From contig NC_045696.1 in the NCBI RefSeq assembly GCF_009834535.1, positions 62,064,001 to 62,128,000 of the forward strand: DNA of 64,000 nt, written 5' to 3'. Every line of letters begins with the position of its first letter. Position 1 is the first letter of the stretch. The position numbers were made by a program, and so were the translations under genes. Origin of the DNA: Camelus ferus (taxonomy: Eukaryota). Under the pieces are notes generated by a model, which did not search any database, was not told the DNA's origin, and saw nothing but the letters and a program-made list of their open reading frames with translations. Shown one piece after another: positions 1 through 64,000 of the stretch.

Positions 1-1027
1 TATATTTCCCCTAGAATCCTATTTTGTATAATGTTCCTACCGATTTTCACTTTTAAGGAGAGGGGAAGGGCACTGAGATGAGAATAATCACAGCTGATAC
101 TCCATATTTCCCCCAATAGGACTAATTTTGACACTGCCTTTATACAGTAAACACACCATTTTTACTAGATTTTATGCTACAGATCAATAACAGTAAAAAT
201 ATCTAAAGATGCACTTATTCACACTTTAAATGAGATTGAGATCTTTCACACCAAAGATCATTATTATTATACTTAATAATACTACCATTATTTTAACTTT
301 GGATAATTCTGTTGGTAGGGTAATTCATGTCTTAATAAGCCATCCCTTGGGACTACTAGAGCTCTGAAAACTAAAAATGTTCAGATTCTCTGACATTTGG
401 CTATTATTTCATTTTATTTTTTGACTGTTATATGTTAACTTTTAAAAAATAAACTTATGATATTAGAATAGTTTTACATTTATAGAAAAGTTACAAAGAT
501 ACCACAAAGAGTTCCCATACATTTTATATATATATCAGCTATTACTTTTAAATAATAAATGTAAAGTATGTTATCCTACCAAATGACAGAAAGATGAATA
601 TTTCAAAAGAAGATAAATATACACTGGAAAATAAAATGCTATATATAAAATGATACATCCAATACAAGATCAGGAGGACAATAATTCTTATTATCTTTAG
701 AAAATAAACAAAATTCCCCAAAGCAAAATATTTAAAAACTGTTTTGTACAGATTTACAAGTGCAAAAAGCATGATATTAAATTTAAGAAGGATCAATATT
801 ATGAAGTTTAGAATGTATCTTATTTCATAGACAACCTAATAAAATGGCAAATATTGAACCCATTTTATATTAAATTCTAGATATTTCATTGCCTAAAAAT
901 ACCATTTGAAGCTCAAAGTGAATTACCAAATCTAACAAAGAAACAGTTAAAACAATCTGAAAAGAATACAAATGAAACATTAAAAACAAATAAAAATTTT
1001 ATAAAGAAAAAAGAAACTAATAAAAAC

Positions 1028-1126
1028 CTGTGGTATGGTGGGTAGGATGACAGTACTCTCAGCAGGGACTGGCAGGACAGGGATCACAGGGACAGTGGGA
1101 GAAGAGGGAGGTACAGCTTCTGTTGG
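1028..1126 (-). CDS. DLG1: DLG1 alternatively spliced proline-rich I1A cassette exon (33 aa)
   Basis: 99 nt, phase 0/0, acceptor ...gatttttag|CCA and donor CAG|gttttt. Translates [33 protein letters not shown], matching the recalled DLG1 I1A insert. Confidence 0.96.
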
Positions 1127-2109
1127 CTAAAAATCATCAACGACAAAAAATCAGGAAAAATACCAAATAAAAGGGAAACATATAACAGAAAGTTTTGTCA
1201 TAAAGATAAGTTATAGTTTCCAGGAATAACTGAAGCAGGTAAAATATTACTTAAATTTAAATGAGAAAATGCTCCCCAGAAATTATTTTAGAATTATTTT
1301 AGAAATAATTATACCACCAATAATAATTTTAACGATTATGTAATTAAAATGAATGACTACTCTTTAGATGTTTAAACAAAAATAATAAAAGATAATGACT
1401 TAACAATATTCCTCAACTGGGAGACAAGACACTCACTTCATAGACTACAAAAATATCTTCCTAGCATTCAGGATATATCTGACTATTTTCTTCTTTGCAT
1501 TCAAAGAATCAAAGTAATTTTATTGCCCATGAGGCAGGCAATTGAGGCTTACAAATCCACAGACAAAATATTCAAAGGACTGAATTTATATCATTTTAAA
1601 CAATCTATGCCATTAACCCCTACTATCAAGAAGTGTAATAATCTGCCTTACATCTGCCTGTAAAGTCATTAATTCAATTTACATTCACTGATTACCTATT
1701 ATGTGCCAAATACCGGAAAAAACAAAAAAGGAAGTGGGAACACTGTGACATAATTTAAACTAAGAAGTTTTGATATTTGTACTCAATTACTCTATCTGGC
1801 TTAATTAAATTATTTTTAGAAAAATGTAGCTGGAACATAGAAAAGATGTTTTGTAACAAGTCCCAATCCCTATAAACTGTATTAATTCATAAATATTTGC
1901 TATACCAATGACATCCTACATAAATAAAAAAAAATTAAAATCAAATCAGTAAGAGGACAATGTACTTTGAGAGAGAATTACAACAGGAAGAACAAATTGC
2001 TAAACTTGAAACTATGCTTTTCCTCATCAATAAAAGAAACACAAAATAAAATTACAATGTTGACCTTCTGTTGCAAATCAAATCAGTCCATCTAGATTTA
2101 TCAAAAATG

Positions 2110-3395
2110 TATAGTCTCTTCAGTAGTGGTGCTGGGACTATTGCATATCCACATCCAAAAGAATGAAGTTAAATCACTACCTCACATCCTATATAAAAAC
2201 TAACTGGAAATTACTCAATGGCCTAAATATAAGCCCTAAAACCATCAGCTTTTAGAAGAAAACATAGAGGTAAACCCTCAAGACCTTGGATTTGAGAATG
2301 GATTCTTAAATATGATATCAAAAGCGTAAGTGGCAAAAAGAAATAAATAAACAAATTAGACTTCATCAGAATTAATGCTATTTGGTACACAAAAGATTTT
2401 ATCAAGAAAGGGAAAAGACAACCTATAGAATGGGAGAAAATCTTGCAAATCATACATCTGATGATGGTTTAATATGCAGACTATATAAAGAACTCCTACA
2501 ACTCATCACAAAAAGACAATTTAAAAATAGGCAAAGGACTTGAATAGACACTCCTCCAAAGTGTAGATACACAAATGACCAACACGCACATGAAAATATA
2601 CTCAACATTATTCATTAGGGAAATGTAAATCAAAGTTAAAATGATATATCACTTCATACCTACTAGGGGGATGTAATTTTAAAAAGTGAAAACAAACCCA
2701 GAAAATAACAAGCGTTGACATGGATGTGCAGAAACTGGAATCCTCAAAAACTGCTGGTGGGAATGGAAAATGGTGCCACCGCTGTGGGAAACAGTTTGGT
2801 TTGGCAGTTCCTCAAAAAACTAACCCTAGGATTACCATATGACTCCTACCATTCTACTCCTAGGTAAATACTCAAAAGAACTGAAAAGAGGGACTTGGAT
2901 ATACTACACCAGTGTTCAGTGATGCATTATTCATAACAGCCAAAAGGTGGAAACAACCCAAGTGTCCATTAACAGATGAAGAAATACATAAAATGTGGTA
3001 TATGCATATAATGAATATTAATTCAGTCATAAAAAGGGATGAAATTCTGATACATGCTACAACATGGATAAATCTTGAAGACATTATACTAAGTGAAATT
3101 AACCAGATACAAAAGGTCAATATCGTGTGATTACACTTACACAAAATATTTAGAGTAGGTAAATTCATAGAAAGCAGATTAGAAGTTATCAGTGTCCAGG
3201 GAGAGAGGAGCATAGGGAGTTTCCTGCATAATGGTTACAAAGAAAGTTTTAGTAATGAAAAGGTTTTGGAAATAGTGGTAATGGTTGTACAACACTGGGA
3301 ATATAATTAATACCACAGAATTGTGCAGTTAAAGCTGGTTAAAATGGTAAATTTTGTTATATATATTTTATCACAACAAAAAAAACTCAAAAAAA
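2110..3395 (+). mobile_element. 5'-truncated LINE-1 (L1MB-like), ORF2 end plus 3' UTR
   Basis: Remnant ...ALFITAKRWKQPKCP...WYMH... of the ORF2 C-terminus, typical 3' UTR and A-rich tail near 3375-3395. Confidence 0.9.
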
Positions 3396-4629
3396 TCTAA
3401 TGCACAGAAACAGATCCTCTCAGACTGCTGTTGGATCTATAAATTCATACAAACTTTATGAAAAGCTATTTAAGTAATTATCTATAACTTTAAAAATGTT
3501 TGAACTCTGACTTAGTAATTCTAGAAATCTATCCTAAGGGAATAAATAAAAAAAAACAAATGTTTTAATATTCAATATTCTCTTGAGCATTGTTTATAGT
3601 TGGGGAAATGCAGAATATCTTAAATATAAAGTTGGACAAATAATGGTAATTTTGTAAGATTAAATACTATGCATCAATAAACAATCATCTGTAAGAACAG
3701 CCTGTAAGTCATATGAGATACTGCCTGTGACATGACACGACATTAAATAAAAAAGGGAAGATAAAACTTTTTATTTTAAAAATGGAAAAAATGTTTGAAA
3801 AGTTGATTTCTAGGGGAAGGATTATGAGTAGCTTTTCTCCCCTGCCTCTATATTACAAATTCTACTTTTCCAACTGTCAACAATGAATACACAGTGATGC
3901 TACAATGCAGGGTGAGGAATGGGAGATCTATTCATATTAAGAGAAAAACAATTAGTATGATCTTTTACCATCTTATGCTCAAGAAAATAAACTAAAAATG
4001 CATTCCAAATTATTCTAAAAGATGATAACAAATTTCTATGATTTTATAAGACCATTAGAATTGAAGAAGCTAGAGATCAAGTTTAACCCTTCATTTTACA
4101 ACTGAGTTAAGCTCATATAAAGTAAACTGTAAGGAATCAGGAAAAGATTTGCTGGACTATTGCTACCTGGATTTCTTGTATCTTGTAGAAAGACTTTAAG
4201 TCATTAGATTCTGATTCCTTCCTCTTTTTTTAATGTCCCAGTCTAAACCAGTTCCTTGTTTGAGATGATGGAAAAAGTTATGGAGATGGACAGTGGTGAT
4301 GGCTGTGAATGTAGTTAACAATACTGAATTAATTATATAGTTAAAAATTGTTAAAATAGTAAAAATTTTATGTTACGTATATTTTACCACAATTTTTTAA
4401 AAGGACATTAGGAATGAAGCCTTTGTGGGTCTTACTTGGGGCTCCTGTCACCGTTTATATATTGTTCCTATAAAAAAAAAACTGAATTCCAGATTATAAG
4501 GCTAAAACAAATAATTTAAATGTCAACCAACTTTCAGTGGAATACTTACGACTTTTTAAAAACGCCTGAAAAAGCCAGAGGTTCTGACTCCTAATTTATG
4601 ACAAAGTATGAGAAAAAGTTTTAAAAGAG

Positions 4630-5500
4630 TTTATACTAAGTGAAGTAAGTCAGAGAAAGACAAATACCACATGATCTCACTTACATGTGGAACAAAACAA
4701 ACAAAACAAAAAACAGACTCATAGACAAAGAGAACAAATGGGTGGTTGCCAAAATGGGGCAGGTGGATGAAACAGGTGAAGGGAATTAAGAGGTATAAAC
4801 CTCCAGTTATTTAAGTCATGAGGAATGCAATATATAGAACAGGAAATATGGTCAATAATATAATAATTTAGACTAGATTTGGTGGTACTGGTATGACTGC
4901 ATGATTTTCAAAGTATATAAACACAGAAATAAATGTGTGTGTACATGTACATATATACCATACCCTAGCTGTGCCCACAGAGAAGACCTGGGAGGACTAA
5001 CACCTCAATAGCATGAAAATACCCAGCACTTGGATCATGGTTTCTAAATATCCAGTCTCTAACTTAAAAACAAACAAACAAACAAAAGCAAAAACAAAAG
5101 AGGAATCTTTGCAGAAATGGCTGATTTCAGTGCTAGAGCCTAGCAAGTGCAGTATGAGCCTGGAACATTCTGCTGTGTCAGAAAATAAGGAAGTGCTCAA
5201 AGAATAATGAGGGCATTACAAAGGACACAGAAGTCAGCTTGAAGGGCTCTTATCAGTCAAACTGGGAATAACTTGAGACTCAAAATAAATAATGATAATG
5301 ATGGTATAAAATTCCACTGAATAAAAACAGGACTCCAAGAATTCATACTGATATATAAATAATTACAATCATAGAGGGAAGAGAAAGCATTTCTTATAGT
5401 AGAATACCAATTAAAAATGTAGAAGGAATGATGAAGCTACAAAATTGTCATTTGGCAACTATCATATTAATAACTCATTCAAGAAACATCAAAAGTAACA
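4630..5500 (+). mobile_element. Adjacent old LINE-1 3' fragments
   Basis: atactaagtgaagtaagtcagag...aaatacc 3' UTR motif, followed by L1MC/MD-like 3' sequence. Confidence 0.7.
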
Positions 5501-6450
5501 GACATACCTATCATCTATAAAAGTTTTCTTATGCCTTTTTAAGAGTGTCAGATATTAGCTAACTAACAATCCACTTAAACATAAAAAAAGGCAAACCTAT
5601 ATGCTTATGTCAAATTTCAAGGCCAAGCACAAAAATTTCCTCCATTAGGCAGCTGCTCTCCAAAACCCTTTATGATAGACTATAAATTCTTTAATACTAC
5701 ATTTAAACCTCACTGTAACACTGGCTCTGAGCCTACTCTAAATCTCCTTTCAATAGGATCCTTTAGAGGATGTGAATGCCATTTTTTAAAAAATCCTAAA
5801 AAAAAAAAAAAAAGTACACCATCTCAATCTACCCCATTCTGTATGGCACTGAGCAAGTACTCTGAAAAAGAACATATGCCTCTGCCTCTTCCCTAACAAA
5901 GGCAAACACTGCTGAGAAGGTCTTCAAAAACACATACACAACAACACACACAATTTCAAGAACCAATTTAGGTAACAAAGTATTACAGAACAACAAAATA
6001 ACTCATTTAATTCATATAAAAAAAAAACACCCTAAACAAATAATATATAATCAAATGAAGGTTGAGTGATGAGGAATAGCACAGACATTAGATCTAATAA
6101 CAGAGTAAAATGAAGAGACAAGAGGATATTATGAGCTCAGGACTGAGAGCATGGGAGAATTCTGGGTAGCTGTACAAAATGATTCTAAATTGGAAAATGA
6201 CAAACTTTAGACTCTAATATAAATAATGAGACAGCAATGCACAGTAAGCATTATATTTGGGGTTATTACAGAAAAGAAGAATTCAGCATAAGCATTTTAA
6301 ACTCGAAAAATCTTGTATACATATTTTATTAGACAGTATGACTATTATGGCATCATCCTTTTCCTGCTCCATTTGTATCACTCAGATCAGCTCCAAAGAG
6401 TTTTGTTGCTTTTTTAAAAATCTTGACCATGTGACTAACAACAGTCTCAG

Positions 6451-6525
6451 CTGTTTCTATCCATAGCAACACCATGGAATCATCAGCCTCTGAGGCTGCC
6501 TTCAGAGACTTGTTTCCATGACAAC
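6451..6525. promoter_or_regulatory. Candidate RFX X-box cluster
   Basis: GTTTCCATGACAAC at 6512-6525 and half-site CCATAGCAAC at 6461-6470, in non-repeat DNA. Confidence 0.5.
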
Positions 6526-8350
6526 AGAGGCTATACTATTAACACTGTCTCAAAGAACACTGCAGAAAATGGTAAATTCCTATAATATAATTGGATTGTA
6601 CATTTTTAAAAGCACTTTTTAAATACCAATATCAAATTGACAGCTTTCTGGAAAATGTTTTAACTGATTCATTTTAGAAATTCTTGTTATTTACTCACAA
6701 CTTTACATTTTAAATTTAATGTAAGATCTTAAAACTATAAAATCAGCTTTTAAAACAGATTTTCATAAAAAGAGGTCTGAAGTCTCAGTAGGTATAGCCA
6801 CATGCTTAATGTGTACTGCATATCTACAGTTATGACCATGTACCACCCTCTTTCACACCCACGCATTCAATAAATGGGAAGATACATATATATTGAATTC
6901 ACTTAACCTTTACTAAATTCTTTTCTGCTTAAAATAACTAAAGTGGTCTTTATATGTGCATATGAATCCTGACTGATATAGGAAGAGACAAAAGGGACAA
7001 TTAGGAGGGCTGCTATGATAATCCAGCTGAGAGGTCATCAGTGGCTTTAACCAAATGATGCTGATGAGGAAAATGGACAATGAGTAGTCAAATAAAGATA
7101 AATTTTGAATGCAGAATTGGTATTTCTGGTGACTGATGGGAAGTCAGGAAGAAGGACTATTAAGAATAACACCCACAAGACCACAAAAATTTATCTTTTA
7201 TACATCATTCTAGACCCACTCATAAAAGATTTGCAAGGCTTTCTGAACTTTTTCTCATTTATTTTCTTATTTATTAAAAAGATTATCATAGAATAAAATG
7301 AAACTGAAAAAAGATAACTGATACCATACTAACATGCAATTAATAACTGTTTATATTTTACATTAATATGTTACATGAATTGGGCAAATTGAGCTTAGAG
7401 CATACATAAAGATTCAATAAGGTCTAAATAAATTTACAACATATTTAGGGAAAGTTAAATATATGAATTAGCAAATCTTTTGTTATCAGTATCTTAGGTA
7501 TAACAAGGAAAAATAGTTATCCCCATGCCACTGTTGGTCTAGTAAGGACCTTATTTTGTTTTTGTATGGCACGGTTAAATATTCTTAATCCAAATTCCTT
7601 TGTTTAAAGATATACTATGTGATAATGAGACATGTTTCTCTGAATAAATGTCAAAGAAGCTACCTAAGAGGCAAAGAGAAACCAGGAATAAAAAAAAAAA
7701 AAACCTGCAAGCCTTTTGCATGTTTATAGAAGGCTAAAATACAGCACAGTAGATTTACCAAAACTGGGAATCACTGTACTCAACAGGCATCCAGTATCTT
7801 CAGAATAAAGGTATTTTTCATTGCTTAGATCTGATTCTTATTTGATCCAAATGCCCTTTTTGCCACAGTTACTGCAAACAGGTACCTTCCATATAAATCC
7901 CAAAACATGTTATTTGAACCAGCTGCATATGACATCCATGTCATAATTATCTCAGAAGCAAACAGCAATAAAACTAGATATATTTCTAAACAAATCACTA
8001 AGGGATTAAATACAAATCTTTGAATTTAAAATAACAAGGGAAGATAGGAAAATAGACCTAATGATTTACAATCCTAGTATAGAAACATGGATGCAAATTT
8101 GTTAGTTCACACAGACAGATCGTCTAGTTCTTCAATTTTTTTCTGCTTGCAAGATTCATGCTATTTAGTTAAGGTATATCTTCCCTTCATTATAAAAAGA
8201 TGGTATTCTATCAGCATTCAGCTGATCACTTTGCATTGGTAGAAGGATGAGACAACAATCACTAAAAATTTAAATTAAACAGAGATCTAAAACTTGGATT
8301 TAAAGATATGGTTACATAATTAACAAATAGGTATGAAATTACCAACTGCA

Positions 8351-8390
8351 ATATGCTTTCCCCCTAGTTTATATGCTTTCCCCCTAGTTT
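8351..8390. repeat. Perfect 20-bp tandem duplication
   Basis: atatgctttccccctagttt occurs twice back to back. Confidence 0.97.
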
Positions 8391-8439
8391 TATCAGAATA
8401 GGGCTATAGAAACAGGTACGACCATGGACGTCATAATTA

Positions 8440-9003
8440 CTAACCTAAAATGGGCCCTTAATGGTTGCTAGTAATCACACATTTACCCTAGTCTATTCAT
8501 TCTTGTACAAGTCCCAAATGATTCAGGCCCCTGTCACCTTTCTGAAGTCGTCTTCTACTATTCTGCTTCCACTTAGCCTTTCAGTCACATTGACCTCCCT
8601 TTTGTTCTCCAAATACTCTAAATATGTTCTGGCCTCAGAGTCTTTTCCTCTGACTAGAATGCTCTTGCCCCAGATATCTACATGACCCAATTCCGTAACT
8701 TCTTTCATACCTTTACTCAAGTATCATCCTCCAGTCGAAGCCCTTCTGAGTTATCCTATTAAACCCACCCCTGCTCCTACCTCATATGCACAAATAGACA
8801 CATTTCCTATTGTCTTCTCTTTTTACCTTTTCTCTAGCATACTACATATTTTAGTTAATTAGTTTATCATCTGTCGTCTCCCCCTTTAATATAAGCTCTT
8901 ATAAGAGCAGGAATTCTTGTTCTACTTAGTCTTGTATGCCCAGAGCCTAGAACAGTATCTAGTACACAGGAAGTATTTAATACATATTTGTTGGATGAAT
9001 GAA
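8440..9003 (+). mobile_element. LINE-2 3' fragment
   Basis: Pyrimidine-rich body ending ...gcctagaacagtatctagtacacagg...tatttgttggatgaatgaa, the L2 3' terminus. Confidence 0.85.
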
Positions 9004-9749
9004 ACCATGTGACTGCCAAAAGAGACTCAGGGAATACTGTCCATCCCTCTCCGCCCTTTCATGCTATATACACAGCAGATAATGCTAAAGATTCTGTGTG
9101 CTTGGGTAGCCACTACCAATCAAAAGGTGTTAAAGGTGTTTCTACCATTTGATGACCTTAGAACAGAAGTTTCAAAATAAAAAAATGCCCCCCAAATTGC
9201 CAGTTTCAAATTGTTGTCTATCTAGCAATATCTAATTGTCTATTTTTTAATCTGAAAAAACATGTTTTATTCAAGAAAATTTGCTCAAAAGATTTTCATC
9301 TCTTTCCTTTTCAAACTGTATTAGGAAGTAAATCTCACTGCCAGCTGATATTTAAAACCAGTGGTGCCCTTCCTCCAAACTTTTGGGTTCTACTAGCCTC
9401 AACTTGGTCTCTAGGTCCCACCCAGTGGTAGCTGCTTCCTGTTTTAGTATCTATGTTTTACCTTGGTGTTCCTATTTTTCCTTTTCAGTTCTCCAATTCC
9501 TTTTGAACACCCCCCTCCCAATATTACATTTTACCTCTTAAAATAATTACTGTGATTTCTGTTTTCCTGGCTGGACCCAGTCAAGGTTACTAATATTCTT
9601 GTTAAAATATAGTTTTTTATCATTCTCTAATAAGGTTGCTTCTCCTTATCTCCAGATCCCTCACTTAAAAGGCCAGAATATTTTGTGGGACTAAGAATGA
9701 CAGTGGTAGTAAAAGTGGTGATAAAGACTATAATGATGATGATGGTGAC

Positions 9750-9985
9750 AACAAGTACTTTACTGATGTCGGGTATTATAATAAAGGCTTCACATGGATT
9801 CTCTCATTTAATTCTCACTAAATCTTGATGCAGATAACATTTTCATCCATGTTTTCTGCAGATGGAAGAAAGAGACTCAGAATTTAGGTAATTTGTCCAA
9901 GATGACACAGCTAATAAATAGAACAGAGATTTCAATCCAGGCCATCATCCTCTAAAGATGGTGTGCTCAACCACTATACTACACT
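9750..9985 (-). mobile_element. MIR SINE
   Basis: Reverse MIR core: ctcatttaattctcac...cagatggaagaaagagactcaga...gtccaagatgacacagct. Confidence 0.8.
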
Positions 9986-10094
9986 CTCTCTTCAAAATAG
10001 TTCAAAAAGAGTTTTATTTTGTCTTTATTTTTGCTACTGCATTTTACTGCAACAATCCCAGAAAAGAAATAGAATACTTCACCAATTCTTAGAC

Positions 10095-10314
10095 CAAGGG
10101 TTCGCAAACTTTTTCTGAAAAAGGCTAGGTAATAAATATTTTAGACTTTACAGGCCATGTAGTTTCCGTTGTAACTACCCAACTGTGCCGAAGTAGCCTG
10201 AAAGTAGCCATAAGCAATACTCAAATAGGCATGGCTGTGTTCCAATAAAACTTTACTCATAAAAACAGGTGGCAGTTTGGATTTGGCCTACAGGCTATAG
10301 TGTGCTGACTCCTG
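10095..10314. mobile_element. MER58A-like hAT-Charlie DNA transposon
   Basis: About 220 bp, termini caagggttcgcaaact and agtgtgctgactcctg, internal ggctgtgttccaataaaacttta. Confidence 0.88.
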
Positions 10315-12244
10315 CTTTAGGTGATTTTTAAGAAGAAAAAAATGCTGATTAGGTCATGAAGAAAACAGAATATGACTTCAAGACATCTACGCTAGTTTTT
10401 ACTAACTGCAATTCATTAAATTTTGTTGCAATGCTTAATCTATAATAAAAATAAGTAACTCCTTCCTAAAAAAGTGAACGTGAGAATTAAAAAAACAAAT
10501 ACGTATGAGAATTTCAAGTTTCATCAGAATTCTTTAAAATATTTTTACAAAAAAGGTCTATATAATAAAGCTGTGTTCTTACAACTGAAACTTTAGGATC
10601 TATACTGTATGTAGCCTTTCAGTTTGGAAAAAGTGATTTAAGTGATATATTTGTTCTCTTTCCCCCTCCAAAATCCTGTTATGGTATTTAGTATCACTGA
10701 AGCTATTAATTCCTAAGGTTGGTATGCGTCCTGGTTTGTTTTCCCTTTATCTATCAAAATACTTTCAAACTGATTATTTTTCAAATTTATAATTCTCTGA
10801 TACATTAGATGGTTCTACCAAGATTAGTCAGAGTTAAATGTAGAGAAATGAGACTGGGATACATTTTGATTCAAATTGCAGATTATAGTCCCCAGTTATT
10901 TTTCTCAGGACCAACAAAACTTTTGTAAGGCAATCAATTGGTCTCATTCTGTCATAACAATAATTCCTTCACTCTCCAGAGCTGGCTGAGTCAATAGTCA
11001 CAGATTAGATTTCACAAATACTGAAAATATTGTTCAGAAATAGGAATGAAACTGGGGTTTACTCATGGACAATGAATGAGTATGCAGGGCTCCTGTTAAG
11101 GTGTAAGGGGGACAAATCTTTTAAATAAATTTATCTAGGGGCAGAAGAAGTTGTATTTAGGCTTCTCCTAAAACCACTACTTCCAGATGTCATAGCCAGT
11201 TGGTTTACACTTGCACAAAATAGGTCCAGCCTCTGTTGACTGATTCACATGTGCCTGTAAAATTGTCACATCAGCTGGCTTATTTAAAGTTTATTAAATA
11301 AGGTGATAATTGTAGGCTACTGTTCTCCACATGGTATTAACAACTATTTCTACCTTTATCAAAATTCTAAATTTTGATATAAAAATGGAGGACTGAAAAT
11401 GTTATTTAAATAACAGTGCCAGGAAGTACAAAGAATGACATAGTGAAAGATCTTTAAAAGAAAATGATAGTCAGATTTTAACAGTAAGAAATTAAATTCT
11501 TCATATGCTAAGAATGTCTATGCCTCAATTTTTTTCACAGAGGGTTTTGAATTACATGATTTTATAATCCTATAATGTAGAGTTGCTAATTTTGAAGCCA
11601 TACTTCTATATAAAAATGGCTTGGGAAATTTACAGTGGCCAAATCACATTTAGAAGTTCCAAACTTCCTTGCAGCCATCACTAAATTAAATGAAAATATT
11701 ATATATATACATAAATGTTATATACTAACATTCATTCATTCAACAGTCATCATGTGCATTCACCATGCTAGGTTCTGGGGATACAAGAGAAGAAAACATA
11801 CATCTGTACTACCTGCTCTTGTAAAGTTTATGGTTTAGCAGCTGGTATTAAACAAATCATTACCCAGTTGATTACTGTATGGAGTGTAATTTTCATGAAA
11901 ACAAACACTGCTTGAAATAAACAAAGGGCAAAAATGTGCAGACTGAATCTCCTATCCTGACCCCAGAGTGTGTGGGCCATTTTTCAGCACCATTATTAAT
12001 ATATTACTTAAAAGTTAAATATAAAACTATATATATATAACATATAAATTGCAGCTTGTGAAATTTTTTTTACCTATTTGTCCTTGACAAAAGGATAGTC
12101 TAACAATCATGACACCATATAGAAGCTACAAAGATGAATGCAACACACTTCTTATTTATAAAGAGCTTATATAACAAATTTCACTTATTTTGTTCTTTGA
12201 ACTACAGCCAATCTAATCCACCTTAAAATATCAATGTTGTTCTT

Positions 12245-12945
12245 TTAATCGGCTTTATTTTTTACAGCAGTTTTAAGTTCACAGCAAAACTGAGCAAAAA
12301 GTACATAGTTCTCATATACCTTCTGTCCACACACATGCATTGCCTCTCCATTATCAACATTCCTCACCTGAGTTGTACAATGTACAGTTGAGAACACCAC
12401 TGTACACTGACACATCATTATTACCCAAAGTTCATAGCTTATACTAGGGTTCACTCTTGGTGTTATATATTCTAGGGGTTTGAACAAATCTATCATGTCA
12501 AGTATCCACCATTATAGTACCATACAGAATAGTGTCACTGGCCTAAAAATCCTCTGTGCTCTATTTGTCCCTCCCTCTTTTCTAACCCTTGGCAACCACT
12601 AATCTTTTTATTGTCTCCGTAGTTTTGCTTTTCCACAATGTCATATAGTTGGAAGCATACAGTATGTAGCCTTTTCAGATTGGTGTCTTTCACTTAGTAA
12701 TATGCATTTAAAGTTCCTCCAGATCTTTCTATTTTTTAAAATACTGAATAACATTTCATTGTCTGGCTGTACCACAGTTTATCTATCCATTTACCTACTG
12801 AAGGTCATCTTGGTTGCTTCCAAGTTTTGGCAATCATGAAAAAACCTGCTATAAACACCTGGGTGTAGGTTTTCATGTGGGCATTAGTATTCAACTCATT
12901 TGGGTGAACACCAAGGAGTACAACTGCTGGATTGTATGGTCAATT
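12245..12945 (-). mobile_element. LINE-1 3' end (L1MC/MD-like)
   Basis: T-rich start, cagttttaagttcacagcaaaactgagc, and ttgcttccaagttttggcaat, all reverse L1 3' motifs. Confidence 0.85.
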
Positions 12946-13889
12946 TGGTGTTTTTTAAAAGCTTATATAACCATTGTAAACTATTACTTTTTGTTTAATG
13001 TTCATCTTTATGCTTTTCTAAAATGTCTGACTGTACAAATGCCTGCTTCTCAAACACCATTTAAACAAACTTTTGAGTAGGTATTCTTTGGGTGACAAGG
13101 GAAACAATTTCCAAATCTTGAGTAACGGTATTAATCTTACAAAATTAGTGGCCTTTTGGGTGGGAAATTAAACTTTGCCAAGAGGCAGGATTTCACAACC
13201 AGTATTAATAGAATTTTTATCCTAAATTTGACTACTTGATTAGTAAATACTCAAAGAAACTATCCTACTATCAGACTCAGCATTTCCAAAGTATTTTAAA
13301 AGAATTGTCTACTTACTCCCTATATATTCTAGTTTAATACAGAGGCATTATACTGCTGAATATAAGCAATATCATTCCTTACAGGTGAAGAAAAAAATAT
13401 ATATTTGATCTATCACTTCAAAACACAACTATCATTAGGCATAAGGCCAAATGTTTAAAATGCTTAAAATATGTATAGATGAAAAGGTTAGGCCAATCCA
13501 TGTTGGTCTAAGGTGCAAATGTCTTGGTGTGAGTATTCAGACCTGCTGCCTGCTGGGAACAGTCAGAAGAGAAATGGGTTACAAATGATGTACCATATGC
13601 CTCTATTTGCCTGGGAAGCTTATATTTATGCCTGTTGTCCCACTTTAATTATTAATAGTTCCCTTTTCCATCAAAAGTACTCCAAGTTTGGTTGATGAGT
13701 TACATAGTCATCCTAGTTATAAAGAAACTGAATGGTTTCTTTCCTCCTTTCTCCCTGCCTCACCTCCCCATGGGTATTTCTTTCCACAAGGGTAAATAAG
13801 AAAAGAATTATCAGTTAGAGGATTAGTGTAACACTAGATAAAGTGTGATATATGCTTCAAAGAAGGTCTAAGAGAGAATTCAGACAGAT

Positions 13890-16300
13890 TAAAAATTTAT
13901 AATAATAAAGAATCAGGCAGTATTAAATGCCATGAGGAAAAATATTTAAAAAGGCAAAAAGCCAGTGATGTTTGGAGTGAAGAAGTGCCTCCTACCTTAG
14001 ATAAGAATCTAGGAAGGCCCTCTGAGAAGGTAATAGATGAGCAGAAACCTGGAGGATATGAGGAAATGAACCATGAGAACATCTGAGGAAAGAATGTTCC
14101 AGGCAGAATGAACAGCAAGATTAAAGCTCTGAGACAACCACATGCTCGATGTATATGAGGAACAGGAACAAGGCCAATATAGCTGGAGCAAAGTAAGTGA
14201 GGGAACAGTGAGAAATGGGATTAGAGACACTGCCAGGGGCTAGACAATAAAGGGCCTTTTGGGCTATGGTAAATAAGGATTTTACTATAAATTGAACTGG
14301 AGGCCATGGGAGGAGTAAAATCAAGATACTGAAATGAAGTGACATTCTGTAAGGATGACTCTAGCTGCTGGGTGAAGAACAGATTGTGAGAGTAAAGAAT
14401 GGAGACAGGGCGACCAGTCAGATATCTACTGCTGTAATTTAGGCAACCAATTAAATAATCTGAATTAGCAGCTGTAGAAGACACGAGAAATGGTCAGGTC
14501 ATAAATATATTCTAAACACAAAACCAACAGAATTTGCTATTAAATTGCGTGTGGAGCGAACAAAAAAGGAAGAGAAGATGATTCCAAGAGTTTTCAATCT
14601 TCAGCATCTCAATGACTAGCACACTGAGTGAATAAGATGGGGCTGGGCAACAAAATTAGAAACTCTGTTTCTGACATGTTAACTTTCAGATACTCAATCC
14701 AAGTGGAGATACCAAGTAGGAAAGCTAAATATACAATTCTACTATACAGGGATTAGCTCTGGACTAAAGACATAAATACTGATGTCATTTAAAGGCACAT
14801 GATTGGATGAGATCACCTGAAATGTGAGTATAAAAAGAGAGAATTTAAAGGATTGATGCCCTGCGTTACTCTAACAATTACTGGTAAGAAGAGGAAGAGG
14901 CTACTGCAAAGGAAAGTGAGGCTGGAAGAATATCAGAAGAATGGTATTCAAGAGTTAAAGGAGAAAAAAATGTAAAGGAGGACCAGTCAGTTGCGTAAAA
15001 AGCTGCTTGTGGGGTCAAGTAAAATGAAGACTGAAGACTGAAAACTGACCACTGGATATGACAGTCTATACTCCAAGAGGTTTTTTGGTTGGTTATTTTA
15101 ATGGGAGGTATTATAGTGCGTATGTATGCTGATGGGAATAATCCAGTATAGAGGGAAAGACAGATAATGCAATGAAGAGAAGAGAGAATTTCAGACGTCT
15201 CTGAATAGTCAAAAGGACTGAGATCTAGTACAGAAGTGAAGGGTGAGATTTAAGAACACAGGTGGATCATTTATTTTAAAAAGCTGAAATACACAGTAAG
15301 ACCATCAATTGAGAATGAGGGCCAGGAAACAGATATCAGAAGTTTAATGTGCAGCTTTGGAGCTGATGTGAAGGAGACAGAGTTGCAACTAACCACAGTT
15401 GGATCTTATCAATGAAGTCACAGAGGAGCAAGAGAGTTAAGATTATGAAAGGCAGAGTTTACAGTCATGGACCAAGGAATTTGAACAAGGCAAGGAGGGA
15501 AGTTAAGAGCACAAGAGAAGTGATAGATAATAAAAAGTTGGACTGGAAGTGTTCAGAGGGTTAAAAAAAAAAAAAAAAGGAACTGAGCTCAAAAGAAAGG
15601 GAGTGCTAGTCAGTTTAAAATGCTTGCAACTGAGATTGTATAAGTGGTACAAGTTAATGGTAATGACATCTTGAATAAAACTACTTAAGCAGGTCACTCA
15701 AGTGAAAGAAAAAAACCCTAGAGGTAAGGAGATCAAAGAACTGAGAAGTCAAGATTTTGGATGGATCACACCAGGATATTGAAAATCAGTAAGAATGATT
15801 ACATGAATAGTAGGCAGAGAAAAGATAATATACCAGGTGTTTCAAATCATTGAGTAGAAGTGATTAGGAAAGATGCACGTAACTATAGACAAGGAGGGGA
15901 ATTAAATATACTGTCTGTCAGATGATATCTACATTTTTAAAAGAGAGGAGGTACAATTATCTATAAATATCAATAATAAGCAAGGAAGACATCAATTCCA
16001 TATGTTGGTTCCAGAGTGTATGGGGCGTGACAGATAAAAAATTCACTTTTTTGTGAGGGTATAGAAAAAAACAGTGTTCTCAAGGGAACGCCAGGTTTCT
16101 ATGAAAGAAAAACAGTGAGATGAACCATCAAAGAAGAGTTAAAGGATAAAGGATATTTTACTGATGACAAACTGGGAATTTCAAAGGGCAGAGTTAGAAA
16201 AACTGGGATGGGAGTTCAAAACAGATTAGCAATATACCAGAGTTAAACATGGATAAGGAAATAAGGAAGAGTAATCTGGAAAGCTTAAGACTTTTTGGAG
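13890..16300 (-). mobile_element. Long degraded LINE-2
   Basis: Purine-rich stretch with reverse-L2 motifs such as aagaatgttccaggcagaatgaacagc and gattggatgagatcacct. The right boundary is uncertain. Confidence 0.75.
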
Positions 16301-19110
16301 TGATTAAGGTTAAAGAGATGAAGAGTATAAATCTAGTCCTAATGGTATGCGTGGGGAGCTTGGTAAAAGGTGGATAATCAGTTAAACTTAGTTGCCTACT
16401 ACTGACTGGTTTAGCATTTACATAAGGAAGTGTTAGCAGAGGAGTCAAGGTTAGGGAATAATTGGCAGTCTCACCAACAATTTGAGGTGCTCTTTGGGGC
16501 CCCTCCCTTAAATCCTGCTATTGAAGGTGTTGAGATATGTGATTCTTTAAAAAGTATAGTTTGCACTTATTCAGTCAACACTATTTACTGAATGATTGGA
16601 TGAACTACACTATCCCAGGTACTATTATTCCTATCTAATCTGAATCTGTCCAAAGACTATTAAAATTAAACAATATAAAAATAAAATAATAATATAACAA
16701 AATAATAATAGCTGCCATGCTGTGTTCTAAATATGTTACATAAATTTAACCATTTAATACAATTAACTCAATGACGTTGATGCTATTATCTTCATTTTGG
16801 GGACAACATACCCAGTGCATAGCTCTAAAAACTAAATCCTTTATAATCCAGAATTATAAACAATTACAAAATAAACCTTTTAGGACAAATAGTATTCTTT
16901 TTATACAAATTTAGCCTATTTATTTTTCTGGCATCTGAACACTAGGCATTTACCTGAACAGTGTTTTCCTGTATTTTAACTACAACAGAGTTTTTCCTCT
17001 AAAAAGTGTATTATTCAATTCATGTGACTAATGTCACTCTTGTTAAAATTTCATTGTTCTACTTCAATTATGGTAAGTCATCATGTCTGTTCCATTCACT
17101 CCTAGGAAGAGAATTTTGCTGTTTTCAGCTTAATGTGACACGTCAATTGTCTGGCAGAGGGGGAGGTCCTATTTGAATATTTATAATGATCCGTGTTAGG
17201 GATTTTGAAATAGTTCAAAATATGGAAACAGATGCTAAATACACATTCAATGTGACCCACCACATTACAGCTGTTCAAAGTTAATATTACTGCCATTCTC
17301 ATTAATAAATACTGACATCACCAAGGAGATAATCAAGTAGCAAAGCCTAGAAGTACAATGCTAGAGTTCTTCAAAACCCTGCTGAACATCAAAATTGGTC
17401 TTAAGATTGCAAAAGAGCTGCAAAAGAGCTGCACTAAACAGGACAGGGCAGATTGGCAACATATGATCCTAAATGCAAGAATAGGCATGATAATAAGTAG
17501 ACCACATTTTCTATATTATAATGACTATTCAAAATTAAGAACATTAGTATGAAGCCCAAAATAGAAAAACTTACACCAAAGTAAAATAATTCACAAGAAA
17601 CTCATTTTAACTTAACACCGAAAACAAACAAAAAACCTCACAATGTAAACTTTTGGGGATACAGCGAAATGACAAAAATTAGAGATAGTTTGTAAGCTGC
17701 ATGGTTATCATCACAGAATGAAGATTCAAAGGGGTGAGGAAATCAGGTACATGAGGGATTTGTGTGGCTTAAGGAAAATATGATGAACGGAGGGGAAGAA
17801 AAGGGAAGTGGAGGAAGAAATGGCTACTGTGAGGAATTAAAGGCACTTATCATGGCAACAGAATGGATTAAATAAACGTAGGTACCCAAGAGAGTTCAGA
17901 TTAGGTGCCATAAATTAACAAGGTTCCATGTGACTGAAATGGAAATTAATTAATCAATTCCATAAATAATTCACTATGCACCAAGTATACAGCAAGCCCT
18001 ATCCTAGAAGCTGGGAGTCTTGTGTAAGTTTATAATCACTTGACTTCCTTAACATCTTAAAAAACATTGATTACTTCCTACTAAGTTCCACATATTACAG
18101 TAGAATCTGACACAAAATCTTAGTAATGAACACAAATATCTCAAATACATGAACAATTTAAGTGAATCTATAAAGTTAAATTTTCTTTTATTTATAGAGA
18201 ATATTTGGTGTGATATTAAATCAGAGTAGTTACTTTCAAATTAGTAAAATTGTATTTAATAAAAACTCTAAATTGCTAAAAGTATCATGCATCATGGTTA
18301 TAAGGAATTAGATTCAAAGTTAATCTTGCTATCAAATCTTTGAAAAGAATATTTCTGACAGTAGAGAGATAGGTACCTGGTAACCACTGATTCTATTTAT
18401 CAATCATGGAATAAAACACTATCATACATATATATTCATAGGTATACAGCATATGCTCAATAAATTATGAAATTTCATTAATCTACTTTGTTTTTTTAAC
18501 AATATACAAAAATCCTTTGGTGCTATAAAATAAAACTGCCAGCCACGAGTCCGTAGATGAAACAGAAAAATATATCTAGCATCAAGTAAACTCTATGTCT
18601 AACATTCTTTCTCAGTCCTGTTGCATTTTATCCTGTAAGATGAATTCCAATAGTTACAACAAAAGACGTGACTATACAGAATTTCCAACTCATCAGTGAA
18701 AAAAGTAACACGGAATGGGAAAATGACACGTTAATATCCCAGAACAGGAGTAATAAAAGCTAAGATCTCTGACCTAATGTCTACATTTACAAAGAAATAC
18801 AAAGGTAATGAAAAAGCAAAAGTAAGTAATGGGAAGAGGTCTGAAAGAAATAAAAACCAAGTCATTTGTCAATGTACACAAGTGATCTGAACCAAATGGG
18901 AGGAAGATAAAATTTTAAATGGCCTTGCAGGATCAACTGCAAATAGAGTTTTTAATAAAATTCTATTTTAGTACAACACAATAGCAACTTTTTTGGTCCA
19001 ACTCCTAAGTAACTATTATGTAATTCCATAGTTTCAGTAGTTTTATATGTAAACTATTTTGCTTGTCGTTCATTTGTATGCCCTTTATAAAATGAATTAT
19101 ATATCAATGG

Positions 19111-19112
<2 letters not shown>

Positions 19113-19152
<40 letters not shown>
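19113..19152. repeat. (GT)20 microsatellite
   Basis: Uninterrupted GT dinucleotide run. Confidence 0.98.
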
Positions 19153-19157
<5 letters not shown>

Positions 19158-20584
19158 CATATGTATTAGTGTGTATTTAAAGTTTTTAACATATCTTTCT
19201 TATTGACAATGAAAAATATCACTTAATCTACAATGAATAACAATGCCAAGTTTTACTCTCTGTGTCCCTTTTTGGTATATGTAATTGTAGTCAAAATCAA
19301 GTTAGTTAGATTCTTGAGGCAGCATTCATTCTAAGAGTTAAATCAGTTGTTGCCTCTGAATAAGTTTTGATTTTAAGTAACCCGCACTGCCTACATGAAA
19401 TCAATAAATGACTCTTTTTCGCCCAGTAATTCCATTTCTCTCAAACATGTAAGAAAAACAAGTAGAATATTTTCACATAAGAAATTTGACAGTATTTAAA
19501 AATAAAAACTATTGAAAGACAATTCTAGTAATCAAAAACAAGAAAGAAGCTGTTGACAGTTACTTTATACTTATAGTGCTGCTTCTAATTATTAAAAAAA
19601 CAAAAGAATAGTTTTAAATGAATTTGTTTTTAAAAGGCCCCATTAGTTTAAATGCTATTGATGTCAAAGGATTACAGCATTGTCACCTTGTTTTTAAATT
19701 AGACTATTTCTTTCATTTTTTAGTAAAGTTGAATGAACATCTACTAAAACCATGTTTTAAAATGCAGAATTTCCCAACCCTCTTTTAATACCACACAGGT
19801 ATTGCACTCAAATTTTTATTAACTCTGTATTTTCCTCATAGTTTCAGACTCATCTCCTCAAAAAGAAGTGGTTTTATGTGATTTTTGTCTTTTTAATTTG
19901 GGAGACTTTTAGTGTTTGTTCATCTTCTTAAACTGTCAATTGAATATTTGAAAAACATTCCTATAATCATGTAATTACACAAGTTTACTGCTTTCAAATT
20001 AACCCTAGATAATATATTTACAGAAATGGAAGGATTCACTGAATTCCTTGAATAAACCATAATTTAATAACCTTAAGATATCAGTATATACAATAATAGA
20101 CAATTGTATTCAATTAAATCTATTCTCAAAACACTAGAAAATAAAAATATTTCAAAATACCTTGTTTCTTTACTATAACAATCTCCCTCAGGTTATCTAA
20201 TGACATATAAAAGCTAAACAAACAAGTATTTTCTTTGGTCAGATAGCATACTTTATTTAACACAGTCTGAAAATAAGGAGACAAGCATTATTAATTTACT
20301 TTAATTTATGTATCAATGGCTTTATATTTTTAGAGAAGTCATTCAACAGAATCTGAGACTGTTTTGTTTGGCATTACATAAGAGCAAAAGGGAAAATACT
20401 TTTGTTTCCCCTTTCGTGCTAAAGACCTGCATAGATGGGATGAAAACATACATATCTGCGCATCCAAGGTTTTAGTGCGTAAGACTATATATTTTAATAA
20501 TAAGAAATCTATACTAATACATTTTTGCAAAGCAAACATGAACCAAAAATATACTGAAAATAATTTCAACAAGTGGTATGTTAC

Positions 20585-20818
20585 CTGGGTGGAGCTGGTG
20601 GCTACCGAGATGCAGTCAATAAAGCTGTGTCTTCGAGTGAAAAATGCAACTATCTGCTGCCAGCGTGAAGGTTCTGGCTCAGCTTGCAGTTCATCTGATG
20701 AGCCCTTTTTTGCCCAGTGTTTCTGCTTTGGGCCTACTGAGCCATGGCTAGAGCTAGTATTGCCTCCTCGACTGGCGCGAGAGTACAGAAGTGTGTTGTT
20801 CCCGAAAATGTAATTCAT
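20585..20818 (-). CDS. DLG1: DLG1 alternative first coding exon (78 aa, L27-less short isoform)
   Basis: ATG at 20818 (gcagagATG), 234 nt, phase-0 donor CAG|gtaaca. MNYIFGNNTLLYSRASRGG...CISVATSSTQ matches the N-terminus I recall for short human DLG1 isoforms. The ORF-track call 20339-20845 overruns into UTR and intron. Confidence 0.92.
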
Positions 20819-21250
20819 CTCTGCAGCCCTGCAGGTGGTTGCCAAGCAGTCTTACTTCTCTACCAGCTGCTGAGTGGTGAATGATCGGTAAAAACTGCAG
20901 CTAGAATTACAGCAGCATCAATTGTAGATCAGGGAAAATAAAAACCTTGAGAAATGATGCTCATTTTCTCTGTAACTTCTTCCCATGAAAAAGCTTGTAT
21001 CTTCCCTCTGTACCTGTTAGCTGTATGATGGCTGAGTTTATATTTGCAGACAAAAAAGACGGCATAAGGTGGATTTCTTTCTCATGATTATTTTTTCACC
21101 AGCGTCTGCAGGAACCAAAAGCTGTTTCTTTTGTTGGCTGATAACTAGACGGACTGAAATCCAGGAAGTGAGGTCGATTAGCAGGTAAAGAAGGATATTA
21201 TATACACTAGACTACCAAGACCCTTTGGGGCTGCCTGATTTAATGCACTG
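20819..21250 (-). promoter_or_regulatory. Putative internal promoter / 5' UTR of the MNYIF first exon
   Basis: Repeat-free, locally GC/CpG-enriched stretch directly upstream of the ATG, with ETS-like CCAGGAAGTG at 21161-21170. The TSS cannot be determined from sequence. Confidence 0.6.
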
Positions 21251-21838
21251 GGTGGAAAACTCTGGATTACCAAGTTTCAATCACAGTCTGAAGTAAAATC
21301 CAATGGCATCTTCACTGCTTAAATAAATTATAAATATGAACTGAATAAAATACAAGAGGATTTTCTCTGCTAACAGTTCTGTTTAAAATAATTTTATTAA
21401 AGGAGACTTTCATTTACATATTAATTTCTACATCAGAAAGGCACTTATATTAAATAGAACTATGGTTTAAAAGGTACTGTTTACATTAAACTGAGGATCT
21501 AATGATAGAAATCCATTTGAAATGTAGCATGATCACTTTATGTATGTATTGGTTTTAAATGCTTTAATTGAGTCTGAAGACAAAAACAGAGTAATTAGCA
21601 AAATAAGTATTTGGCTTCTGGAACTTTTGTGATAAAAAAGAACTATTATCAGCATCAGCTCTCTCACTATAAACATTAAATTAGGAACTGGTAAAAATGT
21701 AAAAGAATTAAATGTAAATTTTTTGTTTTACAGCCAGTGAAACATGTTTTATCCAACACTACATAAATAATACTCTGGTTCACAAAATAATACTGTATGA
21801 TTGCTAAACAGGTATCTTCTAACATCTAATATCTAGGT

Positions 21839-22011
21839 CTGTTTTTCTCAACACAGTAGTCCATCTCAGAATCACCTAGGGTGCTGGTTAAAAAAATGCA
21901 GACTGGTAACCCTCTCCATCAGACTTTTTAGAGATAAGGGAGATCTGGGAATGTTCATTTTTAAAAAGCCCCCTAAGAGACTCTTAAGTACCCTCAAGTT
22001 TGAGAACTACA
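21839..22011. mobile_element. MER5-like DNA transposon
   Basis: ttctcaa...cagaatcacctaggg...aaaatgcagact...aagtttgagaactacag. Confidence 0.75.
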
Positions 22012-24009
22012 GACTCCTAAGTCTGTCCTCTTAACACTATGCTACATTAGTATATAATACAATATATGGTAACTTAAAAATAATATATGAATAAAAATGC
22101 TACTTAATAATTTACTAATAGTTGAGTAATTCAATTTTTAAGTTGATATAAGTACATAATTCCCAACCTCAGTCATGAATATTTTTTCAGATGTGGACGG
22201 ACAAAATCATGCTATTTTTTGCTTACCAGCATCAACTAAATGCAGCCTACTAGAAAGCAGCATTGGCAAACTACAATCTCCAGGTCTACTGCAAATCCTG
22301 ATTCAGCAAGAAAAGATGCTAATGCTGTCTCTATGATTCCATCTCTAAGATACAAACAGAAGCCCAATAAGGGTTGAGAGTCATGTGGGATTCTTGGGAG
22401 CAAGATATTTTCTGACAGATTATAGCAAAATTTGGTGCTTCTTCCCAAGGACTGTGCAGGCAGTGTTTGGCAGTTTTACCTACACAGATTGGTCTTATCT
22501 ATTTGGAGTGGGAGAATAGACGAAAACACTGACAGCAGAGAGAGAACTAAGAATCCTCTCTGAAGGAAAGAAAATGAAACCTACTGAAAATAAAAAAATA
22601 AAGATTTACTATGGACCAGATACTTAATAAAAAACTGATTAGTATGGTTTATACAATGTTGTAGTAATTGGTTTGGCCCCCAAGTATGTGCCTTGATCCA
22701 CAGCTGATGAAAACCTGGGGTGGGAGGAACCCTAAAATTGATATAGATTCTGTTACTCTGAATTGGTATGGATGAGGATATTGAACAAATGTGAATGCAA
22801 ATATCCTACTCAAGCTGCAAACAGTACCAACACATATGGAATAGTAGCCATTCGTGTACAATAATTTCTTACGCTAGAGAGCCAAAGAGCTTGAGAACAA
22901 TCAAAAGTTGATAGAACACTCCAGGCCACATATCCTGAAGACAGGGAAGAAATACTTCCCCATGTGTAAATTGCCTGTTCAAATCCACTGACATCAAGAA
23001 AGCAACTTTGAGATTTGCGAAAGGTTTCTTTATGAAAATGTCCCATTACCTGAGCTACGGAAACCTAGGATCATCTCATCAATTGCCTAGTAGTCAATAA
23101 CACATACAAAACCATGAATGTAGTATATTACGATTGGTTTCATATAATTTGACTGGGAGGCAGAAGGCAACCAACTCCTCACCTATCTCTGCTTTAAAAT
23201 AACCCTTCTCATGTAGCAGAGCTGAAGGATCAATTCTATTCCATTCAAACAAAATTTAAATTCATTACAAAACCTGAGAAATCTATTTAAAATAATGAAT
23301 TTTAAAAAATACTACAAATGTTTAAATCACAAAAACACAGTAAGATTTTAATGATACATAAAGAAGTAACATTTTTTCTGCAGTCAAATGCTCTAAAACT
23401 GAGCTATATTTCCATACCTAACATTCTTTTTTTCTGTATTTTAATTTTTCTTTTTCACAGAAAGATAATAATATCATCTACAGCAGAACTCTAAAGAGGA
23501 GAAAGTGTAAGTAAACTAAATATATCCATTTCATGGATTATTACATAAAGTATGATTATGAAAAATTTATGACTGCGAGAAATGTTTATTTTATAACATT
23601 AATGGAAGTAAAGACAGTTAAAAAATTTATATGGGATAGGCCCTCAATTATTTGTATACTTTCTAAACTCTCAGATAAACCCAGAAGTCCTCAGGTATAG
23701 TAACAAAGGCAATGATTAAATAATTTTAGTGAAAAATTTTAAAAGGTTGAAAGATGAGAGGAAAAACAATACTGAAACTCTAAAATACTAAGAGAAAAAA
23801 AAAATACTAAGTAACCACAGAGCCAACGTACTATAAATGCAATGTAACAAGCATTTTCTGTATCTTTTATCTTTGTAATTTGGCCTGTTAAATTTCAAAA
23901 CATGCAACTGTACTAAGTTAAGACAAGACTAACCTAAGAAGATGGTTAACACAGATTTGTTATGTACCTAGTAAAACTGATTATACACATACAAATCCCT
24001 TCTGTATGA

Positions 24010-24026
24010 GCACCACCTAGTGGTCA
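24010..24026 (-). promoter_or_regulatory. Candidate CTCF motif
   Basis: Minus strand TGACCACTAGGTGGTGC; one mismatch to the CCASYAGRKGGCRS core. Confidence 0.5.
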
Positions 24027-27000
24027 CATTGTATGCAAACTGTGTGCTCAACTTTGTACACCAGACCATACAAAAAAGATAAAATTCAACGATATTTTAG
24101 TATGTTCCAGAGATGTGAAGACAAAGCTGATTTCAAGAAGTACCCATTATGTACTCAAAATGGGAAAGATTCTATTCCTGTAGCATTTAGTTCAACAAGC
24201 AAATGTTTGCTTACATCCATTCTTTTGCTACCCCCATTTCTCCCAATATTTGAAAAACTACCAATTGCTGCTGCTGATTTCATTTGATAGTATTCTCAGT
24301 ACTACTGAAATGAAATATGCCCAGGCTAGATGATACACTTATTTAAAATAATTATCTGCTCACATGCCCTGTTCTATCTTCAATTTCAAGTCCCTCTTAA
24401 CTATGTTTACTTTGCACATATTAATTTAAACATAATTTTCCTAGCCGTTGAAGACCAAAGCAAAATATGAACTATTTTATTTATTCAATGATCACTGCAA
24501 CCATAACCCATTAAAGCCATGCCACTCTTGTCACTTCAACTATATTTAAATCTATACTGAAAAAACCTGAGGTTTTATTTGTTTATTTGTTCAAGTTATT
24601 GTTCTGACCATTTTTCCTAATTCTTCGATCATTTTCAGCTTTAGGAATCTTGACACTGTTATTAGTACCATACTACTGTATTTAGAATTGTTTAAAATCT
24701 AAACTTACTTTAAAGATTCTTATATACCACAAAAATTTACCCACTATGTCCTTTTCTTCCACATTAGGATTTTTCACCATATCACCAATTTCTTTCTTGA
24801 CACTGTCCAGCACTGCCAAGAAACTTTCCCTTTAGAGTCTTAAATCATAATTATTTTTAGGCCAAGTCCTGAATAAAGTAACTCTCAATCACTATCTTAT
24901 TTCATTCATTATTTCAGTAATGAGAATCAGCACCAGCGCCACAAAAAACTAATGGATTATTTCATAGCATGTTTCATGGTGGGAAACCCTTCATAGAGCC
25001 ACTCATCAGCTGAGGATCAAGGTCCTTTACACCTTGTCCTCGTTCCCTAATGAGCAGCCTAAACATCAGCTACAGTATCGTGAACTTTCCTGCATTTTTA
25101 TGTTTTCCTCATACTATCACCCTCCTACTGTACTTATTTTCTCCAGTAACTGCCTTCTCTGAACTGGCACCTTGTACACATCCTTCAACACCTTGTCCAA
25201 ATGTCAACTTTCTTTCTTCAGAATACATCAAGAATTTAATTTCTCTCTTGATTTTTCATGTTACATCATACTGTGTAATAACTCTCCATAAAAAATAACA
25301 ATCACTGAAGTCTAACAAACTTACTGGCATAGAACAGATGTTTAATAAATGCTAAATGTATATTTGATGAACAAAACTAATATTCTAACAGTTCATTTTA
25401 ACGCAATCATCTATTAATATTATTAACCATTGGCGTTTATAAGAATTACGAAGAATAAAGCAGGGCCTGATTTACATTCTACTCAGCAAACTGCTGCTAT
25501 TCAAAGATAATTTTCAAATTACAAAAATAATTCATATACTGAGTTCTATGTATAGTACAATACTTACTTGTTTCACTCCAAACCACAATACTATGAAAGT
25601 GGGAAAGCTCTCTAAATTGGTTTTCTTAAAAAGTAATCTTATTTATATTTTAAGTAAAATATACTTCATTGCTGACCTTCCTAAAACATATGCAGTTATT
25701 TGTAAAAATTTGAAAGCATTCTCATATAAAAACAGCATTCTTATGTATAACTTGCCTTCTTATGTAAAAACAACTTTTTTTTTTTAAATTTGGTTTTCTA
25801 ACAGAAAGATAAGGAACCCTAACCATTCTGCTAGTATGATATTCCACTCCTAACTATTTCACTCCTCAAATTTTAACCAATGCATGAAATAGGAGAAGCA
25901 GGAAGAATTATCACAAATGGGGCAGCTTTAATAATTCTTAAATTACATTGTATCAGAATATAGTCTGTCAAAAATCCACCTATCAAGATTTCTGATCCAG
26001 TAATTTGACTTCTGAAAATCTGCCCTAAGAAACCAAACATACTTTTTATGCCCCAAGGTTATTCACTGAAGCCTTCTTTACAAAATGCAGTAAAAATGGA
26101 AATAACAGATAGCAAAGACCAGAAATGTTCATCAAATTATTCTAGGTAATATTATGCATCAAGTTTTAAAAAAATTAACATGGGAAAATGTGTAAAACAA
26201 GTTTATAATAGGAAAAGACTCAGTTAAAAAAAAAGTTAAGACATAAAGTATGATTTAGACATAGATGAAAGGAAGTCACATAATTTCTTCTCCTGGAAAT
26301 GAAAATCCTTATCTCTTCAGTCCCTAAATATAAATCAGAGAGACAGCAAGCCAAATGGGGAATACAATGAAGACACCCAACTACCTAACCTAATTGCACC
26401 AGAAGCAATTTTATAAATATATATATAACTGTTTCAGAGATTAATGCTATTAATATCTAATAAAATAAAACAAAATGAAAAAGAACAAGAGAATGGAGTG
26501 TAAGGATGGACAACTCAACTACTTTTCAATGAGATCAGCTGAATTATTACCAAATACACTAAGATGCTTTGATACTTTCTCGATTTTACCAAAATCTGTT
26601 AACAAAGATTTATATACAAATACTCAAAACTGCCACTTCACTTAGGCAACAGTAAAACACCAGCAATTGTAAAATGTATGACAATGTCAGAAAAGATAAA
26701 ATGTGAAAAAGATGTGTTTTTATAACTGATGGTGGATATTTATTCTCAATAATGTACTCCTTTAAATAAGCCTCTGTCAAATCTGCCTTTAAAAAGCTGT
26801 GGGGTTATTATGCAGTAATTAACTGCATGCAAAGGACAAGAGCATTTTTAAAGCAGATACCAAAAGAATCAGGCAAAACTGACTTCATTCTCTTTTGGTG
26901 AGGAAATCAGGGGAAAAAAAGTCAGATCAAGGAAGCAAGTAAGAATCTTACAGAAGTTTCTTTTTCAATAGTTGAAAATATTTAAGTCCCAATGCAGAGT

Positions 27001-27094
27001 GAGGATTAAATAAAGAGATATCAGAAATTTAATTTAAAATATCTCAGACAGTAAATAAATATGTGTATAGTGGTTCAGTTAAGCTACATTCTAG

Positions 27095-27270
27095 CAGAGT
27101 GCTTCTCAATAGTGGCTATCCACTAGAAACACCTGGAGAACTTGTAAAAATCCCAAAGGCCAGACTGTACCCCAGACTAATTAAATCACAGTCTCTGAGG
27201 TAGCACTCAGATAGCAATTTTAAAACCTTCTTAATGATTCCAATGTCCAGCCACAGCGGAGAACCATTAC
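27095..27270. mobile_element. MER5A-like DNA transposon
   Basis: gtgcttctcaa...cacctggagaacttgtaaaaatccca...gattccaatgtccagccacagcggagaaccatt. Confidence 0.8.
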
Positions 27271-27779
27271 TCTATGGGCAATCAGTGTCCTAATCAGGAA
27301 TCTACATTTCTAGGTCCGCTAACATTTAATTATAAAGTAAATGGCTGCAAGAAGATTTCTGTTATATTAATCTTTGATCAACATCAAAAGTTTTCCCAAT
27401 GATCATAATGAATGAAATGGGCTGTCACTGGTGAAACTCATTATATTTCAGTTATATGGACTGGCTAAATCAATTTAGGGACACAATCCACCCCTGAATA
27501 AGGGAAAGAAAAGTCTCTGAAGGGGCTTATATCCTTAGGGATAGCATTTTAGATTTAATCTCTAAAATGTCTGGAAATTCTGGGTAACAAAATCTTGTCT
27601 CTGGTATATTCTTTTATTTGCCAAGAGTGAGAATCATACACAACACAGAGAGTTGAGGCTTCATCATATTTAAAGAGTCTATATAAAATACTTTATACAT
27701 AACCTGGCTGTTTAAAAGTCAGCTTGTGTCAGAATCTGCATACATACAGAAGTAACTGCCAAACTCTCACCAGAAGACT

Positions 27780-29760
27780 AAGGAGCTGGGTTTGTACAAA
27801 CTGGTTTTGGGTAATTTGTAACAATAATAATCAATCAAAATTCAAAACATCACCAACAAAAGAATTATACATACCTAGGAGGGTTTTGTGACTAAAGTAA
27901 GAAATAGGTTATATTAATTCAGTCAAGAAAAAACAGGCATAGGCTTATAAGAATAGCATAAAAGCAGGAGGGAGTGCTTAGAACTCAAATGTTCTAAGGT
28001 TCTTATGAGTTGTTCAGAATGAGGGGGAAATATATTTACTGAGTTTAGATTTTTGTAAGCTAAATATATATATTAAAATTTCTAGGATAACCATTAAAGG
28101 AAGAGAAACAGAGTAACTTCCAAACTAATAAGGAGAAATGCGATGAGAAAATAAAATCTAAAAGAAGACACAGAAGGAATAAATGCTTTCCATGTTTAGA
28201 AAGTAAGAAACATGCTTCTAAACAACTCATGGGACAAAGAAAAAAATCATAATGGAAATAAAAGAAAACATTTGAGTGATGAAAAACACTGCATATTAAA
28301 ACCTATGGGATACAGCTAAAGTGTTATTTAAAGGAAAATTTACAAACTCAAATACCACTAGAAAAGGCTGATAACGCAATAGGCAACCAACTTGAGAAAC
28401 CAGGGGAAAAAAATCTGCACAGAATAAACTCAAAGAAGGCAAAATAAAGTAAAATAATAATGATAAGAGAAAGGGGAAAAGGTAAAAAGGAAAACTGTCT
28501 CTGTCACTAACAGCCAACCGATGTTTTTCCCCTGTGTATGTATCATTTAGCCTCCCGAGGGAAGATTGGACTGCTTCTGCCAAACACAATCTTTAATTGA
28601 TATGTAGGCTATCCACACACTTATATGAACATGTGTGTATGAAGGGGGATGGAGGTGACAGCACATGGGGGAGGGACACAGGAGATCTTTTAAAAAGACG
28701 TGGGTTCTTCGAAATTGACCATCCTTTGGCAAGAACGATCAAGGAGGGGGAGTCATAAATAAACAATATTAGGCATGAAAAGGGGGTTACACCTAAATAT
28801 GCGACAGACATAAAAAAATAATAGGATGTTGAGGCTACTTTGAAGTTAAGTATGAAATGGACAAATTCCTAGAAAAACTATCAATAGAAAATCTGAATGG
28901 TACTAAATAACCATTAAAATTTTTAACCAGTAATATGATATCACCCTTCAAAGAGAATTACAAAACCCATTTTAAGGTTTACTAGTAAGAAATGATCCTT
29001 ATACACAATACATACAACTAACAAAGGATTAGTATCCAGAATATATAGAGAACTTGTACAAATCAGTAAAAAAGACAATCCAATACAAAAATGAGAAAAA
29101 AAGTCTTGAGAGGGTATGTCATAGAACAAGAAGCCTGAATGACCAATTTTATCAGTGAAATGGACACTAAAATCACAATGAGATACTACTTCAATGGCAA
29201 AACAATACCAAGTATTGCTGAAAATATAGGTCAATTAAAGCTGTTACACGTTGCTGTTGAAAATGTAAGTTAAACAACCATTTGGAAAATAATCTGGTGT
29301 TATCCACAAAATGTGTATACATAACCAAAGTTTTGAATAGCACTTTTCATACTAGTACTAATCTGAAAATAACTCAATATCCATCAAAAATAAGATAAAT
29401 TATATCTTTATTTATCTTATAAAAATAAGATAAATAGAAAACTCTAGAGCAATGAAAATAATGAATCTTGGGAATATAATGTTGAGTAAAAAATGCAATT
29501 AGAGATTATATACAGTATAATTCCAATTATATAAAATTCAAAACAGGCAAAAGAAATATATTAATTAGAAATCTAAATACATGAAACCAGGATTGTGGTT
29601 ATTTCTGAGGGGAGAGACAAGGTGATGGGATCAGGTAAGGCCACATACTGGACTCCAAAGATACTGTTAATGCTCTTTTTCTGTACTGTACCTACTAATT
29701 TTTTTTGAAGTTTAAAAATATTTTAATGTGGGTATTTGAAATACAAAAGTTATTTCCTTC
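27780..29760 (+). mobile_element. Highly degraded, fragmented old LINE-1
   Basis: A-rich ORF2 remnants (aaaacctatgggatacagctaaag, gaaatggacaaattcctagaa) and 3' UTR-like sequence. Confidence 0.7.
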
Positions 29761-29988
29761 ATGAAAAATTTTAGAGTTCAAGACAATGTCACTGAATAAA
29801 ATTCACTTATAAAATATATATTTTTAAAATGTTTTCAAATGCTAATAATTATGAAATTTAACTACAAAACCAGAAACAATCAAGGGGGGAAAATCCTACA
29901 TGAAAGAATCATTCTCTCTGAGCATGAGCTATATTAGTAACAAAAGTAATATATAATTCATAGCAACCAAATAAAGTTATTATCTTAC

Positions 29989-30153
29989 CTTTATTGGTGA
30001 AATATGAGAGTGAGAAACAAATCCATGGACATTCTCAATTTCTGACAGGTTCTTCTCTGAGACATGAACCAATTCTGGACCTATCACCTCATTAGTGATT
30101 TGTGGAGAAATGTGCTCTTGAGGAGGTGTATCTTCATCCTGATACCGGTATTT
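29989..30153 (-). CDS. DLG1: DLG1 coding exon [11 protein letters not shown]...HISPIK (55 aa)
   Basis: 165 nt, phase 0/0, acceptor tcctatactttacag|AAA with upstream ttaat branch-like motif, donor AAG|gtaaga. Translation matches the recalled DLG1 sequence. Confidence 0.98.
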
Positions 30154-30371
30154 CTGTAAAGTATAGGAAATTATTAAATGATGAAGCTTTGAAAAGCAGT
30201 ATGAGTTCAATTCAAATCATGATTTTCATAACTACCCTAATACTCAATACTATTTAACTGTATGCCAAGTGTATTTTATGGTTTAATACATAAAGTCTGA
30301 GAGAAATGGTTCTCCATTTTAAAGTCATGTCAATATTTTTAAAAATTTATCTAATTACTAAAAATAATTCA

Positions 30372-32960
30372 GATTCTGGGAAGATGGTGAAGTAGGAAAC
30401 ACAAGGAATCTGTCTCCCTACCTAAACAATAATTGCATAGGCATAATCTGTCTGATGTGATTTTGGAATTCTGGAGTCTGTTGAAGGCTTGCAACTTAAG
30501 GGGAAAACTTGGACATATACTGTGTCTAATTTGGATCAGTTTTACCACTTGTATTCAACATGGTATTGGCAGTCATAGCCAGAACAATTAGACAAGAAGA
30601 AATAAAAGGGATCCAATTAGAAAGGAAGAAGTAGTATTACCTCTGTCTTATACTGTAAAGATTCAGCATAAAAGCAGTCAGAACTACTGAACTTAGCAAA
30701 GCAGTGGGATACAAAGTCAACACACTGATGTCAGTTGCATTTCTAAACAGAAACAATCTGAAAATTATAAAAACAATTCCATTTACAATAGCATCAAAAA
30801 GAATAAAATGATTAGGAATGAACTTAGCCAACAAGATGAAAGACTTGTGTAATGAAAACTCCAAAACACTGCTGAAAAAAATTAAAGACAACAGAAATAA
30901 ATGGAAACACATCCCATGTTCATGGACTGGAAGATTTATTACTATGTGAAGATGTCAATACTACTTAAAGCAATTTACAGATGTAATCCAATTCCTATCA
31001 AAACCCCAATGATATTTATTGCAGAAACAGAAAAACCCATCCTAAAATTCATGTGGATCTCAAGGGATTCAAATAGCCAAAATAACCATGAAAGAAAGAA
31101 AAAAAAAAAGATGGAGGACTCACTCTATCTTATTTCAAAGCTTACAACAAAGCCACAATAATCAAAAGTTTGGTACTGGCATAAAGACAGACATATAAAC
31201 CAATGGAATGAAATAGAGAGTCCAGAAATAAACCCTCACATACAAAGTCAAGTTATTTTTCATAAGGGTGCCAAGACCATTTAACAGAGAAAGACAGTCT
31301 TTTCAGTAAATGGTGCTGGGAAAACTGGATATCCACATATAAAAGAATGAAGTTGGACCCTTATCTAATACTATATACAAAAATTAACTCAAGGTGGATC
31401 AAGGACCTAAATGTAAGACCTAAAACAATAAAACTTCTAGAAGAAAATATAGCACAAAAAGCTTCATGACATTCCATTTGGCCATGATTTCTTGGATATG
31501 ACACCAAAGGCAAGAAGTAACAACAGAAAAAAATAGACAAATCTGGCCTCATAAAAACTGAAAAAAAATCTGTGCATCAAATGACACTATTCACAGAATA
31601 AAAAGGCAACCCATAGAATGGGAACAATGTTTACAAATCATATGCCTGATAAGGTATTAATATCCAGAATATATAGAAAACTCCTAAAATTCAACAAAAA
31701 ATCCCAAACAACTCAATTCAAAAATAGGCAAAGAACTTAAATAGATATTCCTCCAAAGATGATATACAAATGGCCAACAAGCACATGAGAAGATACTCAA
31801 CACCATTAACCATTAGGGAAATGCAAATCAAAATTATGAGATACCACCTCACAACCACTGGAATGGCTACTATCAATAAGGGTGCTTCCAGGGTTTCAAC
31901 CCTGAGTTGCCACTCCTCCCAGGCACACCTTGGAACCTAGCTGCCCAGAGACAAGATCCACACAACCCTCTGAGGCGTAGGCGCTATTGCAAACCTAATT
32001 CTATAGATGAGGAGACTGAGGTTCAGAGGTTACAAGACAAGCCAAAGGACCCAGCTAGGAAGCGGCAGCGCCAGGCTTAGAACCCGAGTGTAACTGATGC
32101 CAACACCATTGCTTCTCATGATAAGGAAACTGAGGCTCAGAGAGGCGAGGAAATGACTCATCCAAGGTCACATAGGTTACTACAAGATACTGAATATAGT
32201 CCCTGTGCCATACAGAACAAACTTGTTGTTTATCTATTTTATATATATTAGTTAGTATCTGGGGGAAAAGAAAAAAACAAAGTAAGTGTTGGTAAGGATA
32301 TAGAGGAAATTGTACACCATTGATGGGAATATAAAATGGTACAGCTACTGTGGAAAACAGTATGGTGTTTCCTCAAAAAACTGAAAATACAATTACCATA
32401 GACCCAGCAATTCCACTTCTGGGCATATACCCAAAACAATTGGAAGCAGAGTCTTGAAGAGATATTTGTACACCAGGGTTCACAGGAGCATTATTCACAG
32501 TAGATAAAACATGGAAGAAGCCCAAGTATGTCAATGGATGAATGGATAAGCAAAATGAGGTATATACATACAATGGAATATTATTCAGCCTTAAGGAAGG
32601 AAATTTTGCAATATGTTATGTGGATGAGCCTTGCAGACATTATGTTAAGTGAAATAAACCAATCACAAAAAGACAAATACTGTATAATTCCACTTTCATG
32701 AGGTACTTACAGTGGTCAAAATCATAAATACAGAAAGTAGAATGGTGGTTGCCATGGGCTGGTAGGAGAGGAAAATTGTGAGTTACTGTTTAATAGGTCT
32801 AGAATTTCAGTTTTACTAGATTAAAAGTTATAGGGATGGATGCTGTTGATGGTTGCACAACAATGTGGATGTATTTAATACCACTGAATCAGAAACTCAA
32901 AAATGGTTAAGGTAATAAATTATGTTATTTGTATTTTATGCCACAATAAAAAAAATACAA
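30372..32960 (+). mobile_element. LINE-1 (L1MB-like): 5' tip fused to distal ORF2 and 3' UTR, with a nested insertion
   Basis: 5'-end-like gggaagatggtgaagtagg at about 30378, ORF2 remnants from about 30545 ([18 protein letters not shown]), and a 3' UTR ending aataaaaaaaa near 32945-32955. Confidence 0.85.
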
Positions 32961-35224
32961 ATAAGAAATCAAAACTAGGTGAAAAAAAAATCTGAATACT
33001 GATTTGTCCATTTTTAACCTAATGTTAGCTGAACACTGTATCTCTAAAGATATAGTTGTTTAAGTGAAGTCAACATGAAAAGCCAAAGTTGCTCAGCTAA
33101 ATTAGTCTGGTCTTATTCAATTAACTTGTTCAAAAATTGGAAAAAAAAATCATCCTTTTTAAATTTTAACTTGAAATTAGTCCATTAGATAACAATTTTT
33201 TTTCTTTTACCTATAAAAGAACCCTTGTCTCTTTCTCTCTGTTGTGCACATACCCAAGTATTCTATTTTTAAAAGATTAACATAATTTTAAGAAAACCAA
33301 ATCTACCTCACACCATACACAAAAGTAAAGGAAATCATAATTATAGGAACTGGGAGAAAATAAAACTTCATGTTTCTCAATCCAGGCTGGGAACGTGTAT
33401 GCACATAAACAAAACCAAAACAAACAGATACCACCCTTGCCCCAAATTAAACACACTTATAAAGAAAAGACACAAACGACGCAACAGAAAAAAAATGTTT
33501 ATAACTACAAATAGGATTATTAGCCACTATAAGCTGGCTTTTATAAATCATTAAAAAGAAAGAATCAGCAAACATAATAAAGGGATACTCACAAAAGGCA
33601 TATAAATGGATCAGCAAACTTAAAGAAAAACATGTTCAACTTCTTTAATAAGTAAAAATTACAGAGCGAACATTCAGAGAAACAGGCATAAATCATCACA
33701 TTTCTGGTAGAGGTCTTTTTCTAGTGGGCAGTCTGGCAACATGTTTCAAAAGCCCTGAAAATGTTTCTGCTCCTTCTAGTAATTCCACATCTAGGAAATA
33801 ACCTTAGAAGATACAGCATTACTGAGGAGTATAAATAGTTGTTGTATACAAACATGAAGATTGTAAAATATATTTTAAAAAATTTAACTATGAATTTGAC
33901 TCATGAAAGTTACTACACAACTTCTAGCATCACTTTTTAAACAACATCCTTCTGTGAAATAGTACAATTACATGGAAAACAACAATCAAGCCCACATCAA
34001 CATCAGCCAGTTTATTTAACATGATATGAGAAATCTGTTTTTACATGTAAGACTTCAATTATTTTTCAAAACAAATGAAAAGAATTCACTAACTTTCTCC
34101 TGAGTAAGGCTGAAGTTAATATAAATACTTATAAAACTTAACACAGTTTATATACTCAATTGAGTGGAAGCACAATTTAACTATTCTTATTATACTTTAG
34201 TATTAGATACAATATAAAGAAGGAAACACGATAACCATCTTTTCAAACTTTAAGGATACTCCACAACTTCAAGAAGAGAAACATGCAGAAGGATATTCAC
34301 TATACTATGGTCTGGAATAAAGAAAAATTGGAAACAAGCTGCCTATAAATAGATTTTTTAAAAGGCTAAATAAATTATGGTACAGTCATCCTAGGAAATA
34401 TTATGTAGAAGTTAAATTAGGTAAAGAACTACTACTTCTAACAGGAAAAGATGAAGACACAATTACTGAATGAGGAAAGCACGTTTCAAAGCTAACACAT
34501 GCAGAGTTTGAACATTTTAAAACAAAGCAATAGTGTATTTTTATATGTGTCTGTATGTATAAGCATTATATGCATATGCATTATGCGTGTGTGAGGCATA
34601 TCCATGAATGTACATATGTAATTTGGGATGGTTGAAAAAATTTCAAACGAGAAATGGTTCATTCTGAAAAGGAAAGAAATGAATTACTAAAAATTTTATG
34701 TCTTTTAAATATCTTTTAAAGTGTTTAAGTTGCCCCTTAATCCTTTTTTATTCCTTATAATTACTGAGAAACTCAAGGCATTTAACCTGTAGGTTTCCCA
34801 GTAAAATCAGTCCATATTCATGGGGCCATTATGTGGTCCTTTGGCTCTGTACTTCCTGCAAATTGGCAGCTGAATGCAAAGGCTTGATCATTCTCATGAT
34901 CAGTCCTTTTAGCAAGACTTTTGATAGTACTGTGTTCTTCTATCAAGAAGTACATAATGTCTGGTTATATTCTTTTGTGCTATTAGCAGCTCTTGATACT
35001 CAATGCCTAAATCAATTCATTCACTGAGGGTTGCAAAATGGTAACAGTGTAATTTTATTATTTCTTTTTCATTTATTAAATGGCATTAAATGGTATACAC
35101 GCCCACACACACACACACTTGGAAAAAATACTTGACTTTCTTCTTTTATCTGCCAGTTTTCAGGATAGATGAAAAACTGCTTCCATATCATCCTCCTGAA
35201 GGAATTAGGAGATTTTTTTATTTA

Positions 35225-36600
35225 TCACTCAATGCAATCGCAATCAAAATCCCATCTGGCTTTTTCCAGAAATCGACAGGCTGACCCTAATATCCATAAA
35301 GAGTTGCAAAAGACTCAGAATAGTCAAAACAGTCTTGAAACAGAGTAACGTGGAGGAACCACACTTTCCAACTGCAAAACTTCCTTCAAAGCTCTATGAA
35401 TCAAGACTGTGATACTGGCGTAAGAATAGACATAGGCAGTGCAATAGAATTAAGAGTCTAGAAATATATCCTTAGATTTATGGTCAATTGGTTTTTAACA
35501 TGAGTACCAAGACAATTTAAGGGGGAAACAACAACTTTTCAATAAAATGATATGGAGACACCTGGATGCAAGAGTTAAATGAGACCTCTTTCTCATACCA
35601 TATATAAAATTTAATTCAAAATGGACCTAAATACAAGAACTAAAGCTATAAAACTCTTAGAAGAAGACTTAAGTGTAAATCTTTGTGACCCTAGATTAAG
35701 CCAAAGGTTTCTTAGGTATAACATATAAAACAGAAACAACCAAAGGGGGATTAAAAAAAAAAAACAGGTAAGTTTGACTTCATACAAATAAAAAAAATTT
35801 GTTCATCAAAGGACACTACCAAAAAAGTGACAAGATAACCCATAGATTAGGAGAAAATATTTGCAAATCGTATTTTTGATAAGGATATCCACAATACAGT
35901 ATATAAGGTTAAGTATCTGATAAATATACAGAATACAGAAGGAACTCTTTCAACTCAACAATAAAGACAATCCAATTATAAAATGGGCAAAGGATTTAAA
36001 CAGACATTTCTCCAAAGATGGCATACAAATGGCCAATAGGTACATGAAGCGATGTTCAACATCATTAGTCACTGCAGAAATGCAAATCAAAACCACAATG
36101 AGATATTACTTCACAGCCGCCAGGATGGCTATAATCAAAAAGACTGACAATAATACATGTTGGTAAGTATTTAAAGAAATGGGAACCCTCAGACAGTGCT
36201 GGGAGGAATATAAAACAGTGCAAGTACCCTAGAAAGCAGTTTGGCAGTTCCTCAAAGGGTAAAAAGAGTTACCGTATGACTGAGCAATTCTATTCCTAGG
36301 TATATACTCAAGAGACTTGAAAACGTGCATCCACGCAAAAACTTGTACACAAATGTTCATGGTATCACTATTTATAATAGCCCCAAGGTAGAAACAATCC
36401 AAATGTGTATCAATTTGTGAATGAATACACAAAATATGGTATACCCATATAATGGAATATTATTCAGATATGAAAAGGAATTAAGTATTTATACATCCTA
36501 CAACATGGAACTTTGATAACATTATGCTAAGTGAAAGAAGCCAGATGCAAAAGGTCACATACTGTATAATTCCATTTATATGAATATATGTTCAGAACAG
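35225..36600 (+). mobile_element. LINE-1 ORF2 end / 3' UTR fragment
   Basis: aatgcaatcgcaatcaaaatccca, cagacatttctccaaagat, aatggaatattattcag. Confidence 0.88.
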
Positions 36601-36902
36601 GCAGTTTTTTAAAGCAATCAATCAGATGATATAATGAAATAAAAGACTGTATTTGCAATAGAAGCAAAAAAGATATGCTCAGGAATTAATAAACCTAAAA
36701 TATACAAATATCCAACTTAACCAAACACAAAGATATACCATGTTCTTGGCAAAGAAAGCTAAGAAGTAAATAATTAACTTAAAAGAGAGTATTTTTAAAA
36801 ATTCAAACTCCAAAAAGAGGCAAGAAAAAGAGAACAAAGCAGCCAAAGAGAAAGTACAAAGAGAAAACAAATAATTTTTCAAAATAATAAATAAAAAGAG
36901 CA

Positions 36903-37034
36903 GGGGGAAGGGTATATAGCTCAGTGGTAGAGTACGTGCCTAGCACGCATGAGGTCCTGGATTCAGTCCCCAGTACCTCCATTAAATAAACAAATAAATC
37001 CAATCACCCTCCCCCAATTTAAATAAATAAATAA
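36903..37034 (+). mobile_element. tRNA-derived SINE, camelid Vic-1-like
   Basis: Pol III A box TAGCTCAGTGG (36917-36927), B-box-like GGATTCAGTCC (36959-36969), (TAAA)n tail. Confidence 0.85.
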
Positions 37035-37819
37035 GGCAGATCTTAATCTAATCTTATTGATAACTACAGTAAATGTAAGTAGATTTAAAACACTATAATT
37101 AAAAAGTAGAGTTTATCAGAATGAAGAAGAAAGCAAGAGATGTACTTTATAAAGACAGACAAGGTGAAAATACATGAATTAAAAAAAGATATCCTATAAA
37201 TTGTAAGCATAAGAAAACTGGAGTGGCTACACTAATATCTGATAAGACAGTTCAAGACAAAGAGTACTACCTAAAGAGACAGTGATATATCAAAATGATA
37301 GAATTTAATTCACCAGGAAGATAAAACCACCATAAATGTGTGCACCTAATCACAGGGCCTTAAAAAACACAAGCAAAAACAAAAATAATTAAAGGGAGAA
37401 ACAGACAATTCCATAATCTTAGGAAGAGATCCTTGATCAGCAGTTGACAGAACTATATAAATATCAGTAAACACAGATAACCTGAATAAACTATCAACCA
37501 TCTTGATCTAATTGATATTTATAGCACACTATACTCAACAACTAAAGAAAACACATTCTTTTTGTTGTACATGATACGTTTGCCAAGACAGACCATATGC
37601 TAACTCATGTAACAAGTCACAAATTTAAAAGGATTTTAATCATAAAGAATTTTTTTCTTTGATTACAACAGAACTAACCTGGGAACAAATTATAAGATAC
37701 TTAGTTAAAACTTCCGTATGTCAAAAAAGAACTCAATAAGGACATTTGAAACATTTTGGAACTGAATGATAATGAAAATAAAACAGATTAAAACTTGTAG
37801 AATGACACTAAAGCAGTGC

Positions 37820-38429
37820 TGTGTAGTAAAGAATTTAACTTTGCCCGAAGAGGTTTGGCCTCTGTCCTCAGCTCCTGGAATCTGTAAACCCTTGGAATGT
37901 CCTGCCTGATACGAACGTCTTTGTCAATCTGGGGGCTCTGTGACATGTCAGATAGTACAACAATGTAATTTATGGTGGAGGGTTTGGATCACACATTATC
38001 AGTTTAACAACTTTAGGAGGGGCTGGAGACAAGTAAACATCATGAGCAGACACCTACATAGATGTGATCTGGCTCCAATAAAAACTTGAGACACCAAGGC
38101 TTTGGTGAGTTTCTCTGGTTAGAAATATTCAGTGTGTGTTACCACACATTGTTGCCAGAAGAGTTTAAATTGTCCATTACTCCACACAGAGAGAACAACT
38201 GGAAACTCATTTATAACTCTCTCTGACTCTACCCCATGTATCTCTCCCCTTGCTGATTTTAATCTATATCCTTCATTATAATAAATCACAATCACAAGTA
38301 TAACTGCTTTCAATTAGTTCTTTGAGTCTTCTATTGAATTACTGAACATAAGAGTGGTCTTGGGAACCTTAAACCTGCAACTCATGTCAAAAGTAAGCAT
38401 GGTCTTGTGGACTGTTCCTTAAGTTTACA
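37820..38429 (+). mobile_element. Solo ERVL-type LTR (MER77-like)
   Basis: TG...CA ends and a near-perfect 5-bp TSD agtgc/agtac. The host L1 reads through when it is removed. Confidence 0.8.
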
Positions 38430-40658
38430 AGTACTTTGAAGGAAATTTGTAGCTTTAAATGTTTACACTAGGGAAGAAAGTCTAAAAGCAGTGACCTAAG
38501 AATTCACCTCAAGAGGCTACAAAAAGAAGATTAAAGTAAACCCCAAAAAGAAGAGAACGAAGAAAATAATAAAGGACACACAAATAAATGAAGTAGAAAA
38601 CAGACAATTGAGAATATTTCGAAAGTCAAATATCAACAAAATGAATAAACCCTTTTTCTAGACTGATAAAGGAAAAAGAATGCAATCGCCTACATCAAGA
38701 ATTAAAGAGAAATTCTCACTAAAAACACCTATATACTTTAAAAAGACAAGAAAATAATTACGAACAACTTTAGGCCAAATAATTCAACAGGTTACATGAA
38801 ATCAAGAAATTCCTTAGGGAAAAAAAAAAGAAATTCCTTGAAAAATACTTCTTACCACACACAATATTCTGACACAATACGAAAACAGTAAATCTGAGGG
38901 CCCCATATCTATTTAAGAAATTGAATTTGTTATCAAAATTCTTCTACAGAGAAGACTCCAGGCCTAAATGTGACTTCTACCAAACATTTAAGAAAGAAGT
39001 AACATTTTTACACAAATTCTTATAAAAAAGAGAACATTTCCCAACCAGCATAAGACCAGCATAGCCTTAATACTAAACTCTGACAAAGACATTATAGAAG
39101 AAAATGATGAACCAATATCCCTCACGAACACATGCAAAATTCTTTTTAAAAATTAGCAAATTGAATATGAAAGTGATAATCCAAACAACATATCATGACT
39201 AAATAAAATTTATCATGAAGACAAGGTTAGCTTAACATCTGAAAAAAACAGTGAAATTCTCCATGTTAACAGAATAAGAGAAAAACCATACGATCATTTC
39301 AAGACATATGGAAAAAATATGACTCAATTTAACATTAATTCATGATAAAATTCTCGGCAAACCAAAAGTCCAGAACAATCTCAATCCAAAGAGCATATAC
39401 AAAACCCCCACAGCTAACACATCTAATGGTGAAATGCTGAACATTCCCCTCATTAAGATAGGGAACAAAACAGAATTCTCATGCTTCTTATTTCTACCAA
39501 CATTATTGCTGAATATCCTAACCATGGCTAGAAGACAAGTAAAAGAAATAAAAAGCATAAAAGCCAGTAAAGAAGAAATAAAATTGTCTCTATTTACAAA
39601 TGACATGATTGTTTACACTAAATATTTATAAAGAATTTACGAAACTACTAAAACCAATAGTCAAATTTAACAAGGTTGCAGGACACTAGGTTAATCAATC
39701 AAATTGTATTTTTATACCAAAAGCAAATAACTGAAAATCAAAAACTTTCTAAAAATTCCACTTACATCAACACCAAAAAAGATAAAAAATTTAGGAATAA
39801 ATTAATAAAAGATGTCCAAGACACTTCACTGCAAATTATAGAGTACTGCTAAAAGAAATTAAGACCTAAAGAAAGAGAGAGACGTAATATGTTTCTGGGT
39901 TGGAAGACTCAATTGTTAATTTTCTTCAAATAATCTATAGATTCAATGGAATTTCAATAGTAATTCCAGCACTCTTTTTGTAGAAACTGATAAACTGACT
40001 GCAAAATGTTAAAATGTAGATGACTTGGAATAGCCAAACCAAATTTTAAAAAGAACAAAGTTGAAAGGCTTACAATACCTGATGTCAACATAGTGTGGTA
40101 CTGGCTAAAAGGTGGACAGATTTATCAATGGAACAGAATACAGAGTTCGAAAATAAATTCACACATATATGATTCATTCATTTTTGACGAAGTGCAACAG
40201 CAATTCATGAGGGATGGAAAAGGCTTTTCAACAAACGATGCAACAACTGGATATTCATATAGAAAGACACTAACACTGACCCTTACCTCACCTCACATGC
40301 AAATTAATTCAAAATGGACCACAGACCTAAAAGTAAAATCTAAAATCATAAAACTTCTAGAAGAAATGTTCTCCATATAAGAAAAAAATTGCAAACTTTG
40401 GGTAGAAAAAGACTTACTATATAGAACACAAATAACACAATAATAAAAACATCTGACAAACCGGGCTTTATTAAAATGTTTGCTCTTCAAAATCATCAGT
40501 AAGGAAAGTAAAAGGCAAACTACAAAATGAAAGAAAAGATTTGCAATAAATAAATCTGACAAAGGATTCAGATCTGAATATATAAAGATCTTTAAAACTC
40601 AATAGGAAAACAAACAATTCAGGTTTTTAAACTGGGGACAAGTTTATATAACACTTCA

Positions 40659-41110
40659 TGTATTAGTTTGCTAAGGCTACTATAACAAAGTACCAAAAGA
40701 CGGGTGGCTTGAACAACTTAAACAACAGAAATTTATTATCTCACAGTGCTGGAGCCTAGAAGTCTGAGATCAAGATGTCAGCACATCCAGTTCCTTATGA
40801 GAATTGTAAAGAAGAATCTATTCTATGCTTCTTTCCTGCTTCTGGTGGCTTGCCGGCACTCTCTGGCATTCCTTAGCTGTGGATGCATCACCCAGATCTC
40901 TGCCTTGATCTTCACATGGCATTCTTGCTGTGTGCCTGTCTCTATGTCCAAAATTTCCCTTGTTATAAGAACACCAGCCATATTGGATTAGTGCCCACCC
41001 TAGTCAATTTGATTACATCTGTAGAGACTCTATCTCCAAATTAAGGTCACATTCTGAGGTCACAGGGGCTAGGACTCCAACATATCTGTTTCTCTGAGAA
41101 GACACAGAAA
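40659..41110 (-). mobile_element. MaLR LTR (MLT1C-like)
   Basis: tgtattagtttgctaaggct...aacaacagaaatttattatctcacag...aaggtcacattctgagg, flanked by cttca/cttcg. Confidence 0.88.
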
Positions 41111-42871
41111 ACTTCGCAAAAGAATAGATACTAACGTCAAACATGAAAATATGCTCAACATCTTAAGTCGTAAGGAAATGTAAAATAAAACCACAATGAG
41201 ATACTACTGCGTACCCACTAAAATGGCTGAAGTTTTTTTAGAAAAGACAAATATTGGTGAGAATGTGACACAACTGGGACTCCCACACACTGCTAGAATA
41301 TGAACTCACCATTCTTATACCTAGGAAATGAAAACAACCACTAGATATCCAACAGAAATAAAAAGATATGTCCACACAAAAAACTCGTACATGAAGCTTC
41401 AGACTATTCAAAATTGCCCCAAACTGGTACCAATGTAAATGTCGATCAACAGATATGAATAAACAAAATGTAATAAATCCATATAATGGAATATACCTTT
41501 GCAATAAAAAGAAAACTACTGACACAAGCAACCACCTCAATGACTCTCAAAAGCATTATGCTGAGTTAAAGAAGCCAGAAACAAAACAGTACTTACTATA
41601 TGAATTCATTTATATAAAATTTTTGAAAATAAATATTATTTATAGTGACAAAAGGTGTATCAGTGGTATCTGGTAGGGAATAGAAAGTTAGATGGAATGC
41701 AAAAGAGCAAAAAGAATAGTTTTGGAATGAGGGAAATACTCTGTAACTTGATCACGGCAGTGGTTTCACAGGACTTTATAGCTGTCAAAACTAATCAAAT
41801 TGTACATTTTATGAAGATGCAGTTTACTGAACAAAATTATACTTCAAAAATGATTAAATAAAACAGTAAATTTCTGTGTATCTGTTGGAATAGATCCCAT
41901 CCTCAGGAGCAAAAGTAACACAGAGAGAATGTGAATTAAAATTTAAAGGACTCTATAAAGAAAACAAAATTTTACCGAAGTGAATAAAGTAACACCGAAT
42001 AAATGGGAAAACATAGTCATTCTTGGATAAAGGTCTGATACTTTAATAGTTCGAATTTGCCAAGAAAATAATCAATAAACTGAGTGTGTTTACAATCAAA
42101 ACTATAATGCTAGCTTTATCTGTGTAAGAGTGCTTGGCAGGGTATTGGTAATCATCATTTGAAAAAACTAGCATGTGAGAAGGCAAGAAAATTATGAACT
42201 AAAAAGTCATGAAAGGCAACTATTCTATCAAGTATAAAGAAGTGTTAGAAGTCCTCAATAATTAAAAGCTTGATAACAGCACAAACATAAGCAAACAAAT
42301 CGACTGAACAGAGTCCAACAACAAAACAAAATACATATGATTATTCAGTAATGTGATAAGAAGATTTTAAATCAGTGGGGGAATTACAGATTACTGATTG
42401 AATAGTGTTTAGTAAATGGACATCTGGAAAAAAAAATCAGGATTTTTTACAGCATAACTTTAAAAAAGAAAAAATTACATGTTAGATCACAGATCTAAAT
42501 GTAAAGAATTGAGCCAAACACTTAAACAAAACATTGATGAATTTGTTTACACACTTGGAACGGCAAAATCTAAGTAAGAAACAATATCTAGAAACAAACA
42601 AAAAACCCCTAATAAACTTGAATACACAAAGTTTAAAACCTCTGTATCACTAATTTAGAAAGAAAACTCTGGTTGTAGGATAAGAGTAGAATTATATTAC
42701 AAAAAGGCTAGTTTTCTAATGTATACTAAAGTCTCATTACTCAATTAAAAAAATTACTATGTCATAAATTAGCAATTCATTTCAAAAGGAATTACAAACA
42801 GCCAAAAATCAATATGAAAAGATGTTCACCCTTCCACTCATAAAGAAATACACTTACTATCTGGGCAGATC

Positions 42872-43516
42872 TGAGACAGGAAGGAAGAGGGCAGGGCACA
42901 GTCATTAAAATAATGACACAGCCCCTAAGAAAAAAAACAGGATATGATAGAAACTGGTCAGAACCAACTAGGCCCAAGATGGCGGAAGATTTGACTTCCA
43001 GTAGACCTTGAGATTCATTGTATGCTCACTGTAATACATTAGCTTGCTAAATGACACATCCACAGGCACCATGACAGTTCCAAGGCTGGTCATAAAAGGC
43101 CAAAAAGTGGATGGTGGCCCAATTCCTGGAAATTCCCACACCTTCCCCCAAATAGTTGGAATAATCCTCCCACTTGTTAGCCTATGAAATTACCCATCCC
43201 ATAGAAATTTAACAACCCCTGCACCTCTGGGCCACTCTCACTTTCCCAGATGACCCCATACCCTGGAGCAGCTCTCCTTTCTGAGACAGACCACACTCTG
43301 CCTATGGGATGTGTACCTCCTAGGGCATCTCTTGCGCTCGTACTCTGTCTATGGAGTGTGTAACTCTCTGAATAAATCTACGTTCACTTTACTGTGGCTT
43401 ACTCTTGAGTTCTTCCCCGCCCGAAGCCAAGGACCCTTACTTGGCAGGGAGCATCCCAGGGACTCGCTTGAGACCTGGGACACGACCATCCTCTAGTGCC
43501 CCATTTTCCTGCAACA
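42872..43516 (+). mobile_element. Solo ERV LTR, relatively young, family not identified
   Basis: Ends tgagacagga...tcctgcaaca (imperfect inverted repeat), AATAAA at 43371, CpGs retained, embedded in old L1 sequence. Confidence 0.8.
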
Positions 43517-44639
43517 CATGAACAAAAACATAAATGCCTGGTAATACCTAGTGTTGGTGAGGGTATGGAAAAACAGAAACTCTTAACAAATGAGTGGAAA
43601 TGTAAATGAGGATAACTTTTTCTTGCCAGCAATTTAACACTACCAAAATATAAAACACACATCACCCTTGACCCAGGAAGTCCTTTTTCATAATATCAGC
43701 TAAGTTGTCATGAGTCACAAATGATATTACTTTATAGAGAAAATACAAAATAGTATGTAAGTCAACAGTCAGAACTGGTAGTATTTTAAAGCTGTAGTGA
43801 TTAAGACAATGAGTAACTGCTGTGTGGAACAAAAGAAAGAACCCAGAAATGGACTCACATATGGGAATTTATGACACAGTACAGATCACTGGGAAGATGG
43901 AAAGAACTTGTCAGTAAGTGAGACTAGGACAACTGGGTAGCCATTAGAAAAATTGAAATGGGATTTCTACATCTCATACAAAAAAAAATTAATTTCAGGC
44001 AGATGTGAAAGTCAAAACTATAAAACTTTCAGAATATAATACGGCAGATTTCTCTTTATGACTTCTGGCTCTGGAAGAATATTCAAAACAAGACATGAAA
44101 TGTATAAAACAACAAAAAAAGACTGGTAGTCTGACATTAAAATTATGTGATCTAATGATCAAAAAATATCAAAAAGGGCTGGTTAAAAACATCATAAGCC
44201 ATAGAATGGGAGAAGGCATTTCTGATCCTTACAACCACAACAAATTTAAATTCAGAATGTTTTAAAAATCCCCACAAATCAGTAAGAAAAAGAAAAGCAA
44301 TCCAACAGAAAGAAAAGTAGGTGAAAGAAATGAATAGTCACACTATCCAGTGGTTCAAAAATGTGCAAAACAATACAATACTGTTTAGAAGTTATAGAGA
44401 AAAGCAAGCAATCCCAAATACAGAATTATAATTATTGAATATGAAAGGAATGGGATGGGATCTGAGGCAGGCAAAAAGGAGACTTCTAAATAACTAGGTA
44501 GTAATTTTTGATTATTCTTAATGTTACATAGAGATTCTTTACAATTCAACATATTTCTTACATATTAGTTTGTATTTACTCAATATTTAATAAATGCAAA
44601 TTTTAAATAGTTGCAAATGATTAAGAAACTACCATTTAC

Positions 44640-46337
44640 TAAACCTTTGGTAGACCATCAGGGTTTAATGAACCCAATTCTAGTCTGATGTGTGTGTTTT
44701 AAGCAATTCTATCTGTAAGGATTGCTCTTCCCTAATTTTTGTTCTTTTGTAAGGGCTTCCATATAACAAAAAGGAAATGTACTTTCTTATATATAGAATA
44801 AAATTCATTCTATCTTGAAATAAATCATCACTATTGCATCATCCTTCAGATATCACCTTTGCAGAAGGGAGTGATCAGCATAAACCATACTGTTTGCATA
44901 AACAGTTTAGGCACAATGAACCACTTTTATCAGTCAGTGGAGGGTATCCTCTTGAAATCTAAGTTCCCAGATACCAGCCAAGGACCAGCTTTGCAAGCAG
45001 ACCTTTTCAAGAACAGCAATTTATGTTACGTTAACTCTTTTCTGCACACCAACAACAACGGGAAAGAGAAAAATAAACTGACATTTTCCAATTACTAGCT
45101 GATCAGAAGAACAGAATGAATGAATGAAAACAGAGCAGCACTGTAAACTAATGATGATGGTGAATCTGGTTATATAAGTAAAATCTAAGACTACAAATCT
45201 TCAGATGACAATATTCTAAATGAATCTTCTTAATTTCAAGAACAGATGAGTGAAAAACTAAAGACAAAAATCTGCTTTTCATCCACTTAGTCAAGGACTT
45301 TATTATGCAACATTTTTTGACAAGAACTTGGACCATACTGCTAACCTAAAGGAAAGTGTAACAGTATACTATTATTTTTTACTATTTATGCACCACGACT
45401 TTCTCCATGCAGTTCATAAGTAGACAACTGTTCAAGCTAGCTGTGTATACAAAGGTGAACTGAAGGAAACAGATGGTGCAGAAATGAAAAAATTCACTAA
45501 GTTGATCATTCTAATTGGTGTTGATAAATTTAAAAATGAAAATGCTTAGCAATTATGGATCAAAGACAAACGAATGTTTTCTCTACAACAAAATTATGAA
45601 TCATCAAAGCTTATAAAAAAACAGAAATTGATATCTTGAATCAGCATGTACCAAATGGATATATATTGCATGTTCATGCATGTTAGCTTATGAGTGGTTA
45701 GTTACAATCAAAAGACACTGCACATTTTTGACATAAATATCTTCAAAACCAAATGTGTTATATACATATAATGGAATATTATTCATCAACTAAAAAGAAT
45801 GTATTACTGATTTGGGCAATGATGTCAGTGAAACTTAAAATAATCTGAAAGAAGCCCGGTTAAAAAAATAGAACATATATTATTATTTCATTTATGTAAA
45901 ACTCTAGAAAGTTCAAACTAATCTATAATGACAAAAATTAAACCAGTAGTAGTCTGGGAGAAATACAAGAAGGAATTGAAAAGAAGCTTGAGGAAACTTA
46001 TAGGAGTGATGGACATGTTCACTATCTTGACTGTAGTGATGGTTTCACAAGTGTGTGTGTGTGTGTATACATATATATGTCAAATCTTGTAAAACTGCAA
46101 CCTTTTTAATATGTATAGTTTATTGTGTGTCAATTATACCTTAGTAAAGCTGATTTTAAAAACTGGATTTGTTATGTTTAGGTTCTAATTAAAATTTCTA
46201 AATGCAGTTTTAAAAATTATTCCTCTGCAAATTATTTATAAAGTGACTTAAAATATTCAAAAATAAAAAGAATAGCAATTAAAAATAAAAGGCTCACAAA
46301 GAATGATGAATAATTTTCCAGGTACACTGAAGGTTAA
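44640..46337 (+). mobile_element. Looper-like piggyBac DNA transposon fossil with nested insertions
   Basis: Imperfect terminal inverted repeats (12/17), TTAA at 46334-46337, transposase remnant EMKKFTKLIILIGV..QLW..NKIM from 45481. Confidence 0.8.
44858..45048 (-). mobile_element. Partial MER68-like LTR nested in the piggyBac fossil
   Basis: Minus strand begins tgtgcagaaaagagttaac...gcttgcaaagctggtccttggctggtatctgggaact. Confidence 0.75.
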
Positions 46338-46449
46338 GTGATTATTAACTAAGAGAAATAATCAAGGCAGTGTGTATAGCAGGTATCTTTATGCAAATAA
46401 TGAAAAGAACATAATGGAATTAATGACAATCACAACTTACTTTACATTT

Positions 46450-46640
46450 GAGGTACAAACTACTAAGTATAAAATAAATAAGCTACAAGGATTACTGTAC
46501 AGCACAGGGAATATAGCCCATATTTTATAATAACTTAAAATAGAGTACAGTCTATAAAAATACTGAATCACTGTGTTGTACACCTGAAACAAACATAATA
46601 TTGTAAGTCAACTATACTTCAAATTAAAAAGAAAGAAAAA
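46450..46640 (+). mobile_element. Short LINE-1 3' end
   Basis: ctgtacagcacagggaatatagc...tgtacacctgaaac...tcaactatacttc plus A tail. Confidence 0.88.
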
Positions 46641-47620
46641 ATTGTGAAATTCGTCAAACTTGCATTGCTTTTTTCCCTCTAAAACCAACTGAGGATCCCT
46701 TAAAAAAATCTGCCAGGAGGTCCCAGTGGCCTGGGTACCACATTTCTTAATGGCTATGAAATTCAGGGAAAGATTTCTTTTACATATATTTTAATTTCAG
46801 AAAATGCCAAGGATAGTTTAAAACGGATTTATTTTTTCTTAAAAAAAAAAACAAAACACACAGCTGTACTGTCAGAACAAACCCACTCCTGGACCTTAAG
46901 TCCAGAAAATGAATTTGTTTCACTCCTCAAAACATACTGTCAAACTAAAGTTACCATTATTTTCTACTTCTGCAGGATGAATCAGGAACTACAACTTCTG
47001 CTGCTGCCCAGGATGTTTTTATACAGGCAGTTTCCAATTGATAAGTTACAGTTCAAAAATCAGCACTTTTTGAGTATTTGAAACAACCTGAAATCCTTAC
47101 AATATAAATTATGATTAGGTTCCTAAAGCCAACCCATAAAAAGTCCTCGTCACATAATGTACCTGAGGCATATATTAGTTCAAACATAGGCAGCCATCAA
47201 ACACACACACATACACATATATGTGTATATATAATCCTGTTTTGAAATTAAAATTCAGATTACCAAAACATTCTTTGTCTTTTTTCCTACCTCCCATTCC
47301 GAAATATAAACTCAAGAAATGTCTTCTTCTACCTATTTGGTAGTAAATAGGAATATGGTAGCCAAATTGGGAAGCAGAGGCTGCTCTGACTTTCTTCATC
47401 TGAAAACTCAAGTAATTTTTTAAGTAAATATTTAAAAATCACATCACCTGCAATCACCACTGATGGGATATGTTCAAACCAAGTTTATAAATGCTCAGTA
47501 AACTTTATAATAAAATGCACTCCAAGAATGTGATATATCATAAATGTTTTACATTCAAAACTTCCCTCACATGTTTGTGGAACTTTGAAGTCCTAATTCT
47601 TCCTTAATTAATACGGTCCT

Positions 47621-48021
47621 TGTTTTGGGTTGAATTGTGCACCCCAAAATTCATCTGTTGAATCCCTAAGTCCTAGTACCTCAGAATATGACTGCATTTG
47701 GAGATAGGGCTTTTAAAGACATGATGATGTTAAAATGAAGCCATTAGGGTATGATAATCTAATCTGACTGGTGTCCTTATAAGAGGAAATGTGAACACAC
47801 TGAGAGACACACAAGGGGGAGACAGTGCACAAAGGAAACAGACTGAGAAAAGGCAGCAAAAGGATGGCCCTCTGCAATCCAAGGAGAAAGATCTGAGAGA
47901 AAAAATCAACTCTGCCAGATTCTTGGACTTCAGCTTCAAGAACAAAGAGAAAATAGAACTTTGCTGTTTAAGCCTTTCAGTCTGCGGTATTTTATTATGA
48001 AAGTCCTAGTAAACTAACACA
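47621..48021 (+). mobile_element. MaLR LTR (MLT1B/C-like)
   Basis: tgttttgggttgaattgtg...cctcagaatatgactgcatttggagatagggc...aaactaacaca. Confidence 0.88.
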
Positions 48022-49052
48022 AAGCTTAAAAAGCAATCACTAATCATGTACACTGCGTTTTCTTACCGGGTTTTTATTCCAACATTCTCACCAAATTTCT
48101 AAATTAGAGCAGGATTTCCTTTGTTCACTGCTATATCCCCCTAGTACAGATGCTCAATAAATAATTACTGAATGAATGTTAAATGAATGCATACATGAAT
48201 GAATGAGTCAATCAAATAATTGTGATTTTCTTCATAAAAATTATAGTAGACGTATCTCCTGTTGTAAATTCCTTAAATAATACCAGTTTCAATGTTATAT
48301 AATCAAACAGGTGGTGTTTGTTTTAAAGTGAAATATTCTTTCAAAATTTGTCAAGTTTTCCACTTGTAACTCAATTGTGAAAAAGAAAATTTCATGCATA
48401 CACATATAAATACATTCTTAAAGGAATACAAGAAAAACTACATTCAAAAGTAACAGATTTTCAAATAAAGTAAAAGACTAATTATTAATATATCATAGTA
48501 TATGGTTTTAAATGGATATGAGGGAAAACAAATAAGCAGCTATTTCTACCTGTAGACTTACAGGCCTAGTGCTATCAGCAAGTGCTACCAGAAACTATTT
48601 ACCATACATCGAAGAATTATTTACTTTAATACATTTACTTTAAGGAAGGAATTTAATACAGTATCCTGAAGGACTGAGGAATTAACTGAAGACCCAAAGT
48701 TACTGAAGAATAACTTTTCTCATTTGGAGAAACCAAGCAGTCAATAAAAAAGAATTCCACACAACATTGTAACCTGACTATAACCGCCCCCCCCTCAAAA
48801 GAATCCAAAACAGAACAGTACACTAAAGATATTGGTTCACTGTCAAAGTTGGGAACACAGCCAAGACAAAGTATATTCAATCTTAGAAAAAGGAGGAAGA
48901 TATTAGAGGAAGCTTGTGCTTTAACATAAGGCATTTAACATTATTGTTAAAAATTATTCTAATCCAATTATCTAATTAGAATGAGCAGTCTGATATTGGT
49001 CATTATTCATTACAGAGTATTTCCCAATTTGTAATCTATTTTGAAACTATTC

Positions 49053-49152
49053 TTTTTTTTTAATTGAAGTATAGTCAGTTACAATGTGTCAATTTCTGGT
49101 ATATAGCACAATGTTCCAGTCATGCATATACATACATATATTTGTTTTCATA
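49053..49152 (-). mobile_element. About 100-bp 5'-truncated young LINE-1 tail
   Basis: Poly-T plus aattgaagtatagtcagttacaatg; flanking near-direct repeats tgaaactattct / tgaaactgtattct. Confidence 0.85.
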
Positions 49153-52100
49153 TGAAACTGTATTCTTAAATAAGAATATGTGAAGTCACCTATTAATGCT
49201 TATTAGTAAACTGGTCTGAGGGAAGCCCTAGGTACCATATACCATAATCCCAGGCTAAAGGGACACGCTTCTTATACCTCAGTGTGTATAGAACTAATCC
49301 AAAGGTAGGTTTTTGCAATGTTTACTTTCACTTCTGAAGGTTAGAGCAAAGAAGTGAAAGAAGTGAAAAGAGCTCCAACTGGACTTCACTGTTTTATTTC
49401 AACTAAATAGATAATATCATTTAATTAGCCATATCTATTAGCATGTCTGCAATTGATCAGATTTCAGTAAAAAAAAAATTACTGCGCTTATACACGAAGT
49501 CAGACTCTGTAGGTTGCTTCACCTAATACTACAATTTATTTTCTTTACTCTTCTCTAATAAAAAGGCTATAAAAGCTAAATGCTAGGTGTCCTACTCTCC
49601 CTTACTACTACTAGAGCCTATATGTCATGGTTCTAATCAGTGAACTATAAGCAGATGCCTTTTAGCTTTATAAACTACACTCCTTTCCCTTTCCCATCTC
49701 TTCCTGTTTTCAGGGCTAGAGCTCCAACAGTCATCTTTAAACGAGGCAAAGGCCAAGAGAAAGGCAGAGATGTCACCAGCTATAGTGGCTGCATACTTCC
49801 AAGCTGATTATAATTAGGATAAAAAATAAAGGCCCACTTGCTCCAAGCCATTGTCAGTTTAGAATTTAATTACTTGCAAACACAATCTTTAAGCCTGAAT
49901 GAACTAAGTGAAGTAAATGGGCCATACAGGTCAAAGCTATGCTGTTAAGACTTTTCCCTTCAGGGAAGGGGTAGGGAGCTGGGAGGGCTGGTGAGAAGGG
50001 AAGGCAATTACATAACAGTTAGACAGTGCTTCTCAAACTTTTCCACCAAATTTCTAATAACAAAAAACAAATCATCAAGGATATGAGGAGATAGAGCAAG
50101 GAATCATAGCTATACATACAATATTTCTTCAAAACCTTATCTTTCATCTTATACAAATACCACATATATAATTACACTTACACAGATTATCCATTAACCT
50201 ACTCAAATGATATATCACAAGTTTCAATATGAAAATAAGATTTTAAAGTCTTTTTCTTATTAAAAATATACTCAATAAAAAATATATATATACACACACA
50301 CACTTTTTGATACCCACCAATATACCATGCTTGTTCCTGAAGCTACCTATATCCTAGGCCAAGAACCATAGCTGTAAGGTAACTACATCACTTCTAATAA
50401 AAACAGAATCACCAAAATTTAGCACCTTGGAATATCTTCCTGTGAGAAGACACTCACAAAAACATTCCTGACTTTTACTGGGTGTGCTGACTTCTCTCTG
50501 GGATTCTCTCACTTTAATAACTGCTGCCACCAAGTACACTTTAACGTTCTATTACAAAAAGCTTTATAATGGCTTCCCTTAGGGAACAGTTAGTAAAAGC
50601 ATGAACTCATAAGAGCTTCTAGTCTTATATTATGGAAGAATAAAAAAATGTAATTTCCTTTACAAAATATAAGTTTCTGATCTTAACACAGCTCATTTCC
50701 TCCCAGGGAATCTTAGGCTCTGGTCTTATTGCACCTACTATTTTGAAATAGCTAATTCTAATCTAAAGAGTTGGCATACCCTGGCACAATAAGTTTGCTC
50801 AGTCTGTCAACAGCCAGCCTCAAGGAAATGCATCCTAGACAGTCTTGTAATCTAGATTAAGAATTCCAAGTACCCTCTACATTCTCTCTACATTCCCCAG
50901 GGTCTATTCTCTGAGTTCTAATACTAGAGATGAGAGATAAGCAAGCCTCCTTCTGGAGACTGACACCAGAAAGTAACTCACCTTTTAGTGTTACTACTCC
51001 ACCTATCTACCTACCACCTACATTCACACACACACATGCATGCATACACGCATGCAAAAAGGCTTTAACAGATGACTCCTTCCTCATGATAACCTATTAT
51101 TGGAACTGCCTTGGATGGATGTCTCATCAAGAATAGTACAGTCAGAGGTTAGCTTCAGTCACACAGAGAGCTGACTTTTAAAAAATACATTTTCAACAAA
51201 CTAGGTGGTGCTTTTATTATTTTTCAAAAGTTCACAGCCACAAATGAAAACTCTAAGTTTATTTTAAAATGTGATTCAGAATTTGCATGCATAGATTACT
51301 TGCTATTTACCTATAAATTAAGTAAGCAGTGACTGATACTAAAGTACCAGTAGTATTAGAAAATAAAGCTTATGCTCATGTACAGTACTGGTATTATGCT
51401 TATGCATTAGAAAAATTTGTTTACCCTTATTGTTGCAAGCTGTTTTTAATACGCGTTAATCAAAAGTTGCAGGATAATTTGACCTTTTGTTAATATTTTC
51501 CCCCGTCTTCCCAAAAAGTGCTCTGCTTTAATTACATGTTAAAAATTTTCATCTAAATTTAGTTGTATTTAAATGCAAAGCTTTAAATGGTAAATTCTGA
51601 ACATACATAAATACATGCATTAATGAAAAACGCCACTAGGACACCTGTACTCTTTGAAGCTATATTTCTGTATACAGGCACCCCCTTCACCTCGCTTTTT
51701 GAAAGTTTGCTTTAGGCCAGTTCCCTTTTACGAAAAGACATACATTATTACTTGTTTTCCCTAAATGACAGAAATCCAAAGAGGATTTTGGCTTTTATGG
51801 AGAAAGGCGGAAAGTGAAAATAGTGTTCAGCATTTGTTTTGCAATGAGCCATTACAGAGGCAGAGTGCACCTCAAGCAGCAAGAGTGGCATCGCCAAGCT
51901 CCTTCCCGAGGAACTGCACTCAGCATCAAGCTGTCATAGCTTTGAACTGTTCTGTAAGTACCTGAGCTTTATCTCGATTTATTTTCTACATCCACTTAGC
52001 AAGATACATCCTAAGGTAATTGCTTCCTTGCTTTATGCCATTTTCGCTTTCAAAGGATGCTCTACTTTCAGATAGTGGAAGAAACCTGTATAGTCTGTTA

Positions 52101-52320
52101 CCAATGCTATCTGCTGTGTAATTCAATTTGGAAAAACAGTCTTTAAAAATTCTATCCACAAAAGTTTAAGCAAAGAAAAAACATTCTTTTAATACAAATT
52201 CAACTATCTAATTATTTCCTAAGTAGATAAGTACAGTGACTTAGATTCCCTTTTAACTATCTAAAATTACCTAGTAGGATCACAGCAAGACATTTTCAAT
52301 AAAAATTTTTCCGAATTTTC

Positions 52321-52334
52321 CCACCAGGGGGCAA
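52321..52334 (+). promoter_or_regulatory. Candidate CTCF motif
   Basis: CCACCAGGGGGCAA matches 13/14 of CCASYAGRKGGCRS, in non-repeat AT-rich DNA. Confidence 0.55.
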
Positions 52335-54058
52335 ACAAGCACCTCAAGTGGTAATTTATGATGAATACCAGAGGATCTAAAGTGGTTTAAGAAGTGTTGG
52401 TGTGGTGGTGGTAGTCAAAGTTTACAGAGATTATTAGACAAATTATGAGCAATGGTATGCTACTTTCTTAAAAACTGATTCTATAAGGACAGCATTCTTA
52501 AAACACCTTATAATACCTCATGAGGTATTTAATTTGCCTAAATACAAAAGAAGGAAAAATATTAGTGTTAACTTTATAAAAATATTATTTAAAAAATTAA
52601 AAAACCTTTTCCCAAGATGGGCTTAAACAAGTACACTCGACTTAATGCTATGATATTTCAGAAAGACTCTGAAGCTTAGCAGAAGAAACACTTTAATAAT
52701 AAGCATTCAAGTTAGTTTAAGCAGGTCATATAAATTATTCTGCCTCAGTTTATTTAACTGTCAGCTGAATATTAAATACACTTGCCAACACTTCTTTAAG
52801 ATTCTGCTAAGAATTGAGAATCACATACAATAAATAAACTTTTAAAAATAAAAAGATTGAAAAAACCTTTTCCTAGACATCCTGCTGTGGACACTACCTG
52901 AAAAAAGCAGGCTTAACACTCAAGGGAAAACAAAAATGTAGCTTGAGCTATTTAAACCATACATATGAATTTTACACTGGTTCAGTTTAACAACCAATAA
53001 AAATATTAAAACAAACTCTTAAAAAAAACTGTTCCCATAAGCAGCATATTTTTAATGCACAACCATTCTATGTTATGCTTCATAAGATGTTTCAGAAAAT
53101 TTCTAAAATATCACTAGGAAAATAAGAACTCTCTGACACTGCAAAGAGTTTAAAATGGGGAGAAATGAAAGACTTAGGTGACCAGAAAAGCAATATATTC
53201 TCTAATAAATGAGTGAAAAACACTTTCGGTATAATTTTTTAGTCAATTAGCCATTTGGAGATCTTTTCACATCATCAACTTGAAAGTTTCAGTCCTACAA
53301 AAACCAAGAAAAAGGTTTCATTTAAAACCATACTTCAGAGTAAGTAATTATTCCCCAAATAAATTTTCATTAGAAAGCTCTTCCGGCTTTCAACTTGGTT
53401 TTGAATCACATGCTGTTTTTGATCACAGAAATGAAGTAAAAATACATCACTTCCTTATGTCATTTAATATTTTATATAAAGAAACCAAATCATTTATCTT
53501 TAAGGCAAACTTTACATTTATTTTCTTTCAATAAGTCATATCTCTAATTAATATAACCAATGTTTCACTTACAGGATGTTTCTTTTGTTGTTTGTACTGT
53601 TCAAAAGACTTTTTCCCCTCTACACAATCTAAATACCAACATTTGATTTAGTACCAAAATTACAAAGCTGATGACATGAGTTTAAACATAAAACCTGCCA
53701 TTAATAATTTCTTCCATCAGAATGATATCAGAAGGCATTTCCAGTCCTGCATATCAATGTTGTTTCCTGTATACTGAATTTTCCACAGTAGCAAAACATA
53801 AAAATCAAGTCAATGATCAATCTTTATTAATGGAGAATGACAATATTTTACGTACAGCTTTCATAAAACAATTTTCCCATTACACTTTCACTGTACACAA
53901 GCCAATTGTTTACTTGTATCATACACACAAAAGACAGGGAATTATACCCTGAATTAAAGTCAATCAAACCATTAAATCTGAATTATAATTATTTCTTTGT
54001 TGAAATAACTACTGAATTTTAAAACCAATCTTTTTTTAGAAGTATTATTCAAACCCAT

Positions 54059-54121
54059 CTTACATCCAAAGAAAAAGGATACTGTGCTGTTGGTGCATGC
54101 TACTTTATAGTAGCCTAACAT
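54059..54121 (-). pseudogene. DLG1: Apparent vestigial DLG1 first exon homologous to the palmitoylated PSD-93 N-terminus
   Basis: MLGYYKVACTNSTVSFFFGCK is 13/21 identical without gaps to recalled DLG2 MICHCKVACTNNTLSLMFGCK. It lies on the gene strand upstream of the KYRYQ exon, and the expected donor reads AAG|atgggt. Confidence 0.8.
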
Positions 54122-56843
54122 TAGAAAAAAGCAATCCAAGTTTTTGATGCTAGGAGACATTTTTTCAGACCCTGAGCATTTCAGCTGATCCAAGATTGAA
54201 ATTCCAGAAAAATGCCTTGGTAAATGTTGCTTGCTGACTGTCTTGAACACTTAATTTAGATCCAAGGCACTCTTTAAAAAAATTTATATTAGAATATTGC
54301 ATTTTTCCACCATTTCCAACCGCACAGCAGATACCAGATCAGCTTATTACAAATGGAATTAAAATGCTGTTACTTTTTCTTATACAATAAAACTGTTTCA
54401 AATTCCCAGAATGAGGTTAATCATTCAGCACCACTTTGTAAGGGCCCAGAGCCTTCTAATATCTTTAAAATTTAATCCAGGATCAGATTCATCATAGAAG
54501 CTCCACCCGCTGCAATGTAAGCACTGCTACCTCCTCCTTGAGAATAAGATACAACAGAAGCAGAGCCACTATGCTCAAATATATGCTAGCTGCTTTGGGG
54601 GGAGGGGCAAGATGTTCAGGAAGGGACTTGTTACAGAATTCCATAGATGAGCCCCGAACAACCGGACATGATGCTTTCTTACCAACATGAAACATTCCAT
54701 GCTAATTTAAATATAGTTTAATGGTAAAAACAGTGCCTCAATCATTTATATTTTGTGGTTTGATTCCTCTCTACATCATTCAAGCAATTAAAAAATCAGT
54801 TATCTGGCAAAATTAAACAGAATAATAACTGAATTAAACTCTGACAGTGAAAAAGTTGAGTGAGATAAAAATATTTTTAACACATCAAAATAATTTACAA
54901 TTTGGGGAAATGTTACAGAACCAATTCTGATGTATATCCATACCATGTAGACAGTTTAAAGGCAAAACGTCAAGCAACTTGTTTCCTGATATATCACTGA
55001 TTTATTTGCTCTTTCAAAGATTTTTTTCTGTGCTTTGGATTTTTAATCAATCCGTTAGCAGAAAAGTATCATAACCCAACTACATCTGAAATAACGAATA
55101 AAACACTGTGAAAGTGTTGGTCTCAGAGTATTTCATATTTAAAATCTTGCACGTTACATTTTATGCCATAGCTTCGCTATAATTAAATGGTATTTTTTTT
55201 TAAACTTGAAAGTTGTATTAACCAATGACAGCAAAAAGCTGGATAACAGTGAAAGGGAAACTTTCTTCTTCATCTACAGAATTATCTTGTCTTTCTTCCA
55301 CTATATTTGGGGCTTTCTAAGCACTGTATGTGTACTGCAATTAGAAAATGACCAGGATAGTTGCTAATGAAGTCTGTTGAATTTTACAAAACTAAAGTTA
55401 ACAATTCATGTACTTATATTCAAAGACCTACATCTCTAATTTAATAAACAAAGCTTTGTGTGGAAAAGTATACTGTGCTATATCCCAGAGACAGTGAGCC
55501 AAAAGACAACTCCCTTATCAACAATTACTACTCTTAATTCCAAATCTGCCCAAAGTTACTTTTAATTTTAATTTCCTAAACTATTCCCTATTCTGTCTCA
55601 TTCCTCTTGAGCAATTTTATCAGAAGAGAGAGGAGCTAAAACTAGGTTACATTTCTAAAACAGCACAGAAAATGGCTGGCTGTCCAGTAAAATTACCCTG
55701 ATAAGAAAACGCCTGCAAGTCAAAGTCACATGAACTTTATGAAACTTAAATGAAAGGTCAAGTGTCAAAGGTAACTAGGAAAAGAACAAGTAAACTATGC
55801 TCCTTAAAAGACTATATATAAAAAAATAAATTTACCAAATCAGAACTGAATAGTTCTTAGGATATTTCACTACAGTGCTTCACAGGTCCCACTGATGTTC
55901 TTTCATCTTAAAACTTTCATATTCATGGTTTTAGACATTTTAATTTTAAAAATCCACAAGCACAAATGTGTAACAAGTTTTAATACTGGCATTTATAACA
56001 ACTTATTTACATATATACTATCAGCTAAAATTGGTAGATCTCAAAATACAACTTCTCCAGTTTCTGAACACACGTGGGATTTGTCTCATTAATTATGTAT
56101 TTGTCGTTCTGCACTGGGCCTTAATGAAAATTCAGCAAATTAATTTACGTACACTTCTGTTCACCTAAAAATATATAAGTAAGTACATTACTTTGGCATG
56201 TGTCTCACTAAACAAAATGCCAGGCAAAGTTCAAACACATCTACTCAACCTACCTTTAACATGGTTTAGCTTAAAGGGCTGGCTACACAATAAATGTTAA
56301 CATGTAATATATTCAGGTATAATAATACCATATTATGTTTGTTTTAATTATCATTAGGAATTTATGAGTAGTTCTTGTTCAATTTTTAAACAAAGTGAAT
56401 GAGTTCAAGCTACTTATTTTTGATTAAAATTTATGGCACCTAAAACTGCAGAAAGAATGTGAGAAGTGTGAATTTGGGGCTTTACATGCAAAACTTAATT
56501 TTGACTGTTTTGAAACTGCGCAAATATGACAGGTAAGCACTGAAGTATCTTAGGATTTTTTTGTTTGCTTTTAAATGATGTTGTTTAATAAATCAGTATC
56601 AGAAATACATTCTACAAAAGACTTTCAAACTGCTCAAGGAACATGATATTAGTAGTAATCATAATATCATCAACATTATTAATAACAATTATTTAATAAT
56701 TATCTCCTACTTATCAGGCATTGTATAAAGTGCTTTACAGATGTAAGAAAAATTATCAAATACTTACAAAAAAAGTGGGAAATTAGGCGGCATACTCTTA
56801 CAATGCTATATGGGTTAAAAAAAAAAAAAAAGATTATGTAGGG

Positions 56844-57061
56844 CAACAGTTCTCAACCAGGGACTTTTGTCCCCTCAGGGAACATTTGACAATGTCTGGA
56901 GACATTTTTGTTCCCACACTAGAGGAGGGAGGGTCTACTGCTATCTAGTGGGTAGAAAAGTCAAGGATGCTACTGAAAGTCCTACAATTTACAGGACAGC
57001 ACCCTACCACCAAGAATTATCTAGTCCTAAATGTCAACAGTGCCAAGGTTAAGAAAAGCCC
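56844..57061. mobile_element. MER20 DNA transposon
   Basis: gttctcaaccaggg...gacaatgtctggagacattttt...caagaattatctagtcctaaatgtcaacagtgccaagg. Confidence 0.9.
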
Positions 57062-58956
57062 GATTTAAAGGGAATGTACTTAAATTCACTATTTGTTACT
57101 GATTAAAAATCCCGGATTTGGTAAAGTTACACAATTACCTGTAGATTTTTATCCAGTAGAGAAGTAAACAATTAGCAGCACCCAGTTGAAAAGTGATTAG
57201 GTGCCTTGTTGGACATGAGCCAGTTTCTATCTAACTCAGCAATCTTGTATTAACATTGTCTATACATACCTAGTTTACAAACATACTCTAGGCGTGTTTA
57301 GCATCTTACTGGTTTACCTCATTAATGAGTGGAATGCAATTTGTTCATTTTCTATTTGCTTAGTAATAACTTTCCTTTTTTGAAAACTACGCATTAACAC
57401 ATGCATTTAGCCTATTTAATCCAAGTACCTCATGAGGTAAAAATTATAATGTCCATTCAGTAAATGAGGAACCCAAGGCCTTGAGAGGTTAAATGATTAA
57501 TCTAAGTTGTTGTAGCTAGCAGAAAAGAGAATCACGTTTGACTCCATTTCTAACAGTTAGTAAATTAAAGTAGTGAACAGATATTTAGTGAGTCAACTTT
57601 AAAATTCAAAGTCCTTATTACTCTTTCTAGCTGCTAGAATGACAAATTAGGTCTATAAGGCAAGCTTTAAAACACTGTGAGCAATTAGTTATCTGTTTAA
57701 GTCAGAGTTTTCTCAATACTGTGTAACAAAATTAGAAAAAAAATATGCTGAGTCTAACAATATTGAAATGTTTTACGTTATCGAAACTGCCTTACTGTTC
57801 ATATTTATAATAAGCAAATGTTATAAATCTGAACTTGTAAGTAAGTGTATGGTAATAAAATAATACCTGTATTACATATGACAGTTCCATGCATAAGATT
57901 TCGCTTCCACTTAAAATCTTATAAAAAGGGGTGAAGGGTTAAAACACCAGAGGAATATCGAACCAAACCTTTTTACCTATCACATTGTCAAGAGATCAGA
58001 GTTTAAAACTGTGGAAAAATTAGATTATTTACTTAGTAATAAAAATGGTCCATTATATAAAAACTCCAGGTACTAAAAATGCTGAATTATTAAGTTACTA
58101 TACAATTAAGATGAACTAACAATTTTTTTTATTAAGTCCTTAAGAAGCAGCTAAATTTGTGGATTCAGCAGCCGTTAAAAATAATCAGGATTGTGCATTT
58201 TTTTCAGACCCCCTTCATGAATCTGACAAGTCCCTGTCCCCCAACCTACTCACTTTGAAAACACTAAGATCTATCAATAAATATCTGAATTCAGTACTAA
58301 GAACTCACTACCATCTATTTTTTAATAAACAATTATAATTCCTGAAAAGAGATATTACATCTAAAGACCAAGGCTTTAAATCTTAAAGAATATCTGAATT
58401 TAATTTTCACACTCACCAAAAAAACAATAAAACTGCTAAGTAATAACCGCTAAAATATGGCACTATTTGCCAGGACTCTTCCAGTTGCTTTATACATAGT
58501 AATTTACTTAATAATTATAATACTAAGTTTAAATAAATATGTTATAGATTGTAACTGATGTAACATTTGAGTTTCCATGGTAATGGCTCAATGAAGAATT
58601 AACATTCACTGATAATTTCCACATTAGAAACTATTCCCAATAGAATCTCCTAATAATTCTTACAATGAAGAAAATGCAGTAACAGCACAACACTGTAAGA
58701 GGGTCAGAGGGAATTCAAATAGTTAATGGAGTTAGAGAAAGACTTTTTCTTAAGTCATATGAAGGAAGGATTAATGCTAGGGTTCTGTTTTATTAGCTTC
58801 TTTTTTAAACAGTAGGAATACAGCAATAACATCATATACCTATGAATTTGCTATCAATTTTTCTGGTAAAGCGTAGCCCAAGATAATGTGGACACTTTTG
58901 TTTTAAGTAGGCTTAAAAAGTTGACTTAGTAAAGGTACCATAAAACTGATTAAATA

Positions 58957-61900
58957 GGTGGCCAAGTTGGTAGAGTAGGAAGATCCTAAGTTCACCTCCT
59001 CCCATGGGCACAACAAAATTACAATTAATTACATAGTAACTATGGATGCGAATGAGCTGGAGGTCAGCAGAAAAGATTTTCCATAACTAAATATATAAAG
59101 AAAGAACCACAAGATGGGTAAGAGGGGCAGAAATGCAGTACAGTCAAGATGCATACCTCTGGGTAGGCAACTCACGAATGGGAGGATAAACACAATCGCA
59201 AAGGTTCTTCCTAAGAAGGAAGGGGTCTGAGCCCTACATCAGGATCCCAATCCTGGGGGACCTATCCTGGAAAGATGAGTCCCCAGAATGTCTGGCTTTG
59301 AAGGTCAGTAGCACTTATGTATTCAAGAGCAGGAGACAGGAAACAGACTGATCTTAAAGGGCACATGCAAAATCTCACATGCTCTGAGACCCAGCACAAA
59401 GGCAGTAACTTGAGAGGTTACTGGCTCAGGCCCACTTACTGATCTTGGAGAAGCCTCTCAGAGAGGTAGGAGGGACTCCCACTAGGGATGCTGGTGACAG
59501 CCATTTTGGGAGCCAGTTCTACCACAAGGACGCTGGTGCTGGGAAGTGCCATTTTGAAGTCCTCTCTCTGACTATTAGTGCTGGGATCCAGCTCTGACCA
59601 CCAGTAGGCCAGCATCAGCACAGGGATCCAGGTACTAGCAGCCAGATGCCATAGGAGCCACCAACACTCACCAGCTGGCCAGGAACATGACTCTTTGGCA
59701 GTGTAGCTACCGCATCAGGACTTAGCCTTACCCTGGCCCTGCACGAGGTGGGGCCTCGCAGCAAACCTATCTAATACATACAAATAAACACGGAGAATTA
59801 GCCTAAGTGTGGTAAACAAAGAATATGTTCCAAACGAAGGAACAAGATAAAACGCTAGAAGAACTAAATAAAGAGGAGATAAGCAATCTACCCAAAAAGA
59901 GTTCAAGATAGTGATCATAAAGATTCTGAACAAACTCAGGAGAAAAATGGATAAACACGGTGAGAAATTTAACAAAGAGTCAGAAAAATATAAAGAACCA
60001 GAGCTGAAGAATACAATTACTGAAATAAAAAATACACTAGAAAGAGTCAACAGCAGATTAGACGGTACAGAGGAACAGATCAGTGAAATGTAAGACAGTG
60101 AAATGGAAATCACCCAAGTTGAACAGAAAAAAAAAAAAATTTTTTAAAAGGAGGACAGTTTAAGGGACTTTGGCAAAGTATCAAGCATACCAACAAATTA
60201 CAGGGGCTCCAGAAAAGGAGAGAGGGAAAAAAGGGCAGAGAACTTATTTGAAGAGATAGTAGCCAAAAACTTCCCTAACCTGGAAAGGAAACAGACGTCC
60301 AGGTCCAGGAAACACAGAGTCCCAAACAAGATCAACCCAAAAAGGTCTACACAAACACATGTAATTAAAATGGCAAAAATTAAAGATAAAGAGAGAATAT
60401 TTAAAGCAGCAAGGGAAAAGCAACTAATTACATTCAAGGGAATTTCTGTAAGACTGTCAGCTGACTTTTCAGCAGAAATTTTGCAGGCCAGAAGGGAGTG
60501 GCATGATATATTTTAAATGATGAAAGGAAAAAACCCTACAACCAAGAATACTCCACTCAGCAAGACTATCATTCAGGTACAGACAAGGATATGCTAAAAC
60601 AGTTCAGCACCACTAAACTGGCCTTAAAAAAATGTTAAAGAGACTTCACTGAGTGGAAAAGAAGACGCCACAACTAGAAATATAAAAACTATGAAAGGAA
60701 AAATCTCATTGGTAAAGGCAAACATTCAGTAAAGGTAGATCAACCATTTAAAATCATCTATATCCACAATAAGTATTTAAGGGATATACAAAACACAAAG
60801 ATGTAAAATATAATGTCAAAAACATTAAATGTAGGTGGAAGGAGTAAAAATGCAGGGTTGTTAGAATATGTTTGAACTTAAGTGACCATTAACTTAAGAT
60901 ATATATAAATCACCAACCAAAAATCCTAATGGTACACACACACAAAAGAGAAAGAAATCCAAATGGAACACTAAAGATAAAGATCAAATCAAAGGGAAAA
61001 AAGCAAAAGAAAGGAACAAAAAAGAAGTACAAAACAACCCCCAATTAACAAAATGGCAATAAGTACATAACTATCAATAATTACCTTAAATGTAAACAGA
61101 CTAAATGCTCCAATCATAAGACATAGAATGGCTGAAAGGATACAAAAATAAGACCTATATATGCTTCCTAGAAGACACTCACTTGAGATCTAAAGGCACA
61201 CACAGAATGAGAGTGAAGAGATGGAAAAAGGAATTCCATGCAAATAGAGATGAAAAGAAAGCTGGAGTATCAAGTTATACCAGACAATATACCTTTAAAA
61301 CAAAGATTGTAATTAGACAAAAAAGAGCATTAGATAATGAAAATCTTCCAACAAGATACAACAATTGTAACATATATGCACACAACAAAGGAGCACCTAA
61401 ATATATAAAGCAAATATTAATAAACATAAAGAAAGAAACTGATGTAACAAAATAGTAGTAGGGGACTTTACCACCCCACTTGCATCATTGGACATATCAT
61501 CCAGACAGAAAATCAATAAAGAAACACTGGCCTTAAATGAACAACAGACCAGATGGACTTAATTGCTATATACAGAACATTCCATCTGAAAGCAGAATAT
61601 ACATTCTTTTCAAGGACACATGGAACATTCTCCAGAACAGATTACATACTGACCACAAAACAGGCCTTGATAAATTTAAGAAAACTGAAGTCATATCAAA
61701 CATTTTTTTCCAACCACAATGACACTAGAAATCAATGACAAGAAAAAACCGTGAAAAACACAAACATGTGGAGGCTAAATAATATCTACTAAACAACCAA
61801 TTAGTCACTGACGAAATTAAAGAGGATATTAAAAATACCTGGAGATGACGAAAATGGAAACACAATCTAAAAATCTATGGGACATAGCAAAAGTGCTCTA

Positions 61901-64000
61901 AGAGGGAAGTTTATCATGATACAAGCCTACCTAAGGAAACAAGAAAAATCTCAAACAACCTAACCTTACACCTAAAGGAACTAGAAAAAGAACAAACAAA
62001 ATCCAAAGTTAGTAGGATGAAAGAAATGATAAAGATCAGAGAAGAAATAAATGAAGTTTACTTTTCCTAAAAGAAAATAGATAATAAAACTAATAGTTGG
62101 TTCTTTGAAAAGATAAACAAAATTGACAAATCTTTAGCCAGACTCATCAAGAAAAAAAGGGAAAAGACACAAATAAATAAAATAAGAAATGAAAAAGAAG
62201 TTACAACCAATAGTGCAGAAATATAAAGAATAAGCTACTATGAACAATAATATGGAAATAAAATGGACAACCTAGGAGAAATGAGAACGTCATAGAAATG
62301 TAAAATCTCCAAGACTGAATCAGGAAGAAACAGAATATACGAACAGAACAATTACCAGTAATGAAAATGAACCAGTAATTTAAAAAACACCCAACAAACA
62401 AAAATGCAGGACCAGACAGCTTCATGTATGAATTCTACCAAACTTTTAAGGAGGAATTAATGCCTATCTTTCTCAAACCATTCCCAAAAACTGTAGAGGA
62501 AGGAATGCTTCTGAACTCATTCTATGAGCCCAGCACCCCCCGACACCAAAATCAGACAAGGACACAACAATAAAAGAAAATTACAGGCCAATATCACTGA
62601 TGAACATAGGTCCAAAACCCCAACAAAATAGCAAAGTGAATTCAACATTACATTAAAAGGGTCATATACCATGATCAAGTGGGATTTATCTCAGAAACAA
62701 AAAGTATTGTTCACTATCTGCAAATCAGTCAATGTGATACACCACATTAACAAACTGAAGAATAAAATTCGTATGATCATCTCAATAGATTCAGAAAAAG
62801 CTTTTGACAAAATTCAACATCCATCTGTAACAAAATCTCTCAACAAAGTGATTACAGAGGGAACATACCTCAATATGATAAAGGCCACATATGACTAGCC
62901 CACAGGTAACATCATAATCAGTGGTGAAAAGCTTTTCCTCTAAGATCAGGAACAAGACAAAAATTCCTGCTCTTGCCACTTTTATCCAATATAGTATTGG
63001 AAGTCCTAGCCATAGCAATCAGACATGAAAAAGAAAAGGAATTCAAATTGGAAAGGAAGTAAAACCATCATTGTTTGAAGATGACATGATATTGCATACA
63101 GAAAATCCTACAGATGCCACCAAAAAACTAGTACAAGTCATCAATGAATTTGGTAAAGTTTGAGAATACAAAATTAATACAGACATCTGCTGCATTTCTA
63201 TATACTAACAATGAACTATCAGAAATAGAAACAAAGAAAACAATCCTATTTACAATTGCATCAAAAAGAGTAATATATCTAGGAATAAATCTAACTAAGG
63301 ATGTAAAAAAGCCTGTACTTGGAAAACTAACACACTGATGAAAAATTGAGGATGAAACAAACAGATGGAAAGATATACCATGCTCATGGCCTGGAAGAAT
63401 TAATATTGTTAAAATGACCATACTACCCATGGCAATCTACAGATTCAATGCAATCCCTATCAAAATACCAATGGCATTTCTCAAAGAACTAGAACAAATA
63501 ATTGTAAAATCTTTATGGAAACATTAAAAACCCCAAATAGCCAAAAGAATCTTAAGAACAGAGAACAAACCTGGAGGTATCATGCTCCCCGATTTCAAAC
63601 TATACTACAAAGCTACAGTAAACGTAACAGTATGGAATTGGCACTAACAGCCACAAAAATCAATGAAACAGAACTGCGAGCCCAGAAATTATCCCACACT
63701 TATGGTCAATCCATCTATGACAAAGGAGACAAGAATATACAATGGGGAAAACACAATCTTTTCAATAAATGGTGTTGGGGAAATTGGACAGCTAAATGCA
63801 AAAGAATCAGATTGGTCTATGTTCTCATACCATATACAAAAATAAACTCAAAATGGATTGAAGACTTAGATGTAAGACTTGAAGCCATAAAAACCCTAGA
63901 AGAAAATATAGGCAATATGCTCTCTGACATCAGTCTCAGAAGTATTTTTTTGGAATGTCTTCTCAAGCAAGGGAAACAAAAGCAAAAATACATGGGACTA
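58957..64000 (+). mobile_element. Near full-length inactive LINE-1 (5' UTR, ORF1, ORF2), running off the window
   Basis: 5' end ccaagttggtagagtaggaagatcc. ORF1 remnant about 59810-60680. ORF2 starts at 61053 with an early TAA. RT motif LFEDDM at 63071-63088. Many stops and frameshifts. Confidence 0.95.

Follow-up and report, generated by a model that had tools for sequence, protein, structure and literature searches.

The window analysed is the whole stretch of 64,000 nucleotides of the Camelus ferus genome (NC_045696.1, positions 62,064,001 to 62,128,000), and the features described here lie on its minus strand, which is the strand of DLG1 (SAP97). An alternative first coding exon was identified 23.9 kb upstream of DLG1 exon 2, in the syntenic place. 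The features of the locus are as follows, with positions given in the window unless stated otherwise, codons numbered from the conserved Met, a slash marking an exon boundary and "relatives" being the 57 proteins matched in the search described below.

54059 to 54250 (54250-54059 as read), minus strand: alternative first coding exon of DLG1, an ortholog by sequence comparison, with one copy in the assembly.
54161..54250, minus strand: 30 in-frame codons that extend the core upstream, VFKTVSKQHLPRHFSGISILDQLKCSGSEK; in mammals the DLG1 models begin here with MFKTV.
54059..54160, minus strand: exon core of 34 codons, which opens with the conserved Met and closes at the former exon end; it reads MSPSIKNLDCFFLMLGYYKVACTNSTVSFFFGCK, the consensus being MSPSIKNLDCFSPMLCHCKVACTNSTISLMFGCK.
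54122..54127, minus strand: codons 12-13, TTT CTA (Phe-Leu); the relatives have Ser12 (56/57) and Pro13 (57/57).
54107..54115, minus strand: codons 16-18, GGC TAC TAT (Gly-Tyr-Tyr), where Cys-His-Cys, with the presumed acylation pair, stands in the relatives.
54071..54076, minus strand: codons 29-30, TTT TTC (Phe-Phe); the relatives have Leu29 and Met30 (57/57).
54058..54066, minus strand: cryptic donor GAT/GTAAGA, which would end the exon at 54064; splicing from it to exon 2 would create GGA TAA and close the frame after 32 codons.
54053..54058, minus strand: former splice donor ATGGGT with A at +1, AAG/ATGGGT in place of AAG/GT.
29989..30153, minus strand: DLG1 exon 2, the normal splice partner, 55 codons (KYRYQDED...HISPIK), intact.
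G000:C1:62142658-62142687, beyond the window and 24.6 kb upstream of the altered exon: SAP97alpha-type 10-residue start exon MDCLCIVTTK followed by GTAAGA, intact.

The first-pass annotation had placed the exon at 54052..54160; its location was upheld but not its extent, as the exon is larger and its frame runs up to 54250. As had been described there, the stretch from the minus-strand ATG at 54121 to 54059 has the sequence MLGYYKVACTNSTVSFFFGCK, with ATGGGT (54058-54053) directly after it, and an in-frame upstream ATG is present at 54160. The conserved reading frame was found to begin with the Met at 54160, its start in mammals being situated 30 codons earlier at 54250. The start originally proposed at 54121, with cysteines at residues 3 and 5, was therefore abandoned, since the conserved frame begins at least 13 codons earlier and the DLG1 cysteines are thus residues 16 and 18. 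At the mammalian start site the window has GTG (54250-54248), situated immediately 3' of a TAA. The extension differs from an 11-sequence consensus at three positions, with all three states also occurring in other species. From the exon the frame remains open for 92 codons without a stop or frameshift, 28 of these being beyond the old exon end.

When an intact ortholog peptide was compared with the 2.09-Gb genome in all six frames, the exon was identified with an E value of 1.2e-9, the sole other significant match being a paralog on contig C10 (E 1.0e-11). Comparison of the whale N-terminus to the window and 180 kb upstream of it (tblastn) gave an E value of 1.2e-27 across 64 codons. The similarity of the exon to intact orthologs is far beyond chance. 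Exon 2 possesses both of its splice signals (acceptor tttacag/AAA TAC, donor AAG/GTAAGA), is 100% of the DLG1 type and matches aa 11-65 of SAP97alpha as given in the accessible part of 10.1101/2020.10.02.323568. A search of the window with Rfam and ARAGORN returned a single tRNA-Ala-like element at 36910-36981, unrelated to the exon. Alu motifs were also looked for, with 0 matches, a result that speaks against a primate and no more.

In a collection of 5.8 billion protein clusters, 58 candidates yielded 57 matches at E <= 10, and 51 of these 57 carry the name DLG1 or discs large. These matches originate from shark, gar, paddlefish, teleosts, monotremes, New World monkeys, mouse lemur, shrew, donkey and blue whale. 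The 34-residue block MSPSIKNLDCFSPMLCHCKVACTNSTISLMFGCK was found in all 57, from shark to primates, being identical to the consensus in 35, with one difference in 20 and two differences in the remaining two, while the window differs at eight of the 34 positions. Both cysteines of the CxC motif are kept in 56 of the 57, with the blue whale DLG1 model already having Gly at Cys18. These counts bear out the proposal, made from the first reading of the sequence, of an ancient DLG1 start exon that is cysteine-rich in the manner of PSD-93. In 54 of the 57 relatives the terminal GCK is joined directly to the KY(R/K)(Y/H)QD exon 2, and in the read-through ORFs P0002, P0003 and P0006, as well as in P0060, GCK is followed by Val (GTN), which is consistent with a GT donor at that point. 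The first 11 residues of the exon core in the window, including the conserved start MSPSIKNLDC, are identical to those of 46 relatives. The orthologous exon opens the DLG1 models XP_055977151.1 (Sorex fumeus X15) and XP_021531799.1 (Aotus nancymaae X12), which start with MFKTVSKQH...SGSEK; they share with the window the position upstream of exon 2, the frame, the conserved start Met and 26 of the 34 core residues, whereas Cys16, His17, Cys18, Ser12, Pro13, Leu29, Met30 and the G at donor +1 are lost in the window.

The block as it stands in the window is absent from the 5.8-billion-cluster collection, the best match being 72% identical. A "near"-length protein search with the 92-codon frame gave four matches among four candidates, with only the P0002 cluster and P0060, two unnamed ORFs, being informative, and no protein with the N-terminus of the window was found in the collection by either the block search or the 92-codon search. 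A codon pattern for MSPSIKNLDC, looked for as host contamination in metagenomes, had 0 matches.

The changes in the window fall on some of the most conserved positions of the exon. Cys16 and His17 are present in 57/57 relatives and Cys18 in 56/57, and this Cys-His-Cys is missing in the window, where the minus-strand codons are GGC (54115-54113), TAC (54112-54110) and TAT (54109-54107); GGC and TAT in the cysteine positions had been correctly recognised at the outset. The replacement of Met30 by Phe requires at least two base changes. The phase-0 GT donor that should stand straight after GCK is likewise missing. A second cryptic donor, ATGG/GTTTGA (exon end 54055), shifts the frame when joined to exon 2. 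The earlier statement that both cysteines and donor +1 are altered in this genome, with the nearby cryptic donors giving a stop or a frameshift, is borne out by direct reading of the sequence. In a comparison of 64 codons at the protein level, seven residue states were found to be unique to the window, and every one of them falls within the last 23 codons, leaving the first 41 free of such changes (Fisher p = 0.0004). Uniform, purely neutral decay of the exon does not account for such clustering.

Other start exons of this gene family were compared with that of the window. The palmitoylated form of SAP97alpha described in the accessible parts of 10.1101/2020.10.02.323568 and PMC6365469 has a first exon 10 residues in length with cysteines at positions 3 and 5, and the N-terminal forms of SAP97 described in those parts are alpha (10 residues) and beta only. 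The N-terminus of SAP97alpha and PSD-95alpha (PMC6365469, in part) is likewise an alternative first exon, which takes the place of the L27 (beta) N-terminus and is spliced to the KYRYQDED exon, but it is a separate and far shorter exon than that of the window. As MDCLCIVTTK is present separately and intact, the altered exon, with 34-64 codons against 10, is not the reported alpha-SAP97, and its suggested identity with that form was rejected. For PSD-95, a table row of PMC4035745 gives the palmitoylated N-terminus as MDCLCIVTTKKYR. Matches to M-x-C-x-C were also identified on the gene strand within the window (53799, 40208 and 12418), but with approximately two expected by chance and none of the three having a phase-0 GT after codon 10, these were rejected as start exons. 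The match at 40208 gives the impression of being situated in a repeat.

The paralogous exon on contig C10 is DLG2-like and intact, reading MICHCKVACTNNTLSLMFGCK with GTAGGA directly after it, and lies 162 kb upstream of a KYRYQ-type exon of 54 codons. PSD-93alpha2 (DLG2) has an exon 2 of 54 codons and 21 residues before KYRYQDED, according to the accessible part of 10.1101/2020.10.02.323568. Its first exon shares with that of the window a cysteine-rich start, a phase-0 junction with the KYRYQDED exon and 13 of 21 residues; this identity, already given at the first reading, was reproduced with the paralog of the same genome. Homology between the paralogs continues for 13 codons ahead of the start published for PSD-93alpha2 (MCPVVKDPDCFTP compared with MSPSIKNLDCFSP). 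The PSD-93alpha2 exon nevertheless belongs to another gene, and the exon of the window was rejected as being that of DLG2 as its own exon 2 has 55 codons and is of the DLG1 type.

The most likely explanation is that an alternative first exon of DLG1 (SAP97), deeply conserved elsewhere, is dead, having been lost in this lineage with the rest of the locus intact. This exon is the equivalent in DLG1 of the exon from which DLG2 makes PSD-93alpha2. Other vertebrates have it in intact form, in which it is predicted to encode a cysteine-rich tip (Cys10, 16, 18, 22 and 33 from the conserved Met) that enters the KYRYQDED exon in phase 0. By analogy, the intact tip probably anchors the scaffold to membranes through S-acylation; experiments on the acylation of a DLG1 tip of the alpha2 type were not found in the literature searched. 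With A at donor +1, Gly-Tyr-Tyr in place of Cys-His-Cys and cryptic donors that end the frame, the exon would be unable to give this protein here, and a dead exon is further supported by the four other changed positions, each of which differs in at most one of the 57 relatives. Exon 2 and the MDCLCIVTTK start exon stayed intact while the cysteine-rich exon decayed. Loss of an alternative exon in a single lineage (a pseudo-exon) likewise combines a donor mutation and the disappearance of conserved residues with intact neighbouring exons, the difference to a plain pseudo-exon being the strong clustering of decay in the 3' third. Counting against a dead exon are the frame that stays open over 92 codons, the presence of the stretch in RNA described below and this uneven distribution of the changes. 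Lineage-specific loss appears to be the best reading, but loss exclusive to this lineage cannot be claimed from protein databases, as these hold only exons that gene callers accepted and decayed exons in other lineages would therefore escape notice.

The foremost alternative is a non-coding or uORF-type leader: the exon would have kept transcription from a promoter of its own, and its transcript, either spliced at GAT/GTAAGA (with an ORF of 32 codons) or unspliced, would regulate DLG1 or give rise to a short RNA or peptide. In two studies, three RNA runs examined as contigs contained 0.98, 0.91 and 0.45 of the words sampled from the 551-base stretch at 53850-54400, and the region around the exon is transcribed in some form. 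A leader would fit with this presence in RNA, with GTAAGA being a good donor core, and with constraint on the 5' part, as the opening 41 codons, to which the fully conserved MSPSIKNLDCF belongs, have no unique changes against the seven of the last 23, although this test of constraint is limited to 64 codons at the protein level. A TATAAAT situated 32 bases upstream of the first codon of the frame is a further, weak sign, as the surrounding DNA is 67% A+T. An AATAAA is present near 53825, to which an unspliced transcript might read through. However, the RNA contigs (those with 0.98 and 0.91 of the words) span the flanks of the exon on both sides, as intron reads from upstream DLG1 promoters would, so intronic pre-mRNA fits as well as an unspliced transcript. 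In addition, the GTAAG core is also found within the intact paralog exon (GGATGCAAG/GT differs, and the relatives likewise encode GCK), where it is used in no gene model. A leader of this kind is therefore considered improbable.

Much less probable is that the exon codes for an altered DLG1 N-terminus, by means of an AT-AG intron or of the in-frame weak donor TTG/GTTTTA 13 codons further on. The frame does continue without a stop for 28 codons beyond the former end of the exon and offers a phase-0 GT at the codon GTT of ...KKRL/VL, but GTTTTA does not match the donor consensus at +3 to +5, AT-AG introns of the U2 type are extremely rare, no such protein was found in the collection searched, and the residues lost are those most conserved elsewhere. 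Least probable of all, to the point of being negligible, is an origin of the changes in faulty sequencing or assembly, or in a rare allele carried by the individual sequenced, as at least nine separate base changes would need to be wrong and all 56 sampled 31-letter words of 53850-54400 (a share of 1.00) were present in each of 14 DNA or probably DNA runs, from six studies and under two organism labels, A and B, the only labels in the run listing with a usable share of words, small shares (0.04) being uninformative.

The N-terminal exons of DLG-family scaffolds set lipid anchoring at the postsynaptic density as opposed to L27-domain retention elsewhere. Gene models indicate a further, extremely conserved cysteine-rich start exon of DLG1 beyond those of alpha and beta SAP97, and hence an uncharacterised SAP97 isoform in species with the intact exon. 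A more speculative reading, put forward tentatively and with a low likelihood, is that this constitutes a third N-terminal form of DLG1, a cysteine-rich "SAP97alpha2" older than the split of sharks and bony vertebrates (a form not found in the literature searched), that the present lineage is a natural knock-out of it, and that a further role of the 5' half of the exon, where the invariant MSPSIKNLDCF lies, has outlived the isoform, for instance that of a uORF, a short RNA or a promoter-proximal element. It is the uneven decay that suggests such a second function. The loss of one exon in one lineage is of modest general interest, but the Camelus ferus genome suggests that a mammal is able to lose the cysteine-rich DLG1 exon and would thus provide a natural test of the dispensability of this form, the loss of which may be tolerated since two other exons, MDCLCIVTTK and the intact DLG2 paralog, are still present.

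An alpha2-type first coding exon of DLG1 (SAP97), the counterpart of the PSD-93alpha2 exon of DLG2, and other features of the locus were identified in the window as follows:

54250, minus strand: start of the exon's frame, a GTG right after a TAA; VFKTVSKQHLPRHFSGISILDQLKCSGSEK precedes the Met at 54160
54160, minus strand: upstream ATG with an open frame, MSPSIKNLDCFFLMLGYYKVACTNSTVSFFFGCK
54121-54059, minus strand: peptide MLGYYKVACTNSTVSFFFGCK, followed by ATGGGT
30153-29989, minus strand: DLG1 exon 2 (KYRYQDED exon), 55 codons, acceptor tttacag, donor AAG/GTAAGA
36910-36981, plus strand: tRNA-Ala(AGC)-like element within a DLG1 intron, detected by both Rfam (tRNA, 44.5 bits) and ARAGORN; possibly a gene, possibly a tRNA-derived repeat

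Exon 2 lies on the same strand approximately 23.9 kb downstream of the start exon, whose donor has an A at position +1. Splicing from the cryptic donor GGAT/GTAAGA to the AAA of exon 2 would give GGA TAA, a stop; ATGG/GTTTGA would shift the frame. In all of these particulars (the 54121-54059 peptide, the ATG at 54160, the ATGGGT, exon 2 and the effects of both cryptic donors) the first-pass annotation was found to be correct. A TATAAAT was observed at 54282-54288 (minus strand), with the conserved frame starting 32 bases further on; it may be the TATA box of a promoter belonging to the exon, although chance often produces such motifs in DNA of 67% A+T.

Comparison of the 47-residue frame to a large protein collection, with longer proteins admitted and a cut-off of E <= 10, gave 57 relatives among 58 candidate proteins, 51 of the 57 being named DLG1 or discs large homolog 1. 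These were found to span Chiloscyllium (a shark), paddlefish, gar, many teleosts, platypus and echidna, together with five New World monkey genera, Microcebus, Sorex, Equus asinus and Balaenoptera musculus. MSPSIKNLDC and a further 24 residues are present in every one of the 57, and in 54 the terminal GCK is joined straight to KY(R/K)(Y/H)QD. The remaining three (P0002, P0003 and P0006) are ORFs running into the intron with Val (GTN) as the next residue, as is the unnamed ORF P0060; this Val is expected from a GT donor. In a 64-codon comparison, the best named match was that of the whale (82.8%), with Aotus at 75%; this and a motif search in which no Alu was found are compatible with a camelid genome. 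Another unnamed ORF of 90 residues (P0061, clustering with P0002), with an intact exon and intron read-through, occurs on 310 contigs in Logan/ENA, so some often-sequenced host has the exon intact. The pattern across the relatives and their GCK junctions indicate that this exon is real, very old and the first coding exon in one class of DLG1 models. A span from shark to mammal implies more than 400 million years.

Over a 34-residue block, 35 of the 57 relatives are identical to the consensus MSPSIKNLDCFSPMLCHCKVACTNSTISLMFGCK, 20 differ by one change and two by two changes. The window's copy has eight changes, namely S12F, P13L, C16G, H17Y, C18Y, I27V, L29F and M30F (numbered from the Met at 54160). 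The columns of P13, C16, H17, L29 and M30 are invariant in all 57 relatives and those of S12 and C18 in 56, with V27 shared by eight. The DLG1 model of Balaenoptera musculus (P0018, UniRef100_A0A8C0CG26) carries Gly in place of the second CxC cysteine (MLCHGK) but keeps the splice to KYRYQDED; erosion of this motif may be wider among whales and even-toed ungulates. As the relatives comprise only exons accepted by gene callers, and lineages with a decayed exon cannot show up in protein databases, uniqueness of the loss to the window's lineage is not claimed.

The changes were found to be clustered. Compared with 11 mammalian sequences (nine named, two unnamed) over 64 codons, the window has seven residue states that none of them shares; the final 23 codons carry all seven and the initial 41 carry none (Fisher p = 0.0004). 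For all differences from the consensus the figures are 8/23 and 3/41 (p = 0.012). Other mammals show the opposite pattern, the initial 30 codons differing at 1-8 positions and the final 23 at 0-2. This clustering is at odds with simple decay. A burst of changes may have hit the 3' part, many of them apparently C-to-T in the sense strand to judge by the codons. Possibly, the 5' part is still under constraint, for example as a promoter-proximal element, uORF or RNA, or the pattern may be due to chance in a small sample. A codon-pattern search of metagenomes for orthologous DNA gave 0 matches.

The 241-base region occurs once in the 2.09-Gb assembly. Fourteen DNA (or probably DNA) runs from six studies under two organism labels, nine of them flagged as possible sources, contain 1.00 of 56 sampled 31-letter words from 53850-54400, and these words should span nearly every base of that stretch. 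Three RNA runs from two studies contain the sampled words, as assembled contigs, at shares of 0.98, 0.91 and 0.45. Because this 551-base stretch takes in flanks on both sides (approximately 200 bases of intron on the lower side and 150 bases ahead of the frame's first codon), unspliced intron RNA started at upstream DLG1 promoters accounts for the contigs no less well than an exon transcript, and they show neither use nor disuse of the exon.

A six-frame search of the genome with an intact ortholog peptide returned two significant places, the decayed exon (E 1.2e-9) and a second contig, C10 (E 1.0e-11):

G000:C10:40239818-40239922 (L001:1501-1605 of the fetched stretch), minus strand: DLG2-like paralog exon, MCPVVKDPDCFTPMICHCKVACTNNTLSLMFGCK/GTAGGA

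A 54-codon KYRYQ-type exon follows 162 kb downstream on the same strand. Exon 2 is given as aa 22-75 for PSD-93alpha2 and aa 11-65 for SAP97alpha in the accessible text of 10.1101/2020.10.02.323568; the 54 codons match the former and the window's 55 codons the latter. This length identifies the C10 locus as the DLG2-like paralog, whose start exon is intact, and the proposed 13/21 identity to the DLG2 exon was reproduced with this genome's own sequence. An in-frame ATG lies 13 codons ahead of the published MICHC start (MCPVVKDPDCFTP). These upstream codons are homologous to MSPSIKNLDCFSP of DLG1, with third-position differences (GAT/GAC, TGC/TGT, AAA/AAG), and so the published 21 residues may understate the true length of the N-terminus made by this exon class; the cysteines would then stand at 16 and 18, not 3 and 5.

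The first-pass annotation was upheld in its reading of an ancient exon disabled here, intact orthologs being present in vertebrate DLG1 from shark to primates, but not in taking it for the reported alpha-SAP97. The first exon of SAP97alpha, in the portions available of 10.1101/2020.10.02.323568 and PMC6365469, has 10 residues with Cys3 and Cys5 palmitoylated, from which the decayed exon differs. Scanning 244 kb of the gene strand (the window and 180 kb upstream) for M-x-C-x-C gave five matches, one with a phase-0 GT after codon 10:

G000:C1:62142658-62142687 (C1, the window's contig; L009:4658-4687 of the fetched stretch), minus strand: MDCLCIVTTK/GTAAGATA exon

Its codons are ATG GAT TGC CTG TGC ATT GTA ACC ACA AAG/GTAAGA, 24.6 kb upstream of the decayed exon and 14.7 kb past the window's upper end. 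A table row of PMC4035745 gives the same ten residues for the start of PSD-95. This separate exon fits the published form and is probably the SAP97alpha exon, intact in this genome. For SAP97, alpha and beta are the only forms named in the available portions of 10.1101/2020.10.02.323568 and PMC6365469. The peptide words KVACTN, MSPSIKNLDC, CHCKVAC and SLMFGCK were absent from the literature text searched, in which alignments printed as pictures would escape, and no experiment on an alpha2-type form of DLG1 was found in that literature.

The best explanation is exon death specific to the window's lineage, in which the alpha2-type start exon, having lost its donor and Cys-His-Cys, could no longer supply an N-terminus for full-length DLG1. 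The remainder of the locus, as far as visible, is intact. From the DLG2 paralog and the cysteine content, the ancestral role was probably S-acylated membrane anchoring. That a gene loses an alternative exon is nothing out of the ordinary, and it is the place that is of interest; as a by-product, DLG1 appears to have a cysteine-rich N-terminal form that is deeply conserved and apparently uncharacterised.
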